Shown: one piece after another, positions 1 through 64,000 of the stretch
How positions within the stretch are numbered: position 1 is the stretch's first letter
Layout: every line of letters begins with the position of its first letter
Source: Acinetobacter sp.
GTDB taxonomy: Bacteria > Pseudomonadota > Gammaproteobacteria > Pseudomonadales > Moraxellaceae
DNA: 64,000 bases
Assembly (NCBI RefSeq): GCF_045628685.1
Contig: NZ_JAZQPV010000117.1
Location: forward strand, 9,312 to 73,311
Reading direction: 5' to 3'
Made by a program: the position numbers and the translations under genes
Notes under the pieces: model-generated
Databases searched by the model: none
What the model was told of the DNA's origin: nothing
The model's input: the letters and a program-made list of their open reading frames with translations, nothing else

Positions 1-728
1 TTTTGACCATATTTCCGATTCAGTTGAAAAAAATGCCGAGCAAACTGCAAAATGGTCAATCTCTACTGTTTTATCCACTGATTGGTTTGATGATCGGTGT
101 AATTTTATTTGCCATCGCCACAGTCCTGCATGCATTGCCGGTAATCTTGCTGAGCAGTCTGATTTTAGTGGTCTGGATTTGGCTGACCGGTGGTTTACAT
201 CTGGATGGTTTAGCGGATACAGCCGATGCCTGGGTGGGTGGTTTTGGTGATAAAGAACGCACTTTAACAATCATGAAAGACCCGAGTTGCGGACCGATTG
301 GGGTTTTAAGTTTAATTATTCTGTGCCTGATTAAATGGTCAGTACTGTATGTATTATTAGAAAACCAACTGTATTTAGCGCTGCTTTTATTTCCGGTATT
401 GGGACGTTTAGCACCACTATTTTTATTTTTGACTACACAATATGTACGCGAAAAAGGTTTAGGAGCTTCAATCGCAGAATTTATCCCTAAAACAGGTGCA
501 GTCATCATATTTGCCTTGTGTTTGGTTGCATCTGCATATTTTGCATGGGGAGGTATTTTAACTGCCCTAATATTTATAGGGACCTTAATCTATTTACGCT
601 ATAAATTTATCCAGCGGATTGGTGGCATTACTGGAGATACAGTCGGAGCAAGTATAGAGATTTGTGAAACGGTGAGTCTTTTAAGTCTGGTGATATTTAG
701 TTTTTATTTCTCTCTAGCTTGGCTTTAA
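1..728 (+). CDS. cobS: Adenosylcobinamide-GDP ribazoletransferase (cobalamin synthase), 5' end cut by window edge
   Basis: ORF open at window start; polytopic membrane protein with the LHLDGLADTADA motif typical of CobS. Confidence 0.85.
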   Translation, partial: LTIFPIQLKKMPSKLQNGQSLLFYPLIGLMIGVILFAIATVLHALPVILLSSLILVVWIWLTGGLHLDGLADTADAWVGGFGDKERTLTIMKDPSCGPIGVLSLIILCLIKWSVLYVLLENQLYLALLLFPVLGRLAPLFLFLTTQYVREKGLGASIAEFIPKTGAVIIFALCLVASAYFAWGGILTALIFIGTLIYLRYKFIQRIGGITGDTVGASIEICETVSLLSLVIFSFYFSLAWL

Positions 729-789
729 ATATTCTTGCGTGATTTAGCGCTATAGAATCAAGCATATATAAGTTCAAACTCTATAATTA

Positions 790-1482
790 TTAAAGATAAG
801 TCACTACAAATCGAATAATCACAGGTCCAAATAACATCATAAATACCCCAGCAAGTACCATGGTTAAACAGGCAATCACACCTTCTTCACGATGACGAAT
901 AAAGGCTTTACTGGTGCCGAAACCGTGTGCTGAATTACCTAAAGCTGCTCCTTGCGCAAAGCGTGAGTTTAACTTTAAGGCAAGTAAAATCATATCGGCC
1001 ATGGCAACCCCGGCAATACCGGTAATCATGGTGAATAAAATCACCAGTTCAACCGAACCGCCAATATTTGAAGTCAGTTCCATGGCAAATGGTGTAGAAA
1101 TAGAACGCGCCATTAAGCTATACGTGGTTTCTTGATTAAAGCTGAATAACTTTGCCAAATAAAATGAACTCATCACGCCAGCAGTCATTCCGACAACAAT
1201 ACCTAAACTAATTGATAGCACATGTTTTTTAATGACTTTTCGATATTCATAAATAGGCATAGCAAAAGCAAGGGTTGCAGGGCCAAGCATCCAGATCAGC
1301 CACTGGTTTTCAATCATGTAGGTATCATAAGAAATATTAAAAATCACCATTAATAAAATAATAACAAAGGGCACAAAAATTCCAGGCGCTAAAAGCGTAT
1401 AGGGATATTTTTGATACAGTTTTTTACCTAAGATATAGGCAATAAAAGTACCAATAAAGCAAAGAATAGCAATTAAGTTCAT
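790..1482 (-). CDS. lrgB: LrgB/CidB family membrane protein
   Basis: 230 aa polytopic protein with a LGPATLAFAMPIY-type motif, directly downstream of an LrgA-like gene (4-nt gap). Confidence 0.8.
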   Translation of the reverse strand: MNLIAILCFIGTFIAYILGKKLYQKYPYTLLAPGIFVPFVIILLMVIFNISYDTYMIENQWLIWMLGPATLAFAMPIYEYRKVIKKHVLSISLGIVVGMTAGVMSSFYLAKLFSFNQETTYSLMARSISTPFAMELTSNIGGSVELVILFTMITGIAGVAMADMILLALKLNSRFAQGAALGNSAHGFGTSKAFIRHREEGVIACLTMVLAGVFMMLFGPVIIRFVVTYL

Positions 1483-1486
1483 CTCA

Positions 1487-1924
1487 CTATCCCTGCTTGA
1501 GCAGTTGGTCAGAATAAGGCTTATGTTTTTGCTTTAGACGTACTTCCAGTTTAAAACCGAAATACACGCTATATGCAGTTGCAAGCATCACACAAATTGT
1601 GCCGATAAATACAGCAAGGATCAGTTGCCAACCTTGGGTTAAAAAGAGAGCTTTATATTTAATGATTCCAACCACACAGGGAATAAATAATAAGACCAAT
1701 TCTCCCAAAATAAAATCCGAACCCGTTTTGATCCATTGCAATTTAAATAGACCGCTCAGCAAAGCCAATAAAACCAGCAAAAGACCAATAACCCCGGCAG
1801 AGACAGGTAAATTGAATGTGTGCTGTATAATTGAAGCGACCCACCAAATAATGACCAGAAAACTCAATTGCAGAATAATTTGAGCAATATGAAGCAGCTT
1901 AAGTGAGAAGGATGACGTAGACAT
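1487..1924 (-). CDS. lrgA: LrgA/CidA holin-like family membrane protein
   Basis: 145 aa, four hydrophobic segments, paired with lrgB and a divergent LysR regulator. Confidence 0.75.
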   Translation of the reverse strand: MSTSSFSLKLLHIAQIILQLSFLVIIWWVASIIQHTFNLPVSAGVIGLLLVLLALLSGLFKLQWIKTGSDFILGELVLLFIPCVVGIIKYKALFLTQGWQLILAVFIGTICVMLATAYSVYFGFKLEVRLKQKHKPYSDQLLKQG

Positions 1925-2008
1925 AATAAGGAGAAATAAAAGCGTAGGTGTATTCTAGATTTGACCGATGATCCATATTATGAATAATAAAAAAAAGATT
2001 ATGCCTAA

Positions 2009-2920
2009 ATGGAATGTTTTGTGGATATTAAAAGCTTGACGATGTTCGTTAAAATTGTACAACTGCAAAGTTTTACCCGCACGGCTGAAGAAATGTGTGT
2101 CACGCAACCCACCATTAGTAAGGCCATTCATGCTTTAGAACAAGAAATTGGCGTACCATTGTTTCATAAGGGTGAAGCAGGTCGAAAACGCGATGTGGTT
2201 CTGACTTATATGGGGCAGCAAATTTATCAACATGCTTTAGTGATATTGAAAGAGCAACAACGTATTTTTGCAACCGTTACTAAAGTACGGCATTTGAAAC
2301 AGGGTAAATTAACCATCGGCCTTCCACCGGTCGGATCGGCATTATTGAGTAGCCTGATTGCCAAATTCCACAAGCAATATCCCGATATTGAATTAAGTTT
2401 TCTAGAAGTCGGTGCAACGGGCATTGAAGATGCCATTCTGGCTAAAAAAGTAGATGTAGGAATATTACTGGGGCATTTAAAGCCCATTTTAAGTGGCATT
2501 CCGATTATTGATTCGCCTTTATGCTTACTTTCACGTAAAAACACACAATGGAAAAATAGAGCAAAAGTTTCTTTAATCGAACTCAAAGAAGAGTCTTTTC
2601 TGCTTTATGCCGATACGTTCAGCTTAAATAATATGATTATACAAGCAGCCAATTATGTCGGATTTGAACCCAAGGTGGTGTGTAAAAGTAGCCAATGGGA
2701 CTTTATTGCAAAAATGGTGGAATTAGGGGTTGGAATCGCCTTGCTACCCAAAACCTATTGTGAGCAACTGGATCAGGAAAAATATAATATCAGTATCTTG
2801 GACAATCCGAATATCAACTGGACATTGAGTATGGCCTGGAATAACACGGTTGCCATGAACCCTGCAACTCGAGCCTGGCTCAAAATCATTGAAGAAAATC
2901 AGGACGAAATTCATTTTTAA
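2009..2920 (+). CDS. LysR family transcriptional regulator (CidR-like by position)
   Basis: N-terminal HTH (SFTRTAEEMCVTQPTISKAIHALEQEIG) plus LysR substrate domain; divergent from lrgAB. A GTG at 2021 is an alternative start. Confidence 0.85.
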   Translation: MECFVDIKSLTMFVKIVQLQSFTRTAEEMCVTQPTISKAIHALEQEIGVPLFHKGEAGRKRDVVLTYMGQQIYQHALVILKEQQRIFATVTKVRHLKQGKLTIGLPPVGSALLSSLIAKFHKQYPDIELSFLEVGATGIEDAILAKKVDVGILLGHLKPILSGIPIIDSPLCLLSRKNTQWKNRAKVSLIELKEESFLLYADTFSLNNMIIQAANYVGFEPKVVCKSSQWDFIAKMVELGVGIALLPKTYCEQLDQEKYNISILDNPNINWTLSMAWNNTVAMNPATRAWLKIIEENQDEIHF

Positions 2921-3143
2921 TTATTCAATCAACGATAAGATAAGCGGGATTTGGGTATAAGGATAAGATTGTAATAGACACTTTTAAAAGACCAAATATA
3001 ATCAAACCTTTAATCTAATATTTTCTAGCTTCACATTGCTAGCCTTTCACTATCAAAATGAATGCGCTCACTTTTCTGGGTTAAAGCTAAACCTATAGTT
3101 AATGTTTTTTCTTTATGAAATAGGATGATATTGGAGAACAACC

Positions 3144-3599
3144 ATGTTCAATCGCCAGAACCTTATCGGTCATTGGTGAGCGTTGGATATTGCTGATTCT
3201 ACGCAGTTCTTTTTTAGAAAAAAACCGTTTTGAGTCATTTCAACAAAATTTAGGTTCTAACATGTCGGGTGGTGCTATCTGAGCGTCTAAAACGTGTGAT
3301 TGAAATGAGATGTTAGTTAAATTTCTTTATGTACCAGGACACTAGCGATATGAATATCAGTTTAACTGAAAAGGATTTGCGCTTTATTCAATTTATAATA
3401 TCTATGGCAAATTGGGCAGATGAATAAATAAATGAGGGGGTCGGAAAGCCGACGCAATATGTATAAAAACTGCGGTCATAAAATCACACCACGACTGGTA
3501 TGGTCCGAATGCAATGAACCCCTTCATGCTAAGCAAGTCAAACCGGAATTAACTCAAGATTATTTCAATTATTTAGAACAATATAAAATACAGTCTTAA
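3144..3599 (+). pseudogene. Decayed HxlR-family (DUF24) transcriptional regulator
   Basis: HxlR-like segments (RWILLILRSSFLEKNRFESFQQNLG; VLSERLKRVIE; RYEYQ..KG.ALY; WADE; KNCGHKITPRLVWSECNEPL) are spread over different frames and interrupted by several stops. Confidence 0.7.
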
Positions 3600-3616
3600 A
3601 AATTAACTCATCACAT

Positions 3617-3940
3617 TTATAGACAATTTGGTGGTTTTGGAATGCCTGCCAAACGGCTTAAATGGCGTGCCACCAAACCCGTATTAAATTTATCTTGTAA
3701 CACTGCATTATTAATGTCGGAACTGACTGTTTTCATCAGAAATTTAATCAGCGGACGCGTCGCAGGCGAATGACCAAACTGTTGGTAGAACTGGCGTACT
3801 GCATGCAAGACTTCAAAATGCCATGCTGTAAGCTCTAAATCTAAAGTATTTGCCAATTCTTGTGCAACAGTTTCATTCCAAAGGGTGTAATCGACTAAGT
3901 GACCATCTTGATCGAGCTTTAAATTCATCATAAATCTCAA
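3617..3940 (-). CDS. tusE: Sulfurtransferase TusE/DsrC family
   Basis: 107 aa, C-terminal PKPPNCL with conserved Cys, last gene of the tusDCB cluster. Confidence 0.85.
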   Translation of the reverse strand: MRFMMNLKLDQDGHLVDYTLWNETVAQELANTLDLELTAWHFEVLHAVRQFYQQFGHSPATRPLIKFLMKTVSSDINNAVLQDKFNTGLVARHLSRLAGIPKPPNCL

Positions 3941-3941
3941 A

Positions 3942-4253
3942 TTAGTTCAAACGGATACAGCGGGTGTGAGACAGGCAAATATCGGCAAACTCCACATAAG
4001 AAATAATTTTCATATTCTCTGTCTTTTGTCCTGCCAAGATTTCAGCATCGCGATCCAAAACATAAATACAATTCAATTGTTGCAAGAAAGGCTGTTGAAA
4101 CTGCAGGACAGATTCACCCATTAAAATCACGGTATCTTCAGGACTGTAGAGTTGTTCTAGTTTTACCAGTACCGATGGTGTAGCGGAAAAATTACTTTGC
4201 ACTAAATATAAGCTTTTATTCGCCATGATCATTTCACTCTTCATCTTTACCAA
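3942..4253 (-). CDS. tusB: Sulfurtransferase complex subunit TusB/DsrH
   Basis: About 100 aa DsrH-like protein between tusC and tusE. Start uncertain (4253, or 4226 at MANKSLY). Confidence 0.7.
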   Translation of the reverse strand: MVKMKSEMIMANKSLYLVQSNFSATPSVLVKLEQLYSPEDTVILMGESVLQFQQPFLQQLNCIYVLDRDAEILAGQKTENMKIISYVEFADICLSHTRCIRLN

Positions 4254-4606
4254 TACAGCACAAAATCAAAAAATTGAATCAACTCATTGTTTAAATCAAC
4301 AAGTTCAATAGCCTGCTGAGATTGAGTGACAAAATGAGTATGCTGGTTTTTATTTTCCACTAAAACAGGAGTAAGGTCGTAAAACTCAAAGCTATCGACC
4401 ATATTGGATGCAATTTTAAAGGCATGTTTAAGCTGTTCAAATTGCAGTTCTGAGTTGAGTAAACTCAAGGCTGCATCTTGTAGCAAAACTTTGACTTCAC
4501 AGCCAAAAGTCGCCAGCACCATCGTAGCGGACAAGCTTTCATGTATTTGTAAATTGGCAAGATTGGCTTGAGTTAAAATAACGAGTACAGATTTCACACA
4601 ATTCAC
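4247..4606 (-). CDS. tusC: Sulfurtransferase complex subunit TusC/DsrF
   Basis: 119 aa DsrE/F fold, gene order D-C-B. Confidence 0.75.
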   Translation of the reverse strand: MNCVKSVLVILTQANLANLQIHESLSATMVLATFGCEVKVLLQDAALSLLNSELQFEQLKHAFKIASNMVDSFEFYDLTPVLVENKNQHTHFVTQSQQAIELVDLNNELIQFFDFVLYW

Positions 4607-4640
4607 CTTTTAAAAGCAACAGATTCCAAAAAATAACGTC

Positions 4641-5009
4641 TTAGAATTGAATCAGACGTTGTGCTGATTGGACGGCATCTGCAAGTTCACCCAGTCCAAC
4701 CAATTCAAAACCTTGTGCAAGATTATGTTGGCTGATTTGATGTCGTTTTGCATTTTCCAGATCGGTAATCCCACGTGCTAATGCAGCACTGACACAAACC
4801 GGTAAGCGAATGGCTAACTTTTGCCACTCTGCAGTTAAATGACGTTGATCATCAGGAACCCACTGCAAGGCATTCGCAACAGAAACACCGTCCTGATAGA
4901 AAAACACGCGAAATTCCTGACTCTTAGTGTGTAAGGCCTGTGCTAAACCCAGAGCATGCCAGGCATAGATCGAGGTTGGAGCGGAGGTAATTAGTAATAA
5001 GGTACTCAT
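4641..5009 (-). CDS. tusD: Sulfurtransferase complex subunit TusD/DsrE
   Basis: 122 aa; the LPVCVSAALARG segment carries the conserved Cys of TusD. Confidence 0.8.
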   Translation of the reverse strand: MSTLLLITSAPTSIYAWHALGLAQALHTKSQEFRVFFYQDGVSVANALQWVPDDQRHLTAEWQKLAIRLPVCVSAALARGITDLENAKRHQISQHNLAQGFELVGLGELADAVQSAQRLIQF

Positions 5010-5080
5010 CGAAATTCACTTGAGGAATGCTCAATCCAATGTTGATACATCCAAACTTCATAAGAAAAAGGTAGTATACA

Positions 5081-6088
5081 ATGATTTTAGTGACTGGTGG
5101 TTTAGGCTTTATAGGTTCTCATATTGCTTTAAGCCTCATGGCGCATGGGCAAGAAGTCATTATTGTCGATAATTTATCCAATGCAAATTTACAAACGTTA
5201 GAACGACTCGAATTTATTTCAGGCATGTATGTGCCATTTGTCAAAATCGATATCCGAAATACCCCGGCTTTAAACAAAGTTTTTGAACAATATTCTGTAG
5301 AAGCGGTCATTCATAACGCAGGCTTTAAATCAATTGAAGAATCGGTGCTTAAACCGCTGGAATACTATAATGATAATGTCAGTTGTATCATGAGTTTGCT
5401 ACGTGCCATGCAGCGCACTGGTGTACGAAATTTAATTCATTTATCCAGTTTGGCGGTATATGGGCAGTCAAGTTTAACTCTGTCAGAAGACATGCCTTTT
5501 AACTATTCCTATCCGAATCCTTATATCAAGTCGCAACAAATGGCAGAAGAAATAATCAGAGATACTGCACTAACAGACAGTGAATGGAAAATTGCAATTT
5601 TGAGAGTATGTAATATTGCAGGTGCATTTGAACATGCTGTTTTAGGGGAGTTTGTTGCCCCCTTGCCTAAAAATATTATTCCACTGGCATTGCAAGCTGC
5701 AGCCAAGCAACGCGACTATATTGAGTTACGTCAACAAGCTCATACCTTAGATCGTACTGTCGAGCGCAGTTTTCTACATGTGTTAGATTGCTGTGATGCG
5801 ATTATCGCGACTTTACAGTGGTTAAGAAATCAGCCTTATACTTGTGATGCTTTTAATATTGCAGGGCAGAATATGTCGATTCGTGCCCTACTGAGTGAAG
5901 TCGCCAAAGTGACCAAGAGCGAAATTAAAACTATCGATGCACCGTTTTATGCCTATGCTGAATTAGACCAGATTGGAGCAACTTCAGACAAAGCACGGAA
6001 AATTTTAAAATGGCAGCCCAAACGCACGATGACCCAAATCATAGAAGATTCTTGGCGGTTTTATCAGCAAACACTTAAAGGGCGTTAA
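5081..6088 (+). CDS. NAD-dependent epimerase/dehydratase, GalE-like, with an atypical catalytic motif
   Basis: N-terminal VTGGLGFIGSH Rossmann motif and overall GalE-like layout; the SDR YxxxK motif reads Y148-I-K-S-Q152. Confidence 0.75.
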   Translation: MILVTGGLGFIGSHIALSLMAHGQEVIIVDNLSNANLQTLERLEFISGMYVPFVKIDIRNTPALNKVFEQYSVEAVIHNAGFKSIEESVLKPLEYYNDNVSCIMSLLRAMQRTGVRNLIHLSSLAVYGQSSLTLSEDMPFNYSYPNPYIKSQQMAEEIIRDTALTDSEWKIAILRVCNIAGAFEHAVLGEFVAPLPKNIIPLALQAAAKQRDYIELRQQAHTLDRTVERSFLHVLDCCDAIIATLQWLRNQPYTCDAFNIAGQNMSIRALLSEVAKVTKSEIKTIDAPFYAYAELDQIGATSDKARKILKWQPKRTMTQIIEDSWRFYQQTLKGR

Positions 6089-6099
6089 ATAAAATACAT

Positions 6100-6118
6100 G
6101 TAAATAATAATCATTTAC
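6100..6118. promoter_or_regulatory. Candidate Fur box upstream of fumC
   Basis: gtaaataataatcatttac matches 14 of 19 positions of GATAATGATAATCATTATC, about 90 nt upstream of the fumC ATG. Confidence 0.35.
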
Positions 6119-6204
6119 AATTTAATGATGTTTGATTAAGATTATTAAACAGGTCAAAACAGATGAAGCTCAATTTATAAAACTATATGGAAATGAGGTT
6201 GAGG

Positions 6205-7599
6205 ATGCAGACACGTATTGAATACGACACTATGGGTGAGGTTGACGTTCCGAGTGAAGCAATGTGGGGTGCGCAAACACAGCGTAGTTTGCAAAACTTT
6301 AAAATTGGGCAAGAGCGCTTACCACGAGCGATGATTCGTGCGATGGGGCTGGTAAAAAAAGCAGCCGCGATTACCAATGCGGAGTTAGATCAAATTCCTT
6401 ATGAATTATCACATTATATTGTGAATGCAGCTGAAGAAGTGATTGCGGGAAAATGGGATGGGGAGTTTCCATTGGTAGTGTGGCAAACCGGTTCAGGCAC
6501 ACAAAGTAATATGAACTGTAATGAAGTGATTGCCAATATTGCCAACCAAAAACTGGGCAATCCTTTAGGTTCGCAAAAACCGGTACACCCGAATGATCAT
6601 GTAAACCGAGCACAATCAACCAATGACTCATTTCCAACCGCTATTCATGTGGCAGCGAGCTTACAAATCAATGAATTACTGATTCCTGCAGTACAACATT
6701 TACGCAATACCTTAGACGAAAAATCAAAACAATTTTCAAATATTGTAAAAATTGGACGTACCCATTTACAGGATGCCACGCCGTTAACGCTGGGACAAGA
6801 ATTTAGTGGTTATGTGTCACAGCTTGATCACGGATTGAAACGCCTTTATCAAGCGCTTGAAGGCTTGTATGAGCTGCCTTTGGGTGGGACAGCAGTGGGA
6901 ACGGGTTTAAATGCACATCCGGAATATGCCGAAAAAGCAGCGGCAAAATTGGCGATATTAACCAATTTGCCATTTGTTACGGCACCAAATAAATTTGAAG
7001 CTCTAGCAGGGCGTGATGCAGCAGTTTTTGCTTCGGGTGCATTAAAAACATTAGCTGTCAGTCTCAATAAAATTGCCAATGATATTCGCTGGTTAGCCAG
7101 TGGACCACGTTGCGGTCTGGGTGAAATTCGTATTCCTGAGAATGAACCTGGCTCCAGCATTATGCCGGGCAAGGTTAATCCCACCCAGAGTGAAGCCATG
7201 ACCATGGTGGTGGCACAAGTATTGGGTAATGATACGACCATTAATGTCGCGGGGGCATCGGGTAACTTTGAATTAAATGTATTCATGCCTGTGATTGCCT
7301 TTAACTTATTGCAATCGATTCAATTATTGGGAGATGTATGTAATAGTTTTAATGATAATTGCGCAGTTGGCGTTGAGCCAAACCATGAAAAAATTGATTA
7401 TTTCCTGCATAACTCACTCATGTTAGTCACGGCTTTAAATTCAGTAATTGGATACGAAAATGCTGCGAAAGTGGCAAAAACTGCTTATAAAGAAGGCAAG
7501 ACCTTAAAACAGGTGGCAGTTGAATTAAACCTGGTGACAGCAGAACAGTTTGATGCCGTGGTGATTCCCGAAAATATGGTTTCACCTAACGCGAAATAG
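6205..7599 (+). CDS. fumC: Class II fumarate hydratase
   Basis: 464 aa from [13 protein letters not shown]; [13 protein letters not shown] signature. Confidence 0.95.
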
Positions 7600-7616
7600 A
7601 CATCTCAAGGCTTGAA

Positions 7617-7645
7617 CACTGATCTATTGATCATCAGTGGTTTTT
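7617..7645 (+). terminator. Intrinsic terminator after fumC
   Basis: 7-bp stem cactgat/atcagtg followed by gttttt. Confidence 0.6.
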
Positions 7646-7700
7646 ATCTGCTGCATATATGCGTACAATATAGAGAGAAAATAACTGCTGATGATTGATT

Positions 7701-8192
7701 ATGCTTGATGTTTATTTAACGGATGTTCAGAAAAAGGTGCAATTCAAGGATTATCCTGGCGAGCATCCTGTTAAATTTATTTTGAATTTTAAAAAGATTT
7801 TTCCGAGCGTGATGGAGCTGCTGCTTCCTGTGCTTCCTAACGATGAAAATCTGGATGAAATAACCTGGGAATCGACTACAAAAGATTTTGAGTTGTTCAA
7901 ATTATTGTTAAGTGGCTGGGGTGTAATTGAATTACGTTTAAATGCGATTACCCAATTTAAAAATAAGAACTATGCAGACCAATTGGTAAAAGCCGCGCAG
8001 CAAAAACGTCGCGAGTTTGCAAAAGCCAATAAAATGCTGAAAACAGTTGAACTGGATTACTTATTTATGCACGAAATTCATGCATTAATTGATGCTGAAC
8101 TGGTTGAAATTGGTGAGAAATTCTATTTACCAACCTTACGTGATATCTGGAAGCATAAGGTATCGCAAAGTGTCTTGAATGCTAAATTCTGA
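7701..8192 (+). CDS. Hypothetical protein
   Basis: 163-aa ORF from the first ATG, own terminator downstream; no family recognised. Confidence 0.55.
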   Translation: MLDVYLTDVQKKVQFKDYPGEHPVKFILNFKKIFPSVMELLLPVLPNDENLDEITWESTTKDFELFKLLLSGWGVIELRLNAITQFKNKNYADQLVKAAQQKRREFAKANKMLKTVELDYLFMHEIHALIDAELVEIGEKFYLPTLRDIWKHKVSQSVLNAKF

Positions 8193-8213
8193 AACACCCT
8201 GAAATATAATAAG

Positions 8214-8240
8214 AATCCTCCAAATATTGGGGGATTTTTT
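8214..8240 (+). terminator. Intrinsic terminator
   Basis: Stem aatcctcc/gggggatt (one G-U pair) followed by a T-run. Confidence 0.6.
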
Positions 8241-8473
8241 ATGGCTGGTTTGTTTATGAAAGGCATGTTTAAATTGTATGCAAGTTTTTATATAAAAAAT
8301 TAAAGATTTAATTATCAATAAAATGTACTAGATATTGGAATTATTATTGCATATGGTAGGGCAACAACAAATTTGCATCTGCATTGTTATAAAAGTTGAT
8401 ATTTCACATTTTATTAACAGTGCAGGCAGGTTGTTACAAATCTTCCCGAGGAAATATCAAAGGATTTCATTCA

Positions 8474-9076
8474 ATGTCGAATCAGTTTTTAGATTTAATT
8501 AATAAACGCCGTACCATTTATGCCGTGGGTAAAAATGTAGAGCAAAGCCCAGAATACTTAACTGAATTGATTCAACATGCAATTAAGCAAAGCCCATCAT
8601 CTTTTAACTCGCAATCTTCACGTGCTGTGATTTTATTTAATGATGAGCATGAAAAATTTTGGGGCTTTGTGAAAGAAAAACTCAAGTCTTATGCAAAAGA
8701 TGAAGACGCTGCTGCAAAAACCAGTGCCAAAATGGACAGCTTTGCTGCAGGTGTCGGTACAGTTCTATTTTTTGAAGATATGGATGTGATTCAAGGCCTG
8801 CAACAACAGTTCCCATCTTATGCCGATAACTTCCCGATTTGGGCAGAACATTCAACCGCGATTGCGCAGTTCGCGACTTGGACGGCATTACATACCGATG
8901 GTCTAGGTGCCTCACTTCAGCATTACAACCCAATTGTAGATGAACAAGTTCAGGCAGAATGGAATATTCCTGCAAGCTGGAAACTGCGTGCCCAGTTGGT
9001 GTTTGGTTCCGTAGAAGGTGAAGCCAAAGCCAAAGGCTACATAGATGATGCAGTGCGTTTTAAAGTATTTAAGTAA
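8474..9076 (+). CDS. Nitroreductase family protein
   Basis: 200 aa from MSNQFLDLINKRRTIYAVGK, an N-terminus typical of the FMN nitroreductase fold. Confidence 0.75.
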   Translation: MSNQFLDLINKRRTIYAVGKNVEQSPEYLTELIQHAIKQSPSSFNSQSSRAVILFNDEHEKFWGFVKEKLKSYAKDEDAAAKTSAKMDSFAAGVGTVLFFEDMDVIQGLQQQFPSYADNFPIWAEHSTAIAQFATWTALHTDGLGASLQHYNPIVDEQVQAEWNIPASWKLRAQLVFGSVEGEAKAKGYIDDAVRFKVFK

Positions 9077-9102
9077 TTATTGATTTTAAAAGAAAGAAAA
9101 TG

Positions 9103-9135
9103 AAAAGAGAGGTCATATTGACCTCTCTTTGTTTG
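9103..9135. terminator. Bidirectional intrinsic terminator between convergent genes
   Basis: 10-bp stem agagaggtca/tgacctctct, 3-nt loop, A-run upstream and T-rich tail downstream. Confidence 0.8.
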
Positions 9136-9189
9136 AATCCCGTTTTATAAAAGGAGATTTTCAATTAACCCTATTTTTTAGATTTATTC

Positions 9190-10395
9190 TTAAGCTGAGG
9201 CATGGTAGTGTTTGCTTGCTTTGCGACCATGTAATAGATAGTAAATGACAATACAAACCAAAACGCACATGGCGCTGTAGAAATACAGTTGGGAATAGTC
9301 AATATAATCCAAGGCCTGACCAATAAAATAAGGACCAAAACCTAAACCTGCATCCAGAAAAATAAAGAAGGTTGAGGTCGCAAAACCCATTCGTTCAATA
9401 CTGGCACTTTTTACTGCGACAGTTTGGCAAACCGACTGAATATTGCCATAACCTAAACCGAGTAAGCCTGCGCAAACCAGCAACATAAATGAACTTTGTA
9501 CCTGGCTTAATAAAATCATGGCAATCGCCATAATAATAAAAGCAGGATACATAATGATATTTTCGCCCTTACGATCCATCAGTGGGCCGGTAAATGGACG
9601 AGAGATCAAGATTGCAATGGCATACATCAAAAAGAAAAAGGATGCAGTTTCTACCAGATCAATTTCTTTGGCATAAAAGTTGATGAACGACAATACACCT
9701 GAATAGCAAATAGAGGCCAATAACATAATGAATGAAATGGGTAGGGCTTTGTGTTCAATAAATTGCGAAACCCACTTGGGTTTTTCAGCGGGCACAGAAA
9801 TATCAAGTGACTTGCTTTGTTGCGGAAGATTCGGAACCTTGATCAAAAAAGCAACCACAAGACAACTCACTGCGATAATGCTTGAAACAATGAAAATAGC
9901 ATGATAACCAATATGCAGCATCATCCAGATAGCCAGGAAAGGGCCGATTGCTGTTCCCAAAGTACTGCTCATGCTGTAGTAACCAATGCCTTCGCCACGA
10001 CGAGTGGGCGGCAATATTTGTGCAATAATGGTACCTAAAACCGTAGAGGCCATACCCATCATAAAACCGTGCATAAATCGCACAAGTAATAGCATGCCGA
10101 CATCGAACTTCATAAAGTAGAAGCCGGAAAAAATCAGAAAACCTGTTAAACCTACAATAAGTGTGGTTTTACGTCCAAAGCGTTCCAGAAATTTACCGAC
10201 AAACAAACGCCCAATCAGCGTACCCACAATAAATAAACCCGAGACCAGACCTGCTTGCGCCGTGGTGGCACCGAGCTCAGCTACGGCATAACCGACAATC
10301 ACCACCACCAGCAGATAAAAGGTCAGGACCAGCTGAAAGTTAATGGAACTGACAAGAATAAAATTTCTTGACCATAAGGGAGCATTTTCATTCAT
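9190..10395 (-). CDS. MFS transporter
   Basis: 401 aa, about 12 hydrophobic segments, GRLFVGKFLERFGRK loop motif; overlaps the marR stop by 4 nt. Confidence 0.85.
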   Translation of the reverse strand: MNENAPLWSRNFILVSSINFQLVLTFYLLVVVIVGYAVAELGATTAQAGLVSGLFIVGTLIGRLFVGKFLERFGRKTTLIVGLTGFLIFSGFYFMKFDVGMLLLVRFMHGFMMGMASTVLGTIIAQILPPTRRGEGIGYYSMSSTLGTAIGPFLAIWMMLHIGYHAIFIVSSIIAVSCLVVAFLIKVPNLPQQSKSLDISVPAEKPKWVSQFIEHKALPISFIMLLASICYSGVLSFINFYAKEIDLVETASFFFLMYAIAILISRPFTGPLMDRKGENIIMYPAFIIMAIAMILLSQVQSSFMLLVCAGLLGLGYGNIQSVCQTVAVKSASIERMGFATSTFFIFLDAGLGFGPYFIGQALDYIDYSQLYFYSAMCVLVCIVIYYLLHGRKASKHYHASA

Positions 10396-10832
10396 GGTTG
10401 TGTACCTGATTTAAGGTCTTGCAGATGATCCATCAGTGCATGAAGGGTGTTCAAGGCGCAATTCTGCGAATTTTGATCCAGTGGCAAAAGCAGTTGTTGC
10501 TCAAACATATCCATTTTTTTAGAGCAGATTTGAAAAAGCTCTACACCTTTTTGACTCAGGATCAGTTTCTTTTGCCGTTTATCTTCAGTATCGACTTGTT
10601 CCAAAACTTCCAGTTGCATCAGTGTATGAATGCGTTTTGCAATCGATGGCTTGGACACATTGAGATATTCCGCAATGTCTATAGAGGTGCAGCCGTGTTT
10701 TAACTGAATCACATATAGCACTTGCCACAACGAGTAGTTCAATTGATGGGGTAATAAAATGATATTGATTTCATCGCTCATTAAACGCGCACAGCGTAAT
10801 AATGAAGCACGAAATTTAAGTGGGTCCGGCAT
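10392..10832 (-). CDS. MarR family transcriptional regulator
   Basis: 146 aa winged-helix protein (IAEYLNVSKPSIAKRIHTLMQLEVL), co-transcribed with the MFS pump gene. Confidence 0.85.
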   Translation of the reverse strand: MPDPLKFRASLLRCARLMSDEINIILLPHQLNYSLWQVLYVIQLKHGCTSIDIAEYLNVSKPSIAKRIHTLMQLEVLEQVDTEDKRQKKLILSQKGVELFQICSKKMDMFEQQLLLPLDQNSQNCALNTLHALMDHLQDLKSGTQP

Positions 10833-10834
10833 AA

Positions 10835-10853
10835 TAGTTAGCTAGGGTAACTA
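10835..10853. promoter_or_regulatory. Inverted repeat at the marR 5' end, candidate MarR operator
   Basis: TAGTTA-N7-TAACTA immediately upstream of the marR start codon. Confidence 0.3.
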
Positions 10854-11546
10854 AATTAATTGAACTTTACGCCTCTTTAAAGAGTTGTTCAAGTATTAAG
10901 CAGATTGAAAGTCGCTTTTCTAGACAAAAAACCAATCACATAAAGGAATTCAGACCAGTTTAAAAATACAGTTTTATAACTTGGAGAAGTAAATAAAAAG
11001 TGAATTGAGGTGTATGGAATTTAAAATATATCTTTAGATACGTTCACTGAATTGCCAGATACATATAAATGTAAGATTGAATTTTAATTCTACGTCGTGG
11101 GTTGTTACTTGCTCTTACAACAGTATTTTCAAAGATTGCGGTCTATTTACAGCCCTTGCTATTGGCAAGTACGAGGTTACTCTGATCTGTCCGTCCATAA
11201 TCTATTATTTTATAAATATTTGTATTTAAAAACTAAAATAGCGCATTTCAAATGTCTTAGGGTGAAGCGTTACTTCTATCTCTATAAAAAATTAGACGTG
11301 ATGTTTTAGGTATTGTTCTAACAAACTATTTTTATAGAGATCACTATGCATATATATTTTTTCAAGAGATGAGTAAACAGATGAAGTCTGTCCAGATTTT
11401 AAGTCTTTTTAAATGAGCTTGAAATAATAAATCAACATACTTTACTGAAGTTTCGAGAGTATTCTGACAGGACAAAACAACAATATAGCGCGATTGTGTA
11501 TCAGCGTGCTCAATCACCACATCGACGAATTAAAAAAGGTGATGTT

Positions 11547-12986
11547 ATGAATCTAGGTTTAACTGCACTTGAACTGGCACGAATTCAATTTGCATTTACA
11601 GTCTCATTCCATATTATTTTTCCTGCCATTTCCATTGGCCTTTCAAGCTTCCTTGCTGTTTTAGAGTGGCGCTGGCTCAGAACTCAAAATCCGGTCTATC
11701 AAGACCTGTTTAAGTTTTGGGTCAAAATATTTGCCATCGCATTTGGTATGGGGGTGGTTTCTGGTGTAGTCATGAGTTACCAGTTCGGAACCAATTGGAG
11801 TGAATTTTCACGCATCTCCGGCAGTGTAACCGGACCGCTTTTAGCTTATGAGGTACTGACTGCCTTTTTCCTGGAAGCCGGATTTTTGGGCATTATGCTG
11901 TTTGGCTGGGGGCGTGTGGGTCCTCTGGCACATTTCTTTGCCACGGTCATGGTGGCACTCGGTACCTGTATTTCCATGTTCTGGATTCTGTCTTCTAACA
12001 GTTGGATGCACACTCCACAAGGGTTTAGCATTGAAAATGGTATTATCGTTCCGCAGGACTGGCTGGCCATTATATTTAATCCTTCTTTCCCGTATCGCTT
12101 GGCACATATGGCAATGGCTGCATTTTTGGTGTCGGCCTTGATGGTTGCCAGCACGGCAGCATGGCATTTACTCAAAGGCCGCCGGGATGCGTTGGTCAAG
12201 AAATCTTTTTCTATGGCTTTATGGATGATTTTGGCGCTTACCCCTTTGCAGGTTCTGATTGGAGATCTGCATGGTATCAATACCTTGAAGTATCAGCCTG
12301 CTAAAATAGCGGCCATAGAAGGGCACTGGGACACCAATCAGGATGAAGGCATGCCGCTGTATCTGTTTGGGATTCCCGATATGAAGGCAGAAGAAACCAA
12401 ATATGCAATTGGTATTCCAAATGCAGGAAGCCTGATTTTAACCCACTCCATGGATGGGAAAGTTCAGGGGTTGAAAGAGTTTGCTCCTGAAGACCGGCCG
12501 AATTCAACTATTGTATTTTGGAGCTTCCGAATCATGGTTGGTCTGGGTCTGTTGATGCTGTTATTAGCAATCATCGGTTTATGGTTAAGACGAATAGGTC
12601 GCTTTTATGAAAGTTCGGCCTTCCACCGTTTTGCTTTAATTATGGGACCTTCCGGCTTTATCGCAATGTTGGCTGGTTGGTTTACCACAGAGATTGGGCG
12701 TCAACCTTGGGTAGTCTATGGGGTAATGCGGACTAAAGATGCCTTATCGCCGGTATCGGCAGAACAAGTCGGATTAACCCTGATTATTTTTGTAGTGGTG
12801 TATTGCGTGGTCTTTGGTATTGGCATTTATTACATGTTGCGAATCATGCATAAAGGTCCGGAATTTGTTCATTCAGTACCGCATAGTGATGAAAGGGTCA
12901 TTCAAGCTTCGCATCGTCCATTGGGAAGTACCGATGAAGAGCTGGATGGTCCTCCTCTCGACAATCACCAGGAGAATGACAAATGA
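11547..12986 (+). CDS. cydA: Cytochrome bd-type ubiquinol oxidase subunit I (length suggests the short-Q-loop CioA type)
   Basis: MNLGLTALELARIQFAFTVSFHIIFP N-terminus and GRQPWVVYG motif; AAGGTG Shine-Dalgarno before the ATG at 11547. Confidence 0.9.
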   Translation: MNLGLTALELARIQFAFTVSFHIIFPAISIGLSSFLAVLEWRWLRTQNPVYQDLFKFWVKIFAIAFGMGVVSGVVMSYQFGTNWSEFSRISGSVTGPLLAYEVLTAFFLEAGFLGIMLFGWGRVGPLAHFFATVMVALGTCISMFWILSSNSWMHTPQGFSIENGIIVPQDWLAIIFNPSFPYRLAHMAMAAFLVSALMVASTAAWHLLKGRRDALVKKSFSMALWMILALTPLQVLIGDLHGINTLKYQPAKIAAIEGHWDTNQDEGMPLYLFGIPDMKAEETKYAIGIPNAGSLILTHSMDGKVQGLKEFAPEDRPNSTIVFWSFRIMVGLGLLMLLLAIIGLWLRRIGRFYESSAFHRFALIMGPSGFIAMLAGWFTTEIGRQPWVVYGVMRTKDALSPVSAEQVGLTLIIFVVVYCVVFGIGIYYMLRIMHKGPEFVHSVPHSDERVIQASHRPLGSTDEELDGPPLDNHQENDK

Positions 12987-13987
12987 TTGATTTATCTTTT
13001 ATCTGGATTGTAATTATTGCCGTTGGTGTACTGATTTATGTGGTACTAGATGGTTTTGACTTAGGTATTGGCATCTTGTTCCCTTTCTTTAAAGCGCAAC
13101 AAGAACGTGATGTGATGATGAATACCGTGGCTCCAGTGTGGGATGGCAATGAAACCTGGATGGTATTAGGTGGAGCAGGCTTATTTGCTGCCTTTCCCTT
13201 GGTGTATTCAACGGTACTTTCTGCACTATATCTACCCATTATTCTGATGGTGGTTGCACTTATTTTCCGCGGCGTGGCTTTTGAATTCCGTTTTAAATCC
13301 AGACGTAACCGGCATCTTTGGGATCTGGCCTTTATTGCTGGCTCCATTTTAACCGGATTTTTTCAGGGCATCATTTTGGGTGCCTATATTCAAGGAATTA
13401 AAACTACAAACGGAATATATACCGGTGGAGGGTTGGACTGGTTAACGCCATTTTCAATCTTTACGGGCATAGCAGTAGTGGTCCTTTATGCCACGTTGGG
13501 TTGTGGCTGGCTGATTTTTAAAACTGATGCAGATTTGCAAAATCGAATGTATCAGCTCATGCCGAAGTTGATTATTGCATTATTTATTATTTTCGGCTGC
13601 GTCAGTATTTATACGCCTTTGGCCCATCCGGCAATTGCAGAGCGATGGTTCAGTCAACCGCAACTCACCTATTTCAGTCCTGTACCAATTCTGGTTCTGG
13701 TTTTTACTTTTCTGGCTTTACGCGCCTGTAAGCAGCGCAAAGAACTGAGTCCGTTTATCTATACGCTGGCTTTGGTAGTTTTGGCTTATACCGGTTTTCT
13801 CATTAGCTTGTGGCCTTATATTATTCCTCCATCTGTCACCATTTGGGATGCAGCCGCACCGCACAGTAGCCAGCTATTTACCTTGATTGGTGCGCTGCTT
13901 CTGATTCCAATTATTCTAATTTATACAGGAGTATCCTATTGGGTATTCCGCGATAAAGTACGAATTGGTGATAAAGGCTATCATTAA
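12983..13987 (+). CDS. cydB: Cytochrome bd-type ubiquinol oxidase subunit II
   Basis: 334 aa, LDGFDLGIGIL and WDGNETWMVLGG motifs; ATGA overlap with subunit I. Confidence 0.9.
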   Translation: MIDLSFIWIVIIAVGVLIYVVLDGFDLGIGILFPFFKAQQERDVMMNTVAPVWDGNETWMVLGGAGLFAAFPLVYSTVLSALYLPIILMVVALIFRGVAFEFRFKSRRNRHLWDLAFIAGSILTGFFQGIILGAYIQGIKTTNGIYTGGGLDWLTPFSIFTGIAVVVLYATLGCGWLIFKTDADLQNRMYQLMPKLIIALFIIFGCVSIYTPLAHPAIAERWFSQPQLTYFSPVPILVLVFTFLALRACKQRKELSPFIYTLALVVLAYTGFLISLWPYIIPPSVTIWDAAAPHSSQLFTLIGALLLIPIILIYTGVSYWVFRDKVRIGDKGYH

Positions 13988-13996
13988 GGAGTAACT

Positions 13997-14107
13997 ATGA
14001 AACTCTCACAAACCTTGTGGTTTATTGCTTTGTGGTTAGGTGGATTTTTTGCTTTAGCCTTGGTGGCTGGAGCATTTCGATTCCTAATCCAGTTGGCATA
14101 TATTTAA
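13997..14107 (+). CDS. Small single-TM protein downstream of cydB (CydX/DUF2474-like accessory subunit candidate)
   Basis: 36-aa ORF MKLSQTLWFIALWLGGFFALALVAGAFRFLIQLAYI, AAGGAG 6 nt upstream, 9 nt after the cydB stop, followed by the operon terminator; below the ORF-track size cutoff. Confidence 0.6.
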   Translation: MKLSQTLWFIALWLGGFFALALVAGAFRFLIQLAYI

Positions 14108-14131
14108 CCACCAAAGAAAATTCCTTAACAA

Positions 14132-14163
14132 GTGGTCTGAAAAACAGACCACTTTGTTTTTTT
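14132..14163 (+). terminator. Intrinsic terminator of the bd oxidase operon
   Basis: Stem gtggtctg/cagaccac, loop aaaaa, followed by tttgttttttt. Confidence 0.85.
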
Positions 14164-14240
14164 AGGGCAGACCACTTCATTGCAGTTTAAGCTCTATATT
14201 ATGCTTATTCATTTTATAGCGCTTATTGTTCGAGGCGATC

Positions 14241-14525
14241 ATGCTGCGAAGCCCGAGCTTCCATTTTATTTTAAATTTTTTTGAAGTTAATCAAATTGAT
14301 TCTACAAAAATTTTGCAACGACTGGGAATTAAATCGATTGATGAATTTGATGATATTCTTCAGCACAGTTTGGCGCTTCGATCTGCACAGCAATCCACCT
14401 ATACTTACATTATTCAAAGCTCGACTTTAGAAAATAGCCTAAGCTATTTATTCACGCCTTTTATTCACGCAGTCTTGAATCAAGAGACAATTTATGTCGC
14501 ACCCAGACAAAATATTGTAGAGTAG
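14241..14525 (+). CDS. Hypothetical protein (possible N-terminal half of an interrupted gene)
   Basis: ORF from the first ATG ending at TAG 14523-14525; same frame as the next ORF. Confidence 0.4.
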   Translation: MLRSPSFHFILNFFEVNQIDSTKILQRLGIKSIDEFDDILQHSLALRSAQQSTYTYIIQSSTLENSLSYLFTPFIHAVLNQETIYVAPRQNIVE

Positions 14526-14588
14526 GTCTATGCCCATTATTTCCGACTCGATGCTTTAGAATTAAAAAACCAGCAATCAGTTACTGAA

Positions 14589-15077
14589 ATGAATCTATGT
14601 CTGGATTTGGTTTCTCCAGAATTTAATGCGGCTGAATTTAAAATGTATGCTTTAGCTAAAGCCTTGCTCGATCCTGCTAGTCAGCATCTGACGATGATTG
14701 GGCAAAGTGGACTGAATCCGTCTACCAAACAAAAATTAGAAACTGTATTCCAAGTTCACATAGATGAAGTTTTACCGGATCAAAAACAGTTTGCTTTGTC
14801 AAAAATTGATTTTAAAAAATTCTTGTGGAAAAGAAAGACAGCTGAATTGGCACAAGTCTGTCAAAGCATTGCACAAGAAAATGCAGTTCTAGTCAGCTGC
14901 CAGTTTCATATAAAATTAAATGATGCAGAACATTTGATTGATGACTTAATGTACAGCGAACATCTCTTTGAAAAATTATCTGTCTTTGGTGAATTTACCG
15001 AAACCATCTTTAAAAACAAGCTTGAATTGGAATCGAGAAAGGCTCAGGCAGGAAGTAAAAAACTTTCTCCTATCTAG
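14589..15077 (+). CDS. Hypothetical protein (possible C-terminal half of an interrupted gene)
   Basis: 162-aa ORF in frame with 14241-14525, with no further stop in the 63-nt gap. Confidence 0.45.
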   Translation: MNLCLDLVSPEFNAAEFKMYALAKALLDPASQHLTMIGQSGLNPSTKQKLETVFQVHIDEVLPDQKQFALSKIDFKKFLWKRKTAELAQVCQSIAQENAVLVSCQFHIKLNDAEHLIDDLMYSEHLFEKLSVFGEFTETIFKNKLELESRKAQAGSKKLSPI

Positions 15078-15279
15078 TTGTAGGAATCAGGCTGCATGTT
15101 TCTGGGTTTTTCTTTTTAGCAGTAATCAATGAGCTAGTAATCCATTAACATCAGAAGAAACTGGCTGAAGTAGTCCGAGTACAGAAGTAAATAATTCGCT
15201 AAAGAAACTAGGATTTTTAGAAGATAATACCTTGTTGCGATAAAGAACTTTAAATTGTGGGAAAATATATGTCAGCTGG

Positions 15280-16758
15280 ATGTATACCGGTTGCGAAATG
15301 AAACAGAATGAATTTATCCAATTATTAAGTCAGAATCTTGCACAAAATAATGAAAGTAAATTAAGAACCAAAATATATTTAGCTATTAAAGCAATTTTGC
15401 CCCAATTAAATCTACAGTCTGATTTTAAATGTCCGTCCACACGGTTTTTATCCGAACATTTAGGTATATCTCGTGACACGGTAGAAAAGGTGTATGGCCA
15501 ATTAGAACAAGAAGGGATATTCGAACGAACCAAAGGGAAAGGCACTTTTATTAAAGCATTTCTAAAAATAGAGCTGCTAGCCTCTGAGACGGTGGAATAC
15601 CGACTTCCGGAAAATACCGAGCAATTAGAGAATCTGTTCTTTGATCAAAACCTGAATTTTTTTACCGATGGCATGCCTGAAATTCGTAATTTTCCGTTTA
15701 AAAAATGGTATGAAACTGAAAAAAATGCGCTGAGTCAAAATGGTTTAAATATTTTTTTAAAAGATAATGTAGCGGGTGATGATTTATTGTGTCAGCAAAT
15801 TGCACAACATATTAATTTAAACCGTAATACCCAAATATCTTCAGAGCAAGTACTTATTGTGAATAGCACACAGCAAGCTTTATATTTGTGTGGGCGGGTA
15901 TTATTTAATCCAAATGATAAAATTATCATGGAAAATCTATATTATTCGAATGCGTATCAACTTTTTAAACATATGAGTCTGGATTTAAAATGTATTGGCC
16001 TGGATCATGAAGGTTTAAAAATACAGGCTTGTGCCGACATTCAGGATGCAAAAGCAATTTACGTCACGCCAGCCAGTCAGTATCCGAGTGGCATTCAAAT
16101 GATCCCAAGACGAAAAAAGCAAATTATTGAATATGCAGAGAAAAATAACAGTTATATTGTGGAAGATGATTACGATGTGCTGTTACTGAACAAAACCCCA
16201 AATACCCCCGTTTTAGGTTTAGATCCTTACCAACGAACAATTTATCTGGGCTCTTTCAGTAAATATATTTTACCGAGTTTAAGACTGTCTTATCTGATTT
16301 TACTTAAAGCATTAATTGAGCCTTTTAAGCGCTATCGTAATTATATTGATGGCAGTGCGCCATCTCAGTATTCTCAAGTATTGCTTGGAAATTTTATGCA
16401 ACGTGGCCATTACGCTGAATATTTAAGACAGATGCAACAACTCTATTTAAAATGTTATCAAATGTTTATGACGTGTTTTGAGCAGTATTTATCTGAATTC
16501 TGTTTTATGAAACAGCATCATCCGAGTATGCAGGTCGCATGTTATTTCAAGTCCGCGATTCCCCCTACATTTGAACAGGCTCTGATAAAGGGTGCAAAAC
16601 TCAATAATATTAAAATAACTTATCTAAGCCAGTTTTATGAATATGATCCAGAATATGGGTTCGTACTGGGGTTTAGTTCGCTCAACGATACTGAAATTAA
16701 ACTGTGTATGAAACAATTACGCCAGCTCATACAAAATGAATTGGGGCGTTGGATATAA
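15280..16758 (+). CDS. MocR/PdxR-type regulator (GntR HTH fused to a fold-type I aminotransferase-like domain)
   Basis: N-terminal winged HTH (LPSTRFLSEHLGISRDTVEKVYGQLEQEGI) and a C-terminal domain with the SFSK PLP-lysine motif. Alternative ATG at 15298. Confidence 0.8.
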   Translation: MYTGCEMKQNEFIQLLSQNLAQNNESKLRTKIYLAIKAILPQLNLQSDFKCPSTRFLSEHLGISRDTVEKVYGQLEQEGIFERTKGKGTFIKAFLKIELLASETVEYRLPENTEQLENLFFDQNLNFFTDGMPEIRNFPFKKWYETEKNALSQNGLNIFLKDNVAGDDLLCQQIAQHINLNRNTQISSEQVLIVNSTQQALYLCGRVLFNPNDKIIMENLYYSNAYQLFKHMSLDLKCIGLDHEGLKIQACADIQDAKAIYVTPASQYPSGIQMIPRRKKQIIEYAEKNNSYIVEDDYDVLLLNKTPNTPVLGLDPYQRTIYLGSFSKYILPSLRLSYLILLKALIEPFKRYRNYIDGSAPSQYSQVLLGNFMQRGHYAEYLRQMQQLYLKCYQMFMTCFEQYLSEFCFMKQHHPSMQVACYFKSAIPPTFEQALIKGAKLNNIKITYLSQFYEYDPEYGFVLGFSSLNDTEIKLCMKQLRQLIQNELGRWI

Positions 16759-16781
16759 GTATTTATTCTAAAAATTTAAGC

Positions 16782-16806
16782 GCATTTAAAAATTGACTTT
16801 AAATGC
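16782..16806. terminator. Hairpin between convergent genes
   Basis: 9-bp AT-rich stem gcatttaaa/tttaaatgc with a 7-nt loop. Confidence 0.45.
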
Positions 16807-16836
16807 ATCCCTCTTAATATTTAGCTTTATCTTATA

Positions 16837-17448
16837 TTATTTGCCCTGTTTACGATAAACACTGGGGCGTACCGGACGTGAACTTTTCCATAAACCCTTT
16901 TTCTGTTTTTTGGCTTTATTTTGCAACTCCAACATATAGCGCAAATGGGTTTTATCCTTAATATATTCTTCATATACCCATGCAGCACCACGTTTAACAA
17001 TCTCGTCATTAATATTCTTACGATAGCGATATACCACACCGACACAGCGTCCATAACGGTCAATATCGGTAATTTTCACACGAACCATTTTATTTTTTAC
17101 CATACCTTGGACGAGGCGCTGAGATTCCTTGCCATAGCTTTGGCTAGATTCAGGTGCATCCACATAAGCAAAACGTAATTTGGTTTCAGAACGTCTTATA
17201 TTGAAACGGTAGCAGGTAAGGGTATCACCGTCGCTTACTGCACTCACACGACACCAGTATTTTTTGCCTTTCTTGAAAGGACGAAATAAATCCTTCAGAT
17301 AAACAGTGATTTTATGCAGTAAATAATAGGAAAAACAGAGGGCGAGTAGTCCCAGCACAATTTGCCAGGTCGTAGAGAGATGCAACAAAATTATGATCCA
17401 AATCCTTAAAAATGAGCCGTATAGAAACACAGCTAGGAGATGCATCAT
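16837..17448 (-). CDS. Membrane-anchored thermonuclease (staphylococcal nuclease, SNase) family protein
   Basis: Two N-terminal hydrophobic segments, then SNase motifs (VSDGDTL, RLRFAYVDAPE, DRYGR, GAAWVY). Confidence 0.8.
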   Translation of the reverse strand: MMHLLAVFLYGSFLRIWIIILLHLSTTWQIVLGLLALCFSYYLLHKITVYLKDLFRPFKKGKKYWCRVSAVSDGDTLTCYRFNIRRSETKLRFAYVDAPESSQSYGKESQRLVQGMVKNKMVRVKITDIDRYGRCVGVVYRYRKNINDEIVKRGAAWVYEEYIKDKTHLRYMLELQNKAKKQKKGLWKSSRPVRPSVYRKQGK

Positions 17449-17516
17449 TGTAGGTGAAAGCCAGATTCTGTACGGCTTAAAAGCTAAACAGTCAGTGTTT
17501 CATTTTGTAGTGTCAG

Positions 17517-17610
17517 GAATAGCCTAAGCATTTTTATAAGCCCAAAAACTGTATACGATTGGATGAATAGCCTAAGCTAAATAAATTATCCTGAATAAAA
17601 TAGCCTAAGC
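17517..17610. repeat. Three direct copies of (G/A)AATAGCCTAAGC
   Basis: Copies at 17517-17529, 17565-17577 and 17598-17610; the last overlaps the LysR stop codon. Confidence 0.85.
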
Positions 17611-18534
17611 AAAAATTTTAGAAATTTCGCTTCGCAAAAAACTATGACGTAAATTTAATTGCAAATCCTTATGCCAATACATCCCCAAATCAATATTCGG
17701 CAGTTCCACAGGAACATCAAAAATATTCAGATCTTGTGCCAGTTGTAAATGAACCAATATATTTCTAGGAATGGTGAGAATGGCTTGAGGCTGCTGAGTT
17801 AAAATTTGCAGGGCGGTTGAATAATGCTGACAACGTAAAAAAATCTGACGAGAAAACTGCTTTCGGTTCAAGTAAATATCTTCAACCAAAACTCCGGTAC
17901 GTCGTGATGAAACACCAATATGTGGCGAGGCCAGATAAATATCTTTGGTCATGCTCTGCTGTTGAGTACACACTACAAACTGGTCTTGCACCAGTTTTTC
18001 AAATTGAATTTTTTCCCCAAAGTTTTGTTCTAGATCAATCACAAAATCAATTTGCTGAGTGGCAAGATCGCTAACGATATTTTTACGGTCTAGCTTAATA
18101 CTGGAAAATTGAATCGTTAAATTAAGTTGATGAAAATGTTCCACCAGTTTAGGAAAGATAATCGGTTCAATTTCATCATGCACTGCAATTTTTAAGCTCT
18201 GTACCATGCTTGGGTCAAAATTTTGTTTTTGGATTGAAATAGCTTGAATTGCAATCAAGGCATTTTTAATTTCAGGATAAATTTGCTCAGCGAAGGGCGT
18301 GGGAAGCATTTTGCTGCCTGTACGGACAAATAAATCATCCTGCAAATGTTGTCTTAAACGTTGTAGGGCATGACTGGCTGCGGATTGGCTAATACATAAA
18401 ATTTGCGCAGCTTTTGAAATACTTCTTTGCTCATAAATCGCAATACAAAGTGGATATAAATTAATATCGATACGGTGGAAAATTGCCAGATCAACGCTAC
18501 TACCTATCGGACTTTTATTATGAATACTGTTCAT
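17605..18534 (-). CDS. LysR family transcriptional regulator
   Basis: 309 aa, HTH (SISKAAQILCISQSAASHALQRLR); divergent from the acyl-CoA dehydrogenase operon. Confidence 0.85.
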   Translation of the reverse strand: MNSIHNKSPIGSSVDLAIFHRIDINLYPLCIAIYEQRSISKAAQILCISQSAASHALQRLRQHLQDDLFVRTGSKMLPTPFAEQIYPEIKNALIAIQAISIQKQNFDPSMVQSLKIAVHDEIEPIIFPKLVEHFHQLNLTIQFSSIKLDRKNIVSDLATQQIDFVIDLEQNFGEKIQFEKLVQDQFVVCTQQQSMTKDIYLASPHIGVSSRRTGVLVEDIYLNRKQFSRQIFLRCQHYSTALQILTQQPQAILTIPRNILVHLQLAQDLNIFDVPVELPNIDLGMYWHKDLQLNLRHSFLRSEISKIFA

Positions 18535-18628
18535 AGTGTTGTATTGAATTAAATCATTTTGTTCATAGTAGTTTTCAAGCTAAGGTGTTGTAAAGAGCAG
18601 TAATGACAATATTGAGAGGGAAGTTGCC

Positions 18629-19867
18629 ATGTTTGAATTATCAACACGTGCACAAGATTTTGTAGAACGAACCAAAACCTTTATAAAAAATGAAATTGAA
18701 CCGATTGAAACACAGTTTTGGAATGATGTTCATGCGCTGAATCAAGGGGGTGACTGGACAACATGGCAATGGCCAGCACAAATTGAAGTGCTTAAAGGTA
18801 AAGCCAAAGCAGCAGGGCTTTGGAACATGTTCCTACCTGATCCTGTATTAGGACAAGGGCTTTCGGTGCAGGAATATGCACATATTGCCGAACTGACAGG
18901 GCGCAGTCTAATTGCACCCACTTTATTCAACTGTAATGCACCTGACAGCGGCAACATGGAAGTATTATGGCGTTATGGTTCTGATGCGCAAAAACAACAG
19001 TGGTTAAGTCCTTTACTCGCAGGCAAAATCCGTTCTGTATTTTGTATGACTGAACCAGATGTGGCTTCTAGTGATGCAACCAATATGCAGGCGACGGCGG
19101 TCATTGACGGTGATGAAATTGTCTTGAATGGGCGTAAATGGTGGTCGTCTGGTTTAGGCGATCCTAATGCAAAAATCATTATTTTTATGGCACACACGCC
19201 AGATGAAAATAAAGACCGTCACCATCAACACTCCATGGTTTTAGTACCCATTGATACGGTAGGCGTGAAAATTGAACGAATGTTACCGGTGTTTGGTGAT
19301 TACGATGCACCGCATGGTCACGGCGAAATCAGTTTTAATAATGTCCGTGTTCCAGTTGCCAATTTTATTGGTGGTGCGGGGCAAGGTTTCGAAATTGCTC
19401 AAGGTCGTTTGGGGCCGGGACGTATTCATCACTGCATGCGTTGTATTGGGGCAGCAGAAAAATCGTTAGAGTTGATGATTGACCGTGGTATGAGCCGAAC
19501 TGCATTTGGTAAAGAAATTTTAAAACTGGGTGGTAACCTGGAACGTGTTGCCGAAGCACGGGTTGGCATAGATCAAGCCCGCCTTTTAACTTTGTATGCT
19601 GCCTATAAAATGGATACTTTAGGCAATATGGCGGCTTTGACTGAAATTTCTGCGATTAAATTGGTTGCGCCCAGGGTACTGGAAAAAGTGGTTGATATGG
19701 CAATCCAGATTCACGGCGGTGCAGGAGTTTCACGAGATACGCCATTAACGGGTTTCTTTGCCCAAGCGCGTAGCCTTCGTTTGGCCGATGGTCCCGATGA
19801 AGTGCATAAAGGCATAATTGCCAAACTTGAACTGGCAAAACGTGGTTACGGTTCACGTCGTAAATAA
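18629..19867 (+). CDS. Acyl-CoA dehydrogenase, FadE2/ACAD10-ACAD11-like subfamily
   Basis: 412 aa with GLWNMFLP, MTEPDVASSDATN and QGRLGPGRIHHCMR segments that I associate with this subfamily. Confidence 0.8.
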   Translation: MFELSTRAQDFVERTKTFIKNEIEPIETQFWNDVHALNQGGDWTTWQWPAQIEVLKGKAKAAGLWNMFLPDPVLGQGLSVQEYAHIAELTGRSLIAPTLFNCNAPDSGNMEVLWRYGSDAQKQQWLSPLLAGKIRSVFCMTEPDVASSDATNMQATAVIDGDEIVLNGRKWWSSGLGDPNAKIIIFMAHTPDENKDRHHQHSMVLVPIDTVGVKIERMLPVFGDYDAPHGHGEISFNNVRVPVANFIGGAGQGFEIAQGRLGPGRIHHCMRCIGAAEKSLELMIDRGMSRTAFGKEILKLGGNLERVAEARVGIDQARLLTLYAAYKMDTLGNMAALTEISAIKLVAPRVLEKVVDMAIQIHGGAGVSRDTPLTGFFAQARSLRLADGPDEVHKGIIAKLELAKRGYGSRRK

Positions 19868-19998
19868 GATTTAAAATATAGCGTAGATTAGAGTTCTTAC
19901 AACTTTATGCAAATTTTCCTATCAATGGAAAATGAAAAAGGTATAAATGAGTAGAGTAAGAAGTCTGTTTAAATTATTGATGATTTAGGGAAATAATC

Positions 19999-21126
19999 AT
20001 GTCGGTGATTGATGTCAGTGGAAATGTCCGTGAAGGTGAAGAACTGGACGTTGTCGCGGTAGAAAATTGGCTTAAACAACAAGGTATTGATCTGCAAGGG
20101 CAAGTCGCTGTCACCCAATATTCAGGTGGGGCATCTAACTGGACTTACCGTTTGAAATATGACAACGCCGATTTAATTTTGCGTCGTCCACCTAAAGGTA
20201 CCAAAGCCAAATCTGCCCATGACATGGCACGTGAATACAATGTGCAAAAAAATCTGGCACCGTTCTATCCTGTCTTGCCTGAAATGGTGGCACTGTGTCA
20301 GGATGAATCGATCATTGGCTGTGATTTTTATGTGATGCAGCGGATTGAGGGTATTATTCCTCGTGCCAATTTGCCCAAAGAACTGCATTTTAATGAAGTC
20401 CAAGTTCACGAACTGTGTATCAATGTTATTGATAAACTGATTGAGTTACATCAAGTACCTTATCAAGGGACAGAGCTGGAGAAACTGGGGAAAGGAGACG
20501 GATACTGTCGTCGTCAGGTGGAGGGTTGGGATGCACGGTATGAAAGAGCCAAAACCTTAAATGTACCTTCATTTAAATATGTACGTAACTGGCTCAAAGA
20601 CAATATTCCTGCTGATTCGACCATCTGTATCATTCATAACGACTGGCGTTTTGATAATCTAATTTTAGATCCGCATAACCCAACTCAAGTCATTGGTGTG
20701 CTGGACTGGGAAATGGCAACCTTGGGCGATCCGCTGATGGATTTGGGTTCGGCTTTGGCATACTGGGTTGAAGAGACGGATCCCCAGATTTTTAAAGCGA
20801 CACGTCGTCAGCCCACCCATTTAAAGGGCATGTTTAGCCGTAAAGAAGTGGTCGATTACTATTTAGAAAAAACGGGTTTGCAACCTGAAAACTGGACCTT
20901 TTATGAAGTGTTTGGCATTTTCCGTCTAGCCGTGATCGCCCAGCAAATTTATTACCGTTATCACCATAAACAAACCAATAATCCTGCATTTAAGGATTTT
21001 TGGATCGTGATTCATGCCTTACATATTCGTGCATTAAAATTGATTGGTGAACAAAAGCTCGAGGCCAATGACATTGCACAAAAATATAAAGCAAAATTTC
21101 AGGAAATTTTAGGAAAAGTAAAATGA
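19999..21126 (+). CDS. Phosphotransferase (APH/choline-kinase fold) family protein
   Basis: 375 aa; catalytic loop IHNDWRFDNLIL and VLDWEMATLGDP motif intact. Confidence 0.85.
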   Translation: MSVIDVSGNVREGEELDVVAVENWLKQQGIDLQGQVAVTQYSGGASNWTYRLKYDNADLILRRPPKGTKAKSAHDMAREYNVQKNLAPFYPVLPEMVALCQDESIIGCDFYVMQRIEGIIPRANLPKELHFNEVQVHELCINVIDKLIELHQVPYQGTELEKLGKGDGYCRRQVEGWDARYERAKTLNVPSFKYVRNWLKDNIPADSTICIIHNDWRFDNLILDPHNPTQVIGVLDWEMATLGDPLMDLGSALAYWVEETDPQIFKATRRQPTHLKGMFSRKEVVDYYLEKTGLQPENWTFYEVFGIFRLAVIAQQIYYRYHHKQTNNPAFKDFWIVIHALHIRALKLIGEQKLEANDIAQKYKAKFQEILGKVK

Positions 21127-21821
21127 CTACGATTTATCTGATTCGTCACGGACAGGCGTCTTTTGGGGCAGAAAGTTATGACAAGCTTTCACCGAATGGG
21201 GAATTACAGGCAAAATTGTTGGGTCAGTATTTCAACCAAATTTTGAAAGAAGAACCTTATGTTATTGCAGGTTCGATGCAGCGCCATCAACAAACAGCCA
21301 ATCTGGCTTTGGCTGAATGCTTTCCAGAAGCTGAGATTCGGATCGACAGCGCATGGAATGAATTCAACCATCAACAGGTTTTTGCCCATTATGAACCGCG
21401 CTTTAATGAGCCACATTTGCTAAAACAGGATGTCGAAAATGAAGCCAATCCACGTGCATATTTAGCCAAAATTTTTGAAGGTGCCATTGAACGCTGGACG
21501 GATGGCAACTATCACCATGAATATGACGAATCTTGGCCAAATTTTAAAAATCGTGTAGAAACAGCCCTACAAAATTTAAGTGATGAACTGGCAAAAACCA
21601 AATCTCGTTATGCTGTGGTGTTCACCTCGGGTGGTGTAATTTCAGTGGCTGCAGGAAAATTGCTTGAATTAAATGTGAATCGTACTTTTGCATTGAACTG
21701 GGCGATTACCAATACCAGTATCACCACATTACGTTTGGTTGGAAATGAACCGCAATTACTGAGTTTAAATGAACATCATTTTATTAAAGCTGTAGATCCT
21801 CAATTACTCACATGGATTTAA
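21123..21821 (+). CDS. Histidine phosphatase (phosphoglycerate mutase-like) family protein
   Basis: N-terminal LIRHGQASF (RHG motif); ATGA overlap with the kinase gene. Confidence 0.8.
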   Translation: MTTIYLIRHGQASFGAESYDKLSPNGELQAKLLGQYFNQILKEEPYVIAGSMQRHQQTANLALAECFPEAEIRIDSAWNEFNHQQVFAHYEPRFNEPHLLKQDVENEANPRAYLAKIFEGAIERWTDGNYHHEYDESWPNFKNRVETALQNLSDELAKTKSRYAVVFTSGGVISVAAGKLLELNVNRTFALNWAITNTSITTLRLVGNEPQLLSLNEHHFIKAVDPQLLTWI

Positions 21822-21848
21822 TATTAGAAAAAAGGGAGGGCATAGATC

Positions 21849-22592
21849 ATGGCAAGAACGATATTAATTACTGGGGCAAGTTCGGGAATTGGGGCAGGCA
21901 TGGCACGTGAATTCGCACAAAAGGGCTATAACCTTGCGATTTGCGCACGTCGTCTGGAACGCCTTGAGATCTTAAAACAAGAACTGGAAAGCAAATATGG
22001 CATTAAGGTGATTGCAAAAACTTTGGACGTCACCAATTACGATCAAGTTTTTGAGGTATTTAAAGCATTTCAGGCGGAATTTGGCATGATTGACCGTGTG
22101 ATCGTAAATGCAGGGGTTGGAGAGGGCCGTCGTATTGGTAAGGGGAATTTTGCAGTTAACCGTACTACGGTAGAAACAAACTTTATTTCTGCTTTAGCGC
22201 AATGTGAAGCCGCGGTTGAAATTTTCCGTGCGCAAAATTCAGGTCATCTGGTCATGATTTCATCCATGAGTGCAATGCGCGGTATGCCAAAACATTTAAC
22301 TGCATATGCAGCAAGTAAAGCAGCAGTTGCACATTTGGCTGAAGGTATTCGTGCCGAACTGATTAATACCCCCATTAAAATCAGCACCATTTTCCCAGGC
22401 TATATCCGCACTGAACTGAATGAAGGTGCGAAAAAACTGCCTTTTGAAGTGGATGAAAAAACTGGTTCACATTTACTTGCCCAAGTGATTGAGAAAGAGC
22501 CAGTAAAAGCATATGTACCCCAATGGCCATGGTTACCCTTGGGCTTGGCGATGAAAGTATTGCCTTTAAAGTGGCTAAATAAGCTAAGTTAA
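21849..22592 (+). CDS. SDR family oxidoreductase
   Basis: TGASSGIGAGMA cofactor motif and YAASKAA catalytic motif. Confidence 0.9.
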   Translation: MARTILITGASSGIGAGMAREFAQKGYNLAICARRLERLEILKQELESKYGIKVIAKTLDVTNYDQVFEVFKAFQAEFGMIDRVIVNAGVGEGRRIGKGNFAVNRTTVETNFISALAQCEAAVEIFRAQNSGHLVMISSMSAMRGMPKHLTAYAASKAAVAHLAEGIRAELINTPIKISTIFPGYIRTELNEGAKKLPFEVDEKTGSHLLAQVIEKEPVKAYVPQWPWLPLGLAMKVLPLKWLNKLS

Positions 22593-22620
22593 CCGTTAAA
22601 TACTCAATTTAATAAAATAA

Positions 22621-22650
22621 GGGCTCAGTAATGAGCTTTTATTGTTTTGA
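22621..22650 (+). terminator. Probable intrinsic terminator
   Basis: Short stem gggctca/tgagctt (includes G-U pairs) followed by a T-rich tract. Confidence 0.45.
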
Positions 22651-22789
22651 TTTTTGAATAATATTTTAAAAAATTATAATAATAAAAAATAATAGATGTA
22701 CAAAGTGCTGATTTATATTGAGCAAATATGAAAAAATTTAAAAAACAGTTTTAAAATCGCTAATAGGGAAGCGATTCACTGTTATTTAA

Positions 22790-23101
22790 TTAACTGTTAT
22801 TTTTAGAAATCAGAATACCTAACATGATAATAAAGGTGCTCACTCCACCTATGACAAAACTCATGAGTCCCATTTCCATAGTCAATATTTCATTCCAAAG
22901 ATTATTTTTGCTCCAAGGAATGTAAACGCCCTGTCTCCATAAAAAGCTAATAGCACATAAAATAAGAAAGCTGATAATTGTTGAAATAATAAGCGTAACA
23001 AAAAGATTTTTCCAGATTTTACAGCCGACAATTAAGGTAATAATGCTAAGGCCAACGATTGCAATTATTGATATGAATAAAACACTATTCCAATAGTCCA
23101 T
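22790..23101 (-). CDS. Hypothetical small membrane protein
   Basis: 103 aa with three hydrophobic segments, isolated in an AT-rich non-coding stretch. Confidence 0.5.
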   Translation of the reverse strand: MDYWNSVLFISIIAIVGLSIITLIVGCKIWKNLFVTLIISTIISFLILCAISFLWRQGVYIPWSKNNLWNEILTMEMGLMSFVIGGVSTFIIMLGILISKNNS

Positions 23102-23566
23102 TTCGATTACTCTTGGCTAAGTCAATAATAAAATTATGCAAGTATGGTATTTAAATTCTATGGATTACTTTAATATGAATCGCGTATATAAAGTAGGCAT
23201 TTTATTCCAGGAAATATTGTTATTTGACTTTTTTATAAATAAATTCTTATTAACTTACTGAAAAGCGGTTTTTTTTAATCTACTCAGATAAAACTGATTT
23301 CTTAAAAAAATTGAAAGAAGATATGTACTGGATAAACCTTCTGCTTTATCTGTCTAAGCACCTGGGAACGGTTATTGTTATTCTGCCAGGACCTGAAAAT
23401 AGCTTGAATGGGAGATTTTCCCTGCACCAATAAATAAAATATCCAAAATTTTAGCAATGTTCAGCAATGGGTATAACAATATGCCCATTCAATTAATGAT
23501 TTTATCAAGCTAAAATCGTATATTAATCAGGATGCTTTTCGCTCTTTGCTTATTTATGACGTATTT

Positions 23567-24277
23567 ATGTTTTTAAAAATTTCAACCATCGCCCTTATTC
23601 CCTCCCTGATTATTCAAGGCAATGCAGTCAAAAAAAATACCTTACGCTTGCCAGAACCAGAAGGAAACCGTCAGGGAACGGCCGGAAAAGGAAAAGTACT
23701 GTCTATTTTAATTTTAGGCGATTCGGCAGCAGCAGGTGTGGGAGTCGGAATTCAAGAAGATGCTTTATTGGGCGCTGTGTTGAGCCAGTTGAAAGATCAA
23801 TACCAAATCAGTTATATGCTGGAAGCAAAAACAGGATATGCCACTGGACAATTAATTAAAACCACCAAAAGGATGTCGGCTCGACATTTTGATGTGGTTA
23901 TTACCTCGGTAGGGGTAAATGACATTACCAAACTGACCCCACCTAAAAACTGGATTAAAAAACAACAGCAACTTTATGCAGAAATTAATCAGAAATTCAC
24001 ACCTGAATTGATTATTGCTTCTGGTGTGCCGCCTATGAATATGTTTCCCGCTTTACCTAATCCATTAGCATGGTTATTTGGGCAATATGCCAAAGCCATG
24101 AATGAAGTGCTTGATAAATTTGTTCAAGGACAAATTAACATGCAATGGATTGAGTACGATCTAGAACAATTTAAAGTTCTTAATTTAGAAATGGCAGAAG
24201 ATGGTTTTCATCCCAGCAAGGAAATTTATACACTTTGGGGACAACAAATGGCAGATAAAATCCGTCAAATGTTCTAA
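23567..24277 (+). CDS. SGNH/GDSL hydrolase family protein
   Basis: ILILGDSAAAGVG block I (GDS), GVND block, DGFHP block V; first ATG at 23567. Confidence 0.8.
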   Translation: MFLKISTIALIPSLIIQGNAVKKNTLRLPEPEGNRQGTAGKGKVLSILILGDSAAAGVGVGIQEDALLGAVLSQLKDQYQISYMLEAKTGYATGQLIKTTKRMSARHFDVVITSVGVNDITKLTPPKNWIKKQQQLYAEINQKFTPELIIASGVPPMNMFPALPNPLAWLFGQYAKAMNEVLDKFVQGQINMQWIEYDLEQFKVLNLEMAEDGFHPSKEIYTLWGQQMADKIRQMF

Positions 24278-24307
24278 ATTAAGCTAAAAGCTGATCAATG
24301 GGCTGTT

Positions 24308-24901
24308 ATGACCACCGAACTGGAAATTGAAACTCATCCACTTAAACCCTTTTTACCAGAAAATGCCAAATTGCTCATGATGGGCAGTTTCCCACCCCCT
24401 AAAAGCCGTTGGAAAATGGAGTTTTACTATCCAAACTATCAAAATGATATGTGGAAGATTTTTGGTTTAGTCTTTTTTAAAGATAAAGAATACTTTTTAG
24501 ATATCGCCAACAAGAATTTCAGGGAACAACTAATCCGGGATTTTTTAACTGAAAAAGGTATCGCGATTTTTGATACGGCGTATCAAATCGTTCGCTTAAA
24601 AGGCAATGCTTCGGATAAGTTCCTGCAAATTTCCAAACCAACTGATTTAGCCAAGCTGCTACAACAGATTCCAGAATGTCACAGCATTATGACCACAGGT
24701 GATAAAGCGACAGATACACTCATGCTTTCTATGCCAGAACATACTAAAAAACCGCAAATTGGACAGCCTTCAAAAGTACATTTTGCTGAACGTGACCTCA
24801 CTTTATATCGCATGCCTTCATCTTCAAGAGCTTATCCTTTAGCGGTGGAAAAGAAAGCTGAAGCATATGCTCAGTTATTTAAAGAAATAGGCTTACTATG
24901 A
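24308..24901 (+). CDS. Uracil-DNA glycosylase superfamily protein, specificity unknown
   Basis: LLMMGSFPPPKS...FYYPNYQNDMWKIFG N-terminal motif resembles the UDG-like/deoxyinosine glycosylase clade. Assigned by recollection only. Confidence 0.55.
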   Translation: MTTELEIETHPLKPFLPENAKLLMMGSFPPPKSRWKMEFYYPNYQNDMWKIFGLVFFKDKEYFLDIANKNFREQLIRDFLTEKGIAIFDTAYQIVRLKGNASDKFLQISKPTDLAKLLQQIPECHSIMTTGDKATDTLMLSMPEHTKKPQIGQPSKVHFAERDLTLYRMPSSSRAYPLAVEKKAEAYAQLFKEIGLL

Positions 24902-24992
24902 GTAAGTCTATTTATTAAAAGGCATCATTTTAGGATATTTCACCCATCGAAAAGTCTGCACGCTAAAATCCCGTACATGGGTAAAATTAGAT

Positions 24993-25360
24993 CAAATGAG
25001 TTTACTGCCTTTGGTCCATTTCAGGCTTTGAATACGCTGTGCAATTTGAGTTAACTCTTCATGACTGGCAGGACGTAGCTCGCCAATTTCCACCTAGAGC
25101 CGCACACCAGGATAATCACTGAATTCACCTTTCAATAGTAGAGATTTTAACCAAAATAACCGACTGCTATTAATCGCTTGAATACAGGCTTTGTTATTCT
25201 TTGGCAAATTTTCTTTAAAAGATTCTGCATAGGCATCAAAGAAAAATCCGGGTTGGTCTTCTTTAAGAAATACAGTACCTATAGGGGTGATCGCGGGTTG
25301 TAACTGGTTATCAACAGTGGCAATAGAGCAGTGCATGGCAGCTTTTTGAGCATCATTCAC
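24993..25360 (-). pseudogene. Small PNPOx-like (FMN-binding split barrel) protein gene interrupted by an in-frame TAG
   Basis: 88-codon ORF with only a GTG start ends at TAG (25094-25096) and continues in frame for 33 more codons to TGA (24993-24995). Family call is tentative. Confidence 0.45.
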
Positions 25361-25600
25361 TACTTTACGAATATGCTGCCATTCTTGCTTATTCCCTGTT
25401 ATTTTTCTTCTTATTATTTTTTAATAGTATTCAATAGGATGAAAGTAATTGGAATACAATTATATCTATCTGACTGGTCATCCGTAATAATACTTCATTG
25501 GAAAGTTAAGTATCTTGATCAGAAGCTTTTGATACTTTGCAAAGCTTACCGAAGCCGATTTAAATGAAAGGTTTTGAATCGGTTTGAATAACACCAAAAT

Positions 25601-26038
25601 CTATCCGTCATATTCCACATAATCCCAAAGATTTAAACGGGATTTAATTTCACGGCGAATATCGGGCAGCATGGGTAACAATGTGCCATCAATCCATAGA
25701 CTTAAAGCCTGAGCAGAAATTTTCTTTTGATCATCACCTACAATTTGAGCACCTTTCACCAAAAGCAAGGTTTCTTCATGGACTGTAGTTTCAATACCTT
25801 TAAATAAAACTTGTAATTCCGTACCGGTATCCTGAATTAGCCATTCTAGTTCCAGTTGAACATTTTCACTGGATTTCAAAACAGCTTGACCTTCAAGAAT
25901 TTCAGCGTCAGTCGAGCAGTCATATTCCACACGAACTTTGGTTAAAAACCATTCTTGATGTTCAAGTTCATTTAGTGTTTGGTAGGGTATTAAAATATCA
26001 CTTAAATTAAATTGACGACTTAAATCAAAAAATTGCAT
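25601..26038 (-). CDS. Hypothetical protein
   Basis: 145-aa acidic ORF; no family recognised. Confidence 0.5.
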   Translation of the reverse strand: MQFFDLSRQFNLSDILIPYQTLNELEHQEWFLTKVRVEYDCSTDAEILEGQAVLKSSENVQLELEWLIQDTGTELQVLFKGIETTVHEETLLLVKGAQIVGDDQKKISAQALSLWIDGTLLPMLPDIRREIKSRLNLWDYVEYDG

Positions 26039-26325
26039 TGCAGAGGGTCACGATCGGGAGAGAGGGAATTAAAAACTCGAAAAGGGAATATTAAAGCAAA
26101 TCAGGAAATGAGTAAAAGCATTGTGGTTACTCATCTAAAATATGTATAAATAGCATCTAATATCTTATTAGTCCTCATCATTTTAATTAAAGAAGTGCCA
26201 AGCCCTAGTCGATGGAAAACAATCGCTCGATAAAGTCCAGATTAAAAGCCCATGCATGATTTATAAAAATTAAGATAACTATGTCAATAAAAGCTTTATG
26301 TATTTTGAATGTCATTCAGTTGTCA

Positions 26326-27879
26326 TTACATCATCCATTCAATCGGGAAATAAGACACTACTTTCATGGCAAATCTTTGGAATTTTGTGCTTTCAGGGTC
26401 ATGGATATATTCAATGATAGATCCATCTTTCTGATGATCGAGCCAGATTACTTCCCCTTGTGGATTAAGCTTTAGCTGATAAGCAATTTGCGGTAAGTAT
26501 TGATTAAGTGATGTTGAAATTTGGTTTTGAAGGATCGGGGATTCAATCACCAATCCTAATTCAGTATTTAAATTGGCTGAACGCGGGTCGAAGTTAAACG
26601 AACCAATAAATACCATGCCGTCACTATCAAAAAACTTGGCATGCAAGCGGGAAGCATTTTTATTTTTGGCAGGAATTACATTGCCTGTTACCACTTCATA
26701 CCATGTACGCTTATTGCGCTCAATATAGGGCTTAAACTCATACAGTTTGACCCCGCTTTGCAATAAATCATGACGATATTTTTTATAAAATGCATGCACG
26801 AGAGGGACGTCATTGGCCATAAACGAATTAGTCAGCACTCGAACTTGAACATTATTTTTCACCAGTTGGGCTAAATAATCTGTACCTGGACGGGTCGGCA
26901 CAAAATAGGCAGAAACCAGTTCAAGATGGTGTTTCGGTTCACCCATAATCAGTGACATCTGATGATACATCAGTTGATCACCTGATGCCTTTCCACGAAC
27001 TTTATCCGGCGAGTCTGCAACAAAATGTGCTTTAGCCCAATTGATGGAACGGTCTTTCAAGTGTTGATTGATTTGTTTTTCGGCCAATTCAATCCGCCTT
27101 TTTAGCTGATCTTTTTGTAAAGCCGTCAGTTCGTAATATTTGCGCAATTTGGCAAGTTGGTCTTGAGTGGCATTGCCCAGCAGTTGCGGAACTGAATAGC
27201 TTAAATCATCATTCCAGAAGTCCTGAAAGACTTGATTGGCCTGATCGACTACATTTCCATAGAACAAAATATCCAGATCGCTAAACTGAAAATTTTCGCC
27301 AGCATCAAAGTATTCACGGCTGATGTTGCGTCCCCCCGTGACCGCTATCGCGCCATCTGCAATAATCAGCTTGTTATGCATACGATGGTTAATGGTCTTG
27401 AAGCGGAATACGTAATCCATTACACGTAGCTTTCTAAATCTATAAGGATTAAAGAGCCTGATTTCAAAATTTGGATGTTTTGCCAGATGTTTTAAGGTGA
27501 AATCCAGTTTGGTTCCGTTCTGGTCATCAATGAGTAACCGAACCTTGACTCCACGATCTGCGGCTTTTAACAGCTCTGCTAGCATCAGGTGTCCAATAGA
27601 ATCGTCTTCCCAGATGTAATACTGTAAATCGAGATTGTATTGCGCTGTATTAATTAGATAAAGTCTTGAGGCAATGCTGATAAAGGCATCATCCAGAGTT
27701 AAATAAGCTGTTAGGCCTTGAGCCCTTTGTGTATGGGTATTGGAACCGTTTAACCAGTGCTCAGCATGAACTTGAATAGGAGATTGCTTTTTTGATTCAT
27801 TCATCGACAAACTACATCCTGTCAAGGTGATGACTGCAAATGAAAGTAAGACAGCTTGAGTAGAGTGTCTGATTTGCAT
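26326..27879 (-). CDS. Phospholipase D / cardiolipin synthase-like family lipoprotein
   Basis: Two HKD motifs (HNKLIIADG, LHAKFFDSDG) and a signal peptide with lipobox LTGCS. Confidence 0.9.
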   Translation of the reverse strand: MQIRHSTQAVLLSFAVITLTGCSLSMNESKKQSPIQVHAEHWLNGSNTHTQRAQGLTAYLTLDDAFISIASRLYLINTAQYNLDLQYYIWEDDSIGHLMLAELLKAADRGVKVRLLIDDQNGTKLDFTLKHLAKHPNFEIRLFNPYRFRKLRVMDYVFRFKTINHRMHNKLIIADGAIAVTGGRNISREYFDAGENFQFSDLDILFYGNVVDQANQVFQDFWNDDLSYSVPQLLGNATQDQLAKLRKYYELTALQKDQLKRRIELAEKQINQHLKDRSINWAKAHFVADSPDKVRGKASGDQLMYHQMSLIMGEPKHHLELVSAYFVPTRPGTDYLAQLVKNNVQVRVLTNSFMANDVPLVHAFYKKYRHDLLQSGVKLYEFKPYIERNKRTWYEVVTGNVIPAKNKNASRLHAKFFDSDGMVFIGSFNFDPRSANLNTELGLVIESPILQNQISTSLNQYLPQIAYQLKLNPQGEVIWLDHQKDGSIIEYIHDPESTKFQRFAMKVVSYFPIEWMM

Positions 27880-27928
27880 AATTATTATGAAGTCATAAAG
27901 TTATACGTACATATTATCATCATGTTAA

Positions 27929-29116
<1,188 letters not shown>

Positions 29117-29128
29117 TCTTCTGCAAAA

Positions 29129-29158
29129 TAAAAAAACGGGCATATCGCCCGTTTTTTA
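29129..29158. terminator. Bidirectional intrinsic terminator
   Basis: Stem cgggc/gcccg flanked by an A-run and a T-run, between convergent genes. Confidence 0.8.
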
Positions 29159-29169
29159 TATCAGCGTGT

Positions 29170-30375
29170 TTAAGCAGTTGCTTTAATGACTTCTGCAATA
29201 GACTCCGCGACATAATCAATATTGCTTAAATTTAAGCCCGCAGCACACATACGACCACTACGAACGAGATAGATAGCGTATTGATCTTTTAAGATATCAA
29301 CCTGTTCAGCCGTTAAACCGGTATAGCTAAACATACCTTGCTGTTTGACCAGATAACTAAAGTCACGTTCAGGTAGAGCTTGGCTTAATTTTTCATTCAA
29401 CATTTGACGCATTTTAATAATACGTTCGCGCATTTCAGTCAGTTCAGCTTGCCATTGTGCAGTCAAATCAGCATCATTCAGCACATTATCCACCAACAAG
29501 GCTCCAGTCGTTGCCGGGCTTGAGTAAATACGGCGTACAGTGGCTTTTAATTGACCCAATACTTTTTGAGCAGTGGCTTGATCATCACATACAAATGTTA
29601 AGCCACCGATACGCTCTCCATAGAGCGAGAAAATTTTAGAAAATGAATTGCTGACAATAAAATTCATTCCTACCTCGTCTAAGGCACGAATGGCATAGGT
29701 ATCTTGTTCTAAACCTTGACCAAATCCTTGATAAGCAATGTCTAAAAATGGAATCAGATCCTGTTTTTGCAAGACTTCAATCACTTGATCCCATTCAGCC
29801 GTTGTTAAATCGGCACCTGTCGGGTTATGGCAACAAGGGTGTAATAGCACAATACTTTTTGCCGGTAGCTGGCTCAATTTTTCAAGCATCGCGAGCACAT
29901 TGACGCCATTGGTTGCTGCATCAAAATAAGGATAGAAATGCGTGTGAATACCAGCACCATTAAAGATAGCAATGTGATTTTCCCAAGTCGGTTGGCTGAC
30001 CCAAACATCAGATTCAGGAAAATATTTTTTAAGAAAATCTGCACCGACTTTTAGTGCACCTGAACCGCCCAAAGTTTGAATGGTCACAGCACGTCCATCA
30101 CGACATGCCTGGCTTTCTTGTCCCAAAACGAGAGCTTGAGTGGCTTGGTTATAAGACTTCAAACCATCCATCGGTAAATAGAGCTTGACCTGATCATTGC
30201 TCGCTTCAATATTTTTATAAGCCGCTTTAACGGCATTGAGTTGAGGAACAATATTGTCTTCATTGTAGTACAAGCCAATACTTAGATTAACTTTATGAGA
30301 GCGTTGGTCTTTTCCAAACTCTTCCATCAGAGAAAGAATCGGATCTCCTGCATAAGTATCAACATGTTGAAACAT
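29170..30375 (-). CDS. Aromatic-amino-acid/aspartate aminotransferase (AspC/TyrB family)
   Basis: 401 aa from [14 protein letters not shown]; [19 protein letters not shown]-lysine motif. Confidence 0.9.
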
Positions 30376-30407
30376 GAATACATCCTTCGTTATATGTAGT
30401 AAACAAA

Positions 30408-31320
30408 TCAAGCCTTCTGAACAAATCGCATTTTATCTTTTAATGCCAATTGAGGGTCGGTTATTTTTTTATTTTTAAAATAATAGGCAATCGACAGAAA
30501 GCTAATCCAGATAGGAATCGTCATCACAGCACTGCGCATATCTGGAGTTTGGCTCATAATCAGAAAAATGCCGCACATAAAGATAATGTAGATATAATTT
30601 GTAAAAGGATAGGCAATACTTGGAAATTGCGTCGATGCATTTATCGCGATCTTATGTTTCTTAAATTTCAGATGCGTATATAAAATGATCACCAAGTTAA
30701 TCACAATTGCTGCAATCATCAGGCTAAACGCTTTTTAAAGCTTAAAACCGTCGCGACGGTTTGACTGCCTAGCAAGTCAAAGATCAGCACAAAAGGACTC
30801 CATTTGATTCCATGGATAAAGCGACAAAATAATCACCAGACTTAATATATAAAATAACAGGACCCGATACACAATCTGGTTGATGGCTTTAGGTGAGGTT
30901 TTTTGCGGATTATCCGTTTCTGTAGCGGCAATGCCGACCAATTCAATGTTACCAAAAGCAAATATAATCATCACCATTGCCATGACCAATCCCATAACAC
31001 CATTCAGGAAGAAGCCGCCTAATTCCCATAAATTTTGCAGACTCGATTGTATGTCACCACTTCCAGTTGCGAGTAAATAACTGCTAAAAGCAATCATGGC
31101 CAGTACTTTAATAATGGCGAGCCAAAACTCCATTTCACCAAATAATTTAACGTGTAAAAGATTAATCATATTGATGAAAATAAAGAATCCCAGTGCAGAA
31201 ACCTAAGTCGGAATTCCCGGCCACCAGTAATGAATATAAAGACTAATCGCGCTGAGTTTCGCCATACAGACCAGAATATTCAAAACCCAGTAATTCCATC
31301 CAGATATCCGTAATTGTTTT
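30408..31320 (-). pseudogene. aroP: Decayed aromatic amino-acid permease (APC family, AroP-like)
   Basis: Fragments align to AroP as I recall it (SGWNYWVLNILV...WWPGIPT*VSALGFF...FGEMEFWLAIIKV...; SPFVLIF in a shifted frame; C-terminal MIAAIVINLV...HLKFKK). The lesions are 5' truncation, in-frame TAG at 31203-31205, a frameshift near 30790 and an internal deletion near 30740. Confidence 0.8.
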
Positions 31321-31599
31321 TTTGTAACTGAGATTTTTTAAACATCAACCTGCGAAAACAAAAACTAATTTTATTTTATTTATTAATATTTTAAATCATT
31401 CGTTTTGAGAGAAGAGATGAAAATTATTAAATCAAAATTAACCTTGGTACATAATTGAAGCTAAATGATTAAGGCATCAATCTGTTATAAGGCGTTCTCG
31501 TCTACATATAAAAGTATAAAGCTCAATCTTCTAATATTTTTTAAACAATATATAAGTAAAAGTTGACTGATTTATGTATTTTTATTTTGTATAAAACGC

Positions 31600-31628
31600 T
31601 TGTCAAATGTATGAATACAGCGTATTTT
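31600..31628 (+). promoter_or_regulatory. Candidate sigma70 promoter for the aromatic leader/DAHP synthase transcript
   Basis: TTGTCA, 17-nt spacer, TATTTT; the spacer contains the palindrome TGTAtgaaTACA (31608-31619). Confidence 0.3.
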
Positions 31629-31663
31629 AATTTTAAGACACATACTTTTTTGAAGAAATAAAG

Positions 31664-31720
31664 ATGTTAAAGCAACCAGTCATCTCAAACGTACGTTATT
31701 ATTTTTGGCAATTTAGATAG
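31664..31720 (+). CDS. Leader peptide 1, aromatic-codon rich (MLKQPVISNVRYYFWQFR)
   Basis: 18 codons with the run Tyr-Tyr-Phe-Trp-Gln-Phe just before the stop, followed directly by alternative helices and a terminator. Weak Shine-Dalgarno. Confidence 0.6.
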   Translation: MLKQPVISNVRYYFWQFR

Positions 31721-31767
31721 TTGCCTGAACGCGTTCGGGCAAGAAATGGTTGCCCACCAAGTTTTAT

Positions 31768-31799
31768 AACCTGATCGGCAACCCTGATCAGGTTTTTTT
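31768..31799 (+). terminator. Attenuator terminator upstream of the DAHP synthase gene
   Basis: Stem aacctgatc/gatcaggtt (core 31770-31776 with 31786-31792), 9-nt loop, seven T residues 31793-31799. Confidence 0.75.
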
Positions 31800-31834
31800 A
31801 TACTTTATTTTTTATACATTTTTGGAGTTACTTC

Positions 31835-31939
31835 ATGAAAACATTAAATTACTCATATTTTAGCAACTCTTATTGGTTTTATTTTAGTCAAGTAATGACT
31901 TTTGCCTCGCAATCCATTAGACCCATAACGCTCAAATAA
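31835..31939 (+). CDS. Leader/upstream ORF 2, aromatic-codon rich (MKTLNYSYFSNSYWFYFSQVMTFASQSIRPITLK)
   Basis: 34 codons; GGAG 7 nt upstream of the ATG; 8 aromatic residues within positions 6-17; stop 35 nt before the DAHP synthase ATG. Confidence 0.55.
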   Translation: MKTLNYSYFSNSYWFYFSQVMTFASQSIRPITLK

Positions 31940-31974
31940 AAGATTGGACTGAAAAAAGTCCTCAGGAAAGACCA

Positions 31975-33036
31975 ATGAATGCTTTAAATAATGCTTTACA
32001 ACAAATGCAAACGACTGTAAACGAAACCATTTTAAGTTTGCCTCATCAATTGAAGGCACAATTGCCTTTATCAGCAAAATTAGCTCAACAAATTGCCGAG
32101 CAGCGTCAAACCATTCAAAACATTTTAGATGGCAAAGATCATCGTTTGATGGTGATAACAGGTCCATGTTCAATTCACGATCCTATCTCTGCACTTGAAT
32201 ATGCTGAAAAATTAAAACAATTACAATGCCAAGTCGCTGATCAAATTTTTCTGGTGATGCGAGCATATATCGAAAAACCACGTACCACCATTGGCTGGAA
32301 AGGTTTTCTGTATGACCCAAATTTAGATGGTTCATCAAATATGCAATTGGGCTTAGAAAAATCACGCGAGTTATATTTACAAATTATAGAAATGGGGTTG
32401 CCCATTGCCTCGGAAATTTTAAGCCCGATGGCGACTGCATATTTCGATGATTTACTGACTTGGGGCGCAATTGGTGCACGTACCAGTGAATCGCAAATTC
32501 ACCGTGAAATTTCAAGCCATATGCCGTACAGCATTGGGTTCAAAAATGGCACAGATGGCTCTATTCAAATTGCACTTGATGCTATTCAATCGGCTACACA
32601 TCCACATCAATTTTTAGGCATGAGTCAGTCAGGCTTACCATGTATTTTAGAATCTAAGGGCAATCGCAAAGCACATTTGATTTTACGCGGTGCAAATTCG
32701 GGGCCTAACTACGCATTGGCTGAAATTGAGAAAATTAAAGAAAAAGCCAAGGATGAATTGCCGGCTTTAGTGATTGACTGTAGCCATGGTAACAGCCACA
32801 AAAACCCATTATTACAACCCGAAGTTTTGCGTACCATTGTGGATGAACGCACACAAACCCATGTTCGTGGCGTGATGTTAGAAAGCCATCTGGTCGATGG
32901 TCAGCAAAAGATTTCTTGTGAAATGACCTATGGTCAATCTATAACAGATGGTTGTTTAGGTTGGGATAAAACACAACAAATTTTACTGGAGGTTACCAAT
33001 TCTCTACGCGTTGCTCAATTAAAGCGTAGTGCTTAA
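31975..33036 (+). CDS. 3-deoxy-7-phosphoheptulonate (DAHP) synthase, class I (AroF/G/H type; isozyme not assignable by eye)
   Basis: 353 aa with GPCSIHD, KPRT and IDCSHGNS motifs. Confidence 0.95.
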   Translation: MNALNNALQQMQTTVNETILSLPHQLKAQLPLSAKLAQQIAEQRQTIQNILDGKDHRLMVITGPCSIHDPISALEYAEKLKQLQCQVADQIFLVMRAYIEKPRTTIGWKGFLYDPNLDGSSNMQLGLEKSRELYLQIIEMGLPIASEILSPMATAYFDDLLTWGAIGARTSESQIHREISSHMPYSIGFKNGTDGSIQIALDAIQSATHPHQFLGMSQSGLPCILESKGNRKAHLILRGANSGPNYALAEIEKIKEKAKDELPALVIDCSHGNSHKNPLLQPEVLRTIVDERTQTHVRGVMLESHLVDGQQKISCEMTYGQSITDGCLGWDKTQQILLEVTNSLRVAQLKRSA

Positions 33037-33060
33037 TATTTCAAAAAGCACGATTATTTA

Positions 33061-33093
33061 ATGATGCAGCCCTGTTGATCTGGGCTGCATCAT
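33061..33093 (+). terminator. Strong hairpin after the DAHP synthase gene (no clear T-tract)
   Basis: 12-bp perfect stem atgatgcagccc/gggctgcatcat with a 9-nt loop. Confidence 0.5.
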
Positions 33094-33323
33094 TGCGCAT
33101 AAGCACATTTGTGTTATCTGTTTAAATTTAAAACAATAATTTATTGATGCTCTATACATTTTTTATAAATTGTTTTAACTAAGTGGGATTAACAAATTTG
33201 AGTCATATGGTTTCCTTAGGCACAATAATAAAAAATACTGCCAAGTACTAAATAATTGTTTAATAAATACAATTTACTGTATTTGTTACTGGGTAGTGGA
33301 AATAATTTTAAACGGGGAAAAAT

Positions 33324-34520
33324 ATGTATAGTGCCGAATTAGTGGAAGAAGCGCGCAAAATAATATTTCATATGCTGACCAAAGTGGTGGAATATGGTGG
33401 CTCGGACTTATTTATTTCAGCGGATTTTCCGCCTAGCATTAAACATCAAGGTCTGATGAAACCCATTGGTCAACAAGTATTGACAGCAGATAAAACTAAA
33501 CTTTTTGCCCATAGCTTAATGAATGAAACACAGCGGCAGGAATTTGAAAAAGAACTTGAATGTAACTTTGCCATTAGCGTTCCCAACGTTTCGCGCTTTC
33601 GTATTAATGTGTTCCAACAGCAGCTACAAGTGGGTATGGTGATTCGTACCATTACCGCTGAAATTCCAAATTTTTCCAAGTTAAAGCTCCCTGAATCCCT
33701 CAAAGAGGTGATGATGGCAAAGCGGGGACTAGTGCTCGTGGTGGGTGCAACAGGTTCGGGTAAATCGACATCTTTAGCTGCCATGATTGATCATCGTAAT
33801 GAAAATTCAGCCGGGCATATTATTACGGTTGAAGATCCGGTTGAATATGTACATAAACATAAGAAATCTATGATTACTCATCGTGAAGTCGGTGTAGACA
33901 GTCACTCATGGCACAATGCCTTGAAAAATACCTTACGCCAAGCACCCGATGTGATTTTGATTGGTGAAATCCGTGATACTGAAACCATGGAACATGCGAT
34001 TGCTTTTGCGGAAACCGGGCATTTATGTTTGGGAACGCTGCATGCCAATAATGCCAATCAGGCGCTAGACCGGATCATTAACTTTTTCCCTGAAGAGCGG
34101 AAAAATCAGTTGTTGATGGATTTATCTTCCAACATGAAAGCGATTATTTCCCAGCGTTTGGTGCGTACTCAAGATGGTCGTGGACGTCGTGCTGCCATTG
34201 AAATTTTGCTCAATACCCCGCTGATTGGCGATAATATTCTCAAAGGTCAGCTTCATGAACTGAAAGAAATCATGAAGAAATCCCGTGAATTGGGCATGCA
34301 AACTTTCGATCAGGCATTATTTGATTTATACAATGAAGGGGCGATTGGTTATGAAGAAGCCTTGCGTAATGCGGATTCCATGAATGAATTACGTTTACAG
34401 ATCAAATTAAAAAGTTCGAGAGAAGATCAATCTGTGCCCGGTTCAGCCTCATCCTTTAGCATGGTGCAGGAAAACAAGCCAGACGAAGGTGAAACCAAGG
34501 CAGATCAGGAAGCTTCCTGA
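33324..34520 (+). CDS. PilT/PilU family type IV pilus retraction-type ATPase
   Basis: 398 aa; Walker A GATGSGKST, Asp/His box context, acidic low-complexity C-terminal tail. Confidence 0.85.
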   Translation: MYSAELVEEARKIIFHMLTKVVEYGGSDLFISADFPPSIKHQGLMKPIGQQVLTADKTKLFAHSLMNETQRQEFEKELECNFAISVPNVSRFRINVFQQQLQVGMVIRTITAEIPNFSKLKLPESLKEVMMAKRGLVLVVGATGSGKSTSLAAMIDHRNENSAGHIITVEDPVEYVHKHKKSMITHREVGVDSHSWHNALKNTLRQAPDVILIGEIRDTETMEHAIAFAETGHLCLGTLHANNANQALDRIINFFPEERKNQLLMDLSSNMKAIISQRLVRTQDGRGRRAAIEILLNTPLIGDNILKGQLHELKEIMKKSRELGMQTFDQALFDLYNEGAIGYEEALRNADSMNELRLQIKLKSSREDQSVPGSASSFSMVQENKPDEGETKADQEAS

Positions 34521-34556
34521 TTCTAAGAGTCTGATTTTTTATCTCATTGAGTAAAT

Positions 34557-34598
34557 AAATGGGCATGATCCAAATATTGGTGAATGCCCATTTTTTTC
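34557..34598. terminator. Bidirectional terminator between convergent genes
   Basis: Stem aaatgggcat/atgcccattt followed by a T-run. Confidence 0.7.
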
Positions 34599-34615
34599 TA
34601 AAGAATTATTTTTTT

Positions 34616-35794
34616 CTAGGCTTGAGCGGGACGATCTACAAATATCTTATAAAAAACCAGACTCAATGCCGTGATAAATGCACAGAGTAGATAGGCAAAG
34701 CTGTAACCCTGATGAGCAATCAGCACACCCAGCAAAATTGAACCTAGCGCAATACCAATGTCATAACAGGTAAAAAAGGTTGAGGTTGCATGTCCAATTC
34801 TGGCTTTCGGTGAACGCTGAATGGAAAGGGTTTGTAAGCATGGCTGTGCCGACCCAAAGCCCATACCGACAAATACCGCAGCAATCATCAAGCCCGTCAC
34901 GGTATTGATCTGACTTAAAATAATCAGTCCAAGGGAAAATAGCGCAATAGCAGGGTAAACCACATAGTTTGGCCCTTTACGATCATAGATTTTCCCGGTA
35001 ATCGGTCGCAAGCTCATCATTGAAATGGCAAAGACCACAAAGAATAAACTGGCATAGGCAAGCAAATTTTTTGATTCGGCAAATGTTGCAATGAACGACA
35101 TAATGCTGGCATAAGAAAAAGAGATAATCATGGCCATAATAGAAACAGGCACGGCTTTCTTTTCGACAAAATCCTGAATGGATAATTTACGCTGAATGGT
35201 CTCAACTTGGGTTTTTAGAGTCTCTTGAACTGGAATCAGAAAACAAAATGCAAAACCCAGACAGATAATACCGGCTAAAATTGCGGTTACTGTCTGATAA
35301 GAAAATTGCTGAATAAAGCTCAGACCAATTAAAGGGCCCAGCACAATCCCCAGGTTGACCGACATGACAAAATATCCCATGCCTTCACCTCTACGGTTTG
35401 CAGGAATAAATTCATTGGCAATCGGAACGGTAACCGTGGTTAAAATACTAAACCAGATCCCATGAAACAGGCGGATGATTAAAAGAAAAGTTAAATTATC
35501 GGCAAAAATATAGGCAAATGAAAAAAGACAGAACAAGGTCTCTGAAATATACAGCGCTTTTTTGCGTCCAATTTTCTCGATAATCAAACCACTAAAGGGC
35601 CGAACTGCAATTGAGGATGCCATAAATAGCGTCATGGCTAAACCTGCTTGCGCCAGGGTTCCATGTAACTCGTTTACAATATAAATAGGTAAAATTGTGG
35701 TTTGGGCAAAATAAAACACAAACAAGAACAGATTATTAGCTAGACATAAAATAAAGGACTTATTCCATAACTGTTGTGTATTTACAGGAGACAT
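34616..35794 (-). CDS. MFS transporter
   Basis: 392 aa, about 12 TM segments, similar in layout to the MFS protein at 9190-10395. Confidence 0.85.
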   Translation of the reverse strand: MSPVNTQQLWNKSFILCLANNLFLFVFYFAQTTILPIYIVNELHGTLAQAGLAMTLFMASSIAVRPFSGLIIEKIGRKKALYISETLFCLFSFAYIFADNLTFLLIIRLFHGIWFSILTTVTVPIANEFIPANRRGEGMGYFVMSVNLGIVLGPLIGLSFIQQFSYQTVTAILAGIICLGFAFCFLIPVQETLKTQVETIQRKLSIQDFVEKKAVPVSIMAMIISFSYASIMSFIATFAESKNLLAYASLFFVVFAISMMSLRPITGKIYDRKGPNYVVYPAIALFSLGLIILSQINTVTGLMIAAVFVGMGFGSAQPCLQTLSIQRSPKARIGHATSTFFTCYDIGIALGSILLGVLIAHQGYSFAYLLCAFITALSLVFYKIFVDRPAQA

Positions 35795-36113
35795 AATTGA
35801 CCTAGATTCGTAAGAAGTAGACGAGTCATCAGGCTTATCAATGCAATTATTTTTGTAAGTTAGGAAAATGCTTTTTTATAATGATTGAAGATAAGTCAGA
35901 ACATCGTTAGATTGTACGAATTTTAGATGATTGTTGCTGAAAAGTATAGATTTATTAATAATAAAAGGTCTCTATTGGTTTTATATTTTGGTTTTGTTTG
36001 GCGTTAATCTCATATTATGATTTTTAGAGATAATCTTTCTGTGTCTGACATTTATTGGCTTAAAATAAAAAAATCAGCCATAACGACTGATTTTTTTATG
36101 GATATAAACAGGA

Positions 36114-36488
36114 TTATAAGCCTGCTTCATATTCATTGCTTGAAAGTAACTTTTCGACATCCGCCATATTATTTGGCTTAATTTTATAAATCCAGCCCTT
36201 ACCATACGGGTCATCATTGACAAAGTCCGGATCATCTTCAAGATCTGGATTCACTTCAACCACTTCGCCTGAAACAGGTGCATGAATATCAGAAGCTGTT
36301 TTAACCGACTCTACCACACCGGCTTGTTCACCGGCATTGATTTGCTGACCGACTTCTGGCGCTTCCACATAGACCAAATCCCCTAAAGCATCCTGTGCAT
36401 GGTCGGAAATACCAGTAACGACCAGATCACCTTCAATTTTGACCCATTCGTGCGTACTGGCGTACTTTAATTCTGAAGGATGATTCAT
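36114..36488 (-). CDS. gcvH: Glycine cleavage system protein H
   Basis: 124 aa from [10 protein letters not shown]; lipoyl-lysine motif VESVKTASD; AAGGAG Shine-Dalgarno. Confidence 0.95.
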
Positions 36489-36559
36489 TGATGACTCCTT
36501 TAAAATATTCAAATCATTTTTGCCATGTTTTATACAGGTTTTTTGATCAAAACAAAAGT

Positions 36560-37588
36560 TTATAAATAAGGATCTTTACGCCAATTGCTTGGACTACGGC
36601 CACTCCAGCGTTTAAATGCCCGACTAAAATTGGCTACATCACTATAACCAAGTTTATCTGCAATCAGTTCTAAGGTGTAATCCGTTCGTGAAAGCAGCGA
36701 TGTTGCATGACGATAACGCACTTCATCGACGAGGGTTGAAAATGACGTACCTTCGGCAGCCAATTGTCGTTTTAAAGTCCGGTCAGACATATGCAACCGA
36801 TCTGCGACATTTTCGATACTTAAATAATGCTGTTCTGAATGGGTTAAAATATCACGAACCCGCATAGCCAAGCGGCGGCGTTCACCCAGTGCAGAGAGTT
36901 CAGCTTCACATTGGTTAATCGCAATCTGACTGGCAAGGGGGTCGGCATTAACCATTTTTAAGCTCAAATATTTTTTATCAAAACTTGAAAGTAAATGCGG
37001 TTGTTCAAAACGGAAATGATGCGATGGAAATTTTGCCATATAACGCTCAAAACCGGGCGGTTTTGGGAAATCAAAATCAATCTCGCCAGACAGATCATCA
37101 CAGCCCGTCAAGGCTTTTGCCATGGTGACAATCCCAAAGGTCAGGGCAATGGCAATTTCAGTCCTGAGCGGCTCGATGTCAAAATCGCATTGCAATTGCA
37201 GCGTTGCTTTGTCACCAAAAGTGGAAAAATAAAGTTGTAGAAAGGGCAAACGTAGCTGAATAAAGCGGTTGGCCAAAACCAGGGCATCACTAATATCATG
37301 TGCCGTCATGATGGCATAGCCGATAAAACCATGAATGGAGATTCGCATTTGGGTACCCAAATGGAAACCTAGGGTCGGTTCACCGGTTAGACGTAATGCA
37401 TGTTTAACCAGTTCATTTGCGACAGGGGTCGGAATGCGAAAGTTCGGCTCCGCCAGCTGTTCACTGTTTAAATGAAAGGGGGTAAACAAGGCTTCTGCAT
37501 TGTAGCCCCAGCGTGACACCACATCGAGGAGCAATAAGCCGTAAACCCCCGGTATTCCCTGATCCTGTCTTGGAGAAATCGTTTTCAT
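36560..37588 (-). CDS. AraC family transcriptional regulator
   Basis: C-terminal dual HTH ([25 protein letters not shown]) with an N-terminal effector domain. Confidence 0.9.
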
Positions 37589-37698
37589 GCGCTATCCATT
37601 GCACTTAAGTCGTTTTTCTATTTGTTGGTTTTTCATATTGACATGAAAATAAGCAGTATCCTGTTAAAATTGTTAGACAATTTTCTAAAGCCCGTAAA

Positions 37699-38148
37699 TT
37701 AAGCAGGTTTGAATTCTTTCTTAAAGACCACGATTTTCGTTGTAGAGATAAGCAGCACATCATAATTCTGATTCAATGCCTGAGTCACATAACTCACTAT
37801 AGCGCGGTCCGTTTTGCTTTTTGATGGCGTAATCGCAACAATTTCAACTTCTACATGAACTTTATCGCCAGGACGGGTCGGTCGTGGCCAGCGCAAATTG
37901 GATTTTGAACCAATCAGGCCATAAGCAACAGGAAAACATTCTGTCCATAAACGCATGGTCACGGCACACGTATGCCAACCACTTGCAGCAATACCTTGAA
38001 AAATGGGATGCTCTCTGGCTTGATCTTCATCAGTATGGAAAACTTGTGGATCATATGCCTGCGCAAATTGCTTAATTTCTTCCAAGGTCATTTCATATTC
38101 ACGGCTAGTGAAACGATCACCAATTTTTATATCTTCTAAATACAGCAT
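37699..38148 (-). CDS. MaoC-like (R-specific enoyl-CoA hydratase fold) dehydratase
   Basis: 149 aa from MLYLEDIKIGD; hot-dog fold motifs (DPQVFHTD, GIAASGWHT); start overlaps the ABC gene stop. Confidence 0.8.
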   Translation of the reverse strand: MLYLEDIKIGDRFTSREYEMTLEEIKQFAQAYDPQVFHTDEDQAREHPIFQGIAASGWHTCAVTMRLWTECFPVAYGLIGSKSNLRWPRPTRPGDKVHVEVEIVAITPSKSKTDRAIVSYVTQALNQNYDVLLISTTKIVVFKKEFKPA

Positions 38149-40001
38149 TAATGGGCTTCCTTTTTCTTTAATGCTTGTTGTTCTATCAAGAAACTGCCAG
38201 TTTGTCTTTGCCACAACTGCGCATAAATACCATTTAGGGCCACAAGTTCATCATGCGTGCCTTGTTCCACTATTTTGCCTTCATCCAGTACAACCAGACG
38301 ATCCATTTGAGCAATGGTCGACAGGCGATGAGCAATGGCAATAACGGTTTTACCTTCCATCAAGTCATCTAAACTGGATTGAATTGCAGCTTCAACTTCG
38401 GAATCTAGTGCACTGGTCGCTTCATCTAAAATAAGGATTGGGGCATCTTTTAAAAATACCCGTGCAATGGCTACGCGTTGACGTTGCCCCCCAGAAAGTT
38501 TGACACCACGTTCCCCTACATAAGCTTCGTAGCCAGATTTACCGCGTGAATCGGTTAGTTGGGGAATGAAATCTTCTGCTTTGGCTTTGCGGACGGCCTC
38601 AAACATTTCTTCATCAGTTGCATGCGGACGACCATATTTAATATTTTCAGCCACAGTACGGTGCAATAAAGAGGTATCTTGAGTCACCAATGCAATGCTT
38701 TTACGCAAACTGTCCTGAGTCACATCTGCAATGTTTTGACCGTCAATCAAAATACGACCTTGGTTGAGATGATAAAAATGCAATAACAATTGAATCAGGG
38801 TGGATTTACCTGCACCGGAACGGCCAACGATGCCAATTTTTTCACCCGGTTTGATGGTTAAATTTAAATGATCAATCACGTTTTTATTGTTATAGGCAAA
38901 GCAGACATCTTCAAACTTGATTTCACCTTGGTGTACCTGTAAAGGCTTGGCATCTTTCTTGTCTTGAATGCTGATCGGGCGGCCCATGGTTTTCATGCCG
39001 TCTTGAATGGTACCGACATTTTCAAATAAAGCAGAAGATTGCCACATCATAAATTCAGCAATGCTGTTAAGCTTTAATATCATGGCAGTCGTGGCTGCAA
39101 TAATACCGAGTTGAGCCTGTCCATTGATCCAGAGCCAAAGAGCGGTTCCCAAAACACCCACATATAAAACTATACTGAGTAAATTAATGCTGATTTCATA
39201 CTGCACACCTAAGCGCATTTGCTTATAAACGGTGATCATGAAGCCTTGCATGGATTCTTTGGCATATTGACTTTCACGCCCCGCATGGGCAAAGAGTTTC
39301 ACGGTCTGGATATTGGTATAGGCATCCGTCACGCGACCGGTCATTACCGCACGTGCATCCGCCTGTTTATTGGAAATTTGGCTTAAACGTGGAATAAAAT
39401 AGCAGGCTGCAACAATAAATAGCACTAACCACAGCATGAGTGGCAAAATCAGCAGCGGAGAGATCGCACCCAAAACAAAACTGATGGTCACAAAGTAAAT
39501 CAGCACATATGCCAGCATGTCACCTAAAATCACCCAGAATTCACGTATCGCTAGTGAAGTTTGCATGACTTTGGCAGACAAACGGCCGGCAAAATCATTA
39601 TGGAAAAAATCCAGACTTTGCAGCAGAAGCAAGTTGTGAAAGCGCCAGCGCAGACGCATGGGGAAGGTACTGTATAAAATTTGATGCTTGATAATGGATT
39701 GCATGCTCGCGAATAAAATATTGGCCAACAAAATACAGGTCAAAATAGTCAAATTTTGCGTATGTTCCGCTAAAAATGTTTCAGGCTGGCTCTTGCTCAA
39801 CCAGTTTACTAAATCCCCAATTTTTGAATACAGTACGGCTTCAAAACTTGCCGCACCTGCAGTACATAACACCAGTAACAGTAAATAGCGGCGAACCCCC
39901 ATTGCAGCTTGCCATACAAAAGGGAAAAAGCGCGTTGGAAGTGGCTCGTTTAAACCTTTGGATGGGTAAGGATCGACCAGTTTTTCAAACCACTGCAACA
40001 T
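38148..40001 (-). CDS. ABC transporter, fused permease/ATP-binding exporter type
   Basis: 617 aa; six N-terminal TM segments, Walker A GRSGAGKST, signature LSGGQRQR, Walker B ILILDEAT. Confidence 0.95.
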   Translation of the reverse strand: MLQWFEKLVDPYPSKGLNEPLPTRFFPFVWQAAMGVRRYLLLLVLCTAGAASFEAVLYSKIGDLVNWLSKSQPETFLAEHTQNLTILTCILLANILFASMQSIIKHQILYSTFPMRLRWRFHNLLLLQSLDFFHNDFAGRLSAKVMQTSLAIREFWVILGDMLAYVLIYFVTISFVLGAISPLLILPLMLWLVLFIVAACYFIPRLSQISNKQADARAVMTGRVTDAYTNIQTVKLFAHAGRESQYAKESMQGFMITVYKQMRLGVQYEISINLLSIVLYVGVLGTALWLWINGQAQLGIIAATTAMILKLNSIAEFMMWQSSALFENVGTIQDGMKTMGRPISIQDKKDAKPLQVHQGEIKFEDVCFAYNNKNVIDHLNLTIKPGEKIGIVGRSGAGKSTLIQLLLHFYHLNQGRILIDGQNIADVTQDSLRKSIALVTQDTSLLHRTVAENIKYGRPHATDEEMFEAVRKAKAEDFIPQLTDSRGKSGYEAYVGERGVKLSGGQRQRVAIARVFLKDAPILILDEATSALDSEVEAAIQSSLDDLMEGKTVIAIAHRLSTIAQMDRLVVLDEGKIVEQGTHDELVALNGIYAQLWQRQTGSFLIEQQALKKKEAH

Positions 40002-40580
40002 GGGTTACGCTCCATTTTATTTAAACGATTCAATATCAGTATTATGCAATTTTTACACTATAAACAATATTCTATATTAACGCTTAAAGCCTGATTTTTT
40101 AGCTGCAAAAAAAGCTCTCATGCAGGATAAACGTATTAAAACATTATGTAATCTTGAATTATTATGTGCTGTATTCCTTGAATGTTGTTATGTATTTGGT
40201 AATAAATGTTAATAAACTCACCATATATTTAATGAAAATCATATATATATATTTATCCGGCTTACATTGAATGAAATTGAAACAGATACAGGGTTGGTAT
40301 AAGAAAGATAAAGAGTAGAGTTAAAAGAGTCGTAATGATTACGATCTATCCCTAACGATAGGAGGTAAATATAAATGATGACTCGAGAACGGGTTAGACA
40401 AAATCCGAGAAACAGATCAATTAACAACAACATCCGTATAAACAACAGAAATAAAACTTTGATCGACTCCTATCCTGAATATTAATGCCTATTCATGATT
40501 TTTTATCCTGTTCAAAGTTTTGCCAGATTTATAGTTTCATTATTTATATTTATCCTTATTGATCAAAAGGGAAGAATAAT

Positions 40581-40763
40581 ATGAACTCAAAAGACGTAAA
40601 AATCATAATCGCTGTCATAGTTGTCGTAATAATTGCAGTCATTCTTTATTCTCTATATGAAAGAAATAAAGATGAAAATATGGGAAATTTGAGAAATGAC
40701 CAAAGTCTGGTTAGCCCTATGCACAAAATAGGCTCCAGCTCGGACCATCCGAAAGATGGATGA
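40581..40763 (+). CDS. Small single-TM protein, hypothetical
   Basis: 60 aa: one hydrophobic helix (IIIAVIVVVIIAVILY) then a hydrophilic tail. Confidence 0.45.
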   Translation: MNSKDVKIIIAVIVVVIIAVILYSLYERNKDENMGNLRNDQSLVSPMHKIGSSSDHPKDG

Positions 40764-40877
40764 TCTCTACAGTTAATTTACACAAAAAGCTTTTTGAAGG
40801 TAAGCAGCCTTGATGAGTGAAACTGGCTAGAACCAGCCACTTTCCCTAAACACCCTATTGTTATAAGGAGAAAAAAG

Positions 40878-41402
40878 ATGGCCTATCCTGATGATGATCG
40901 TAATAAAAATACTCCAAATCAGACCAGAAAGGATTTAAATGATGATCCAGACATTAATGAACGAGATGCACATCCCGTGGGAACAGGTGTAGGTGCAGCT
41001 GGTGCCGCAGCAGCTGGTGCCGCAATTGGGAGTGCAGGTGGCCCGATCGGAGCCTTAGTCGGTGGAGCAGTGGGTGCCATCGTCGGTGGTGTAGCTGGTA
41101 GCGCAGCAGGTGAAGCAATGGATCCTACTGTGGAAGATACCTATTGGCGTGAAAACAGTGCCCATCAACCTTATTATAAATCCACACAAAATACCTATCC
41201 TGATTTGGATTATGATAGAGATTATCGGCATGCCTATCGGGTAGGTTATGAAGATTCATCTGCGTATGATTCATCCAAACGGTTTGAAGATGTAGAGCCA
41301 GATCTTCATTCTAAATGGGAACAATCAAAAGCAGAATCTCGCCTAAATTGGGAAGAAGCCAAGCATGCTTCACGTGATGCATGGAACCGTTTACGCCCCT
41401 AG
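40878..41402 (+). CDS. Glycine-zipper, hydrophilic stress-type protein, hypothetical
   Basis: 174 aa; AAGGAG Shine-Dalgarno; central Gly/Ala zipper (GTGVGAAGAAAAGAAIGSAGGPIGALVGGAVGAIVGGVAGSAAG) flanked by highly charged Asp/Tyr/Arg-rich segments. Confidence 0.65.
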   Translation: MAYPDDDRNKNTPNQTRKDLNDDPDINERDAHPVGTGVGAAGAAAAGAAIGSAGGPIGALVGGAVGAIVGGVAGSAAGEAMDPTVEDTYWRENSAHQPYYKSTQNTYPDLDYDRDYRHAYRVGYEDSSAYDSSKRFEDVEPDLHSKWEQSKAESRLNWEEAKHASRDAWNRLRP

Positions 41403-41433
41403 TTTCACGCTTGAATAACCTCAATCACATTTA

Positions 41434-41467
41434 AACCAATCTTTTGATTTTAAAAGGTTGGTTTTTT
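41434..41467 (+). terminator. Intrinsic terminator
   Basis: 12-bp stem aaccaatctttt/aaaaggttggtt (one G-U pair) followed by a T-run. Confidence 0.75.
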
Positions 41468-41857
41468 GATCGTGTATTCAATTTGATCATGTATCCAAAT
41501 AGAAGTTAAAGTATATTTTTATGTTGTTTGCTCATGGGTTTAATAGCCCTTAAATGAGGGCTGATTTTTGCTTTAATTAGGAAATGAAGTTACATATAAA
41601 TTAAACAGTGAACCCAATTTAAGTGAAGGTAACGTATATTACGAATGGTCGGTACAGGGTTAAAGAAAAGTGAGCTGAAATAAGAATTGTTAATGTATCG
41701 AGTACAGTGCAATGATGAATCAACCATATGCAGTTCTCGTGTTTACAATGAAGGAAACTGACACAAACTGAGGCTGGAATAACGCAAGAGAAAGCGTAAA
41801 TTGAAAGTGTCATGATCAAGGTGATTTAGATTTTAAATTTAAAGGAGGGATATATAC

Positions 41858-42019
41858 ATGACCAGTCAACTACGGATTCCACAGCCCGACCAGCCAAACC
41901 TGCATATCGAATCTCATCAACAACTTGATGAAGATAAAGAACCCAATCCTTCTAGTCCACAGCCTGATCAACCCAATCAGCATCTTCAACAATCAAATCG
42001 ACAGAAGCAAGTCAAATAG
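41858..42019 (+). CDS. Small highly hydrophilic Gln/Pro-rich protein (hydrophilin-like), not in the ORF track
   Basis: 53-aa ORF MTSQLRIPQPDQPNLH...SPQPDQPNQH...; strong AAAGGAGG about 7 nt upstream; internal PQPDQPN repeat; followed by a palindromic terminator. Confidence 0.6.
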   Translation: MTSQLRIPQPDQPNLHIESHQQLDEDKEPNPSSPQPDQPNQHLQQSNRQKQVK

Positions 42020-42124
42020 TAATTTGAAAATTCTATCAAAATAAGAAAAATGAAAAAATTTCCTTAGAATGTTCAATTCAGATATTTAGTGCTTTTTTTA
42101 AATTAAAAATAAGAAATGGGAAAA

Positions 42125-42172
42125 ATGAAAATCTTAAAAAACCCTCGATCGAGGGTTTTTTAAGATTTTCAT
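42125..42172. terminator. 48-nt perfect palindrome, bidirectional terminator between convergent genes
   Basis: aatgaaaatcttaaaaaaccctcga/tcgagggttttttaagattttcatt; GC core ccctc/gaggg flanked by A6 and T6. Confidence 0.75.
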
Positions 42173-42276
42173 AAGTGAGGGACTTAAAGCCAGTACAGAG
42201 GATTAACGCTTATAAAAAGGTAATTACTGACTGGTCTTTTAAAGATGGGCACTGCACTTACTCTTTATCCTCAAGC

Positions 42277-43548
42277 TTAAACCGATAGACGATTTGATTC
42301 TGCTACTGATGCTGAAACAGCCGCGAATTGTTTAAAATCGGCCCCAGAAGGAGCCTGATAAACCTTCAGGCCAAACTCTGGAATAATCGCAATCAGGTGG
42401 TCAAAAATGTCTGATTGTATTGCCTCATAATCCTTCCATACCGTGGTGTTTGTAAAAGCATAAATCTCCAGCGGTAAACCTTCACTGGTCGGCTGTAATT
42501 GGCGAATAATTAAAGACTGATTTTGCGCGATACCGGGATGCTGATTTAAATAAAATTCCACATAAGCTCGAAATGTCCCTAAATTGGTTAAACGTCGCTG
42601 ATTATAGGATGCCTGATTCGACAATTGCTGATTAAAGCTTTCCAGTTCACTATGTTTGGTATTTAAGTACTGATCGAGCAATAGAAATTCTTTGAGTTTC
42701 TGCTGTTCTTTGTGGGTCATAAAATGCACGCTACTCTGGTCAATATAGAGCGATCGTTTAATACGGCGTACACCGGCAGTGGCCATGCCACGCCAGTTTT
42801 TGAAGGTATCTGTCACCAGTTTGTTGGTTGGAATGGTGGTAAACGTCTTATCAAAATTCTGCACGGTAATGGTATGTAATGACATGTCAATGACATCGCC
42901 ATCTGCATTTAGGGTTGGCATTTCAATCCAGTCACCTATACGCACCATGTCATAAGATGAAATCTGGACTGAAGCGACCAAAGACAGAATAGTATTTTGG
43001 AACACCAACATCAGCACAGCTGCCATGGCACCAAAGCCTGCGAGCAAGGTAAAGACATCTTTTTTGAGGAAGGTGCCTAAGATCATCAAGCCACAAACAA
43101 TAAAGATAATCAGCTTAACCAGTTGTAAGTAACCTTTAATCGGCTTATTTCTAGATTTCGGATTACGTTGATAAATCAGGTTGAAAATACTTAAAAATTC
43201 ACTGATGGCCAGTGCCAGAGTCAGGAAAATAAAGGCTTGTGCACCCATTTGAACCAAGGTGACTACTCTTTCTGAAATGTGAGGAACAGTCACTATGCCG
43301 TTCATAATCACAATCGCAGGCACGATATTTGAAATACGGCGGATGACGCTATGTTCAGCGAAAACACTCGAATTAGCCCATTTCATCTTTGAAACGAGCT
43401 TGCGAATACCCCGAACCACCACTTGCTTGGCAATAAAGTTTGCGAGAACTGCCAGTAGAATTAGAATACTTAAGGAGGTCAGCATCTCTAACCACGGATA
43501 TTGATCTGACCAATCCTGAATATTCTGGATAAATGAAAACTGTTGCAA
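42277..43548 (-). CDS. Mechanosensitive ion channel (MscS) family protein
   Basis: 423 aa; N-terminal TM segments, then an MscS beta-domain signature (GDWIEM...GDVIDMSLHTITVQNFDKTFTTIPTNKL). Confidence 0.9.
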   Translation of the reverse strand: MQQFSFIQNIQDWSDQYPWLEMLTSLSILILLAVLANFIAKQVVVRGIRKLVSKMKWANSSVFAEHSVIRRISNIVPAIVIMNGIVTVPHISERVVTLVQMGAQAFIFLTLALAISEFLSIFNLIYQRNPKSRNKPIKGYLQLVKLIIFIVCGLMILGTFLKKDVFTLLAGFGAMAAVLMLVFQNTILSLVASVQISSYDMVRIGDWIEMPTLNADGDVIDMSLHTITVQNFDKTFTTIPTNKLVTDTFKNWRGMATAGVRRIKRSLYIDQSSVHFMTHKEQQKLKEFLLLDQYLNTKHSELESFNQQLSNQASYNQRRLTNLGTFRAYVEFYLNQHPGIAQNQSLIIRQLQPTSEGLPLEIYAFTNTTVWKDYEAIQSDIFDHLIAIIPEFGLKVYQAPSGADFKQFAAVSASVAESNRLSV

Positions 43549-43897
43549 CTGATCTTTCTCTTTAATATAAGAATTTTATACAGTTTATAGGTTTATTGAT
43601 TATTTATTAACCTTGGATAACGTATTAAAACATATCTATTTCAGCGCAGCATCCTAATCTTTAAATATTAGCCTTGTAAAAGATGCAGAAATAGTGAGAG
43701 CACTAGTTTCTGATTCTTAGAAATTTATTCATCTGGGCATACTGACTACTTATTTAAATCGTCAGAAATCTCTTAATGGGTAGTTATTACATCATCTAAA
43801 TGAATTTTGACTTTTTGAGTGAAATCATTCATTTTAAAACCATAATTATTTTAAGTATTTAATACATTATTTTTAAATTAAAAAGTGGGGAATAAAT

Positions 43898-44545
43898 ATG
43901 ACAATTTTTGTAGTGACAAGTCCGAAGCGAGGTTCAGGAAAAAGTACCTTGGCGATGAACCTGACAGAATATCTGCGTCTTCAAGGCATCACACTTTACA
44001 TTGATACCGATGATAACAAACAAAATTTTGAATGGGTTGCCTTGCATCGCAAAGGTTTTGGCTTTGAACATATCTCTTTAAAAGACCATCCAGATGAGTT
44101 AGTGCATCGCGTTGAGAGAGCAAAAGCTCAATATGATGATATCGTCATTGATATTGCCGGGCATGATACTTATGCGTTGCGCTCGGTACTGATGCAGGCA
44201 GATAAACTGATTATTCCCATGTCAGTAGATTCTGAAGATCAGGATATGTATAGCGAGATGCTGCAGCTGGCAATCAGTGTTTCGCAGTTCAATACCCAGT
44301 TAAAAGTGTATGGAGTACTGACGCGTGTACCTCAGCAGATCGAAATAGAGCAGATTGCAGCGAATCAGAATTTGCTTAAAGACATTCCAGGCTCACATTT
44401 TCTGAATACCATTATTTATGAGGATGAAGCTTTTAATGAAGCTAAGGACTTGGGGCGCAGCATTTGGGAGCATTCGCCTGAACAGGGTAAGCGCTTTGAT
44501 CAATTTATTCTTGAGTTGATGGCGAATACAGTGCAGCCAGCTTGA
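43898..44545 (+). CDS. ParA/MinD-like P-loop ATPase, orphan
   Basis: 215 aa; deviant Walker A SPKRGSGKST and Walker B DIVIDIAG; no ParB-like partner adjacent. Confidence 0.8.
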   Translation: MTIFVVTSPKRGSGKSTLAMNLTEYLRLQGITLYIDTDDNKQNFEWVALHRKGFGFEHISLKDHPDELVHRVERAKAQYDDIVIDIAGHDTYALRSVLMQADKLIIPMSVDSEDQDMYSEMLQLAISVSQFNTQLKVYGVLTRVPQQIEIEQIAANQNLLKDIPGSHFLNTIIYEDEAFNEAKDLGRSIWEHSPEQGKRFDQFILELMANTVQPA

Positions 44546-44581
44546 TTTTCTGCCTCGCGAATAATTGTTTTAATTGATATT

Positions 44582-44609
44582 AAAAAGCTCCCGGTTTGGG
44601 AGCTTTTTT
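44582..44609. terminator. Bidirectional intrinsic terminator
   Basis: Stem gctccc/gggagc flanked by A5 and T6. Confidence 0.8.
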
Positions 44610-44620
44610 GTTTTAACTGA

Positions 44621-45157
44621 TTACCACATCAAATCATCAGGGATCACATAAGCGGCATACGGATCTTCTTCATCGGTGATCTGCTCATTCTTTTCAGAAT
44701 TATTGACAATAATAAAGCCTTCCATTTTGTCATTGATACGATCTGCCAGGGCTTTCGGCAAAACTGCATAAGCTTCGCCTTCTTTGGCAATTACCAATGA
44801 ACCGGAAACCAGCGCATTATAAATTTGCTGATTGAGATAAATTTTTTTGATTTTACTCTCATCAATAAATTGATAAGACACTTCGCCGTCTATGTCATGA
44901 ATTTTGTGCTGATTGATCATTTGAATAATGGCAGCTCTTAATTCTTTACCCTGCAATAGACGTTTTTTCTCTAAATCCAAAGCTTGATCTTTCGCGAGTT
45001 TTTCTTGTTTATCTTGCGCAATTTTCGCTTTTAATTCAGCTTCGTTGCTTTGTCCAGTACGTTGCTCATGAACTGCCTGTTTAGACAATTTTTTAGCCTT
45101 TTTATTATCGACTAAACCGGCTTTTAGCAATTGAGCCTGTAATGCATTTTTGACCAT
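44621..45157 (-). CDS. DUF2058 (YaiL-like) family protein
   Basis: 178 aa from MVKNALQAQLLKAGLVDNKKAKK; Lys/Glu-rich coiled middle section. Family assigned from memory. Confidence 0.6.
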   Translation of the reverse strand: MVKNALQAQLLKAGLVDNKKAKKLSKQAVHEQRTGQSNEAELKAKIAQDKQEKLAKDQALDLEKKRLLQGKELRAAIIQMINQHKIHDIDGEVSYQFIDESKIKKIYLNQQIYNALVSGSLVIAKEGEAYAVLPKALADRINDKMEGFIIVNNSEKNEQITDEEDPYAAYVIPDDLMW

Positions 45158-45171
45158 AATAAATTCCAAAA

Positions 45172-45846
45172 TTACTCTTGAATACGTCGATAACGAAAAT
45201 AAATAATCCAATATACGATGCTAAGCGTCCAACTCAACAGCGCAGGGATAAGGAATGAATTTAATTTTAAATAAGGATAAATCATGCTGGCAACTAAGCC
45301 ACCCACGAAAAATCCAAAAAATATGGCTAAATGGAGAATAATCCGTCTACGATCTACATCTAAGCCACGTAAGCGATAACCTAACGCTAAACCTAAATCG
45401 GTCAAAACGCCAGACAAATGGGTGGTCCGAATAATTGCGCCTTTATAATGACTGACCATGGCATTTTGTACACCCATCGCCACAGATGCCCAAAGTAAGG
45501 CATAACGCGGGAAATAGGGCAACAGAACCCAGCACACGAGAATAAAAAAAGCCACCAGGCTTAAAGGCAAACCATAACGGCGCCCTAAGCTAAAGTGGCT
45601 ATTTCCCAGTATCAATCCGCTATAACATGAACCGATTACATAACATAGGATAACCAGGCCTAAGTAGACGATCTGTTCAGGTTGCCAATGCAGAAAAGCC
45701 ATGGCTAACATGCTGACATTACCGGTCATATGTGAAACGGACTGATGTAAAACGGTCACCAATCCGAGGACGTTAATCATTCCTGCATTCATTGCAAGAA
45801 AAAAGGCACCTAATTGAACCCAAAGCGGTAAAGTTTGAAAAGGCAT
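45172..45846 (-). CDS. YoaK/DUF1275 family membrane protein
   Basis: 224 aa polytopic protein with an SHMTGN motif. Confidence 0.75.
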   Translation of the reverse strand: MPFQTLPLWVQLGAFFLAMNAGMINVLGLVTVLHQSVSHMTGNVSMLAMAFLHWQPEQIVYLGLVILCYVIGSCYSGLILGNSHFSLGRRYGLPLSLVAFFILVCWVLLPYFPRYALLWASVAMGVQNAMVSHYKGAIIRTTHLSGVLTDLGLALGYRLRGLDVDRRRIILHLAIFFGFFVGGLVASMIYPYLKLNSFLIPALLSWTLSIVYWIIYFRYRRIQE

Positions 45847-45879
45847 AACGTCATAGAAACATTCTTAATAATGACTATC

Positions 45880-47073
45880 TTAATCTAAACTGCGGTCTAC
45901 AGCAGTAGTAAATAGCACATCTGTAGAAGAATTTAATGCCGTTTCAGTTGAATCCTGTAATACGCTGATGACCATACCGATGGCAACGACCTGCATGGCA
46001 ATATCTGAACTAATACCAAATAAGCCACACGCCACTGGAATAAGCAGTAAAGAACCACCGGCGACTCCAGATGCTCCACATGCTGAAATAGTCGCAAGAA
46101 CCGATAAAACCAGCATGGTGGTGAAATCGACTGAAATGCCCAAGGTATGCACAGTAGCTAAGGTAAGAACGGTAATGGTCACTGAAGCACCTGCCATGTT
46201 AATTGCAGCACCGAGGGGAATAGCAACACTGGCAGTAGATTCGCTCACACCTAAACGTTTGGCTAAATCCAGGTTCACTGGAATATTTGCAGCAGAGCTT
46301 CGGGTGAAGAAGGCGGTAATCCCGCTTTCACGTAGACATTTAAACACCAGCGGATAGGGGTTAGCACGGGTAACAAAGGCGACCATAACTGGATTGACCA
46401 CCAACGCCACAAAGAACATTGTACCAATCAACACAGCCAATAATTGAGCATAGCTTTCAAAGGTACTTAATCCGGCTTCTGCAACGGTGACCGCCACCAG
46501 ACCAAAAATACCGACTGGGGCAAAATTAATCACCAGACGAATCACGGTATTTACCGCATTTGCAGCATCGGTGAGCAAGACTTTTGTGGTGTCATTGGCA
46601 TGACGGAATGCAGCCCCCAAAGCAACAGCCCAGGCCAAAATACCAATAAAGTTCGCTTCACTAATCGCAACAAGCGGGTTGGCCACAAAACTTAAAAGAA
46701 GATTTTTTAAGATTTCAATCAGGCTACCTGGCGGTTGCAAATCCGCATTTGCGGGGATATCCAGAAACAAGGTGCTTGGAAAAATGATACTGGCAATCAC
46801 TGCACTTAATGCAGCCAAGAACATCCCAACAGCATACATCATCATAATTGGTTTGATTTTAGCGCTATGGCCGACTTTAAAATTAGCTATAGACGATAGA
46901 ACCAGCACAAAAACCAATATAGGGGCAACAGATTTAAGCGCTTTAATAAACAAGTCGCCCAACAAGCTTAAATAGGGAGCCTGATTAGGGAAAAAAACAG
47001 CAACACCAATACCTAAAATAATGGCGATAATAATTCGGGAGACTAAACTTAAACGCATTAAAGCAGAGAACAT
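45880..47073 (-). CDS. sstT: Serine/threonine:sodium symporter (DAACS family)
   Basis: 397 aa from the ATG with an AAGG Shine-Dalgarno; [10 protein letters not shown] and DSTETALNS motifs. Confidence 0.85.
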
Positions 47074-47386
47074 AAAGGTGCCTTGTGACAAATACGAGGA
47101 CTAAAAAATTTACAAATATGCTCGCCATTTTATACCTAAAACAGTTGCTGCTAAAAATTAATTTTTATATAAAAACTAAATACTTATTTTTAAAGTTGAT
47201 ATTTTTGTTTTTAAATATTTTCACACTTAAAGAAATTAAATATTCTGCTCTTACCTATACTTCAAACCGTCCTTATTGGATCGAAATTTCCCCAAAAGTT
47301 TTCTATTCATTGCTCAGCATTGACTAGGTTCCATCCTGTCAATGGCGGTGAATGGATATTATTAATATAGGATGGAGTAAATCATC

Positions 47387-49120
47387 TCATTCATTTAAAA
47401 AAACTTCAGGTGAAAGTTCTTGCATGGCTTGAAAGTGAGAGAGATAAATCTGACCAGTTAACTGTTTTAACAGTTTTGAATGCTGTAATTTATCCATCAC
47501 TGGACCCTTGATTTCTGAAAAATGCAATTTGATATTGAGTTTTCTAAATTCAGCATTGATATCTTCGAGCATTTCTAATGCACTCAGGTCAATTGCACTA
47601 ATACTCGAACAATTGATTACCACATGTTCTAAATCCTTATGCTGACTCACCGTATTAATCAGGAAACCTTTTAAAGTATTGGCATTTAAGAAGGTAAGAT
47701 TTTCATCAATACGTATGGAAATGACTTTTGAAGAGGTCAGTACCTGATGACGCTGCACATTTCTGAAATGCTGCGTGCCTTCAACCAAACCAATCACGGC
47801 AATATGGGGGCGGCTAATTCGCCACAATAGAAGGATAAAGGTGGACACAATACCAATGATTAAACCCGTAGTAATATCAATGCAGATCACGCCAAAAAAG
47901 GTAATCCACATGGCAATCCCATCAGCTTTTGAATAGTGCCAGGTTTCAATAAAAGGTTTGAAATCGACCAACTTCCAGATAGAAACAATAATCGTAGCGG
48001 CCAAAATCGACAAAGGTAAATCGCGGAAAAACCCGGTAAAATAAAGGCTAACCAAAACAATCAGCAGTGATGAAAAAACACCTGCCATTGGGGTTTTAGC
48101 ACCCGAGTCCGCATTAACCACGGTGCGAGACAGGCTGCCGGTGACAGGAAAGGCAGAACTAAGACCGGCACTTAAATTGGCCAAACCTAAAGCTACCAGT
48201 TCCTGATTGCTGTTTAAGTTACTGCGTTGTTGTAATGCAGTCGCCTGCGCGATCGATAAAGACTCGACAAAGCTAATCATGGCAATCATCGCCGCACCCG
48301 GCAATAAGGTGATGACCAGGTCCATATTCCAAAATGGCATCATCAAAGGAGGAAATCCAGAAGGAATCTCTCCCACGGTCTTAATCCCAATTTCCTGCAA
48401 ATCCAGAAAATAAACCGCAGTAATGGAAACCACGACCAGTACCAATGGCAATGCTTTAGAGATAAAAGCGGTAGGTCCGATACGACTTTTAACCGCATTG
48501 GAACTTAAAACTTTAGGCAAATAGATGAGAAAGAGTAAGGCCATCATCCCGAAAATGAACGTTTCAATACTGCTATAACGAATATAGTGCCAAAAACTGA
48601 GCAAAAATTGAGGAATATTATTGGATTCTAGTGGGACATCAACCAGAAATTTAAATTGACCCAGGGCAATCAGCAAAGCGGAGGCAATAATAAAACTTTT
48701 AATTACAGGGTGGCTAATCAGTTGAATCAAAAAGCCAAATCTAAAAATCCCGAGCAACAATGAAATGACCCCGACCATCACGGCAAGCAGGCAGGCAGCT
48801 TGTATATAAACCGGGGAACCCACTTCAAATAGCGGATTTAAAGTGGCAAAGGTCATCATGGATATAATCGCCACCGGACCAATCGATAGCGTTGGACTAC
48901 CACCGACCATGGCGTAAATGATCATCGGCAGAATGCTGGCATACAGGCCCATCATTGGCGGCAAGCCTGCCAGCATGGCATAAGCCATACCTTGCGGAAC
49001 CAGCATGGCAATCACAATCAGCGCAGATAGAAGATCTGATTTAAATTTAGCTTGGTTATATTTGCGTAGCCATTGCCAAGCGGGCCATAACGTTGTTAAG
49101 CGAGAATTTAAATCTGACAT
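47387..49120 (-). CDS. SulP family inorganic anion transporter with C-terminal STAS domain
   Basis: 577 aa; LVPQGMAYAMLAGLPP N-terminal motif, multiple TM segments, STAS-like tail. Confidence 0.9.
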   Translation of the reverse strand: MSDLNSRLTTLWPAWQWLRKYNQAKFKSDLLSALIVIAMLVPQGMAYAMLAGLPPMMGLYASILPMIIYAMVGGSPTLSIGPVAIISMMTFATLNPLFEVGSPVYIQAACLLAVMVGVISLLLGIFRFGFLIQLISHPVIKSFIIASALLIALGQFKFLVDVPLESNNIPQFLLSFWHYIRYSSIETFIFGMMALLFLIYLPKVLSSNAVKSRIGPTAFISKALPLVLVVVSITAVYFLDLQEIGIKTVGEIPSGFPPLMMPFWNMDLVITLLPGAAMIAMISFVESLSIAQATALQQRSNLNSNQELVALGLANLSAGLSSAFPVTGSLSRTVVNADSGAKTPMAGVFSSLLIVLVSLYFTGFFRDLPLSILAATIIVSIWKLVDFKPFIETWHYSKADGIAMWITFFGVICIDITTGLIIGIVSTFILLLWRISRPHIAVIGLVEGTQHFRNVQRHQVLTSSKVISIRIDENLTFLNANTLKGFLINTVSQHKDLEHVVINCSSISAIDLSALEMLEDINAEFRKLNIKLHFSEIKGPVMDKLQHSKLLKQLTGQIYLSHFQAMQELSPEVFLNE

Positions 49121-49221
49121 ATCTAAAACTAAATCACTATTTTAGATATATTATGCATAAAAAGTGCTAAGAAGTCTTAATCTGATCAATTAATCTATCC
49201 AATCTACTGATATTTTTGGAA

Positions 49222-49539
49222 TTAAATTAGATTTTTAGGACAGTAGACTTGATATAGCGTATTTAATACTTGAATGAGTTTTTTATCTTTGATGGAATAA
49301 AAAATCTGCTTGCCATCACGACGGGTCGAAACCACATCACTTTTGCGTAACATCATAAGCTGTTGTGATAAGGTCGGTTGATTAATCTGGGTCATTTCTT
49401 CAATTTGCGAAACATTGAGCTCTTGTTTGGCAAGATGACATAAAATAAACAGGCGATCTGTATTGGCAAGTGATTTTAATATCGTGACAACAATATCGAT
49501 AGAATCATGCATAGATGCAATTTCAAGATCGGTGTTCAT
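49222..49539 (-). CDS. ArsR/SmtB family transcriptional regulator
   Basis: 105 aa from MNTDLEI; LANTDRLFILCHL...VSQIEEMTQINQPTLSQQLMMLR winged HTH. Confidence 0.85.
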   Translation of the reverse strand: MNTDLEIASMHDSIDIVVTILKSLANTDRLFILCHLAKQELNVSQIEEMTQINQPTLSQQLMMLRKSDVVSTRRDGKQIFYSIKDKKLIQVLNTLYQVYCPKNLI

Positions 49540-49662
49540 ACAGCATTCCGTACCACGCAACAGTAATATACGCAGTATAAGGGCTGTATCCTTGAATACA
49601 TTAATAAAAAACAATATTTTCAATGGTTTTTAATGAAGCTAAATATCAAATATTCTTATATA

Positions 49663-49706
49663 AATAAACCCAGGCATAGCATTTAAGTTCCATGCCTGGG
49701 TTTATT
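49663..49706 (-). terminator. Intrinsic terminator after plsB
   Basis: 15-bp stem aataaacccaggcat/atgcctgggtttatt with a 14-nt loop. Confidence 0.7.
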
Positions 49707-49723
49707 GCGAAAATATGTGACTC

Positions 49724-52225
49724 TTATTTTTTAACGGATTGTTTAAATTGTTTTAATTCTTTTTCATTAAACTGCAGTGCTTCGATTATAGCTTGATGAG
49801 TATCCGGGTCATACCAGTTGAAAATGGCTGACATTTTCTCTTCAAAATCATCACTGATCTCAAAATGATCAGCTTGAATATTTAATAAGCTATTTTGTTT
49901 CAATATAGAAATAAAACTTTTTAAGGTCGCATTGTCAAAATAATAACCTGATTGAATTTTTCGAGCCTGGAACAGTTTTTTCAATACTGCTTTACCCATT
50001 TTCTCCAGCTCTTTCATCGTCAGTGCTTGAATCGGAGCATACTGCTTGAGTAACTCTGAGATCAGTATCATGTTATTCAAGCTAGAGCTGGATAGATGTG
50101 CAAGTGATAACAGTTTGCTTTGCATCTGTTCATCTAATGCAACGGAAACAGTATTGTCTTGCTGAACAATCCAGCCCAAATGTTCTAGACTATTTAAAAT
50201 CAATCTAATTTCATTTTCTAACTCATCCAGGTTCCATTTTAAGAAAAACTCTTCTTTAAAATAGGGATACAGATTTATAACGGTATCGATTAAATAATGA
50301 CATGAGATCTTTTTATAAGATTGAATCAGCATGGCGATTAATGCAGGGATAATAAAGCAGTGCAGAATATTATTACTAAAATAGCTTAAAAGAATTTTTT
50401 GACTTTCAACCACGCGAATCCAGTTTTCATTGTTTTGATTAAAACTTTCAACCTGTTTTAATTTTTTTGCATAATGAATAATGTCCGCACTGGATAATTC
50501 CGTCATCATCATTCTCTGATCATATTTTGTGTCATTTAATAACTGACGATATTGATCAATTTGTGAGATTAAATCTTTCTCACTTAAAGCATGGTTTTTA
50601 ACATTGAGCAAAATCAACGAAATCAGTGAAATAGGATTAACAACAACCGCTTTATTAATGTTCTCTAAAATTGAACTTGCAACCTGATCGACAGTCTGAA
50701 CCACAGGTTGAGGTAATTCATCATCAATATTTAATTTAATTTGATCTGCGTGATTCGCATTTAAAATTTTATCCAGAAAAACAGGTTCGCCGAAATTAAC
50801 ATGCACCTGTCCAAAAACTTTTTCAATTTTACGCGCTGAACTTAAAATACCCCAGATTGATTCGGCTTCCTTGGGTTTACCATTCAGTTCATTTAAGTAA
50901 GACGTACCTTCCATCAGTTTTTCATAACCAAAATAGGTCGGAATAAAAGCAATCGGTTTGGTTGCGCCACGTAAATGACTTTGTACCGTCATCGACAGCA
51001 TACCTTTTTTAGGCGGCAGCAATAATCCTGTACGTGAACGTCCACCTTCAATAAAGTATTCCAAAGGCGTGTTGCGCGATAAAAGGCTGTGTAAATATTC
51101 TTTGAAAACTGAAGTATATAGTTCATTGCCACTAAAGGTACGGCGAATAAAATAAGCACCCCCACCACGCATGATTTGACCCACAATAGGCAAGTTTAAA
51201 TTAATTCCTGCGGCAATATGCGGAACCATGAGTCCACGGTTAAAAATCACGTAAGAGAGCAGTAAGTAATCGATGTGACTGCGATGACAGGGGGTATAGA
51301 CAATTTCATAATCCTTGGCCAATTCACGCACCGTATCGAAATTATGCACTTCAATCCCGTCATAAAGTTGGGTCCATAACTTGGTCAGGGCAAGCTCGGC
51401 AAATCGTAAAGTTGAATAGGAAAAATCCGAAACTACTTCGGTTAAATAACCTTTGGCACGGTTTTCCGCTTCAAACATACTGATTTTATCATCAATACTT
51501 TCTTTGCGAATGGCATCCTGAACTGTTTCCGTCTTCATCAACTTATTAATAAGATTACGACGGTCGGATAAATCGGGGCCTAAAATCGCTTCTTTATGTT
51601 TATTGAAATTGATATTGAGTTCTTTGACAATCGAATGGGCGGGAGAAAAGTTGGGATGCTCAATTTTAGCTTTTTCAATGGCGGATTTAAGAGAAATTGG
51701 TTTATGAAACTCAATATAGTTTTCACGGCTATATAATGAAATATTTAAGGCCTGTTTTAATTTGGATGGGGTAGACCACGCATCGGCAAATAAGGCCTTA
51801 AGCCAGGAACCTTCATATTCAGGTGAACGTCCCCATAATACCGTCACTGGCACCAGTTCAATATCGTATTCAGGATATTTTTCTAAAACTTCAATCAGGC
51901 GAATGAGTTTGGCAGAATAATGATAAGCCTCATTTTTTGAACTGGGTACATTTAAAGCAAGAATCGAGTCGTCTTCTTTAAATTCCTGAATCATTAATGG
52001 CGCAAAAACTGAAGGCAGCTTGCGCGCTTTCGCTTCAGTGTCGATTAATACCGTATTGCTGAGTGAAGCATCTTGTAATACATAACAAATTAATTTTTTA
52101 TCGAGTTTATCTTTTATATTTTTTTCTAATTCTTCAGTATTGCCTAAGACTTGAGGAGTCACGATTTTATCGAGGATTTTCTGCGTAAATTGTCGATAGA
52201 ATCGGCTATAACCCTTATTAGACAT
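49724..52225 (-). CDS. plsB: Glycerol-3-phosphate 1-O-acyltransferase
   Basis: 833 aa from MSNKGYSRFYRQ; HRSHIDYLLL (HX4D) and YFIEGGRSRTG motifs. Confidence 0.95.
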   Translation of the reverse strand: MSNKGYSRFYRQFTQKILDKIVTPQVLGNTEELEKNIKDKLDKKLICYVLQDASLSNTVLIDTEAKARKLPSVFAPLMIQEFKEDDSILALNVPSSKNEAYHYSAKLIRLIEVLEKYPEYDIELVPVTVLWGRSPEYEGSWLKALFADAWSTPSKLKQALNISLYSRENYIEFHKPISLKSAIEKAKIEHPNFSPAHSIVKELNINFNKHKEAILGPDLSDRRNLINKLMKTETVQDAIRKESIDDKISMFEAENRAKGYLTEVVSDFSYSTLRFAELALTKLWTQLYDGIEVHNFDTVRELAKDYEIVYTPCHRSHIDYLLLSYVIFNRGLMVPHIAAGINLNLPIVGQIMRGGGAYFIRRTFSGNELYTSVFKEYLHSLLSRNTPLEYFIEGGRSRTGLLLPPKKGMLSMTVQSHLRGATKPIAFIPTYFGYEKLMEGTSYLNELNGKPKEAESIWGILSSARKIEKVFGQVHVNFGEPVFLDKILNANHADQIKLNIDDELPQPVVQTVDQVASSILENINKAVVVNPISLISLILLNVKNHALSEKDLISQIDQYRQLLNDTKYDQRMMMTELSSADIIHYAKKLKQVESFNQNNENWIRVVESQKILLSYFSNNILHCFIIPALIAMLIQSYKKISCHYLIDTVINLYPYFKEEFFLKWNLDELENEIRLILNSLEHLGWIVQQDNTVSVALDEQMQSKLLSLAHLSSSSLNNMILISELLKQYAPIQALTMKELEKMGKAVLKKLFQARKIQSGYYFDNATLKSFISILKQNSLLNIQADHFEISDDFEEKMSAIFNWYDPDTHQAIIEALQFNEKELKQFKQSVKK

Positions 52226-52492
52226 TTGCTTCCCTAAAATCAGTTTTTCAGTTGAAAGATATTGTGTGCAATAACAAGAATAAATACAAATCTTATTGAT
52301 GACAAATAAGTCAGTTAAGTTGTAACTATTTAAGAAAAACAAAGAGGATGTGATCTAAAAAAATCTTTATTTTTTAGACTGAAAGGGAAAGTTAAAACAA
52401 AAAAACTGGAATAGAAAAACTTATCTTCACGGTCTAAATGGCTTATGATGAACACAGAGCTTCAAAATCAAAAGATCACTCAAGGAGTTAAA

Positions 52493-53491
52493 ATGAGTAC
52501 AGATTCTGCATTTCCAACACCAAATAATTTAGGCATTGCGGTTTATAGTAATAATGCCGAATCGATCGGTAACACCCCATTAATTCGCATTAATCGTTCT
52601 ATTTCTTCAGCTGCCACGGTACTGGGTAAAGTTGAAGGCCGTAATCCTTCATTTTCCGTGAAATGTCGTATTGGTGCCGCTCTAATTAAAGATGCTGAAG
52701 AAAAAGGTTTGCTTAAACCAGGTATGCATATTGTCGAGCCGACCAGTGGTAATACCGGGATTGCACTGGCATTCGTGGCTGCGGCAAAGGGCTATGACCT
52801 TACGTTAACCATGCCGGCAAGCATGAGTATTGAACGTCGTAAAGTGTTAAAAGCATTTGGTGCAAATCTGGTCTTGACTGAACCTGCTAAAGGCATGCAA
52901 GGTGCAGTCGATGAAGCTGTTCGGTTAGTCACAGAGCAACCAGAACTGTATTATTTACCGCAGCAATTTGAAAATCCGGCCAACCCTAAAATTCATGAGC
53001 AAACTACCGGTCCTGAAATTTGGGAAGCCACTGGCGGTCAGGTTGATATTCTAGTTGCGGGTGTAGGCACAGGCGGTACTATTTCCGGTATTTCACGTTA
53101 TTTTGAGCAGGTAAAAAACCAGCCACTTTATTCGGTAGCCGTTGAACCGGCTGAATCTCCGATTATTGGACAAGCCAAACGTGGCGAAGCGCTAACACCC
53201 GGGCCACATAAAATCCAGGGTATTGGCGCAAACTTTATTCCAAAAAATCTAGACTTAGATTTGGTGGATGAAGTCATTGCGATTGACAGTTCAGCAGCCA
53301 TTGAATGGGCACGTAAAACAGCGACTCATGAAGGTATTTTAGTGGGTATTTCAAGTGGTGCCGCAATGGCAGCAGCAGCGCAATTGGCTGCACGTCCTGA
53401 AAATGCCGGCAAAACCATTGTGGTGATTTTACCTGATGCAGGTGAACGTTATTTATCCTCGGTTTTGTTTGAAGATATTTCTGCCGATTAA
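52493..53491 (+). CDS. cysK: Cysteine synthase A (O-acetylserine sulfhydrylase)
   Basis: 332 aa from the ATG with an AAGGAG Shine-Dalgarno; [14 protein letters not shown]-lysine and TSGNTG motifs. Confidence 0.9.
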
Positions 53492-53516
53492 TCTGGCACA
53501 AATTTTTCTGATGAAT

Positions 53517-53547
53517 AAAAAGGCTGAAGTTGATCTTCAGCCTTTTT
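53517..53547. terminator. Bidirectional intrinsic terminator
   Basis: Stem ggctgaag/cttcagcc flanked by an A-run and a T-run. Confidence 0.85.
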
Positions 53548-53575
53548 AATGGATGGTATATGAGTCTGAAAATCC

Positions 53576-55006
53576 TTAACGAATAAACAGTTTTAAAATC
53601 AGTTTTTGAATAAAGCTACCATAAGGCGGATAGAATAAATACATCAAGCTAAATTTCGGGCGATTAAACACCGCTTTTGCATGACTAAAGGTGACAAATC
53701 CTTCATAGCCATGATAATTACCCATGCCTGATGTGCCCACGCCACCAAAAGGCAAATCTTCCTGTCCGACATGGACTAAGGTTTCATTGAGACACACACC
53801 GCCACTGTGAGTGTACATAAGTACTTTTTGCTGATCGTTCTGGTTATAACCAAAATAATATAAAGCCAAAGGGCGCGGTCTTTGATTAATATAGTCAATC
53901 GCTTCATCAAGTTGTTGGTAAGTCACAATCGGTAACAAGGGACCAAAAATTTCATTTTGCATCACCTGCATATCATCTGTGACATTGCTTAAAACATAAT
54001 GCGCTAAACGCCGTCCTGAAGAAGGCTCGGTAATGACATTCACAGTCGCGTTTTTCGCAGTTGCATCTTCAATATAACCATTTAAGCGATTGAGCTGTCG
54101 TTGATTAATAATGGCGGTGTAATCAAGGTTATCGGCTAATTTCGGAAAAAATTCCTGAATGGCGGTCGAATATTCCTCAATAAATTGAGCCTGTAGTTGT
54201 GCAGGAATCAGCACATAGTCGGGCGCAACACAGGTTTGTCCGGCATTCATGGCTTTACCAAAGGCAATCCGCCGCGCACTCTCACGAATATTGGCATCGG
54301 CCAGAACCAGCGCTGGAGATTTTCCGCCAAGCTCCAAGGTCACTGGCGTGAGGTTGTTGGCAGCGGCACGCATGACATGTTTACCCACTTCACTGGCACC
54401 GGTAAATAAGAGGTGATTAAAAGGCAATTGGGTAAATTGCTGTGCAACTTCTGCATCGCCATTGACCACACAGACTAAATCTTCAGGAAAGGCCTGCGCA
54501 ATCAGCTGTTTAAACAGGGCGGAAAATTCAGGCGTATATTCGCTCATTTTCAACATCACCCGATTGCCTGCCGCAAGGGCCTGACAAAGTGGGCCAATGG
54601 CTAGAAACAGTGGATAATTCCACGGGACAATAATGCCCACCACACCGACCGGTTGGTACAAGACATAACCTGTCGCAGGCTGGAAAAGAATGCCAATATG
54701 ACGTTTGCTGGGACGCATCCATTTTTTTAAATTTTTTAACGCGTATTTAATGCCCAGTACGCTGGTCATGACCTCGAACATTTCAGTTTCAGAATGACTT
54801 CGGTTAGAAAAATCATGACTAATCGCCACATTAATCTCGGTCTTATTCTGCAGAATCAATTGCTGCAAGGTTTTAAGATGCTGCCTACGCTGTTCCAGAC
54901 TTGGGTAACTGTTTTCAGTAAATGCCTGTTGCTGTTTCTCAAATAATTGTTGTAATTCAATCGAGAGACTTTGATCTGTATTTTGATCCATTTTGTGATT
55001 CAACAT
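53576..55006 (-). CDS. NAD(P)-dependent aldehyde dehydrogenase (coniferyl/fatty aldehyde dehydrogenase-like)
   Basis: 476 aa; ELGGKSP and NAGQTCVAPDY catalytic Glu/Cys motifs. Confidence 0.9.
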   Translation of the reverse strand: MLNHKMDQNTDQSLSIELQQLFEKQQQAFTENSYPSLEQRRQHLKTLQQLILQNKTEINVAISHDFSNRSHSETEMFEVMTSVLGIKYALKNLKKWMRPSKRHIGILFQPATGYVLYQPVGVVGIIVPWNYPLFLAIGPLCQALAAGNRVMLKMSEYTPEFSALFKQLIAQAFPEDLVCVVNGDAEVAQQFTQLPFNHLLFTGASEVGKHVMRAAANNLTPVTLELGGKSPALVLADANIRESARRIAFGKAMNAGQTCVAPDYVLIPAQLQAQFIEEYSTAIQEFFPKLADNLDYTAIINQRQLNRLNGYIEDATAKNATVNVITEPSSGRRLAHYVLSNVTDDMQVMQNEIFGPLLPIVTYQQLDEAIDYINQRPRPLALYYFGYNQNDQQKVLMYTHSGGVCLNETLVHVGQEDLPFGGVGTSGMGNYHGYEGFVTFSHAKAVFNRPKFSLMYLFYPPYGSFIQKLILKLFIR

Positions 55007-55176
55007 CCTACATATCCTTTGTCAGTAGTAAGAAAGTAACTTGAATTTTTCAATATGATTCCGTAATTCTCAATTTGTTATGTCTTTGAATATTTTAAAA
55101 ATATTACATAACAGGTTCAAATATATCCTCAAGTCGATATAAGTGAACCAAGAATAAACCGAGCTTGCTGTTTGAA

Positions 55177-56784
55177 TTAAGTGTGCAACTGCTTGGCGCG
55201 TATCATATCTACCGCTTTTTCAGCAATCATAATGGTTGGGGCATTGGTATTGCCATTGACTACATTCGGCATAATCGAGGCATCGACCACACGTAAATTT
55301 TCAATGCCATAGACACAAAGCTGTGGATCAACCACGGCCATATCATCAACGCCCATTTTACAGCTGCCGACCGGGTGATACACGGTATCTGCGCGTTGAC
55401 GCAAAATGTGCCGAATTTCATCATCCGTTTTGACCAAATTACAAAACAGGTCTTTTTTATGCAGTATTTTCAATGCCGGTGAATGCATCAATTGTTGCGT
55501 TATTTTATAGGCATCAACCATATCCTCAATATCATCTTCATGATCAAAGAAATTCGGGTCAATCAGTAGCGGATCTTCAATGCTTGGACCACTGATTTGA
55601 ATACTGCCGCGACTTTTTGGATTTAACAGGCAGACATGACAGGAAATGCCGTGACTGGCATGAAAAGTGCGGGCATGGTTATCGACCAGGGCGACCACAA
55701 AATGCAGCTGTAAATTCGGAATGTCTTTTTCCGGCTTACTTTTTAAAAAGCCGCCACATTCGGCAAAGTTGGTACTCAGCATGCCACGGCGCTCTTTACG
55801 GTAGCGCGAAATCTGCTTGATCAAGTCAACCGTACCGGCCAGTGACACGCCAAAGGTGCCGGCAATATCTGTGACGGTATAACTAAAAATAAAATCAGGA
55901 TGGTCGTGGAAATTTTTACCTACACCGGGCAGGTGCTTGGTCACAGTAATACCATGCTCAAGCAGTTCTTGTTTATTGCCAATGCCGGAGAGCATTAAAA
56001 TTTGCGGGGAATGCATCGCGCCTGCACTTAACAGCACTTCTTTATGGGCACGCAACTGTTTAATTTGTCCCGCATGTTTAACCTCAACGCCAACCGCTAC
56101 CTGATTTTCAATTAAAATGCGCTGTGTCGATGCATGGGTAAAAATGGTCAGGTTTGGACGTTCCAGATGCGGGAATAAATATGCACGTGCCGCACTACAA
56201 CGCTCACCATTAATATGCGTGACCTGATAAACCCCTAAACCTTCTTGTTCAGCGCCATTAAAGTCATCCAGAATTTTATAGCCTTGTTCTTTGGCTGCCC
56301 TAATATATCGCTTATGCCATGGACTGTCGGTACGTAAATTCGATACCGATAAGGGGCCATGATTCCCATGGTATTGATCTTGAATATCCTGATTGTTTTC
56401 CGAGCGAATGAAAAATGGCAGGATCTCCTGATAACTCCAGCCATGATTGCCGAGTTCTGCCCACTGGTCATAGTCTTTTTGATGGCCACGCACATAAATC
56501 ATCGCGTTAATGGCAGAGGATCCACCCAGACATTTTCCTCGCGGCTGATAACCTTTACGACCGTTCAGGCCTTTTTGCGGCACGGTTTCAAAAGCCCAAT
56601 TGTTGATTTTTCTGGGTATGCTGATCACGGCTGCGGCAGGGGTATTCACCGTCCAGGTATTACCATGACTGCCAGCCTCCAACAAACACACTGAAATGTC
56701 TGGATTTTCTGATAAACGCCCTGCCAATACACAGCCGGCACTACCGCCACCAATGATAATATAATCAAACGTCTGGTTTTCCAT
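55177..56784 (-). CDS. GMC family oxidoreductase (choline/alcohol dehydrogenase, AlkJ-like)
   Basis: 535 aa; DYIIIGGGSAGCVLAGRLSE FAD motif and C-terminal GMC signature. Confidence 0.9.
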   Translation of the reverse strand: MENQTFDYIIIGGGSAGCVLAGRLSENPDISVCLLEAGSHGNTWTVNTPAAAVISIPRKINNWAFETVPQKGLNGRKGYQPRGKCLGGSSAINAMIYVRGHQKDYDQWAELGNHGWSYQEILPFFIRSENNQDIQDQYHGNHGPLSVSNLRTDSPWHKRYIRAAKEQGYKILDDFNGAEQEGLGVYQVTHINGERCSAARAYLFPHLERPNLTIFTHASTQRILIENQVAVGVEVKHAGQIKQLRAHKEVLLSAGAMHSPQILMLSGIGNKQELLEHGITVTKHLPGVGKNFHDHPDFIFSYTVTDIAGTFGVSLAGTVDLIKQISRYRKERRGMLSTNFAECGGFLKSKPEKDIPNLQLHFVVALVDNHARTFHASHGISCHVCLLNPKSRGSIQISGPSIEDPLLIDPNFFDHEDDIEDMVDAYKITQQLMHSPALKILHKKDLFCNLVKTDDEIRHILRQRADTVYHPVGSCKMGVDDMAVVDPQLCVYGIENLRVVDASIMPNVVNGNTNAPTIMIAEKAVDMIRAKQLHT

Positions 56785-57078
56785 AGAAGACTTTGTTCCT
56801 ATTATTTATTCTTAAAATGTCATTTTTGTTTTAAGTGATATTTCTATTGTTTTATCACCTATTGAAACTGATCTTACCGAAGCCTTAGACGAAAAGATAT
56901 ACCGTTTAAATCTTGATTCATAAAATATTTTTTTATTTATTCTTATTCCCCCTTATCCCATGAATCATCAATTCAATTACAATTCCATGCCATATTCGGT
57001 ATAAATGAGCATTGGAAATAAGACTAAAAAAGCAGATGATAGTGCAGCTATAAAACAGAAAATCTGGGATTTTGATTC

Positions 57079-58014
57079 GTGTTTGAACTTGACTGTAAAT
57101 TACTCAGTGTTTTCCTCTATATCTATAAATATAAAAGTGTTTCAGTTGCCGCCGAATATCTGTCGATGAGCCAGCCGACGGTCAGTAATATCCTGAATAA
57201 AATCCGACAACATTATAACGATCCACTTTTTTTAAGAATTGGTAATGAAATGGTGCCGACCGAACTGTCTAAGCAACTGTTTCCTCTGGTGAGCGAGGCG
57301 CTGAGCAAAGTCGAGATCATCAACAATTTCACCATTAATTTTGACCAGTCGACTTCGCAGCAGAAATTTACCATTGCCATGACTGATGTGTCGCATTTGG
57401 TGTTATTGCCTAAAATATCCCAGTATTTAAAACAACATGCTTCCCATATTCGCCTGAATGTCCGTGCGATTACCTCTGAAACCAGTTATCAAATGGCGAA
57501 TGGTGAAATTGATTTGGCCATTGGTTTTTTACCGAATCTGGAAAATGGTTTTTATCAACAAAAATTATTTGAGCAATATTACGTGGTGATCGCTTCTAAG
57601 GATCATCCACGGCTCTGTGGAAACAGTTTAAGTACTGAGCAGTATATCAGTGAACCTCATATTGATATTGATGCAGGAATGGGACATTACCATATTGAAA
57701 ATGAGTTATTAAATCTGGAATTAAAACGTAATATTCTGATGCGATTACCGAGTTATTTAGGGGTAGGACTTGTAGTTCAGGAAACAGACGCCATTGCGAC
57801 GGTGCCTTATTATTTAAGTAAGGTTTTATTGTCCCGGGGCAATTTGCAAATTTTAGAAGCCCCGATCACCTTTCCAAGTTATGCGGTAAAACAGTATTGG
57901 CACATGTCTTGCCACCATAAAACCAGCCATCAATGGCTACGTCAGATGTGCCATGAATTATTCAGTCATATGAATGAATTAGATGGTTCAGCTCATAGTT
58001 TTATTCATCAATAA
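57079..58014 (+). CDS. LysR family transcriptional regulator
   Basis: 311 aa (GTG start); HTH VSVAAEYLSMSQPTVSNILNKIR; divergent from the GMC/ALDH pair. Confidence 0.85.
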   Translation: MFELDCKLLSVFLYIYKYKSVSVAAEYLSMSQPTVSNILNKIRQHYNDPLFLRIGNEMVPTELSKQLFPLVSEALSKVEIINNFTINFDQSTSQQKFTIAMTDVSHLVLLPKISQYLKQHASHIRLNVRAITSETSYQMANGEIDLAIGFLPNLENGFYQQKLFEQYYVVIASKDHPRLCGNSLSTEQYISEPHIDIDAGMGHYHIENELLNLELKRNILMRLPSYLGVGLVVQETDAIATVPYYLSKVLLSRGNLQILEAPITFPSYAVKQYWHMSCHHKTSHQWLRQMCHELFSHMNELDGSAHSFIHQ

Positions 58015-58045
58015 TAGAAAATATAAACTCAATCATGAATTATGA

Positions 58046-58654
58046 TTAATTAACCGAAGATATTTTATCAGGCGTCATCAGCGCCTGATTAATATACAGC
58101 TTGATTAAACGTTCACGCGAACCAATGGATTTTTGATAATGGGTTGAATTGAGTAATAACGATGCACCATAGGTTACTGTCCAGATATAAGATAAATAAT
58201 CGCGAATCGACATGGCGCTATCTAAAGATTTTAAATAATCACCGGTCATGTCCTTGATTTCGATAATCCGTTCTTCACGCACCTGATATAGTTCTTCAAA
58301 TAATTCTTTTAATTTTCTTTCGTTATTGGTTAATCGGTCTTCAATCACATGCAATAAAATGGTCCGGTTAGAATTTAACATGTTGTAAAGCATATATTGC
58401 GAAACATAGGTTTTAATATTATTTTTATATTTCTTTGAAATTTCTAACAGTCTTTTTTCATTTAAAATAATTAGTTCTAAATAGAGCTGATTCTTGCTTT
58501 TAAAATGTTTATAAATGGTGCCTTTGGCAATATCCAGTTCAGAGGCTAATTCTCCAAGCGTAATATCTTGATTGTTATCCAGCAACAGCGTTTCTGCCAT
58601 GGCTAAAATTTTCTCTTTGCGTAATAGAAAATTTTGTTGGCGTACTGTATTCAT
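58046..58654 (-). CDS. TetR/AcrR family transcriptional regulator
   Basis: 202 aa; N-terminal HTH ITLGELASELDIAKGTIYKHFKSK. Confidence 0.85.
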   Translation of the reverse strand: MNTVRQQNFLLRKEKILAMAETLLLDNNQDITLGELASELDIAKGTIYKHFKSKNQLYLELIILNEKRLLEISKKYKNNIKTYVSQYMLYNMLNSNRTILLHVIEDRLTNNERKLKELFEELYQVREERIIEIKDMTGDYLKSLDSAMSIRDYLSYIWTVTYGASLLLNSTHYQKSIGSRERLIKLYINQALMTPDKISSVN

Positions 58655-59287
58655 TGCAATCGTCCCAAGCAGACATTAAAAAAAGCATCTTGAATATATA
58701 CCGATAAAATCCTGATGACCATTCCACCATTGTCGGATATGAGGAGAATTAATATTTAACACCTATAATTTTATTTAACCCTATTTTGAATTTCATATTG
58801 CTCAATTGCATAGCAAAAATTAAAAGTCAATAAATGAGAACCTTAGAGGTCAATAATCGTTAATAAAATTCCAATTGGGGAATAATTATTTTATTGTCTT
58901 TTTGCGCTAAAAAGTGAAATCACCCATTAAACGCAAAAAATAATGTTCTGATTAAACAGTATTTCAAAGGTACATTTTTTAAAGACAAGATTTTAAGAGG
59001 GATCATTTAATTCAAAGTAAATTACAGAAAAGAGGTTTCATTCAGCCAGCATTAGAGTGAACATCAGATGAACACATTTTGATGCTTAGACCCTGATGGA
59101 CAATCTTTCAAACTCAGTCCTGTGTTCAATCCTATTTCTCCTGATAGAGATTGAAAACTGATTTGAATGCCCAAATTATATTCAAATAGAAGTCGGTTGA
59201 AATACAGCTCGTTATTTCAGTTTAGGTTCTTAAAACTTAAAAAGCACTTCAACATTTAATGCGAATTCTTCACCCAAGGAAAGCAAT

Positions 59288-61069
59288 ATGCCTATTTATA
59301 ACGCACCTCTTAAAGACATGGATTTTATTTTAAATGATGTATTTAAGGCTGAAGATTTTTGGCAAGGCAATGATGACTTAGCCCACCTTGATATGGCAAC
59401 GGCAAATGCCATTTTAGAAGAAATGGCTAAATTTTCTAAAAATGTCATTCTGGATTTAAACCGCTCAAGTGATGAAGAGGGCGGTGCTCAATTTAGCAAT
59501 GGTGTAGTCACCACGCCTAAAGGTTTTAAAGAAGCATTTAAGCAATACGCAGAAGGAGGTTGGATTGGCTTGGGTGCGGAAGAAGAATGGGGCGGTCAAG
59601 GCATGCCAAAAATGTTGACTGTTCTGGCTGATGAAATGATTTGGGCAACCAATCCATCATTTATGCTTTACCCGCTACTTTCTGTGGGCGCAGGCATGGC
59701 CTTGAACAACTATGCATCGCAAGAGCAAAAGCAAACCTATTTGCCTAAAATCTACACCGGTGAATGGTCGGGTACCATGTGCTTGACTGAGCCGCATGCA
59801 GGAACCGATTTAGGCATTATTAAAACCAAAGCTGAACGTAATGATGACGGTTCTTATGACATCACCGGAACCAAAATCTTTATTACCAGTGGTGAGCATG
59901 ACCTGTCAGAAAATATTATTCACCTGGTCTTGGCGAAAACCCCAGATGCACCTGCAGGTTCACGCGGTATTTCCTTATTCATCGTGCCGAAATTTCTGGT
60001 CAATGAAGATGGTTCATTGGGCGAACGCAATAGCATGGGTGCGGGTTCTATTGAACACAAGATGGGTATTAAAGGTTCTTCAACCTGCGTATTGAACTTT
60101 GATGGCGCCAAAGGCTTCCTTGTGGGTAAAGAAAACGAAGGCCTGGCAGCCATGTTCGTGATGATGAACTACGAACGCCTATCGATGGGCATTCAAGGTT
60201 TGGGCGCATCTGAGTTTGCCTATCAGAATGCAGCGCAATATGCGACAGACCGTTTGCAAGGTCGCAGTGCCACAGGGGTGAAATCGCCAGAGAAGCCAGC
60301 CGATTCAATTTTGGTCCACGGTGATGTACGCCGTATGCTGCTTAACGGTCGTGCCAACAATGAAGCATCGCGTGCATTTGCGGTGTATGTAGGTCAGCAA
60401 TTGGATATCACTAAATTCTCTACCGATGCGGAAGCCGTGAAAAAAGCCAATGACCGTGTGGCATTGTTAACGCCAATCGCCAAAGCATACTTAACGGATA
60501 CCGCGTTGAATGCGGTACTTGATGCTCAAATGGTGTTTGGTGGGCATGGTTATATCCGTGAATGGGGCATGGAACAATGTGTGCGTGACCTGCGGATTTC
60601 ACAAATTTATGAAGGTACCAACGGCGTACAAGCTCAGGATTTAATCGGTCGTAAAACCATTCGCAACAATGGCGCAAATATGGCGGAATATATCACTGAA
60701 ATTCGTGAGTTTGTCGCTACACTGGATGATTCACTTGCCATTAAAGCCGCGACTTTAAACGCTTGTAGCGAAGTTGAAGCCATCACCCAGTTTATTTTGC
60801 AACAGGCGAAAGAAGCACCGGATTTTGCTAATGGTGTTGCGGTAGATTACTTGCATGCAGTGGGCTTGCTGAGCTTCAGCTATATGTTTGCAAGAATCGC
60901 GAAAGCGGCTCAAGCGAAAACAGAAGCGTTCTATCAAAATAAACTTATTTTGGCGCAGTACTTTGCCGAGAAAGTGTTACCAGGCATAACTGCACGTATT
61001 GCACAAATTAAAGCTGGTTCAAACTTAATGATGCAGTTGCCAGAAGATTACTTTACTGCTCAGTCTTAA
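59288..61069 (+). CDS. Long acyl-CoA dehydrogenase with C-terminal extension (about 590-aa AcdA/DmdC-like class)
   Basis: 593 aa; MCLTEPHAGTDL and YEGTNGVQ motifs; AAGGAA Shine-Dalgarno. Confidence 0.85.
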   Translation: MPIYNAPLKDMDFILNDVFKAEDFWQGNDDLAHLDMATANAILEEMAKFSKNVILDLNRSSDEEGGAQFSNGVVTTPKGFKEAFKQYAEGGWIGLGAEEEWGGQGMPKMLTVLADEMIWATNPSFMLYPLLSVGAGMALNNYASQEQKQTYLPKIYTGEWSGTMCLTEPHAGTDLGIIKTKAERNDDGSYDITGTKIFITSGEHDLSENIIHLVLAKTPDAPAGSRGISLFIVPKFLVNEDGSLGERNSMGAGSIEHKMGIKGSSTCVLNFDGAKGFLVGKENEGLAAMFVMMNYERLSMGIQGLGASEFAYQNAAQYATDRLQGRSATGVKSPEKPADSILVHGDVRRMLLNGRANNEASRAFAVYVGQQLDITKFSTDAEAVKKANDRVALLTPIAKAYLTDTALNAVLDAQMVFGGHGYIREWGMEQCVRDLRISQIYEGTNGVQAQDLIGRKTIRNNGANMAEYITEIREFVATLDDSLAIKAATLNACSEVEAITQFILQQAKEAPDFANGVAVDYLHAVGLLSFSYMFARIAKAAQAKTEAFYQNKLILAQYFAEKVLPGITARIAQIKAGSNLMMQLPEDYFTAQS

Positions 61070-61164
61070 GCACAGTACTTGGTTTGAATCTGGATTTAAT
61101 ATCGATGGAAATGAGATGGGTAGGGTCTTCTGCTTATCTCAAACAACAAAATTTATAAATTAGG

Positions 61165-62343
61165 ATGGAAAAAATGATTGTTATTGTAAATGGTGTTCGT
61201 ACGGCAATGGGTGGTTTCCAAGGCGCACTTTCTGCATGTACCGCACCCGATTTAGGTGCAGTGGCCATTAAAGAAGTCGTTGCACGTTCAGGTTTGCAGC
61301 CTGCAGATATTGATGAAGTGATTTTTGGCTGTGTGTTGCCTGCAGGTTTAAAGCAAGGGCCAGCACGTCAAGCCATGCGTCAGGCAGGCTTACCTGATTC
61401 GACCGGTGCAACCACGATCAATAAAATTTGCGGTTCGGGTATGAAAGCGGTGATGCAGGCTGCAGATGCAGTTAAAGCCGGTTCTGCACAAATTGTAGTT
61501 GCAGGTGGCATGGAATCGATGAGCAACGCACCCTACCTGCTTGAAAAAGCACGTACCGGTTACCGTATGGGGCATGGCAAAATTATAGACCACATGTTCC
61601 AGGAAGGCCTGGAAGATGCGGAAACCGGTCTGTCTATGGGCATACTTGCACAAGAGATGGCCGATAAAAAAGGTTATACCCGTGAGCAACAAGATGCTTT
61701 TGCAATTAGCTCTTTAAATAAAGCCGTAACGGCAATTAATAATGGTTATTTCAAGGCTGAAATTGCACCTGTAACCGTATCTAGCCGTAAAGGCGATGTG
61801 ATTGTCGAGCAAGATGAGCAACCACTGAATGCCAAAGCAGACAAAATTCCAACGTTACGTCCTGCATTTAAAAAAGACGGGACCATTACAGCGGCAAATG
61901 CAAGCTCGATCAGTGATGGTGCATCTGCACTGGTGATCACTTCAGAAGAAATTGCAGCTGAACGTGGACTTGAAGCTGTAGCTAAAATTATCGCCTATGC
62001 AGGCCATTCACAACATCCTTCTGAATTTAGCATTGCTCCAGTGGGCGCAATTGAGAAAGTTTTGAAGAAAACCGGCTGGACGGCTGCTGAAGTGGATCTT
62101 TGGGAAATTAATGAAGCTTTCGCAATGGTGACCATGGCAGCCATGGATGCTTTCAATTTAGACGAAGCCAAAGTTAATGTGAACGGTGGTGCGTGTGCGC
62201 TTGGACATCCACTCGGTTCATCAGGTTCACGTATTATTGTGACCTTGATTCATGCCCTGCAACGTACCGGCGGCAAGAAAGGTATTGCAGCATTATGTAT
62301 TGGTGGTGGTGAAGCAACTGCGGTTGCGATTGAGTTAATTTAA
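61165..62343 (+). CDS. Acetyl-CoA C-acyltransferase (thiolase)
   Basis: 392 aa; active-site NKICGSG, NEAFA and GGACALGHPLG motifs. Confidence 0.95.
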   Translation: MEKMIVIVNGVRTAMGGFQGALSACTAPDLGAVAIKEVVARSGLQPADIDEVIFGCVLPAGLKQGPARQAMRQAGLPDSTGATTINKICGSGMKAVMQAADAVKAGSAQIVVAGGMESMSNAPYLLEKARTGYRMGHGKIIDHMFQEGLEDAETGLSMGILAQEMADKKGYTREQQDAFAISSLNKAVTAINNGYFKAEIAPVTVSSRKGDVIVEQDEQPLNAKADKIPTLRPAFKKDGTITAANASSISDGASALVITSEEIAAERGLEAVAKIIAYAGHSQHPSEFSIAPVGAIEKVLKKTGWTAAEVDLWEINEAFAMVTMAAMDAFNLDEAKVNVNGGACALGHPLGSSGSRIIVTLIHALQRTGGKKGIAALCIGGGEATAVAIELI

Positions 62344-62439
62344 ACCGGCACAATGAATACATCAGTAAGCACAACAAATGCCATGATTCTAGTGCGCTGG
62401 GATGATGGTAAAAATTATGTTTATGTTGAGAGTTTTTAA

Positions 62440-63942
62440 ATGAAAAACGGTTTAGAGCGTATTCGCTTGGTCTCCCTTCGCGACAAAATAATGTCTGCTC
62501 AACAAGCGATTGAATTGATTCAAGACGGTGCTGTAGTAGGTTTAAGTGGGTTTGGTGGTGCAGGTGAAGCCAAAACTGTGCCTTTGGCGTTGGCTGATTA
62601 TGCTCAACAACATCCTTTAAAAATCACCCTGGTTACCGGTGCAAGTCTGGGCAATAAAATTGATGGCCGCTTAAATGAGGCACATGCCATTCAACGTCGT
62701 TATCCTTATCAGGCTGATCCTGGCTTGCGTAAAGCCATTAATGCCGGTGAAGTAATGTATATCGATCAGCATTTGTCTGAAATGGCAGATAACATTCGTC
62801 ATCATAATTTGCCGCGCATTAATGTGGCTGTTATCGCAGCGACCGCCATTACAGAAGATGGCCAGATTATTCCCACAGGATCATGCGGTAATTCGGCTAA
62901 TTTTATTGAAATGGCAGATCATGTCATTATTGAAATTGATAATACAATCAATCCAGTACTTGAAGGTGTACATGATATTTATGTACCTAAAGCTCGTCCA
63001 AACCGTTCACCAATTCCCTTGATTCATGCCGGGGATCGTATTGGTACAGTCGGAATTCAGGTTAGTCCTGAAAAAATTTCCGCGATTGTACTGAATGATA
63101 TTCCCGATACCTCTTTCCATATGGGTGAGCCGGATACCGATACCTTGTCCATTGCCAAACACCTGATTCAGTTCTTTGAAGGTGAAGTGGCAGCAGGACG
63201 CTTGCCGGAAAATCTGGGTCCGTTACAGTCGGGCGTAGGTTCTATTGCCAATGCCGTTTTTTCGGGCTTTGAACATTCAAACTTCCACCATCTGGAAATG
63301 TACTCTGAAGTTTTGCAGGATTGTACCTTCGAATTGATTGATTCTGGCAAAATGACCTTTGCTTCAGGTTGTTCAATGACCCTGTCTGACTCGTGTGCCA
63401 AGCGTGTCATGAGCAACTTTGAACAGTACAAAGACAAGATTGTGCTACGTCCGCAAGAAATTTCCAATAATCCTGAAGTGATCCGCCGTTTAGGGATTAT
63501 TGCGATCAATACGGCACTTGAGTTTGATATTTACGGCAACGTAAATTCAACCCATGTCACGGGCACCAAAATGATGAATGGTATTGGCGGTTCGGGTGAC
63601 TTTACCCGTCATGCGCATCTGGCGATTTTTGTGACCAAATCGATTGCCAAAGGGGGCGCAATTTCATCTGTAGTTCCAATGGTCAGTCATACCGATCATA
63701 CCGAACATGACATTGATGTATTGGTGACAGAACAAGGTTTGGCAGATTTACGTGGTTTGGCACCGCGTGAACGTGCCCGCAAGATTATTGATTGCTGTGC
63801 ACATCCAAGTTACCGCGATGCCTTAAATGACTATTTTGACCGTGCTTGTGCTAAAGGCGGACACACGCCGCATCTTTTGCAAGAAGCATTGTCTTGGCAT
63901 GCAAAATTTGAAGAAACGGGTAGCATGCAGAAAACTGCCTAA
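62440..63942 (+). CDS. Acetyl-CoA hydrolase/transferase family protein (succinyl-CoA:acetate CoA-transferase-like)
   Basis: 500 aa; SGFGGAGEAK N-terminal motif and GIGGSGDF motif. Confidence 0.85.
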   Translation: MKNGLERIRLVSLRDKIMSAQQAIELIQDGAVVGLSGFGGAGEAKTVPLALADYAQQHPLKITLVTGASLGNKIDGRLNEAHAIQRRYPYQADPGLRKAINAGEVMYIDQHLSEMADNIRHHNLPRINVAVIAATAITEDGQIIPTGSCGNSANFIEMADHVIIEIDNTINPVLEGVHDIYVPKARPNRSPIPLIHAGDRIGTVGIQVSPEKISAIVLNDIPDTSFHMGEPDTDTLSIAKHLIQFFEGEVAAGRLPENLGPLQSGVGSIANAVFSGFEHSNFHHLEMYSEVLQDCTFELIDSGKMTFASGCSMTLSDSCAKRVMSNFEQYKDKIVLRPQEISNNPEVIRRLGIIAINTALEFDIYGNVNSTHVTGTKMMNGIGGSGDFTRHAHLAIFVTKSIAKGGAISSVVPMVSHTDHTEHDIDVLVTEQGLADLRGLAPRERARKIIDCCAHPSYRDALNDYFDRACAKGGHTPHLLQEALSWHAKFEETGSMQKTA

Positions 63943-63961
63943 GATCCAATCTGGCTAAAGT

Positions 63962-63991
63962 AAAAGAACCCATCAAATGATGGGTTCTTTT
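63962..63991 (+). terminator. Intrinsic terminator
   Basis: Stem aaaagaaccca/tgggttctttt. Confidence 0.8.
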
Positions 63992-64000
63992 ATAAATAAG

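What the first reader, a model, noticed from the sequence alone, without database searches (positions are those of the whole stretch)
18629..22592. Split ACAD10/11-like module: FadE2-type acyl-CoA dehydrogenase, APH-fold kinase, histidine phosphatase and SDR under a divergent LysR
Seen in sequence: four co-directional genes are tightly packed. The kinase and phosphatase genes overlap by ATGA at 21123-21126, and only 27 nt separate the phosphatase and SDR genes. The dehydrogenase carries the GLWNMFLP and QGRLGPGRIHHCMR segments that I associate with the FadE2/ACAD10/ACAD11 subfamily. The kinase keeps its catalytic HNDWRFDN and DWE motifs. Established knowledge: mammalian ACAD10 and ACAD11 fuse exactly these two domains and degrade 4-hydroxyacyl-CoAs through a 4-phosphoacyl-CoA intermediate. 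The Pseudomonas putida lva (levulinate) operon combines a kinase (LvaA/B), an acyl-CoA dehydrogenase family enzyme (LvaC) and an SDR (LvaD) for the same chemistry. Inference: this operon catabolises 4-oxo or 4-hydroxy acids or lactones. The histidine phosphatase has no lva counterpart. As I recall, ACAD10 carries a HAD-type hydrolase domain, which may be a parallel. The phosphatase could proofread or reset the phosphorylated intermediate, a role not described for bacterial systems as far as I know.
Basis: partly seen in the sequence, partly recalled or inferred. Interest (0 to 1): 0.6.

Follow-up and report, generated by a model that had tools for sequence, protein, structure and literature searches.

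The report
Acinetobacter 4-hydroxyacyl-CoA kinase/lyase operon with phosphatase
This is the unfused bacterial form of the mammalian ACAD10/ACAD11 enzyme pair, which most likely lets 4-hydroxy fatty acids enter normal fat breakdown; the pathway is already known, it is a near-core gene cluster of Acinetobacter, and the one open point is a conserved, atypical phosphatase whose job nobody has tested.

Summary
On the + strand lie an acyl-CoA dehydrogenase (ACAD, 18629-19867), an APH-fold kinase (19999-21126), a histidine phosphatase (21123-21821, ATGA overlap with the kinase) and an SDR (21849-22592). A LysR gene faces them, and a terminator-like hairpin follows.

The ACAD scores 443 bits to mouse ACAD11 against at most 133 bits to ordinary ACADs. 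It keeps the phosphate-binding Arg/His/Arg residues and the catalytic Asp. The kinase keeps the catalytic motifs and both CoA-binding arginines. [quoted passage not shown]

A histidine phosphatase next to an lvaA homologue was already noted in Pseudomonas citronellolis (PMC6692424), and this scan has met the module in at least 24 other genomes.

- The kinase is present in 104 of 120 Acinetobacter species sampled.
- In an order-level sample, 53 of 62 kinase-bearing genomes have the phosphatase, 49 of them within about 1 kb.
- One kinase::phosphatase fusion exists.
- The whole phosphatase family has Ser where the second core His (HGG) should be.

Verdict: an ordinary new member of a known pathway. 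The phosphatase's role remains open.

The parts
17605..18534 (-). Divergent LysR-family regulator (309 aa)
   Evidence: Pfam HTH_1 and LysR_substrate. No specific NCBIfam equivalog reaches its cut-off. At my tblastn threshold, a LysR gene appears beside the ACAD or the phosphatase in about 45 of 80 related loci, divergent in nearly all, including Shewanella, Marinobacter and Pyxidicoccus; a Pseudomonas locus shows the same.
18543..18595 (.). Conserved blocks in the 94-nt LysR-ACAD intergenic region (18543-18570, ATTGAATTAAATCATTTTGTTCATAGTA, and 18584-18595, GGTGTTGTAAAG): candidate operator and promoter
   Evidence: An alignment of 11 Acinetobacter intergenic regions shows near-invariant columns here while the flanks vary. 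The function is inferred, not shown.
18629..19867 (+). ACAD10/11-LvaC-type acyl-CoA dehydrogenase-fold enzyme (412 aa), the predicted 4-phosphoacyl-CoA phosphate-eliminating enzyme
   Evidence: It scores 443 bits to mouse ACAD11 (8v3u) and 541 bits to 4hr3, against at most 133 bits to conventional ACADs. R260, R265, H268, R271 and D387 align with ACAD11 R626, R631, H634, R637 and D753, which are needed for 4-phosphoacyl-CoA turnover. It is the only such copy in the genome; seven other ACAD paralogues are at most 34% identical.
19999..21126 (+). APH-fold kinase (375 aa), the predicted 4-hydroxyacyl-CoA 4-kinase
   Evidence: Pfam APH. It scores 260 bits to 9o56, 178 bits to the ACAD11 kinase domain and 158 bits to 3dxp. 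The H213-N-D215...N220 and D236-W-E motifs are present. R78 and R172 align with ACAD11 R86 and R176, which are modelled to hold the CoA moiety. It is single-copy in this genome.
21123..21821 (+). Atypical histidine-phosphatase-fold protein (232 aa), translationally coupled to the kinase; role unknown
   Evidence: Pfam His_Phos_1. The AF2 model has pLDDT 96.8. The nearest folds are small-molecule histidine phosphatases at TM 0.6-0.7 and at most 22% identity. R8, H9, R54 and E80 are conserved, but S169 (FTSGG) aligns with the second core His of the HGG motif, and this holds in all 63 representatives and 16 further homologues.
21849..22592 (+). Classical SDR (247 aa, NCBIfam PRK08251), predicted 4-oxoacyl-CoA / 4-hydroxyacyl-CoA oxidoreductase
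   Evidence: adh_short E 1e-43. PRK08251 scores 411 bits against a cut-off of 253, but the model names no function. TGASSGIG and YAASK are present. Orthologues at 54-69% identity follow the phosphatase in Shewanella, Paraglaciecola, Paraburkholderia, Pyxidicoccus and Psychrobacter. The substrate is inferred by analogy with LvaD.
22616..22643 (+). Terminator-like hairpin that closes the transcription unit
   Evidence: A 12-pair stem followed by a T-run lies 24 nt after the SDR stop. The only other + strand match inside the four genes is a 5-pair hairpin within the phosphatase ORF (21622-21634), and none lies in the ACAD-kinase gap. This is a consensus match only.

Best explanation
A LysR-controlled, four-gene auxiliary beta-oxidation module. 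Fatty acids that carry a hydroxyl (or, after SDR reduction, a keto) group at C4 stall ordinary beta-oxidation as 4-hydroxyacyl-CoA. The kinase phosphorylates the 4-OH using ATP. The ACAD-fold enzyme then eliminates phosphate in a redox-neutral, FAD-dependent reaction and yields 2-enoyl-CoA, which re-enters beta-oxidation. The SDR most likely interconverts 4-oxoacyl-CoA and 4-hydroxyacyl-CoA, as LvaD does. The phosphatase is a conserved third partner of the kinase. Most likely it hydrolyses a phosphorylated off-pathway species, such as a free 4-phospho acid or a wrong-isomer 4-phosphoacyl-CoA, or it tunes the kinase. Shown here: gene order, family membership, conserved catalytic residues, co-conservation. 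Inferred: every substrate, the SDR step and the phosphatase role.
For: The ACAD is far closer to ACAD11 than to any ordinary ACAD, and it keeps the R/H/R phosphate site and the catalytic Asp. The kinase keeps the catalytic residues and the CoA-binding arginines. Mammalian ACAD10/11, P. putida LvaA/LvaC and Burkholderia pseudomallei stand-alone orthologues all carry out this chemistry in vitro (PMC11342911; PMC12440821). The cluster is conserved with a divergent LysR across Gammaproteobacteria (including Burkholderiales), Alphaproteobacteria and Myxococcota. No + strand terminator-like site lies in the intergenic gaps, and a hairpin follows the last gene. The kinase and phosphatase are linked in several ways: the ATGA overlap; presence of the phosphatase in 53 of 62 kinase-positive Pseudomonadales genomes, 49 of them within about 1 kb on the same strand; all 7 kinase orthologues in a class-wide sample come with it; and one kinase::phosphatase fusion sits in the same operon context.
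Against: No experiment exists for any Acinetobacter member. The cluster has no acyl-CoA ligase, transporter, hydratase or thioesterase, so the physiological substrate is open. A 2026 preprint reports that ACAD10-type kinases, including prokaryotic homologues, phosphorylate 1-O-alkylglycerols (PMC13596139). A phosphatase that simply reversed the kinase would make a futile cycle. The phosphatase lacks the second core His, so it may be a poor enzyme or not a hydrolase at all. P0004 is only 32-36% identical to the SDRs of lva-like clusters, so orthology to LvaD is not shown.
Confidence: 0.65

Rival explanations
1. The phosphatase-fold protein is not a hydrolase in this pathway. It is instead an accessory or regulatory subunit of the kinase, playing the part that the small protein LvaB plays for LvaA in P. 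putida and that the HAD domain plays in ACAD10, where it restrains the kinase.
For: In P. citronellolis it occupies the slot between the lvaA and lvaC homologues and lvaB is absent. The ATGA overlap suggests translational coupling. A kinase::phosphatase fusion exists. The second core His is replaced by Ser in the whole family. In ACAD10 the HAD domain showed negligible phosphatase activity on 4-phosphoacyl-CoA but lowered kinase output (PMC11342911).
Against: R8, the nucleophile H9, R54 and E80 are invariant or nearly so across 63 representatives clustered at 50% identity, which is unusual for a pure scaffold. In fluorescens-type Pseudomonas genomes the phosphatase, kinase and ACAD genes are unlinked.
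Confidence: 0.2
2. The kinase and phosphatase act on glycerolipids (alkyl- or acylglycerol kinase plus a lysophosphatidate-type phosphatase), mirroring the ether-lipid activities reported for the kinase and HAD domains of ACAD10. The ACAD then serves another purpose.
For: The preprint PMC13596139 reports that ACAD10 and several prokaryotic kinase homologues phosphorylate chimyl alcohol, with stimulation by acetyl-CoA, and that the HAD domain is a lipid phosphatase. The window kinase scores best to 9o56. That 355-residue chain is deposited as 'aminoglycoside phosphotransferase'; I take it to be the Caldalkalibacillus thermarum kinase of that preprint, but I could not confirm this.
Against: The kinase is almost always linked to an ACAD that keeps the 4-phosphoacyl-CoA binding residues, and to SDRs. 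The CoA-contacting arginines are conserved. The preprint's authors state that the relation between the two activities is unclear. Acinetobacter is not known to make ether lipids (my own knowledge, not tested here).
Confidence: 0.1
3. A dedicated nutrient operon for levulinate, 4-hydroxyvalerate or gamma-lactones, equivalent to lvaABCDE.
For: The enzyme kinds (kinase, ACAD, SDR) match LvaA, LvaC and LvaD. The levulinate cluster of P. citronellolis also contains a histidine phosphatase.
Against: The cluster has no LvaE-type CoA ligase, no LvaF/G transporter, no lvaB, and a LysR instead of the sigma-54 LvaR. The kinase is only about 30-35% identical to the second, more distant kinase tier in the class sample, which in several genomes sits beside an ACAD10-type ACAD and a phosphatase homologue, whereas it is 43-69% identical to the tier that always carries the phosphatase. 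The cluster is present in 104 of 120 Acinetobacter species sampled and its ACAD in 117 of 121 Pseudomonas genomes. That pattern fits housekeeping lipid catabolism better than a niche substrate.
Confidence: 0.12
4. An ordinary fatty-acyl-CoA dehydrogenase that merely sits beside unrelated genes.
For: Pfam and NCBIfam give only generic ACAD hits, all below the equivalog cut-offs.
Against: There is a 310-bit gap between the ACAD11 match and the best conventional ACAD. Asp replaces the catalytic Glu, and the R/H/R site is present. Linkage to the kinase is conserved across phyla. ACAD10/11 showed no activity on unsubstituted acyl-CoAs.
Confidence: 0.03

Closest known systems
Mammalian ACAD11 and ACAD10 (PDB 8v3u, 8v3v, 2wbi; PMC12440821, PMC11342911)
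   Same: Both catalytic domains are homologous: the ACAD scores 443 bits and the kinase 178 bits to mouse ACAD11. The kinase residues (D215, N220, DWE, R78, R172) and the ACAD residues (R260, R265, H268, R271, D387) are identical. ACAD10 also carries a phosphatase-fold module beside its kinase.
   Different: Here the domains are separate genes, in the order ACAD then kinase. The accompanying phosphatase has the histidine-phosphatase fold, not the HAD fold, so it is an analogue and not a homologue. An SDR and a LysR regulator belong to the unit.
Burkholderia pseudomallei stand-alone LvaA and LvaC orthologues tested by Paquay et al. 2024 (PMC11342911)
   Same: These are unfused bacterial proteins, reported closer to ACAD10 than P. 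putida LvaA/LvaC are, and shown to replace the ACAD10 domains in vitro. A Paraburkholderia locus (L043) has the same ACAD-kinase-phosphatase-SDR layout as the window, with 61, 58, 37 and 63% identity.
   Different: I could not retrieve the tested sequences, so orthology to the L043-type cluster is inferred. That paper does not discuss the neighbouring phosphatase in the parts I read.
Pseudomonas putida KT2440 lvaABCDE, and the P. citronellolis LA18T levulinate cluster (Rand et al. 2017 as cited; PMC6692424)
   Same: Both use a kinase, an ACAD-fold eliminating enzyme and an SDR, with a 4-phosphoacyl-CoA intermediate. The LA18T cluster has a histidine phosphatase gene directly after the lvaA homologue, as here.
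   Different: The window has no lvaB, no lvaE ligase, no lvaFG transport genes and no sigma-54 LvaR. Its gene order differs. Its kinase belongs to the ACAD10-like tier rather than to the more distant kinase tier (about 30-35% identity) that I take to include LvaA.
Histidine phosphatase superfamily branch 1: PspA phosphoserine phosphatase 4ij5, CobC 6e4b, PGAM5 3mxo, and the 9mmh phosphatase of riboflavin synthesis
   Same: The fold is the same (Foldseek probability 1.0, TM 0.6-0.7). The RHG nucleophile motif, the second Arg and the Glu are conserved.
   Different: Identity is at most 22%. The core His of the HGG motif is Ser (SGG) throughout this family. A helical insert of about 75 residues (83-159) is present. 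No member of the family has been characterised.

Membership tests
ACAD10/ACAD11/LvaC-type phosphate-eliminating ACAD | Three-domain ACAD fold | tested here: met
   Pfam Acyl-CoA_dh_N, _M and _1 are all above their cut-offs.
ACAD10/ACAD11/LvaC-type phosphate-eliminating ACAD | Closer to ACAD10/11 than to any conventional ACAD | tested here: met
   443 bits to mouse ACAD11 and 433 bits to human ACAD11, against at most 133 bits to the next ACAD in the PDB. The own-genome paralogues are at most 34% identical. No tree with LvaC was built.
ACAD10/ACAD11/LvaC-type phosphate-eliminating ACAD | Arg/His/Arg phosphate-binding helix (ACAD11 R626, H634, R637) and catalytic Asp (D753) | tested here: met
   R260, H268, R271 and D387 align residue for residue. 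Their roles are taken from PMC12440821.
ACAD10/ACAD11/LvaC-type phosphate-eliminating ACAD | [quoted passage not shown] | not testable with these tools
   This needs an enzyme assay.
ACAD10/ACAD11/LvaA-type 4-hydroxyacyl-CoA kinase | APH/protein-kinase-like fold with the catalytic HxD...N loop and the DWE metal-binding motif | tested here: met
   Pfam APH E 2e-47. H213-N-D215...N220 and D236-W-E238 are present and invariant in 30 orthologues.
ACAD10/ACAD11/LvaA-type 4-hydroxyacyl-CoA kinase | Arginines that hold the CoA moiety (ACAD11 R86 and R176) | tested here: met
   R78 and R172 align with them and are invariant in alignment A2. Their role comes from MD modelling in PMC12440821.
ACAD10/ACAD11/LvaA-type 4-hydroxyacyl-CoA kinase | Genetic linkage or fusion to the ACAD10/11-type ACAD | tested here: met
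   The two genes are 131 nt apart here. They are linked in most of the 80 related loci.
P. putida lva operon | LvaB partner of the kinase, LvaE CoA ligase and the sigma-54 regulator LvaR | tested here: not met
   There is no small ORF between the kinase and the next gene, no ligase within 4 kb on either side, and the regulator is a LysR. The LvaB sequence itself was not available for a search.
Histidine phosphatase superfamily, branch 1 | RHG motif with the nucleophilic His, plus the second core Arg and the acid/base Glu | tested here: met
   R8-H9-G10, R54 and E80 are conserved in 63 representatives. The profile aligns the N-terminal part to PGAM5, dPGM and others.
Histidine phosphatase superfamily, branch 1 | Second core His (HGG/HxN motif, e.g. 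dPGM H184, PGAM5 H230) | tested here: not met
   S169 in FTSGG aligns with the His of GHGG in 9mmh and of CHAN in PGAM5. SGG is found in every homologue examined. The protein therefore has the fold but a variant active site. Whether another residue substitutes in space could not be checked, because no model coordinates are given.
LvaD-type 4-oxoacyl-CoA reductase | Classical SDR with a Tyr-Lys catalytic pair, linked to the kinase and ACAD | tested here: inconclusive
   The SDR motifs and the linkage are present. Identity to the SDRs of lva-like clusters is only 32-36%, and LvaD itself was not available.

The most novel reading that the evidence does not exclude
The SGG-variant histidine-phosphatase-fold protein is an obligatory, dedicated third component of bacterial 4-hydroxyacyl-CoA catabolism. 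It would be a non-homologous functional analogue of the HAD domain of ACAD10 and of LvaB. It would either repair dead-end phospho-metabolites (free 4-phospho acids or wrong-isomer 4-phosphoacyl-CoA) or gate the kinase, using a catalytic site that works without the second core histidine.
Probability: 0.35. Interest if true: 0.6.

Novelty: new member of a known kind. Interest (0 to 1): 0.35.

Why it matters
The kinase plus ACAD route for 4-hydroxy acids was worked out only in 2017-2025, and its bacterial distribution is barely described. This window shows that a well-studied genus, Acinetobacter, carries the pathway as a near-core, LysR-controlled operon. That makes the genus a convenient genetic system for two open questions. 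First, which natural substrates feed the route: lipid-peroxidation products, mid-chain hydroxy fatty acids or lactones? Second, what does the phosphatase do? It accompanies the kinase in most bacteria sampled, and ACAD10 independently carries a phosphatase-fold module beside the same kinase, which suggests a general need that current pathway schemes leave out. None of this is surprising enough to rank highly. The pathway itself is known, the phosphatase association has been noted in print, and this scan has seen it repeatedly.

Tried and rejected
1. Complex prediction on kinase (A2) plus phosphatase (A1) gave no verdict (score 0.00 in both runs, controls not run). It counts neither for nor against binding.

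2. phmmer of the phosphatase alone against the PDB found nothing. Only the family profile reached structures.

3. I tried to find a true lvaABCDE operon so that LvaB could be compared with the phosphatase. The second ACAD copies in 8 Pseudomonas genomes (47-52% identity) mostly had no kinase beside them, and no lvaB-sized gene was found. The Rand et al. 2017 paper is not held. The idea that LvaB is a remnant of the phosphatase is therefore untested.

4. Among kinases of the low-identity tier in phosphatase-negative genomes, most are not next to an ACAD10-type gene and are probably other APH kinases. I therefore dropped the attempt to test whether a HAD phosphatase replaces the histidine phosphatase there.

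5. A1S_1662, a 'histidine phosphatase' down-regulated by mucin in A. baumannii, lies in a cobamide context and is probably CobC, not this gene.

6. The 'fadE2' hit in PMC12704764 was fadE25 and is irrelevant.

7. My crude ORF clustering failed on high-GC loci because of antisense shadow ORFs. I replaced it with tblastn mapping.

8. The apparent 640-aa phosphatase ORF in P. fluorescens (L100) has no Pfam domain in its N-terminal part and is probably an over-extended TTG start.

Full report
**What is there**

The window comes from an Acinetobacter close to A. terrae and A. terrestris. Four tightly packed + strand ORFs lie at 18629-22592, opposite a LysR gene. Pfam assigns them to the acyl-CoA dehydrogenase (ACAD), APH kinase, histidine phosphatase branch 1 and classical SDR families. 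NCBIfam gives no specific equivalog for any of them, apart from the uninformative SDR model PRK08251, which scores 411 bits against a cut-off of 253.

So are the ATGA overlap at 21123-21126 and the 27-nt spacer with its strong Shine-Dalgarno sequence. No + strand terminator-like site lies in the intergenic gaps, and a 12-pair hairpin with a T-run follows the SDR stop. The LysR-ACAD spacer contains blocks that are nearly invariant across 11 Acinetobacter species. These are probably the operator and promoter.

**The dehydrogenase and the kinase**

Against all PDB sequences the ACAD scores as follows:
- 541 bits to 4hr3
- 443, 441 and 433 bits to mouse and human ACAD11
- at most 133 bits to any conventional ACAD

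In the alignment to ACAD11, R260, R265, H268, R271 and D387 match R626, R631, H634, R637 and D753. Rashan et al. showed that these residues bind the 4-phospho group and catalyse elimination (PMC12440821).

The kinase scores 260 bits to 9o56, 178 bits to the ACAD11 kinase domain and 158 bits to 3dxp. It keeps the catalytic Asp and Asn, the DWE motif and the two arginines (R78, R172) that are modelled to hold the CoA moiety. All of these are invariant in 30 orthologues. Each gene is single-copy in this genome.

The chemistry is experimentally established in three systems:
- ACAD10/11 (PMC11342911, PMC12440821)
- P. putida LvaA/LvaC (as cited in those papers)
- stand-alone Burkholderia pseudomallei orthologues, which can replace the ACAD10 domains

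**Conservation**

The kinase is found in 104 of 120 sampled Acinetobacter species, so the cluster is near-core in the genus.

I fetched 80 named loci through the phosphatase. About 60 of them carry an ACAD10-type ACAD, the kinase or both next to it, usually with a divergent LysR. The taxa include:
- Shewanella, Marinobacter, Paraglaciecola, Zhongshania, Psychrobacter, Dyella and Rhodanobacter
- Paraburkholderia, Noviherbaspirillum and Duganella
- Azospirillum and Beijerinckiaceae
- the myxobacterium Pyxidicoccus

Many of these loci have a second SDR between the ACAD and the kinase. Acinetobacter lacks it and has a 60-400 nt spacer there instead.

Gene order varies between lineages while membership stays the same. 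That pattern argues for functional coupling rather than inherited synteny.

**The phosphatase**

This is the only part that current pathway schemes do not explain.

It is tied to the kinase in several ways:
- In a class-wide sample of 300 Gammaproteobacteria, 14 other genomes have the phosphatase. In 12 of them it lies within 1.5 kb of the kinase or the ACAD.
- All 7 genomes whose kinase is at least 43% identical to the window's also have the phosphatase.
- In an order-level sample of 250 genomes at least 90% complete, 62 other genomes have the kinase at E 1e-80 or better. Of these, 53 have the phosphatase: 49 within about 1 kb on the same strand and 4 unlinked (positions compared by hand).
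- In fluorescens-type Pseudomonas the ACAD, kinase and phosphatase all persist but sit at three separate loci. This is co-occurrence without linkage.
- One 597-aa kinase::phosphatase fusion exists in a LysR | ACAD-SDR-fusion-SDR context. It rests on a single metagenomic contig. Its junction is exactly where the two genes overlap here, so an assembly frameshift cannot be excluded.

Its active site is atypical. The family keeps R8, H9, R54 and E80. The residue that aligns with the second core histidine (GHGG in 9mmh, CHAN in PGAM5) is Ser169 in FTSGG. It is SGG in all 63 representatives clustered at 50% identity and in 16 further homologues, including those of the more distant kinase tier. No other histidine is conserved enough to be an obvious substitute: H55 is often Gln and H83 varies.

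The AF2 model is very confident, with pLDDT 96.8. Its nearest structures are small-molecule phosphatases (PspA, CobC, the 9mmh riboflavin-pathway phosphatase, RosC) and PGAM5, at TM 0.6-0.7 and at most 22% identity. A helical insert of about 75 residues (83-159) probably forms the substrate cap.

**Prior knowledge on the phosphatase**

Habe et al. 2019 (PMC6692424) described a 218-aa histidine phosphatase gene in the levulinate cluster of P. citronellolis LA18T. It lies between the lvaA homologue (59% identity to LvaA) and the lvaC homologue (78%), and lvaB is absent. They suggested it may remove phosphate from 4-phosphovaleryl-CoA and called for functional analysis. The association is therefore not new, but the function is still untested.

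For ACAD10, Paquay et al. found negligible phosphatase activity of the HAD domain on 4-phosphoacyl-CoA, together with a restraining effect on the kinase. Ye et al. (preprint PMC13596139) report lipid kinase and lipid phosphatase activities, and say that the relation to 4-hydroxy acid catabolism is unclear.

This scan has already recorded the same module, with the same unexplained phosphatase, in at least 24 other genomes. One of those records has the same LysR | ACAD-kinase-phosphatase-SDR layout.

**Most likely mechanism**

The module is an auxiliary beta-oxidation unit under LysR control:
1. The SDR interconverts 4-oxoacyl-CoA and 4-hydroxyacyl-CoA.
2. The kinase makes 4-phosphoacyl-CoA.
3. 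The ACAD eliminates phosphate and yields 2-enoyl-CoA.

I favour an auxiliary role over a dedicated levulinate operon for three reasons. The cluster has no CoA ligase or transporter. Its regulator is a LysR rather than the sigma-54 LvaR. It is near-core in Acinetobacter, and its ACAD is present in 117 of 121 Pseudomonas genomes.

For the phosphatase I rank the options as follows:
- (a) Hydrolysis of an off-pathway phospho-species. Free 4-phospho acids were seen in cells by Paquay et al.. A wrong stereoisomer is another candidate.
- (b) A kinase-modulating partner, analogous to LvaB or the HAD domain.
- (c) A lipid phosphate phosphatase.

None of these has been tested. The one structural test available here, complex prediction, gave no verdict.

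**Verdict**

It needs correcting on the supposed absence of any bacterial precedent for the phosphatase. This is an ordinary, widely distributed member of a known pathway, and its one interesting feature, the SGG-variant phosphatase, has been noticed before.

Noticed in passing
window 22593-23545: A very AT-rich spacer (GC about 0.30) lies after the operon. It contains a 103-aa minus-strand ORF (22790-23101) with no Pfam or NCBIfam match.
   Followed up: no
L147:6001-7794 (protein P0274): A 597-aa kinase::histidine-phosphatase fusion, 57% and 37% identical to the window proteins, sits in a LysR | ACAD-SDR-fusion-SDR operon on a single Logan contig. The phosphatase Met directly follows the kinase end, so this is either a true stop-loss fusion or an assembly frameshift.
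   Followed up: partly
L035:8001-8696 (Acinetobacter courvalinii): A phosphatase copy 65% identical to the window's has no ACAD, kinase, SDR or LysR within 8 kb. This is a relocated or paralogous copy. Two Acinetobacter genomes (G447, G490) also carry a second kinase copy at 67-68% identity, one of them with internal stops.
   Followed up: no
L045:6083-6934, L066:6074-6895: Shewanella, Marinobacter and many other taxa have an extra SDR gene between the ACAD and the kinase. Acinetobacter lacks it and has only a 131-nt spacer at that position. Two SDRs could serve stereo-inversion of 4-hydroxyacyl-CoA through the 4-oxo form; this is speculation.
   Followed up: partly
L145, L100 and G301:C10:50436-51491 (Pseudomonas fluorescens LY3): In fluorescens-type Pseudomonas genomes the ACAD (with its LysR), the kinase and the phosphatase are all present but at three separate loci. 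The phosphatase lies beside a sulfite/nitrite reductase gene and another LysR.
   Followed up: partly
window 23546-24901: A GDSL lipase/acylhydrolase gene and a UDG-superfamily (hypoxanthine-DNA-glycosylase-like) gene follow downstream. The pair recurs only in close Acinetobacter relatives and is not part of the conserved module.
   Followed up: no
G550:C18:712-1752: The kinase match lies in an open frame of 592 aa, with the phosphatase match starting 30 nt after it. This may be a second fusion or an extended upstream frame. I did not examine it.
   Followed up: no

What the first reader, a model, noticed from the sequence alone, without database searches (positions are those of the whole stretch)
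31600..31800. Mixed Tyr/Phe/Trp leader peptide with alternative helices and a terminator: candidate transcription attenuator controlling DAHP synthase
Seen in sequence: an 18-codon ORF (31664-31720) encodes MLKQPVISNVRYYFWQFR, so five of its last seven sense codons are Tyr, Tyr, Phe, Trp and Phe. Mutually exclusive helices follow straight after the stop. A (31721-31730, ttgcctgaac) pairs with B (31733-31742, gttcgggcaa). B (gggcaa, 31737-31742) can instead pair with C (ttgccc, 31750-31755). C (ggttgcc, 31748-31754) can instead pair with D (ggcaacc, 31777-31783). D forms the loop of a canonical terminator: stem 31770-31776 with 31786-31792, then seven T at 31793-31799. Inferred logic: a ribosome stalled on the aromatic codons leaves A:B intact, which frees C to capture D and disturb the terminator. 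A ribosome that reaches the stop codon masks A, so B:C forms, D is free and the terminator folds. The next gene is the class I DAHP synthase, the first committed step of aromatic biosynthesis. In E. coli the DAHP synthase genes are repressor-controlled (TyrR, TrpR), and leader-peptide attenuation is known for pheA, trp and pheST. A three-amino-acid aromatic leader on a DAHP synthase gene would therefore be an unusual regulatory design.
Basis: partly seen in the sequence, partly recalled or inferred. Interest (0 to 1): 0.72.

Follow-up and report, generated by a model that had tools for sequence, protein, structure and literature searches.

The report
Aromatic leader-peptide attenuator of DAHP synthase

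Summary
An 18-codon ORF (31664-31720, ...YYFWQFR) is followed by a chain of alternative helices and a strong terminator (31768-31794 plus T7), upstream of a class I DAHP synthase gene. Promoter, ORF length, aromatic positions, helix segments and terminator are conserved in every Acinetobacter locus examined (83). The ORF shows a coding signature, and helix A:B and the terminator show compensatory changes. (1) A further segment inside the ORF (GGCAAUU over the Trp-Gln codons) completes a 1:2 / 2:3 / 3:4 / 4:5 / terminator chain. (2) The antiterminator C:D overlaps only the terminator apex and is invariant, so covariation cannot test it. (3) A second, equally conserved aromatic leader ORF (31835-31939) lies between the terminator and the gene. 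It has no terminator, and its Tyr-Trp-Phe codons are complementary to the DAHP synthase start region in most lineages. (4) The design is not unique: the same tandem architecture precedes the orthologous gene in Pseudomonas-type genomes, where its 5' half is Rfam RF00627 (sRNA P15), and Corynebacterium has aroR-aroF. Verdict: a new variant of a known kind, of moderate-to-good interest.

The parts
31600..31628 (+). Sigma-70-type promoter: -35 TTGTCA (31600-05), 17-nt spacer, -10 TATTTT (31623-28). The inferred transcription start is near 31635.
   Evidence: Found by the scan. Of 61 distinct Acinetobacter upstream regions, 53 have TTG.C[AT]-17-TA...T ending 31-38 nt before the leader-1 ATG; the other 8 carry TTGTAA or TTGAAA at the same spot. 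The invariant columns are T, A, T and the last T of the -10 hexamer.
31664..31720 (+). Leader ORF 1, 18 codons plus stop: MLKQPVISNVRYYFWQFR. Regulatory codons are Tyr12, Tyr13, Phe14, Trp15 and Phe17. There is no canonical Shine-Dalgarno sequence, only an A-rich 5' UTR.
   Evidence: Present in all 79 fetched Acinetobacter loci with enough upstream sequence, plus A. baylyi, A. calcoaceticus, A. junii and A. seifertii. Shows a coding signature.
31707..31713 (+). Segment 1 (GGCAAUU, over the Trp-Gln-Phe codons). It pairs with segment 2 (AGUUGCC, 31719-25) when no ribosome covers it.
   Evidence: Formed in the MFE of free RNA with P = 0.95. 100% of alignment cells are paired; the CAA/CAG variation and the variation in the stop-codon region are all pairing-compatible. 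It corresponds to helix H1 of Rfam P15.
31721..31742 (+). Hairpin A:B (segments 2:3), UUGCCUGAA/UUCGGGCAA, 9 bp. It forms when the ribosome is stalled upstream on the aromatic codons.
   Evidence: Covariation: G:C changes to A:U in 6 sequences, with 12 G:U intermediates.
31737..31755 (+). Helix B:C (segments 3:4), GGGCAA/UUGCCC. It forms when a ribosome at the stop codon masks A, and it keeps C away from D.
   Evidence: -9.6 kcal/mol; P = 0.79-1.0 when the sequence up to 31732 is masked. Invariant in 59 sequences, so there is no covariation test. It corresponds to helix H2 of P15.
31748..31783 (+). Helix C:D (segments 4:5), GGUUGCC/GGCAACC. This is the proposed antiterminator, which occupies the top two pairs and the loop of the terminator.
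   Evidence: -9.8 kcal/mol; P about 1.0 on transcripts ending at 31783-31790 with a stalled ribosome. The core GUUGCC:GGCAAC is almost invariant, and the outermost pair is broken in 8 of 59 sequences. An invariant terminator loop is itself unusual.
31768..31799 (+). Intrinsic terminator: 11-bp stem (31768-78 with 31784-94), loop CAACC, T7 tract 31793-99.
   Evidence: -14.7 kcal/mol. 99.7% of cells are paired, with one compensatory pair (U:A to G:C in L076) and G:U intermediates. The apex UCGGCAACCC is shared with some Pseudomonas-type P15 terminators.
31824..31939 (+). Leader ORF 2 with a strong SD (GGAG 31824-27) and ATG at 31835: MKTLNYSYFSNSYWFYFSQVMTFASQSIRPITLK. The aromatic run spans 31850-31885.
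   Evidence: Present in all 84 Acinetobacter loci. Core Y-F-(S/N)-N-x-Y-W-F-Y-F. The Tyr before Trp is TAT in 58 of 58 cases, and Phe codons are TTT 165 to TTC 2, which points to an RNA-level constraint on top of coding.
31862..31880 (+). Proposed anti-TIR segment (Ser-Asn-Ser-Tyr-Trp-Phe codons). Positions 31870-80 pair with 31968-78 (spacer plus AUG of DAHP synthase), and 31862-65 pair with 31980-83.
   Evidence: MFE. A sliding 30-nt footprint in 31 species raises SD/AUG accessibility by 0.20 only when the A-site is 5 codons before to 6 codons after the Trp codon. Duplex z = -3.06 in the window and mean -2.04 over 35 species, but about 0 in roughly a third of them. 83% of cells are paired against 33-51% when slid.
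31946..31961 (+). Conserved hairpin P (GGACU-loop-AGUCC) between the leader-2 stop codon and the DAHP synthase SD. No U-tract follows, so it is not a terminator.
   Evidence: It is the only RNAalifold consensus helix in this region; 3 of its 5 pairs have compensatory changes (L076 AGACGC/GCGUCU, L064). A GC-rich hairpin holds the same position in Pseudomonas-type loci.
31964..33036 (+). SD (AGGA 31964-67) and the class I DAHP synthase gene (ATG 31975, 353 aa).
   Evidence: NCBIfam NF009395 at 476.8 bits against a cut-off of 343. The genes downstream of P15 fall in the same subfamily.

Best explanation
This is a ribosome-mediated (leader-peptide) transcription attenuator that ties DAHP synthase expression to the charging of tRNA-Tyr, tRNA-Phe and tRNA-Trp. 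A second aromatic leader ORF follows it and probably adds translational control.

Transcription starts near 31635 from a conserved sigma-70 promoter. Three ribosome states follow:
- Ribosome stalled at Tyr12-Trp15 of leader 1. It covers segment 1 but not segment 2, so hairpin A:B (2:3) forms and C (4) stays free. C captures D (5), the apex of the terminator, before the terminator's 3' arm is made. RNA polymerase reads through.
- Ribosome reaching the stop codon. It covers A, B pairs with C (3:4), D is free, and the 11-bp terminator forms. A transcript of roughly 165 nt ends at the T-tract.
- No ribosome. 1:2 and 3:4 form and transcription terminates.

Read-through transcripts carry leader ORF 2. 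In most lineages its Tyr-Trp-Phe codons base-pair with the spacer and AUG of the DAHP synthase gene. A ribosome stalled there would free the start site, whereas a ribosome that runs to the leader-2 stop would not.

Shown: the anatomy, its conservation, the coding signature, the compensatory changes in A:B and the terminator, and the relatedness to Pseudomonas P15. Inferred: the kinetic switch, C:D as the antiterminator, the response to amino-acid supply, and the whole leader-2 mechanism.
For: Anatomy and statistics.

Genus-wide conservation of the promoter, the 18-codon ORF, the helix block and the terminator: 79 of 79 informative loci plus A. baylyi, A. calcoaceticus, A. junii and A. seifertii, with different flanking genes.

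Coding signature of leader 1: aligned on the Trp codon, the five core aromatic positions are aromatic in all 55 distinct sequences, with synonymous and Tyr/Phe swaps and a variable stop codon.

Structure: A:B plus terminator have 97.8% of cells paired against 23-51% when slid, with compensatory pairs. The 1:2 helix is 100% paired.

Footprint modelling on nascent transcripts: with a stalled ribosome, A:B plus C:D have P about 1.0. With a ribosome at the stop, B:C has P = 0.79 while the terminator nucleates.

No TyrR-type operator lies at the promoter.

Relatives:
- RF00627 P15 aligns to 31693-31794 (E = 0.023), mapping H1, H2 and the terminator onto 1:2, B:C and the terminator.
- Of 120 loci carrying the P15-type terminator, 72 have an orthologous DAHP synthase 190-350 nt downstream, and they carry the same two aromatic ORFs.
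- The reciprocal Acinetobacter model hits P15 full-length, E = 5e-5 to 0.07.
- P15 is a detected transcript of about 180 nt in P. aeruginosa (Livny 2006, PMC1524904), which is the expected terminated leader.
- A precedent for an aromatic leader on DAHP synthase exists in C. glutamicum, aroR.

Leader 2.
Against: - There is no experimental datum for Acinetobacter.
- B:C and C:D never vary, so the switch itself has no covariation support.
- C:D overlaps the terminator by only two stem pairs plus the loop. The 5' arm of the terminator stays free, so exclusion rests on a steric (pseudoknot) argument.
- At equilibrium the terminator has P about 1 in every ribosome state.
- Leader 1 has no recognisable Shine-Dalgarno sequence.
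- The extreme nucleotide invariance of the block could reflect another constraint, such as a bound factor.
- For leader 2, the anti-TIR complementarity is near zero in about a third of Acinetobacter lineages (A. lwoffii, A. baylyi, A. junii) and in the 50-codon Pseudomonas group. The region as a whole does not fold better than shuffles (z = -0.63), and the role of hairpin P is unexplained.
Confidence: 0.8

Rival explanations
1. The promoter-to-terminator unit is primarily a trans-acting small RNA, as P15 is filed in Rfam, and the short ORF is incidental or secondary.
For: RF00627 is typed as a gene/sRNA, and P15 accumulates as a discrete RNA of about 180 nt in both growth phases. Attenuator-derived RNAs can act in trans, as rnTrpL does in Sinorhizobium (PMC6614838, listed).
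Against: The element always lies directly upstream of, and on the same strand as, an orthologous DAHP synthase gene in two orders of bacteria, whatever the neighbouring genes are. The ORF shows codon-level selection for aromatic residues. The Rfam model itself starts inside FYFGYWFSHWRA-stop. A secondary trans role is not excluded.
Confidence: 0.08
2. Leader 1 works as proposed, but leader ORF 2 does not act by unmasking the start site. Instead it acts through Rho-dependent polarity or transcription-translation coupling across the 175-nt gap, through termination-reinitiation coupling via hairpin P, or through mRNA stability.
For: The anti-TIR pairing is not universal. Hairpin P and the nucleotide block GCUCAAAUAAAAG around the leader-2 stop codon are more conserved than the pairing. 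The distance from the stop to hairpin P is such that a terminating ribosome would melt P's 5' arm. The distal half of leader 2 is C-rich and G-poor, which is rut-like. The C-terminus of the leader-2 peptide (R-[TP]-x-x-[LP]-x-stop) is similar in both lineages.
Against: A Rho model predicts lower expression on starvation, which is the wrong direction. The position-specific opening of the SD/AUG recurs in two lineages with unrelated sequences, each time centred on the Trp codon. The TAT-only and TTT-only codon usage fits pairing with the invariant AUG.
Confidence: 0.3
3. The leader is sensed by something other than the ribosome, such as a protein or small-molecule effector that binds the invariant GGCAA/UUGCC block. 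The aromatic ORF would then be untranslated.
For: The block is almost invariant over a genus whose DAHP synthases differ by 25-30% in amino-acid sequence. Leader 1 lacks a Shine-Dalgarno sequence.
Against: ORF length, start, stop and aromatic identity are kept while synonymous sites vary. Overlapping alternative helices already explain the invariance. The Pseudomonas relatives use different helix sequences but keep the aromatic codons and an SD. No riboswitch or protein-binding leader family matched.
Confidence: 0.05
4. The ORF arose by chance in AT-rich DNA next to an ordinary terminator, and there is no regulation.
For: TTT and TAT codons are common in AT-rich sequence. One such ORF arises in about 1% of shuffles.
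Against: No + strand gene lies upstream for this terminator to end. The whole unit is conserved genus-wide. A second such ORF is present (1 of 2000 shuffles gives two). Relatives exist in Pseudomonas-type genomes.
Confidence: 0.01

Closest known systems
Rfam RF00627, Pseudomonas sRNA P15 (Livny et al. 2006)
   Same: Same genomic role: immediately upstream of an orthologous class I DAHP synthase (NF009395) on the same strand. Same order of parts: an aromatic codon run (FYFGYWF against YYFWQF), a helix pairing those codons with the stop-codon region, a second helix, and a terminator with the related apex UCGGC..CCC. Both are followed by a second aromatic ORF, a hairpin, an SD and the gene. Similarity is detectable in both directions.
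   Different: The window scores 23 bits against a gathering score of 70, so it is not a member by Rfam's criterion. Leader 1 has 18 codons here against about 40-47 there. The helices are AT-rich with different sequences. Rfam types P15 as an sRNA gene; I found no paper calling it a leader-peptide attenuator. From memory, not checked here, its Rfam description notes the DAHP synthase neighbour and states that the function is unknown.
Classical enterobacterial leader-peptide attenuators (trpL, pheL-pheA, pheM-pheST, hisL)
   Same: A short ORF rich in the regulatory codons, overlapping alternative helices, an intrinsic terminator, and ribosome position as the signal. With no translation the element terminates.
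   Different: Five or six segments rather than four. The antiterminator takes the terminator apex and loop rather than the whole 5' arm. The codons are a mix of three amino acids. The controlled gene is the common-pathway entry enzyme, which in E. coli is controlled by the TyrR and TrpR repressors (PMC5343134). There is no Rfam leader family hit.
Corynebacterium glutamicum aroR leader upstream of aroF (Neshat et al. 2014, as summarised in PMC11802643)
   Same: A leader peptide with aromatic residues (Phe-Tyr-Phe) attenuating an operon that encodes DAHP synthase.
   Different: A different phylum. No Trp codon is reported. It is reported to respond to Phe but not to Tyr. A tandem second leader is not described.
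Multivalent leaders (ilvGMEDA: Ile/Leu/Val; thr: Thr/Ile)
   Same: One leader senses several amino acids that share a pathway.
   Different: Different amino acids and pathways, and single leaders. This comparison is from general knowledge and was not tested here.
Translational attenuation of ermC, cat and cmlA type (for leader 2 only)
   Same: A ribosome stalled in an upstream ORF disrupts a helix that masks the translation-initiation region of the next gene.
   Different: The trigger would be a shortage of aminoacyl-tRNA rather than an antibiotic. The masking strand is the regulatory codons themselves. The support is computational only and not universal.

Membership tests
Ribosome-mediated (leader-peptide) transcription attenuator | A short translatable ORF in the 5' leader, enriched in codons for the end-product amino acid(s) | tested here: met
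   18 codons with 5 aromatic residues among the last 7. Conserved length, aromatic positions and synonymous variation. The weak point is the lack of a canonical SD.
Ribosome-mediated (leader-peptide) transcription attenuator | An intrinsic terminator between the leader ORF and the structural gene, on the same strand | tested here: met
   An 11-bp stem plus T7 at 31768-31799, conserved with compensatory change. No upstream + strand gene exists for it to terminate.
Ribosome-mediated (leader-peptide) transcription attenuator | An antiterminator helix mutually exclusive with the terminator | tested here: inconclusive
   C:D (7 bp, -9.8 kcal/mol) dominates on nascent transcripts. It shares only 2 stem pairs plus the loop with the terminator and is invariant, so there is no covariation.
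Ribosome-mediated (leader-peptide) transcription attenuator | Geometry such that a ribosome stalled at the regulatory codons selects the antiterminator and a ribosome at the stop codon selects the terminator | tested here: met
   Footprint masking: a stall (masked to 31715) gives A:B plus C:D, and a ribosome at the stop (masked to 31732) gives B:C plus the terminator. This is a thermodynamic model only; the kinetic discrimination is inferred.
Ribosome-mediated (leader-peptide) transcription attenuator | Read-through responds to the supply of the amino acids or to changes in the leader codons | not testable with these tools
   Needs reporter fusions or Term-seq under Tyr, Phe or Trp limitation.
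Rfam RF00627 (P15) | Score at or above the family gathering threshold (70 bits) | tested here: not met
   23.0 bits, E = 0.023 over 1 kb. Genuine P15 loci score 87-114 bits.
Rfam RF00627 (P15) | Location upstream of a class I DAHP synthase gene with the same part order | tested here: met
   72 of 120 P15-terminator loci have the orthologous gene 190-350 nt downstream. They show the same two aromatic ORFs, terminator and pre-SD hairpin and the same NCBIfam subfamily.
Rfam RF00627 (P15) | Reciprocal detectable similarity of sequence and structure | tested here: met
   The Acinetobacter covariance model R1 aligns full-length to about 50 P15 elements, E = 5e-5 to 0.07 in 614 kb. E-values are rough because the calibration was short.
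Translational attenuation (stalled ribosome unmasks the downstream TIR), leader 2 only | A helix between the leader coding region and the SD/start of the regulated gene, conserved among relatives | tested here: inconclusive
   Acinetobacter: mean duplex z = -2.04, with 24 of 35 species below -1 and about a third near 0; 83% of cells paired with little covariation. Pseudomonas-type: mean z = -0.84, strong in some lineages and absent in others.
Translational attenuation (stalled ribosome unmasks the downstream TIR), leader 2 only | Unmasking is specific to the ribosome position at the regulatory codons | tested here: met
   With a sliding 30-nt footprint, accessibility rises by 0.20 (Acinetobacter, 31 species) and by 0.05-0.07 (Pseudomonas-type, 26 loci) only within about 6 codons of the Trp codon. 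It does not rise at the stop codon. This is a prediction only.
TyrR/TrpR-type repressor control (the E. coli mode for DAHP synthase genes) | A TyrR box (TGTAAA-N6-TTTACA) at or near the promoter | tested here: not met
   Only a 3-mismatch match overlaps the -35 hexamer, and the DNA upstream of the -35 is not conserved. One 1-mismatch box lies inside the coding start (31983-32000) and was not resolved.

The most novel reading that the evidence does not exclude
DAHP synthase in Acinetobacter, Pseudomonas and their relatives is controlled by a two-tier ribosomal sensor that predates the split of these lineages. A first aromatic leader gates transcription at a terminator. A second aromatic leader, on the read-through RNA, gates translation, because its own Tyr-Trp-Phe codons are the strand that masks the enzyme's start codon. 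Aromatic tRNA charging would then be read twice, giving a multiplicative response. It would also mean that the Rfam 'sRNA' P15 is the terminated product of this device rather than an independent sRNA gene.
Probability: 0.35. Interest if true: 0.72.

Novelty: new variant of a known kind. Interest (0 to 1): 0.6.

Why it matters
DAHP synthase is the entry point of the shikimate pathway. How its expression is set outside the enterobacteria is poorly described, and regulon reconstructions for Proteobacteria give no aromatic regulator for it in Moraxellaceae.

This element would explain how Acinetobacter, including the A. baumannii-calcoaceticus complex, matches pathway entry to all three end products using one gene and no repressor. 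It would also assign a function to a 20-year-old orphan Rfam family (P15) in Pseudomonas.

It offers a natural example of two ribosome-sensing leaders in series, one transcriptional and one possibly translational. That is directly testable with reporter fusions and would be useful for aromatic biosensors and strain engineering.

It also predicts that defects in tRNA modification (MiaA, which acts on the tRNAs reading UNN codons) should derepress DAHP synthase. That bears on a recent P. aeruginosa study, which considered only trpL.

Tried and rejected
- Rfam at a permissive threshold found no leader or riboswitch family. Only the sub-threshold P15 hit appeared, and it proved informative.
- Equilibrium folding with ribosome masks on the full transcript does not discriminate between states, because the terminator always wins. 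I moved to truncated transcripts.
- Covariation tests of B:C and C:D are uninformative because those columns never vary.
- Among P15-type loci the apical antiterminator could not be tested. My scan pattern fixed most of the terminator, the two free loop bases do not covary with the partner strand, and the P15 leader is just as invariant.
- Modelling of L120's first attenuator gave an antiterminator-like fold with the ribosome both stalled and at the stop on one transcript length, so it is not decisive.
- RNAalifold on the leader-2 region returns only hairpin P. An AGUC/GACU alternative to P was considered and dropped, because L076 changes P without any matching change in the leader.
- I looked for an intrinsic terminator after leader 2 and found none: no U-tract follows P in either lineage.
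- A TyrR operator at the promoter was rejected.
- The background test for CCA before ATG was contaminated by the DAHP synthase genes themselves and is not used.
- The first homolog search returned only close relatives. Re-centring on A. soli reached A. baylyi and the calcoaceticus-baumannii complex, but no other Moraxellaceae genus such as Psychrobacter or Moraxella, so these remain unsampled.
- Literature: nothing was found on this element in Acinetobacter, or on P15/PA2943 as an attenuator. The supplements of the A. baumannii transcriptome paper are not held.
- That the gene downstream of P15 in PAO1 is PA2943 comes from my memory plus the 1092-nt size in Livny's table. I did not verify it.
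Full report
**1. What is in the sequence**

The window comes from an Acinetobacter genome. The best related locus is Acinetobacter sp. TSRC1-2, at 94% protein identity on the downstream gene.

ATG at 31664 opens an 18-codon ORF, MLKQPVISNVRYYFWQFR, with its stop at 31718-20. It is followed by A (31721-30), B (31733-42), C (31748-55), D (31777-83) and a T7 run (31793-99).

Four corrections apply:
- A:B can form only 9 pairs, because the proposed 2-nt loop is impossible.
- The terminator is an 11-bp stem (31768-78 with 31784-94), loop CAACC, -14.7 kcal/mol. D therefore covers the top two stem pairs plus the whole loop.
- A further chain member lies inside the ORF. GGCAAUU (31707-13, the Trp-Gln-Phe codons) pairs with AGUUGCC (31719-25) in free RNA with P = 0.95.
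- A second aromatic ORF (31835-39 is its start; full span 31835-31939, MKTLNYSYFSNSYWFYFSQVMTFASQSIRPITLK) sits between the terminator and the gene, behind a strong GGAG.

**2. Is it more than chance?**

- The fold of 31630-31810 has z = -3.85, and no shuffle out of 200 folds as well.
- An ATG ORF with at least 5 of 7 aromatic residues including F, Y and W appears in 19 of 2000 dinucleotide shuffles of the intergenic region. Two such ORFs appear in 1 of 2000.
- These two are the only such ATG ORFs in the 64 kb window on either strand.
- Five alternately oriented GGCAA/TTGCC words fall within 91 nt, against 0.33 expected (P about 2.5e-5). This is the densest cluster in the window.
- No + strand gene ends upstream, so the terminator stands inside a 5' leader.
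- The downstream gene is a class I DAHP synthase, NCBIfam NF009395, at 477 bits against a cut-off of 343.

**3. Conservation in Acinetobacter**

I fetched 80 species-level loci, then loci from A. baylyi, A. calcoaceticus, A. junii and A. seifertii.

Leader 1 is present in every locus with enough upstream sequence, 79 plus 4. Leader 2 is present in all 84. The flanking genes differ among lineages, so the element travels with the DAHP synthase gene.

A sigma-70 promoter is conserved: -35 TTGTCA, an invariant 17-nt spacer and -10 TAxxxT, ending 31-38 nt before the leader-1 ATG. The invariant -10 positions are the canonical T1, A2, T3 and T6.

Leader 1 shows a coding signature across 55 distinct sequences:
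- It is always 18 codons long.
- Aligned on the Trp codon, the five core aromatic positions are always aromatic.
- TAT/TAC, TTT/TTC and Tyr/Phe interchanges occur.
- The stop codon varies among TAA, TAG and TGA.

From the Trp codon to the T-tract the DNA is almost invariant. This is more conserved than the protein-coding gene next to it, as expected where several helices overlap.

**4. Structure evidence**

| Helix | Result |
|---|---|
| A:B + terminator | 97.8% of cells paired against 23-51% when partners are slid. G:C changes to A:U in A:B (6 sequences, 12 G:U intermediates). U:A changes to G:C in the terminator (L076). |
| 1:2 | 100% paired. The CAA/CAG variation and the variation in the stop-codon region are all pairing-compatible. 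|
| B:C | Almost invariant, so covariation neither supports nor contradicts it. |
| C:D | Core invariant, so covariation neither supports nor contradicts it. The outermost pair is broken in 8 of 59 sequences. |

An invariant terminator loop is unusual and fits a pairing role for D.

**5. Mechanism of the first attenuator**

At equilibrium on the full transcript the terminator has P about 1 whatever the ribosome position. Any switch must therefore be kinetic, as in the trp operon. On nascent transcripts ending at 31783-31790:
- A ribosome stalled on Tyr12-Trp15 (masked to 31715) gives A:B plus C:D with P about 1.0.
- A ribosome at the stop codon (masked to 31732) gives B:C (P = 0.79) with the terminator nucleating.
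- Free RNA gives 1:2 and termination.

The energies are B:C -9.6, C:D -9.8 and terminator -14.7 kcal/mol.

The weak point is that C:D leaves the terminator's 5' arm unpaired. Exclusion rests on sterics: the two helices would form a pseudoknot with a 2-nt linker crossing a 7-bp helix. That is my inference and was not computed. Leader 1 also lacks a canonical Shine-Dalgarno sequence.

No TyrR-type operator lies at the promoter.

**6. The second leader**

Its core, Y-F-(S/N)-N-x-Y-W-F-Y-F, is conserved. Nothing resembling a terminator follows it.

The only consensus structure is hairpin P (31946-61). It abuts the SD of the DAHP synthase gene and has compensatory changes at 3 of its 5 pairs.

The MFE pairs 31870-80 (UUAUUGGUUUU) with 31968-78 (AAGACCAAUGA, which is the spacer plus AUG), and 31862-65 with 31980-83. 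Further tests gave the following:
- A sliding 30-nt footprint in 31 species raises SD/AUG accessibility by 0.20 only when the A-site lies from 5 codons before to 6 codons after the Trp codon. It gives no rise at the stop codon. The predicted partners of the SD/AUG region are the Y-W-F-Y-F codons.
- Duplex energy between this core and the TIR beats shuffled TIRs, with mean z = -2.04 and 24 of 35 species below -1. It is about 0 in A. lwoffii, A. baylyi, A. junii and a few others.
- The Tyr codon before Trp is TAT in 58 of 58 cases, and Phe codons are TTT 165 to TTC 2. In leader 1, codon 14 is TTT 26 to TTC 19. This RNA-level constraint fits UAU pairing with the invariant AUG.
- CCAAUG, the complement of UAUUGG, is the start context in 22 of 55 distinct TIRs.
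- On the alignment the helix keeps 83% of cells paired against 33-51% when slid, with little covariation.

I read this as a candidate translational attenuator. Support is moderate and not universal.

**7. Relatives outside Acinetobacter**

The sub-threshold Rfam hit to RF00627, Pseudomonas sRNA P15 (23 bits, E = 0.023), aligned with high posterior over the Tyr-Tyr-Phe-Trp codons and the terminator. It maps P15's H1, H2 and terminator onto 1:2, B:C and the terminator.

Livny et al. 2006 place P15 in PAO1 221 nt upstream of a same-strand 1092-nt gene and detect an RNA of about 180 nt in both exponential and stationary phase.

A metagenome scan with the P15 terminator core returned 120 loci. They gave these results:
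- 72 have a DAHP synthase homolog (50-60% identity, same NCBIfam subfamily) 190-350 nt downstream on the same strand.
- Sampled loci score 87-114 bits on RF00627.
- A first ORF ends ...[FY]Y[FY]FGYWFSH[WR]RA about 50-60 nt before the terminator.
- A second ORF (MNYATYYRYD...AWRF..., or MNRYYRNYRYDWRFS...) starts about 70-90 nt after the start of the terminator hairpin.
- A GC-rich hairpin, an SD and the gene follow.
- The Rfam model itself begins inside the leader codons: UUU UAU UUU GGG UAU UGG UUU AGC CAC UGG CGC GCC UGA.
- Some lineages share the terminator apex UCGGCAACCC with Acinetobacter.
- A covariance model built from the Acinetobacter element aligns full-length to about 50 P15 elements, E = 5e-5 to 0.07 in 614 kb.

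The window's element is therefore a diverged relative of P15, and the tandem-leader design predates the split between Acinetobacter and Pseudomonas.

In the P15-type loci the leader-2 positional effect recurs more weakly, +0.05 to 0.07. The anti-TIR pairing is strong in some lineages (UGGCG pairing with CGCCA next to AUG, z = -1.4 to -4.4) and absent in the 50-codon group.

**8. Comparison with what is known**

It works like the classical trp, phe and his attenuators. It has a longer helix chain, an apex-directed antiterminator, a three-amino-acid codon mix and a second leader in series.

Aromatic-leader control of a DAHP synthase gene is already published for C. glutamicum aroR-aroF.

It fails Rfam's score criterion for P15 but meets the synteny, architecture and reciprocal-similarity criteria.

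I found no paper that describes this element in Acinetobacter or that calls P15 a leader-peptide attenuator. A 2026 study of attenuation in P. aeruginosa names only trpL1 and trpL2. The library is incomplete, so prior description elsewhere cannot be excluded.

**9. Verdict**

Confidence is 0.8 for ribosome-sensed attenuation, lower for the exact antiterminator, and about 0.35-0.4 for translational control by leader 2.

Novelty: a new variant of a known kind. Interest: 0.6. The mechanism class is textbook. The tandem dual-leader design, its depth of conservation and the reinterpretation of P15 are worth an experiment.

Noticed in passing
window 31835-31939: A second aromatic-rich leader ORF (MKTLNYSYFSNSYWFYFSQVMTFASQSIRPITLK) with a strong GGAG SD lies between the terminator and the DAHP synthase gene. 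It is conserved in all 84 Acinetobacter loci and has a counterpart in Pseudomonas-type loci.
   Followed up: yes
window 31946-31961: A conserved hairpin (GGACU/AGUCC, with compensatory changes in L076 and L064) sits directly before the DAHP synthase SD, with no U-tract after it. A GC-rich hairpin holds the same place in Pseudomonas-type loci. Its function is unexplained.
   Followed up: partly
window 31925-31945: The nucleotide block GCUCAAAUAAAAGAU around the leader-2 stop codon is nearly invariant, including at third codon positions. The leader-2 C-terminus (R-P-I-T-L-K-stop) resembles the Pseudomonas-type C-termini (RTPQ, RTLS, RTPR followed by stop). This may mean that the termination context matters.
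   Followed up: no
window 31983-32000: TTTAAATAATGCTTTACA is the only 1-mismatch match to the TyrR-box consensus TGTAAA-N6-TTTACA in the 64 kb window. It lies in codons 3-9 of DAHP synthase (NALNNALQ). Part of it (GCTTTACA) recurs in many species, but it is coding sequence, so its significance is unresolved.
   Followed up: partly
window 30408-31169 (- strand): Two ORF fragments match AroP, the aromatic amino-acid permease, at residues 140-264 and 366-449. They lie next to an aromatic aminotransferase gene (29170-30375, - strand). aroP looks like a pseudogene here. The closest relative, L001, also lacks a long ORF in the corresponding 1.3 kb.
   Followed up: partly
L120 4146-4620 (and about 70 other loci, L085-L204): Rfam family RF00627 (sRNA P15) starts inside a leader ORF ending FYFGYWFSHWRA-stop and is always followed by a second aromatic ORF and a DAHP synthase gene. 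The family looks like a mis-typed cis-regulatory leader.
   Followed up: yes
window 31768-31794: Both arms of the terminator contain GATC (CCTGATCGG / CTGATCAGG), and this stem sequence is almost invariant across the genus. That is unusually rigid for a terminator stem.
   Followed up: no
L082, L084 (A. calcoaceticus, A. seifertii), leader 1: In the calcoaceticus-baumannii complex the otherwise conserved N-terminus MLKQP becomes MLNLS or MLNQS. An upstream GCAACC copy (window 31672-77), which can pair with segment C in free RNA, is therefore not essential.
   Followed up: partly

What the first reader, a model, noticed from the sequence alone, without database searches (positions are those of the whole stretch)
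31820..31974. Second aromatic-rich upstream ORF with a strong Shine-Dalgarno between the attenuator and the DAHP synthase start
Seen in sequence: GGAG (31824-31827) lies 7 nt before an ATG at 31835. That ATG opens a 34-codon ORF, MKTLNYSYFSNSYWFYFSQVMTFASQSIRPITLK. Eight of residues 6-17 are Tyr, Phe or Trp. The ORF ends 35 nt before the DAHP synthase ATG. In that gap a small hairpin (ggact 31946-31950 with agtcc 31957-31961) abuts the AGGAAAG ribosome-binding site. No T-tract terminator follows this ORF, so any regulation here would act on translation or mRNA stability rather than termination. Two consecutive aromatic sensor ORFs in one 5' leader is not an arrangement I know from described attenuators. 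This could be a tandem, two-tier sensor, or a duplicated leader that is degenerating.
Basis: partly seen in the sequence, partly recalled or inferred. Interest (0 to 1): 0.62.

Follow-up and report, generated by a model that had tools for sequence, protein, structure and literature searches.

The report
Second aromatic sensor ORF before DAHP synthase
Between the transcription attenuator and the first gene of aromatic amino-acid synthesis lies a second, tiny Tyr/Phe/Trp-rich reading frame. It is conserved across Acinetobacter and, in a related form, in Pseudomonas relatives, and most likely tunes translation of the enzyme to the supply of these amino acids.

Summary
The 34-codon ORF is not a chance frame. 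In 101 of 105 Acinetobacter loci the aromatic core and the terminal AAA-TAA share one frame. Linker indels are multiples of three, and there are synonymous changes. A similarly built second ORF follows the Rfam "P15" attenuator in 26 of 27 Pseudomonadaceae loci examined.

Three features are conserved:
- a strong Shine-Dalgarno sequence;
- an aromatic run with a Trp-x-Phe-Ser motif;
- a tail of the rarest codons.

A hairpin follows the stop codon. When it is folded, the stop lies 7-8 nt (Acinetobacter) or 0-5 nt (Pseudomonadaceae) from the DAHP synthase ribosome-binding site. In folding predictions the main partner of that site is the aromatic-codon half of the ORF. This holds for 51 of 63 Acinetobacter and 17 of 24 Pseudomonadaceae variants.

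Best reading, at about 0.5: a second, translation-level attenuator. Ribosomes stalled on Tyr/Phe/Trp codons free the enzyme's start site. Ribosomes that run through and terminate leave it masked.

This has not been shown experimentally. The global fold is not unusually stable and there is no compensatory covariation. The closest precedents are the Bacillus subtilis anti-TRAP leader peptide and the Salmonella mgtCBR tandem leader ORFs. No curated family or searched paper describes the element.

The parts
31664..31720 (+). Tier 1 leader peptide ORF, MLKQPVISNVRYYFWQFR* (context for the finding, not the finding itself)
   Evidence: Translation. Conserved in all Acinetobacter loci read.
31768..31801 (+). 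Tier 1 intrinsic terminator: an 11-bp stem followed by a T run
   Evidence: Terminator scan. There is a weak P15 (RF00627) match at 31693-31794, 23 bits, below the gathering score.
31824..31827 (+). Shine-Dalgarno GGAG of uORF2, 7 nt before its ATG
   Evidence: Sequence. GGAG, or AGGAG/GAGGA, sits at the same spacing in almost all of the 75 distinct variants listed.
31835..31939 (+). uORF2, 34 codons plus TAA
   Evidence: Frame conserved in 101 of 105 loci. Codon-position pattern.
31850..31885 (+). Aromatic sensor core, codons 6-17 (YSYFSNSYWFYF). Trp14 is at 31874-31876.
   Evidence: Tyr, Phe and Trp at these positions are invariant or nearly so in 74 distinct sequences, with TAT/TAC alternating.
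31856..31880 (+). 5' strand of the predicted long-range helix that masks the DAHP synthase start (31856-60, 31862-65, 31870-80)
   Evidence: MFE and centroid structure. The pairs stay compatible in 73-87% of cells over 87 sequences, against 2-61% when the partner strand is slid.
31919..31939 (+). Rare-codon tail AGA CCC ATA ACG CTC AAA TAA
   Evidence: These codons make up 7, 14, 7, 17 and 6% of their synonymous sets in the window's long ORFs. Third positions are as conserved as first and second.
31946..31961 (+). Hairpin GGACU/AGUCC. It starts 6 nt after the stop and ends 2 nt before the SD.
   Evidence: A hairpin is present in 70 of 72 distinct Acinetobacter gaps. 99% of cells are paired, with a few compensatory variants such as L106, L094 and L020.
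31964..31970 (+). Shine-Dalgarno AGGAAAG of the DAHP synthase gene
   Evidence: Sequence. Its effective distance from the uORF2 stop is 7-8 nt in 64 of 72 variants once the hairpin is folded out.
31968..31990 (+). 3' strand of the predicted long-range helix: the end of the SD, the spacer, the AUG and codons 2-6
31975..33036 (+). Class I DAHP synthase gene of the AroF/G/H family, the regulated gene
   Evidence: Pfam PF00793. NCBIfam NF009395 and TIGR00034.

Best explanation
uORF2 is a translated cis-regulatory leader ORF that forms a second, translation-level tier of aromatic amino-acid control on transcripts that have passed the upstream terminator.

Proposed mechanism when amino acids are plentiful (inferred):
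- Ribosomes load on the strong SD and run through the 12-codon Tyr/Phe/Trp run.
- They slow on the rare-codon tail and terminate at a stop codon that lies only 7-8 nt from the DAHP synthase SD when the hairpin is folded.
- Behind them, the vacated U-rich aromatic-codon segment pairs with the SD-spacer-AUG region (in the window, 31856-31880 with 31968-31990).
- Both effects keep initiation on the enzyme gene low.

Proposed mechanism when charged tRNA-Tyr, -Phe or -Trp is scarce (inferred):
- The ribosome stalls on codons 6-17.
- It physically holds the complementary segment and no longer reaches the end of the ORF.
- The enzyme's SD and AUG become free and translation rises.

Shown here: the ORF, its conservation, the geometry and the predicted pairings.
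Inferred: translation of the ORF, stalling, and the direction and size of the effect.
For: 1. Coding conservation.
- In 101 of 105 Acinetobacter loci the core and the terminal codons share a frame, and linker indels are multiples of three.
- Synonymous TAT/TAC, AAC/AAT and CAA/CAG variation occurs.
- The SD is conserved.

2. The same layout in another family.
- 26 of the 27 P15 (RF00627) loci examined in Pseudomonadaceae carry a 29-50 codon ORF (all but one are 29-36) after the terminator.
- That ORF has a GAGGA SD, a Tyr-rich N-terminal half, a W-R-F-S motif, a rare-codon tail, a stop, a GC-rich hairpin and then the SD.
- The downstream enzymes are 53-55% identical to the window's. The window's own second paralog is only 45% identical.

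3. Geometry.
- The linear stop-to-SD distance varies from 22 to 34 nt.
- With the hairpin folded out it is 7-8 nt in 64 of 72 Acinetobacter variants and 0-5 nt in 24 of 27 Pseudomonadaceae variants.
- Hairpin-less variants have the stop 0-6 nt from the SD.
- In a divergent Acinetobacter, uORF2 runs over the enzyme's ATG.

4. Pairing.
- In partition-function folds, the 5' sensor half of uORF2 is the dominant partner of the start region (-14 to +6) in 51 of 63 Acinetobacter and 17 of 24 Pseudomonadaceae variants.
- The register differs between clades.
- Masking 30 nt centred -24 to +18 from the Trp codon raises predicted start-site accessibility by 0.09-0.18. Masking centred 30 nt or more downstream changes it by about 0, and masking further upstream by at most 0.05.
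- Native cores mask the start site more than dinucleotide-shuffled cores in about half of the species.

5. The tail consists of the rarest codons in both families.

6. Sign and precedent.
- This is the only reading in which an aromatic-codon run before a biosynthetic gene acts homeostatically.
- In the B. subtilis anti-TRAP operon both transcription and translation are induced by uncharged tRNA-Trp (PMC4027176).
Against: - There is no direct evidence of translation, stalling or regulation. Only assembled RNA contigs were available. They show one transcript running from the upstream promoter through uORF2 into the gene.
- The window's leader as a whole folds no better than shuffles (z = -0.64).
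- The long-range pairing has no convincing compensatory double changes. It is not predicted in about 20-30% of variants. It beats composition-matched shuffles in only about half of the species. U-rich aromatic codons pair easily with purine-rich start sites in any case.
- A ribosome at the stop would need to leave the hairpin intact for occlusion through the bridge. In Pseudomonadaceae the stem starts 0-3 nt after the stop, so its base would be unwound.
- The model does not explain the invariant C-UGG-CGA-UUU-AGC in Pseudomonadaceae or the fixed 17-18 codons from Trp to the stop there.
Confidence: 0.5

Rival explanations
1. Positive translational coupling. Ribosomes finishing uORF2 open the hairpin next to the SD, or are handed over to it, so the enzyme is translated only when uORF2 is read to its end. 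The aromatic codons would then lower enzyme synthesis during starvation.
For: The tight effective stop-to-SD distance and the hairpin abutting the SD are what a termination-reinitiation or unfolding device would also need. In L142, uORF2 overlaps the start of the gene.
Against: The sign is anti-homeostatic for the first enzyme of the pathway and opposes tier 1. Masking the stop region does not raise predicted start-site accessibility. The SD itself lies outside the hairpin.
Confidence: 0.14
2. A metabolite-sensing arrest peptide of the TnaC or SpeFL type. The nascent peptide (W-x-F-S, then R-x-x-x, then the stop) senses free aromatic amino acid in the exit tunnel and stalls the ribosome at the stop codon. 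This parks the ribosome next to the enzyme's SD and represses it.
For: W-R-F-S is invariant, and the distance from Trp to the stop is fixed at 17-18 residues over 14 Pseudomonadaceae genera although the N-terminal length varies. An Arg is conserved 4-6 residues before the stop in both families. The stop is almost always UAG in Pseudomonadaceae. The tail uses rare codons. The stop is close to the SD.
Against: The spacing varies in Acinetobacter: 15, 16, 17 or 20 residues. Conservation in the tail and in the W-R-F-S motif is at the nucleotide level, with third positions and rare synonymous codons fixed. That points to RNA or decoding speed rather than peptide chemistry. The peptide has no similarity to known arrest-peptide families.
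Confidence: 0.12
3. Control through Rho or mRNA decay. uORF2 is a C-rich, G-poor stretch whose ribosome occupancy decides whether Rho or RNase E gains access to read-through transcripts. The effect would be on transcript completion or stability, not on initiation.
For: G is 11% in the Acinetobacter uORF2, against 20% in the gene. In Pseudomonadaceae G is 19-21% against 32%, and C exceeds G. A hairpin at what would be the 5' side of a processed mRNA could stabilise it.
Against: A ribosome stalled in the core leaves the C-rich tail naked, which would favour Rho during starvation; that is the wrong sign. This reading does not explain the tight stop-hairpin-SD geometry. No RNA ends could be mapped.
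Confidence: 0.12
4. uORF2 encodes a small protein with a function of its own in trans, and its position before the enzyme gene is only operon organisation.
For: The ORF is conserved and has a strong SD. Gene callers occasionally call the Pseudomonas version a hypothetical protein.
Against: Between families only aromatic richness, W-x-F-S and the tail are kept. The N-terminal halves are unrelated in sequence. The ORF is always in the same leader, between a terminator and the same gene. It has no family in Pfam or NCBIfam. The peptide is a very short, low-complexity aromatic sequence.
Confidence: 0.04
5. A chance open frame, or a decaying duplicate of the first leader.
For: AT-rich DNA yields TTT and TAT codons easily. 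Both leaders share a UGG...UUUAG motif, which is compatible with an old duplication.
Against: The frame, the SD and the aromatic core are kept in 101 of 105 Acinetobacter loci and in 26 of 27 Pseudomonadaceae P15 loci.
Confidence: 0.01

Closest known systems
Bacillus subtilis anti-TRAP (rtpA/yczA) operon: a T-box terminator followed by the Trp-codon leader peptide rtpLP (Chen and Yanofsky, Mol Cell 2004, cited in PMC4027176)
   Same: Both have a transcriptional sensor with a terminator, followed on the same leader by a short ORF rich in codons for the same amino acid. Both transcription and translation respond to the charging of that tRNA (PMC4027176). From my own knowledge of that work: a ribosome completing the leader peptide blocks the nearby SD, and stalling at the Trp codons frees it. 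That is the logic proposed here.
   Different: Tier 1 here is itself a ribosome-mediated attenuator, not a T-box. The ORF is 3 times longer and senses three amino acids. The stop is brought next to the SD by a conserved hairpin instead of by linear proximity. A sensor-to-start-site pairing is also predicted. The regulated gene is a biosynthetic enzyme, not an anti-regulator.
Salmonella mgtCBR leader with two short ORFs, mgtM and mgtP (PMC3641672)
   Same: Two translated short ORFs in one 5' leader, one of them sensing charged tRNA through a codon run.
   Different: In mgtCBR both ORFs control transcription and respond to different signals (ATP and proline). Here the second ORF has no terminator, and both ORFs carry the same class of codons.
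ermC and cat type translational attenuation (see PMC5499644)
   Same: A ribosome stalled in an upstream ORF remodels the mRNA so that the downstream ribosome-binding site is exposed.
   Different: In those systems the stall is drug- and peptide-dependent. Here it would be caused by a shortage of charged tRNA. The masking helix is long-range and encloses a separate hairpin.
Rfam RF00627, Pseudomonas sRNA P15 (Livny et al. 2006, PMC1524904)
   Same: P15 is the tier 1 element in Pseudomonadaceae, lying directly upstream of the homologous second ORF. The window's tier 1 gives a weak P15 match.
   Different: The P15 model ends at the terminator and does not contain uORF2. The paper lists P15 as an sRNA, with a 1092-nt gene 221 nt downstream, and mentions neither reading frame.
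Corynebacterium glutamicum aroF leader peptide (PMC4046766)
   Same: A Phe-Tyr-Phe leader peptide before a DAHP synthase gene, predicted to act as an attenuator.
   Different: It is a single leader ORF with a transcription attenuator. No second ORF is reported.

Membership tests
Classical ribosome-mediated transcription attenuator (trp, phe, his leader type) | Short leader ORF enriched in codons for the regulating amino acids | tested here: met
   8 of residues 6-17 are aromatic, and this is conserved.
Classical ribosome-mediated transcription attenuator (trp, phe, his leader type) | Intrinsic terminator (hairpin plus U run) after the ORF, with an alternative antiterminator | tested here: not met
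   No +-strand terminator lies after 31794. In both families the hairpin after the stop is followed by the SD, not by a U run.
Leader-peptide translational attenuation (ermC, cat, rtpLP type) | A translated ORF directly upstream of the regulated gene on the same transcript | tested here: inconclusive
   The frame, the SD and the synonymous variation argue for translation. RNA contigs span the leader and the gene. No ribosome data were available.
Leader-peptide translational attenuation (ermC, cat, rtpLP type) | Ribosome-binding site of the downstream gene masked unless a ribosome stalls in the ORF | tested here: inconclusive
   The pairing is predicted in 51 of 63 and 17 of 24 variants, and mask scans peak on the aromatic codons. 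There is no compensatory covariation, the global z-score is -0.64, and the shuffle control is significant in only half of the species.
Leader-peptide translational attenuation (ermC, cat, rtpLP type) | Expression of the downstream gene rises when the stall signal is present | not testable with these tools
   This needs reporter fusions or ribosome profiling.
rtpLP-type SD occlusion by a terminating ribosome | Leader stop codon within a ribosome footprint of the downstream SD | tested here: inconclusive
   The distance is 24 nt linear in the window and 22-32 nt across most of the genus. It is 7-8 nt if the hairpin stays folded, and 0-6 nt in hairpin-less variants. Whether the hairpin persists next to a ribosome is unknown.
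Metabolite-sensing arrest peptides (TnaC, SpeFL) | Conserved residues at a fixed distance from the stall codon | tested here: inconclusive
   The distance is fixed at 17-18 residues in Pseudomonadaceae and is 15, 16, 17 or 20 in Acinetobacter.
Metabolite-sensing arrest peptides (TnaC, SpeFL) | Ligand-dependent stall at the stop codon | not testable with these tools
   This needs toeprinting in a defined translation system.
Rfam RF00627 (P15) | The sequence lies within the covariance model | tested here: not met
   The model ends at the terminator stem, and uORF2 starts about 45-90 nt further downstream.
Curated leader-peptide or small-protein families (NCBIfam, Pfam) | A match to any model | tested here: not met
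   No hits at E up to 10 (NCBIfam) or 1 (Pfam), for six and two peptides respectively.

The most novel reading that the evidence does not exclude
uORF2 may be a dual sensor. Its aromatic codons would read tRNA charging. In addition, its nascent peptide (invariant W-x-F-S, an Arg a few residues before the end, a rare-codon tail and a UAG or UAA stop) would act as a TnaC/SpeFL-like arrest peptide. On binding free aromatic amino acid it would park the ribosome at the stop, next to the DAHP synthase SD, through the hairpin bridge. That would be the first arrest peptide wired to repress a biosynthetic gene.
Probability: 0.1. Interest if true: 0.85.

Novelty: new variant of a known kind. Interest (0 to 1): 0.66.

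Why it matters
If the reading is right, the entry enzyme of aromatic amino-acid synthesis in Acinetobacter and in many Pseudomonadaceae is controlled twice by the ribosome itself. The first control is at transcription termination. The second acts at translation initiation on the transcripts that escape. Both use runs of the same codons.

This would add a widespread Gram-negative example to the very short list of tandem transcription-then-translation sensors. It would give a function to the DNA between the "P15 sRNA" and its downstream gene. It would also introduce a new structural device: a hairpin that brings a leader ORF's stop codon next to the following ribosome-binding site.

The element is small and strongly conserved. 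It occurs in the genera of standard laboratory strains, so it should be easy to test.

Tried and rejected
- RNA evidence. The run searches for the window, an Acinetobacter relative and a Pseudomonas relative returned only assembled contigs. Laying four runs showed one contig from about the upstream promoter through uORF2 into the gene. It gave no ends, no strand information and no ribosome data.
Exact look-up found only unnamed or "hypothetical" Pseudomonas entries and no Acinetobacter entries.
- A class-wide pattern search for the Pseudomonas motif over 401 genomes gave one known locus and one chance hit upstream of an unrelated gene.
- Pairing of the conserved tail (AGACCC) with the Trp-Phe codons was rejected. 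It is broken without compensation in clades with AGATCC (my reading of the alignment).
- An internal promoter in the tail, or overlapping the terminator, was rejected. Hexamer matches are poor, and the number of promoter-like sites equals the shuffle expectation.
- Read-through or frameshift fusion of uORF2 to the enzyme was rejected. The two frames differ, and the gap length varies without regard to frame.
- Other Moraxellaceae genera, and the 45-50% identical DAHP synthase genes of other families of the order, were checked. The Moraxellaceae genera hold only that distant paralog. The five upstream regions read from other families show no such leader.

Full report
**Observation**

- GGAG lies at 31824-31827, then 7 nt, then ATG at 31835.
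- The ORF has 34 codons, MKTLNYSYFSNSYWFYFSQVMTFASQSIRPITLK, and ends with TAA at 31937-31939.
- A 35-nt gap follows, holding the hairpin 31946-50/31957-61 and the SD AGGAAAG at 31964-70.
- The ATG at 31975 opens a class I DAHP synthase gene (PF00793, NF009395, TIGR00034).

Upstream lies tier 1: the leader ORF 31664-31720 (MLKQPVISNVRYYFWQFR) and an intrinsic terminator at 31768-31794 plus a T run. No terminator follows uORF2 on this strand. Rfam gives only a sub-threshold P15 match over tier 1 and nothing over uORF2.

**Is the ORF real?**

The organism is an Acinetobacter; the closest named relatives are A. sp. TSRC1-2 and A. terrae. I collected 105 orthologous loci from the genus. Note that minus-strand loci from the genome search had to be reverse-complemented.
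- In 101 loci the aromatic core motif and the conserved terminal A(A/G)A-TAA lie in one frame. The number of residues after the Trp is 15, 16, 17 or 20, so every linker indel is a multiple of three.
- One locus has a single-base deletion. Three diverged loci keep an aromatic-rich ORF with a different end.
- Over 74 distinct nucleotide versions, Tyr(-6), Asn(-9), Tyr(+2) and Gln(+5), numbered from the Trp, alternate between synonymous codons. Their first two positions do not vary.
- The SD (GGAG or a close variant) is present at the same spacing in nearly all versions.

This is the signature of a translated frame. It is neither a chance ORF nor a decaying duplicate.

**The same thing in Pseudomonadaceae**

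- P15 is found above its cut-off in 25 of 41 sampled Pseudomonadaceae genomes, and at E up to 0.001 in 27, covering 14 of 21 genera.
- In 26 of the 27 Pseudomonadaceae loci examined, a second ORF of 29-50 codons (all but one are 29-36) lies between the P15 terminator and the DAHP synthase ATG. It has:
 - a GAGGA-type SD;
 - a Tyr/Arg-rich N-terminal half of variable length;
 - the nucleotide block C-UGG-CGA-UUU-AGC (W-R-F-S), invariant or nearly so;
 - 17-18 further codons;
 - a tail such as CGA-ACA-CCC-AGA-UAG;
 - a 9-14 bp GC-rich hairpin starting 0-3 nt after the stop and ending just before the SD.
- One locus from a different family also has the second ORF (L114). Another has the P15-like leader without it (L113).
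- The P15 model ends at the terminator and does not include this ORF.
- The original paper lists P15 as an sRNA with a 1092-nt gene 221 nt downstream. It does not mention reading frames (PMC1524904).
- The Pseudomonas enzymes are 53-55% identical to the window's. The window genome's own second DAHP synthase is 45% identical.
- Other Moraxellaceae genera have only that second type. Five genes of that type read in other families of the order have no leader.

So the cassette of tier 1, uORF2 and the gene is shared by Acinetobacter and Pseudomonadaceae, and is probably of common descent.

**What is conserved, and what that suggests**

1. An aromatic run. Acinetobacter variants hold on average 9 aromatic residues and Pseudomonadaceae variants 6, mostly Tyr in the latter.

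2. A tail made of the rarest codons.
 - In the window, AGA, CCC, AUA, ACG and CUC are 7, 14, 7, 17 and 6% of their synonymous sets.
 - In Pseudomonadaceae, CGA is 11%, ACA 5%, AGA 1% and UUU 19%.
 - Third positions in the tail are as conserved as first and second positions.

3. The geometry.
 - The linear distance from the stop to the SD varies from 22 to 34 nt.
 - With the hairpin folded out it is 7-8 nt in 64 of 72 distinct Acinetobacter gaps and 0-5 nt in 24 of 27 Pseudomonadaceae gaps.
 - The hairpin-less variants have the stop 0-6 nt from the SD.
 - In Acinetobacter the stem starts exactly 6 nt after the stop in 56 of 70 cases. By what is known of the ribosomal mRNA channel, that is about where a ribosome with the stop in its A site would end.
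 - In one divergent Acinetobacter, uORF2 has 50 codons and runs across the enzyme's ATG.

The common rule is that translation of uORF2 ends at, or effectively next to, the enzyme's ribosome-binding site.

**Predicted RNA pairing**

In the window the minimum-energy and centroid structure pairs three segments:
- 31870-31880 (UUAUUGGUUUU, codons 12-16) with 31968-31978 (AAGACCAAUGA: the end of the SD, the spacer and the AUG);
- 31862-65 with 31980-83;
- 31856-60 with 31986-90.

Results across species:
- In partition-function folds of 63 distinct Acinetobacter variants and 24 Pseudomonadaceae genomes, the 5' half of uORF2 is the largest partner class of the start region (-14 to +6) in 51 and 17 cases. 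It takes on average 50% and 34% of the start-region nucleotides. Every other class takes 6% or less.
- The register differs by clade: the Trp codon in the window's clade, about 18 nt upstream in the A. lwoffii and A. schindleri group, about 28 nt upstream in the clade of L014/L015, and about 37 nt upstream in the A. bereziniae group.
- In many Pseudomonadaceae, CUGGCG pairs with CGCCAG in the spacer.
- A sliding 30-nt mask raises predicted start-site accessibility only when it is centred on the aromatic codons. In Acinetobacter the rise is +0.09 to +0.18, and exceeds 0.05 in 51-78% of variants; in Pseudomonadaceae it is +0.06 to +0.09. Masks centred 30 nt or more downstream give about 0, and masks further upstream at most +0.05.

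Caveats:
- The whole leader is no more stable than shuffles (z = -0.64).
- Duplex energies beat dinucleotide shuffles only moderately (mean z = -1.4; 26 of 71 at p up to 0.05).
- Shuffling the core removes the masking in only about half of the species.
- The window-register pairs are compatible in 73-87% of cells, against 2-61% for slid controls. They show no clear double compensations, and the structure was derived from one of these sequences.
- The sequences are related, so the counts are not independent events.

**Mechanism**

I commit to a translation-level attenuator. When charged aromatic tRNAs are plentiful, ribosomes pass the run, dwell on the slow tail and terminate next to the SD. 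The vacated sensor segment then pairs with the start region, and initiation on the enzyme gene stays low. When charging is low, the ribosome stalls on codons 6-17. It holds the sensor segment, the end of uORF2 stays empty, and the start site is free.

Shown here are the elements, their conservation, the geometry and the predictions. Translation of the ORF, stalling and the regulatory output are inferred.

The sign of the effect is the main argument against positive coupling and against Rho-based readings. Both would lower expression during starvation. uORF2 is G-poor with C exceeding G, so a Rho-polarity amplifier is possible as an add-on.

The arrest-peptide reading cannot be excluded. The invariant W-R-F-S, the fixed spacing of 17-18 codons in Pseudomonadaceae and the UAG stop are not explained by my model. 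However, the spacing varies in Acinetobacter, and the conservation extends to rare synonymous codons. That points to RNA or to decoding speed rather than to peptide chemistry.

**Comparison with what is known**

- uORF2 is not a classical transcription attenuator, because it has no terminator. It is not part of RF00627.
- It matches no NCBIfam or Pfam model.
- In public protein sets it appears only as occasional unnamed or "hypothetical" Pseudomonas entries.
- The closest precedent is the B. subtilis anti-TRAP operon, where both transcription and translation respond to uncharged tRNA-Trp (PMC4027176). The leader-peptide details are from Chen and Yanofsky 2004, which I know of but could not read here.
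- Salmonella mgtCBR has two leader ORFs, but both act on transcription and sense different signals. Its authors call it a singular example (PMC3641672).
- C. glutamicum aroF has a single aromatic leader peptide (PMC4046766).
- Searches of the paper library found no description of this second ORF. That includes a 2026 study of leader-peptide attenuation in P. aeruginosa, which treats only the trp leaders. The library is incomplete, so absence there is not proof.

**Verdict**

The two-tier reading is supported by comparative evidence, and the degenerating-duplicate reading is rejected. The element is a new variant of a known kind: leader-peptide translational attenuation placed in tandem after a transcription attenuator. 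Its unusual feature is the hairpin-bridged stop-to-SD geometry. Confidence in the specific mechanism is about 0.5. Confidence that uORF2 is a conserved, translated regulatory leader ORF is about 0.75-0.8.

Noticed in passing
window 30408-31350, minus strand: Between the aromatic aminotransferase gene (29170-30411) and the DAHP synthase promoter, an amino-acid permease (AroP-like) reading frame is broken into several short ORFs in different frames. It looks like a pseudogene inside an otherwise intact aromatic locus.
   Followed up: no
window 31775-31804, plus strand: A weak sigma-70-like site (TCGGCA, 18 nt, TATACT) overlaps the tier 1 terminator and would start transcripts just upstream of the uORF2 SD. 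The number of such sites equals the shuffle expectation. RNA contigs in a relative start at the upstream promoter instead.
   Followed up: partly
L111-L139 (Pseudomonadaceae), about 130-210 nt after the P15 match: The block C-UGG-CGA-UUU-AGC inside the second ORF is invariant or nearly so over 14 genera. This is despite its use of the non-preferred codons CGA and UUU. Its complement CGCCAG in the enzyme's spacer is present in only about 10 of 27 loci. The invariance is unexplained.
   Followed up: partly
L142 (G559, a divergent Acinetobacter), locus 1324-1476: Here the second ORF has 50 codons and overlaps the DAHP synthase ATG out of frame. There is no stop-hairpin-SD arrangement.
   Followed up: partly
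L023 (G015), uORF2: A single-base deletion (TTTAGC to TTTGC) shifts the frame of uORF2, while the downstream nucleotides stay conserved. This is either a sequencing error or a recent loss.
   Followed up: no
L113 (G081, another family of the order): This locus has a P15-like leader peptide and terminator (64.5 bits, below the cut-off) directly followed by the DAHP synthase SD, with no second ORF. It is a natural tier-1-only variant and useful as a comparison.
   Followed up: no
L110 (contig CAVBYE010000144.1): This contig is labelled Bacteroidaceae bacterium, but it carries an Acinetobacter-type DAHP synthase (76% identity) with both leaders. It is probably mis-binned.
   Followed up: no
L024 (G017), stored orientation about 1010-1230: A long tandem array of the 8-mer GATTCCAT (about 25 copies) lies next to the DAHP synthase locus of this divergent Acinetobacter.
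   Followed up: no
window 31975-31995 and orthologues: The first seven codons of the enzyme (ATGAATGCTTTAAATAC...) are conserved at the nucleotide level across most Acinetobacter, while the next 10-15 codons vary freely. This would fit their predicted pairing with uORF2 codons 8-11.
   Followed up: partly
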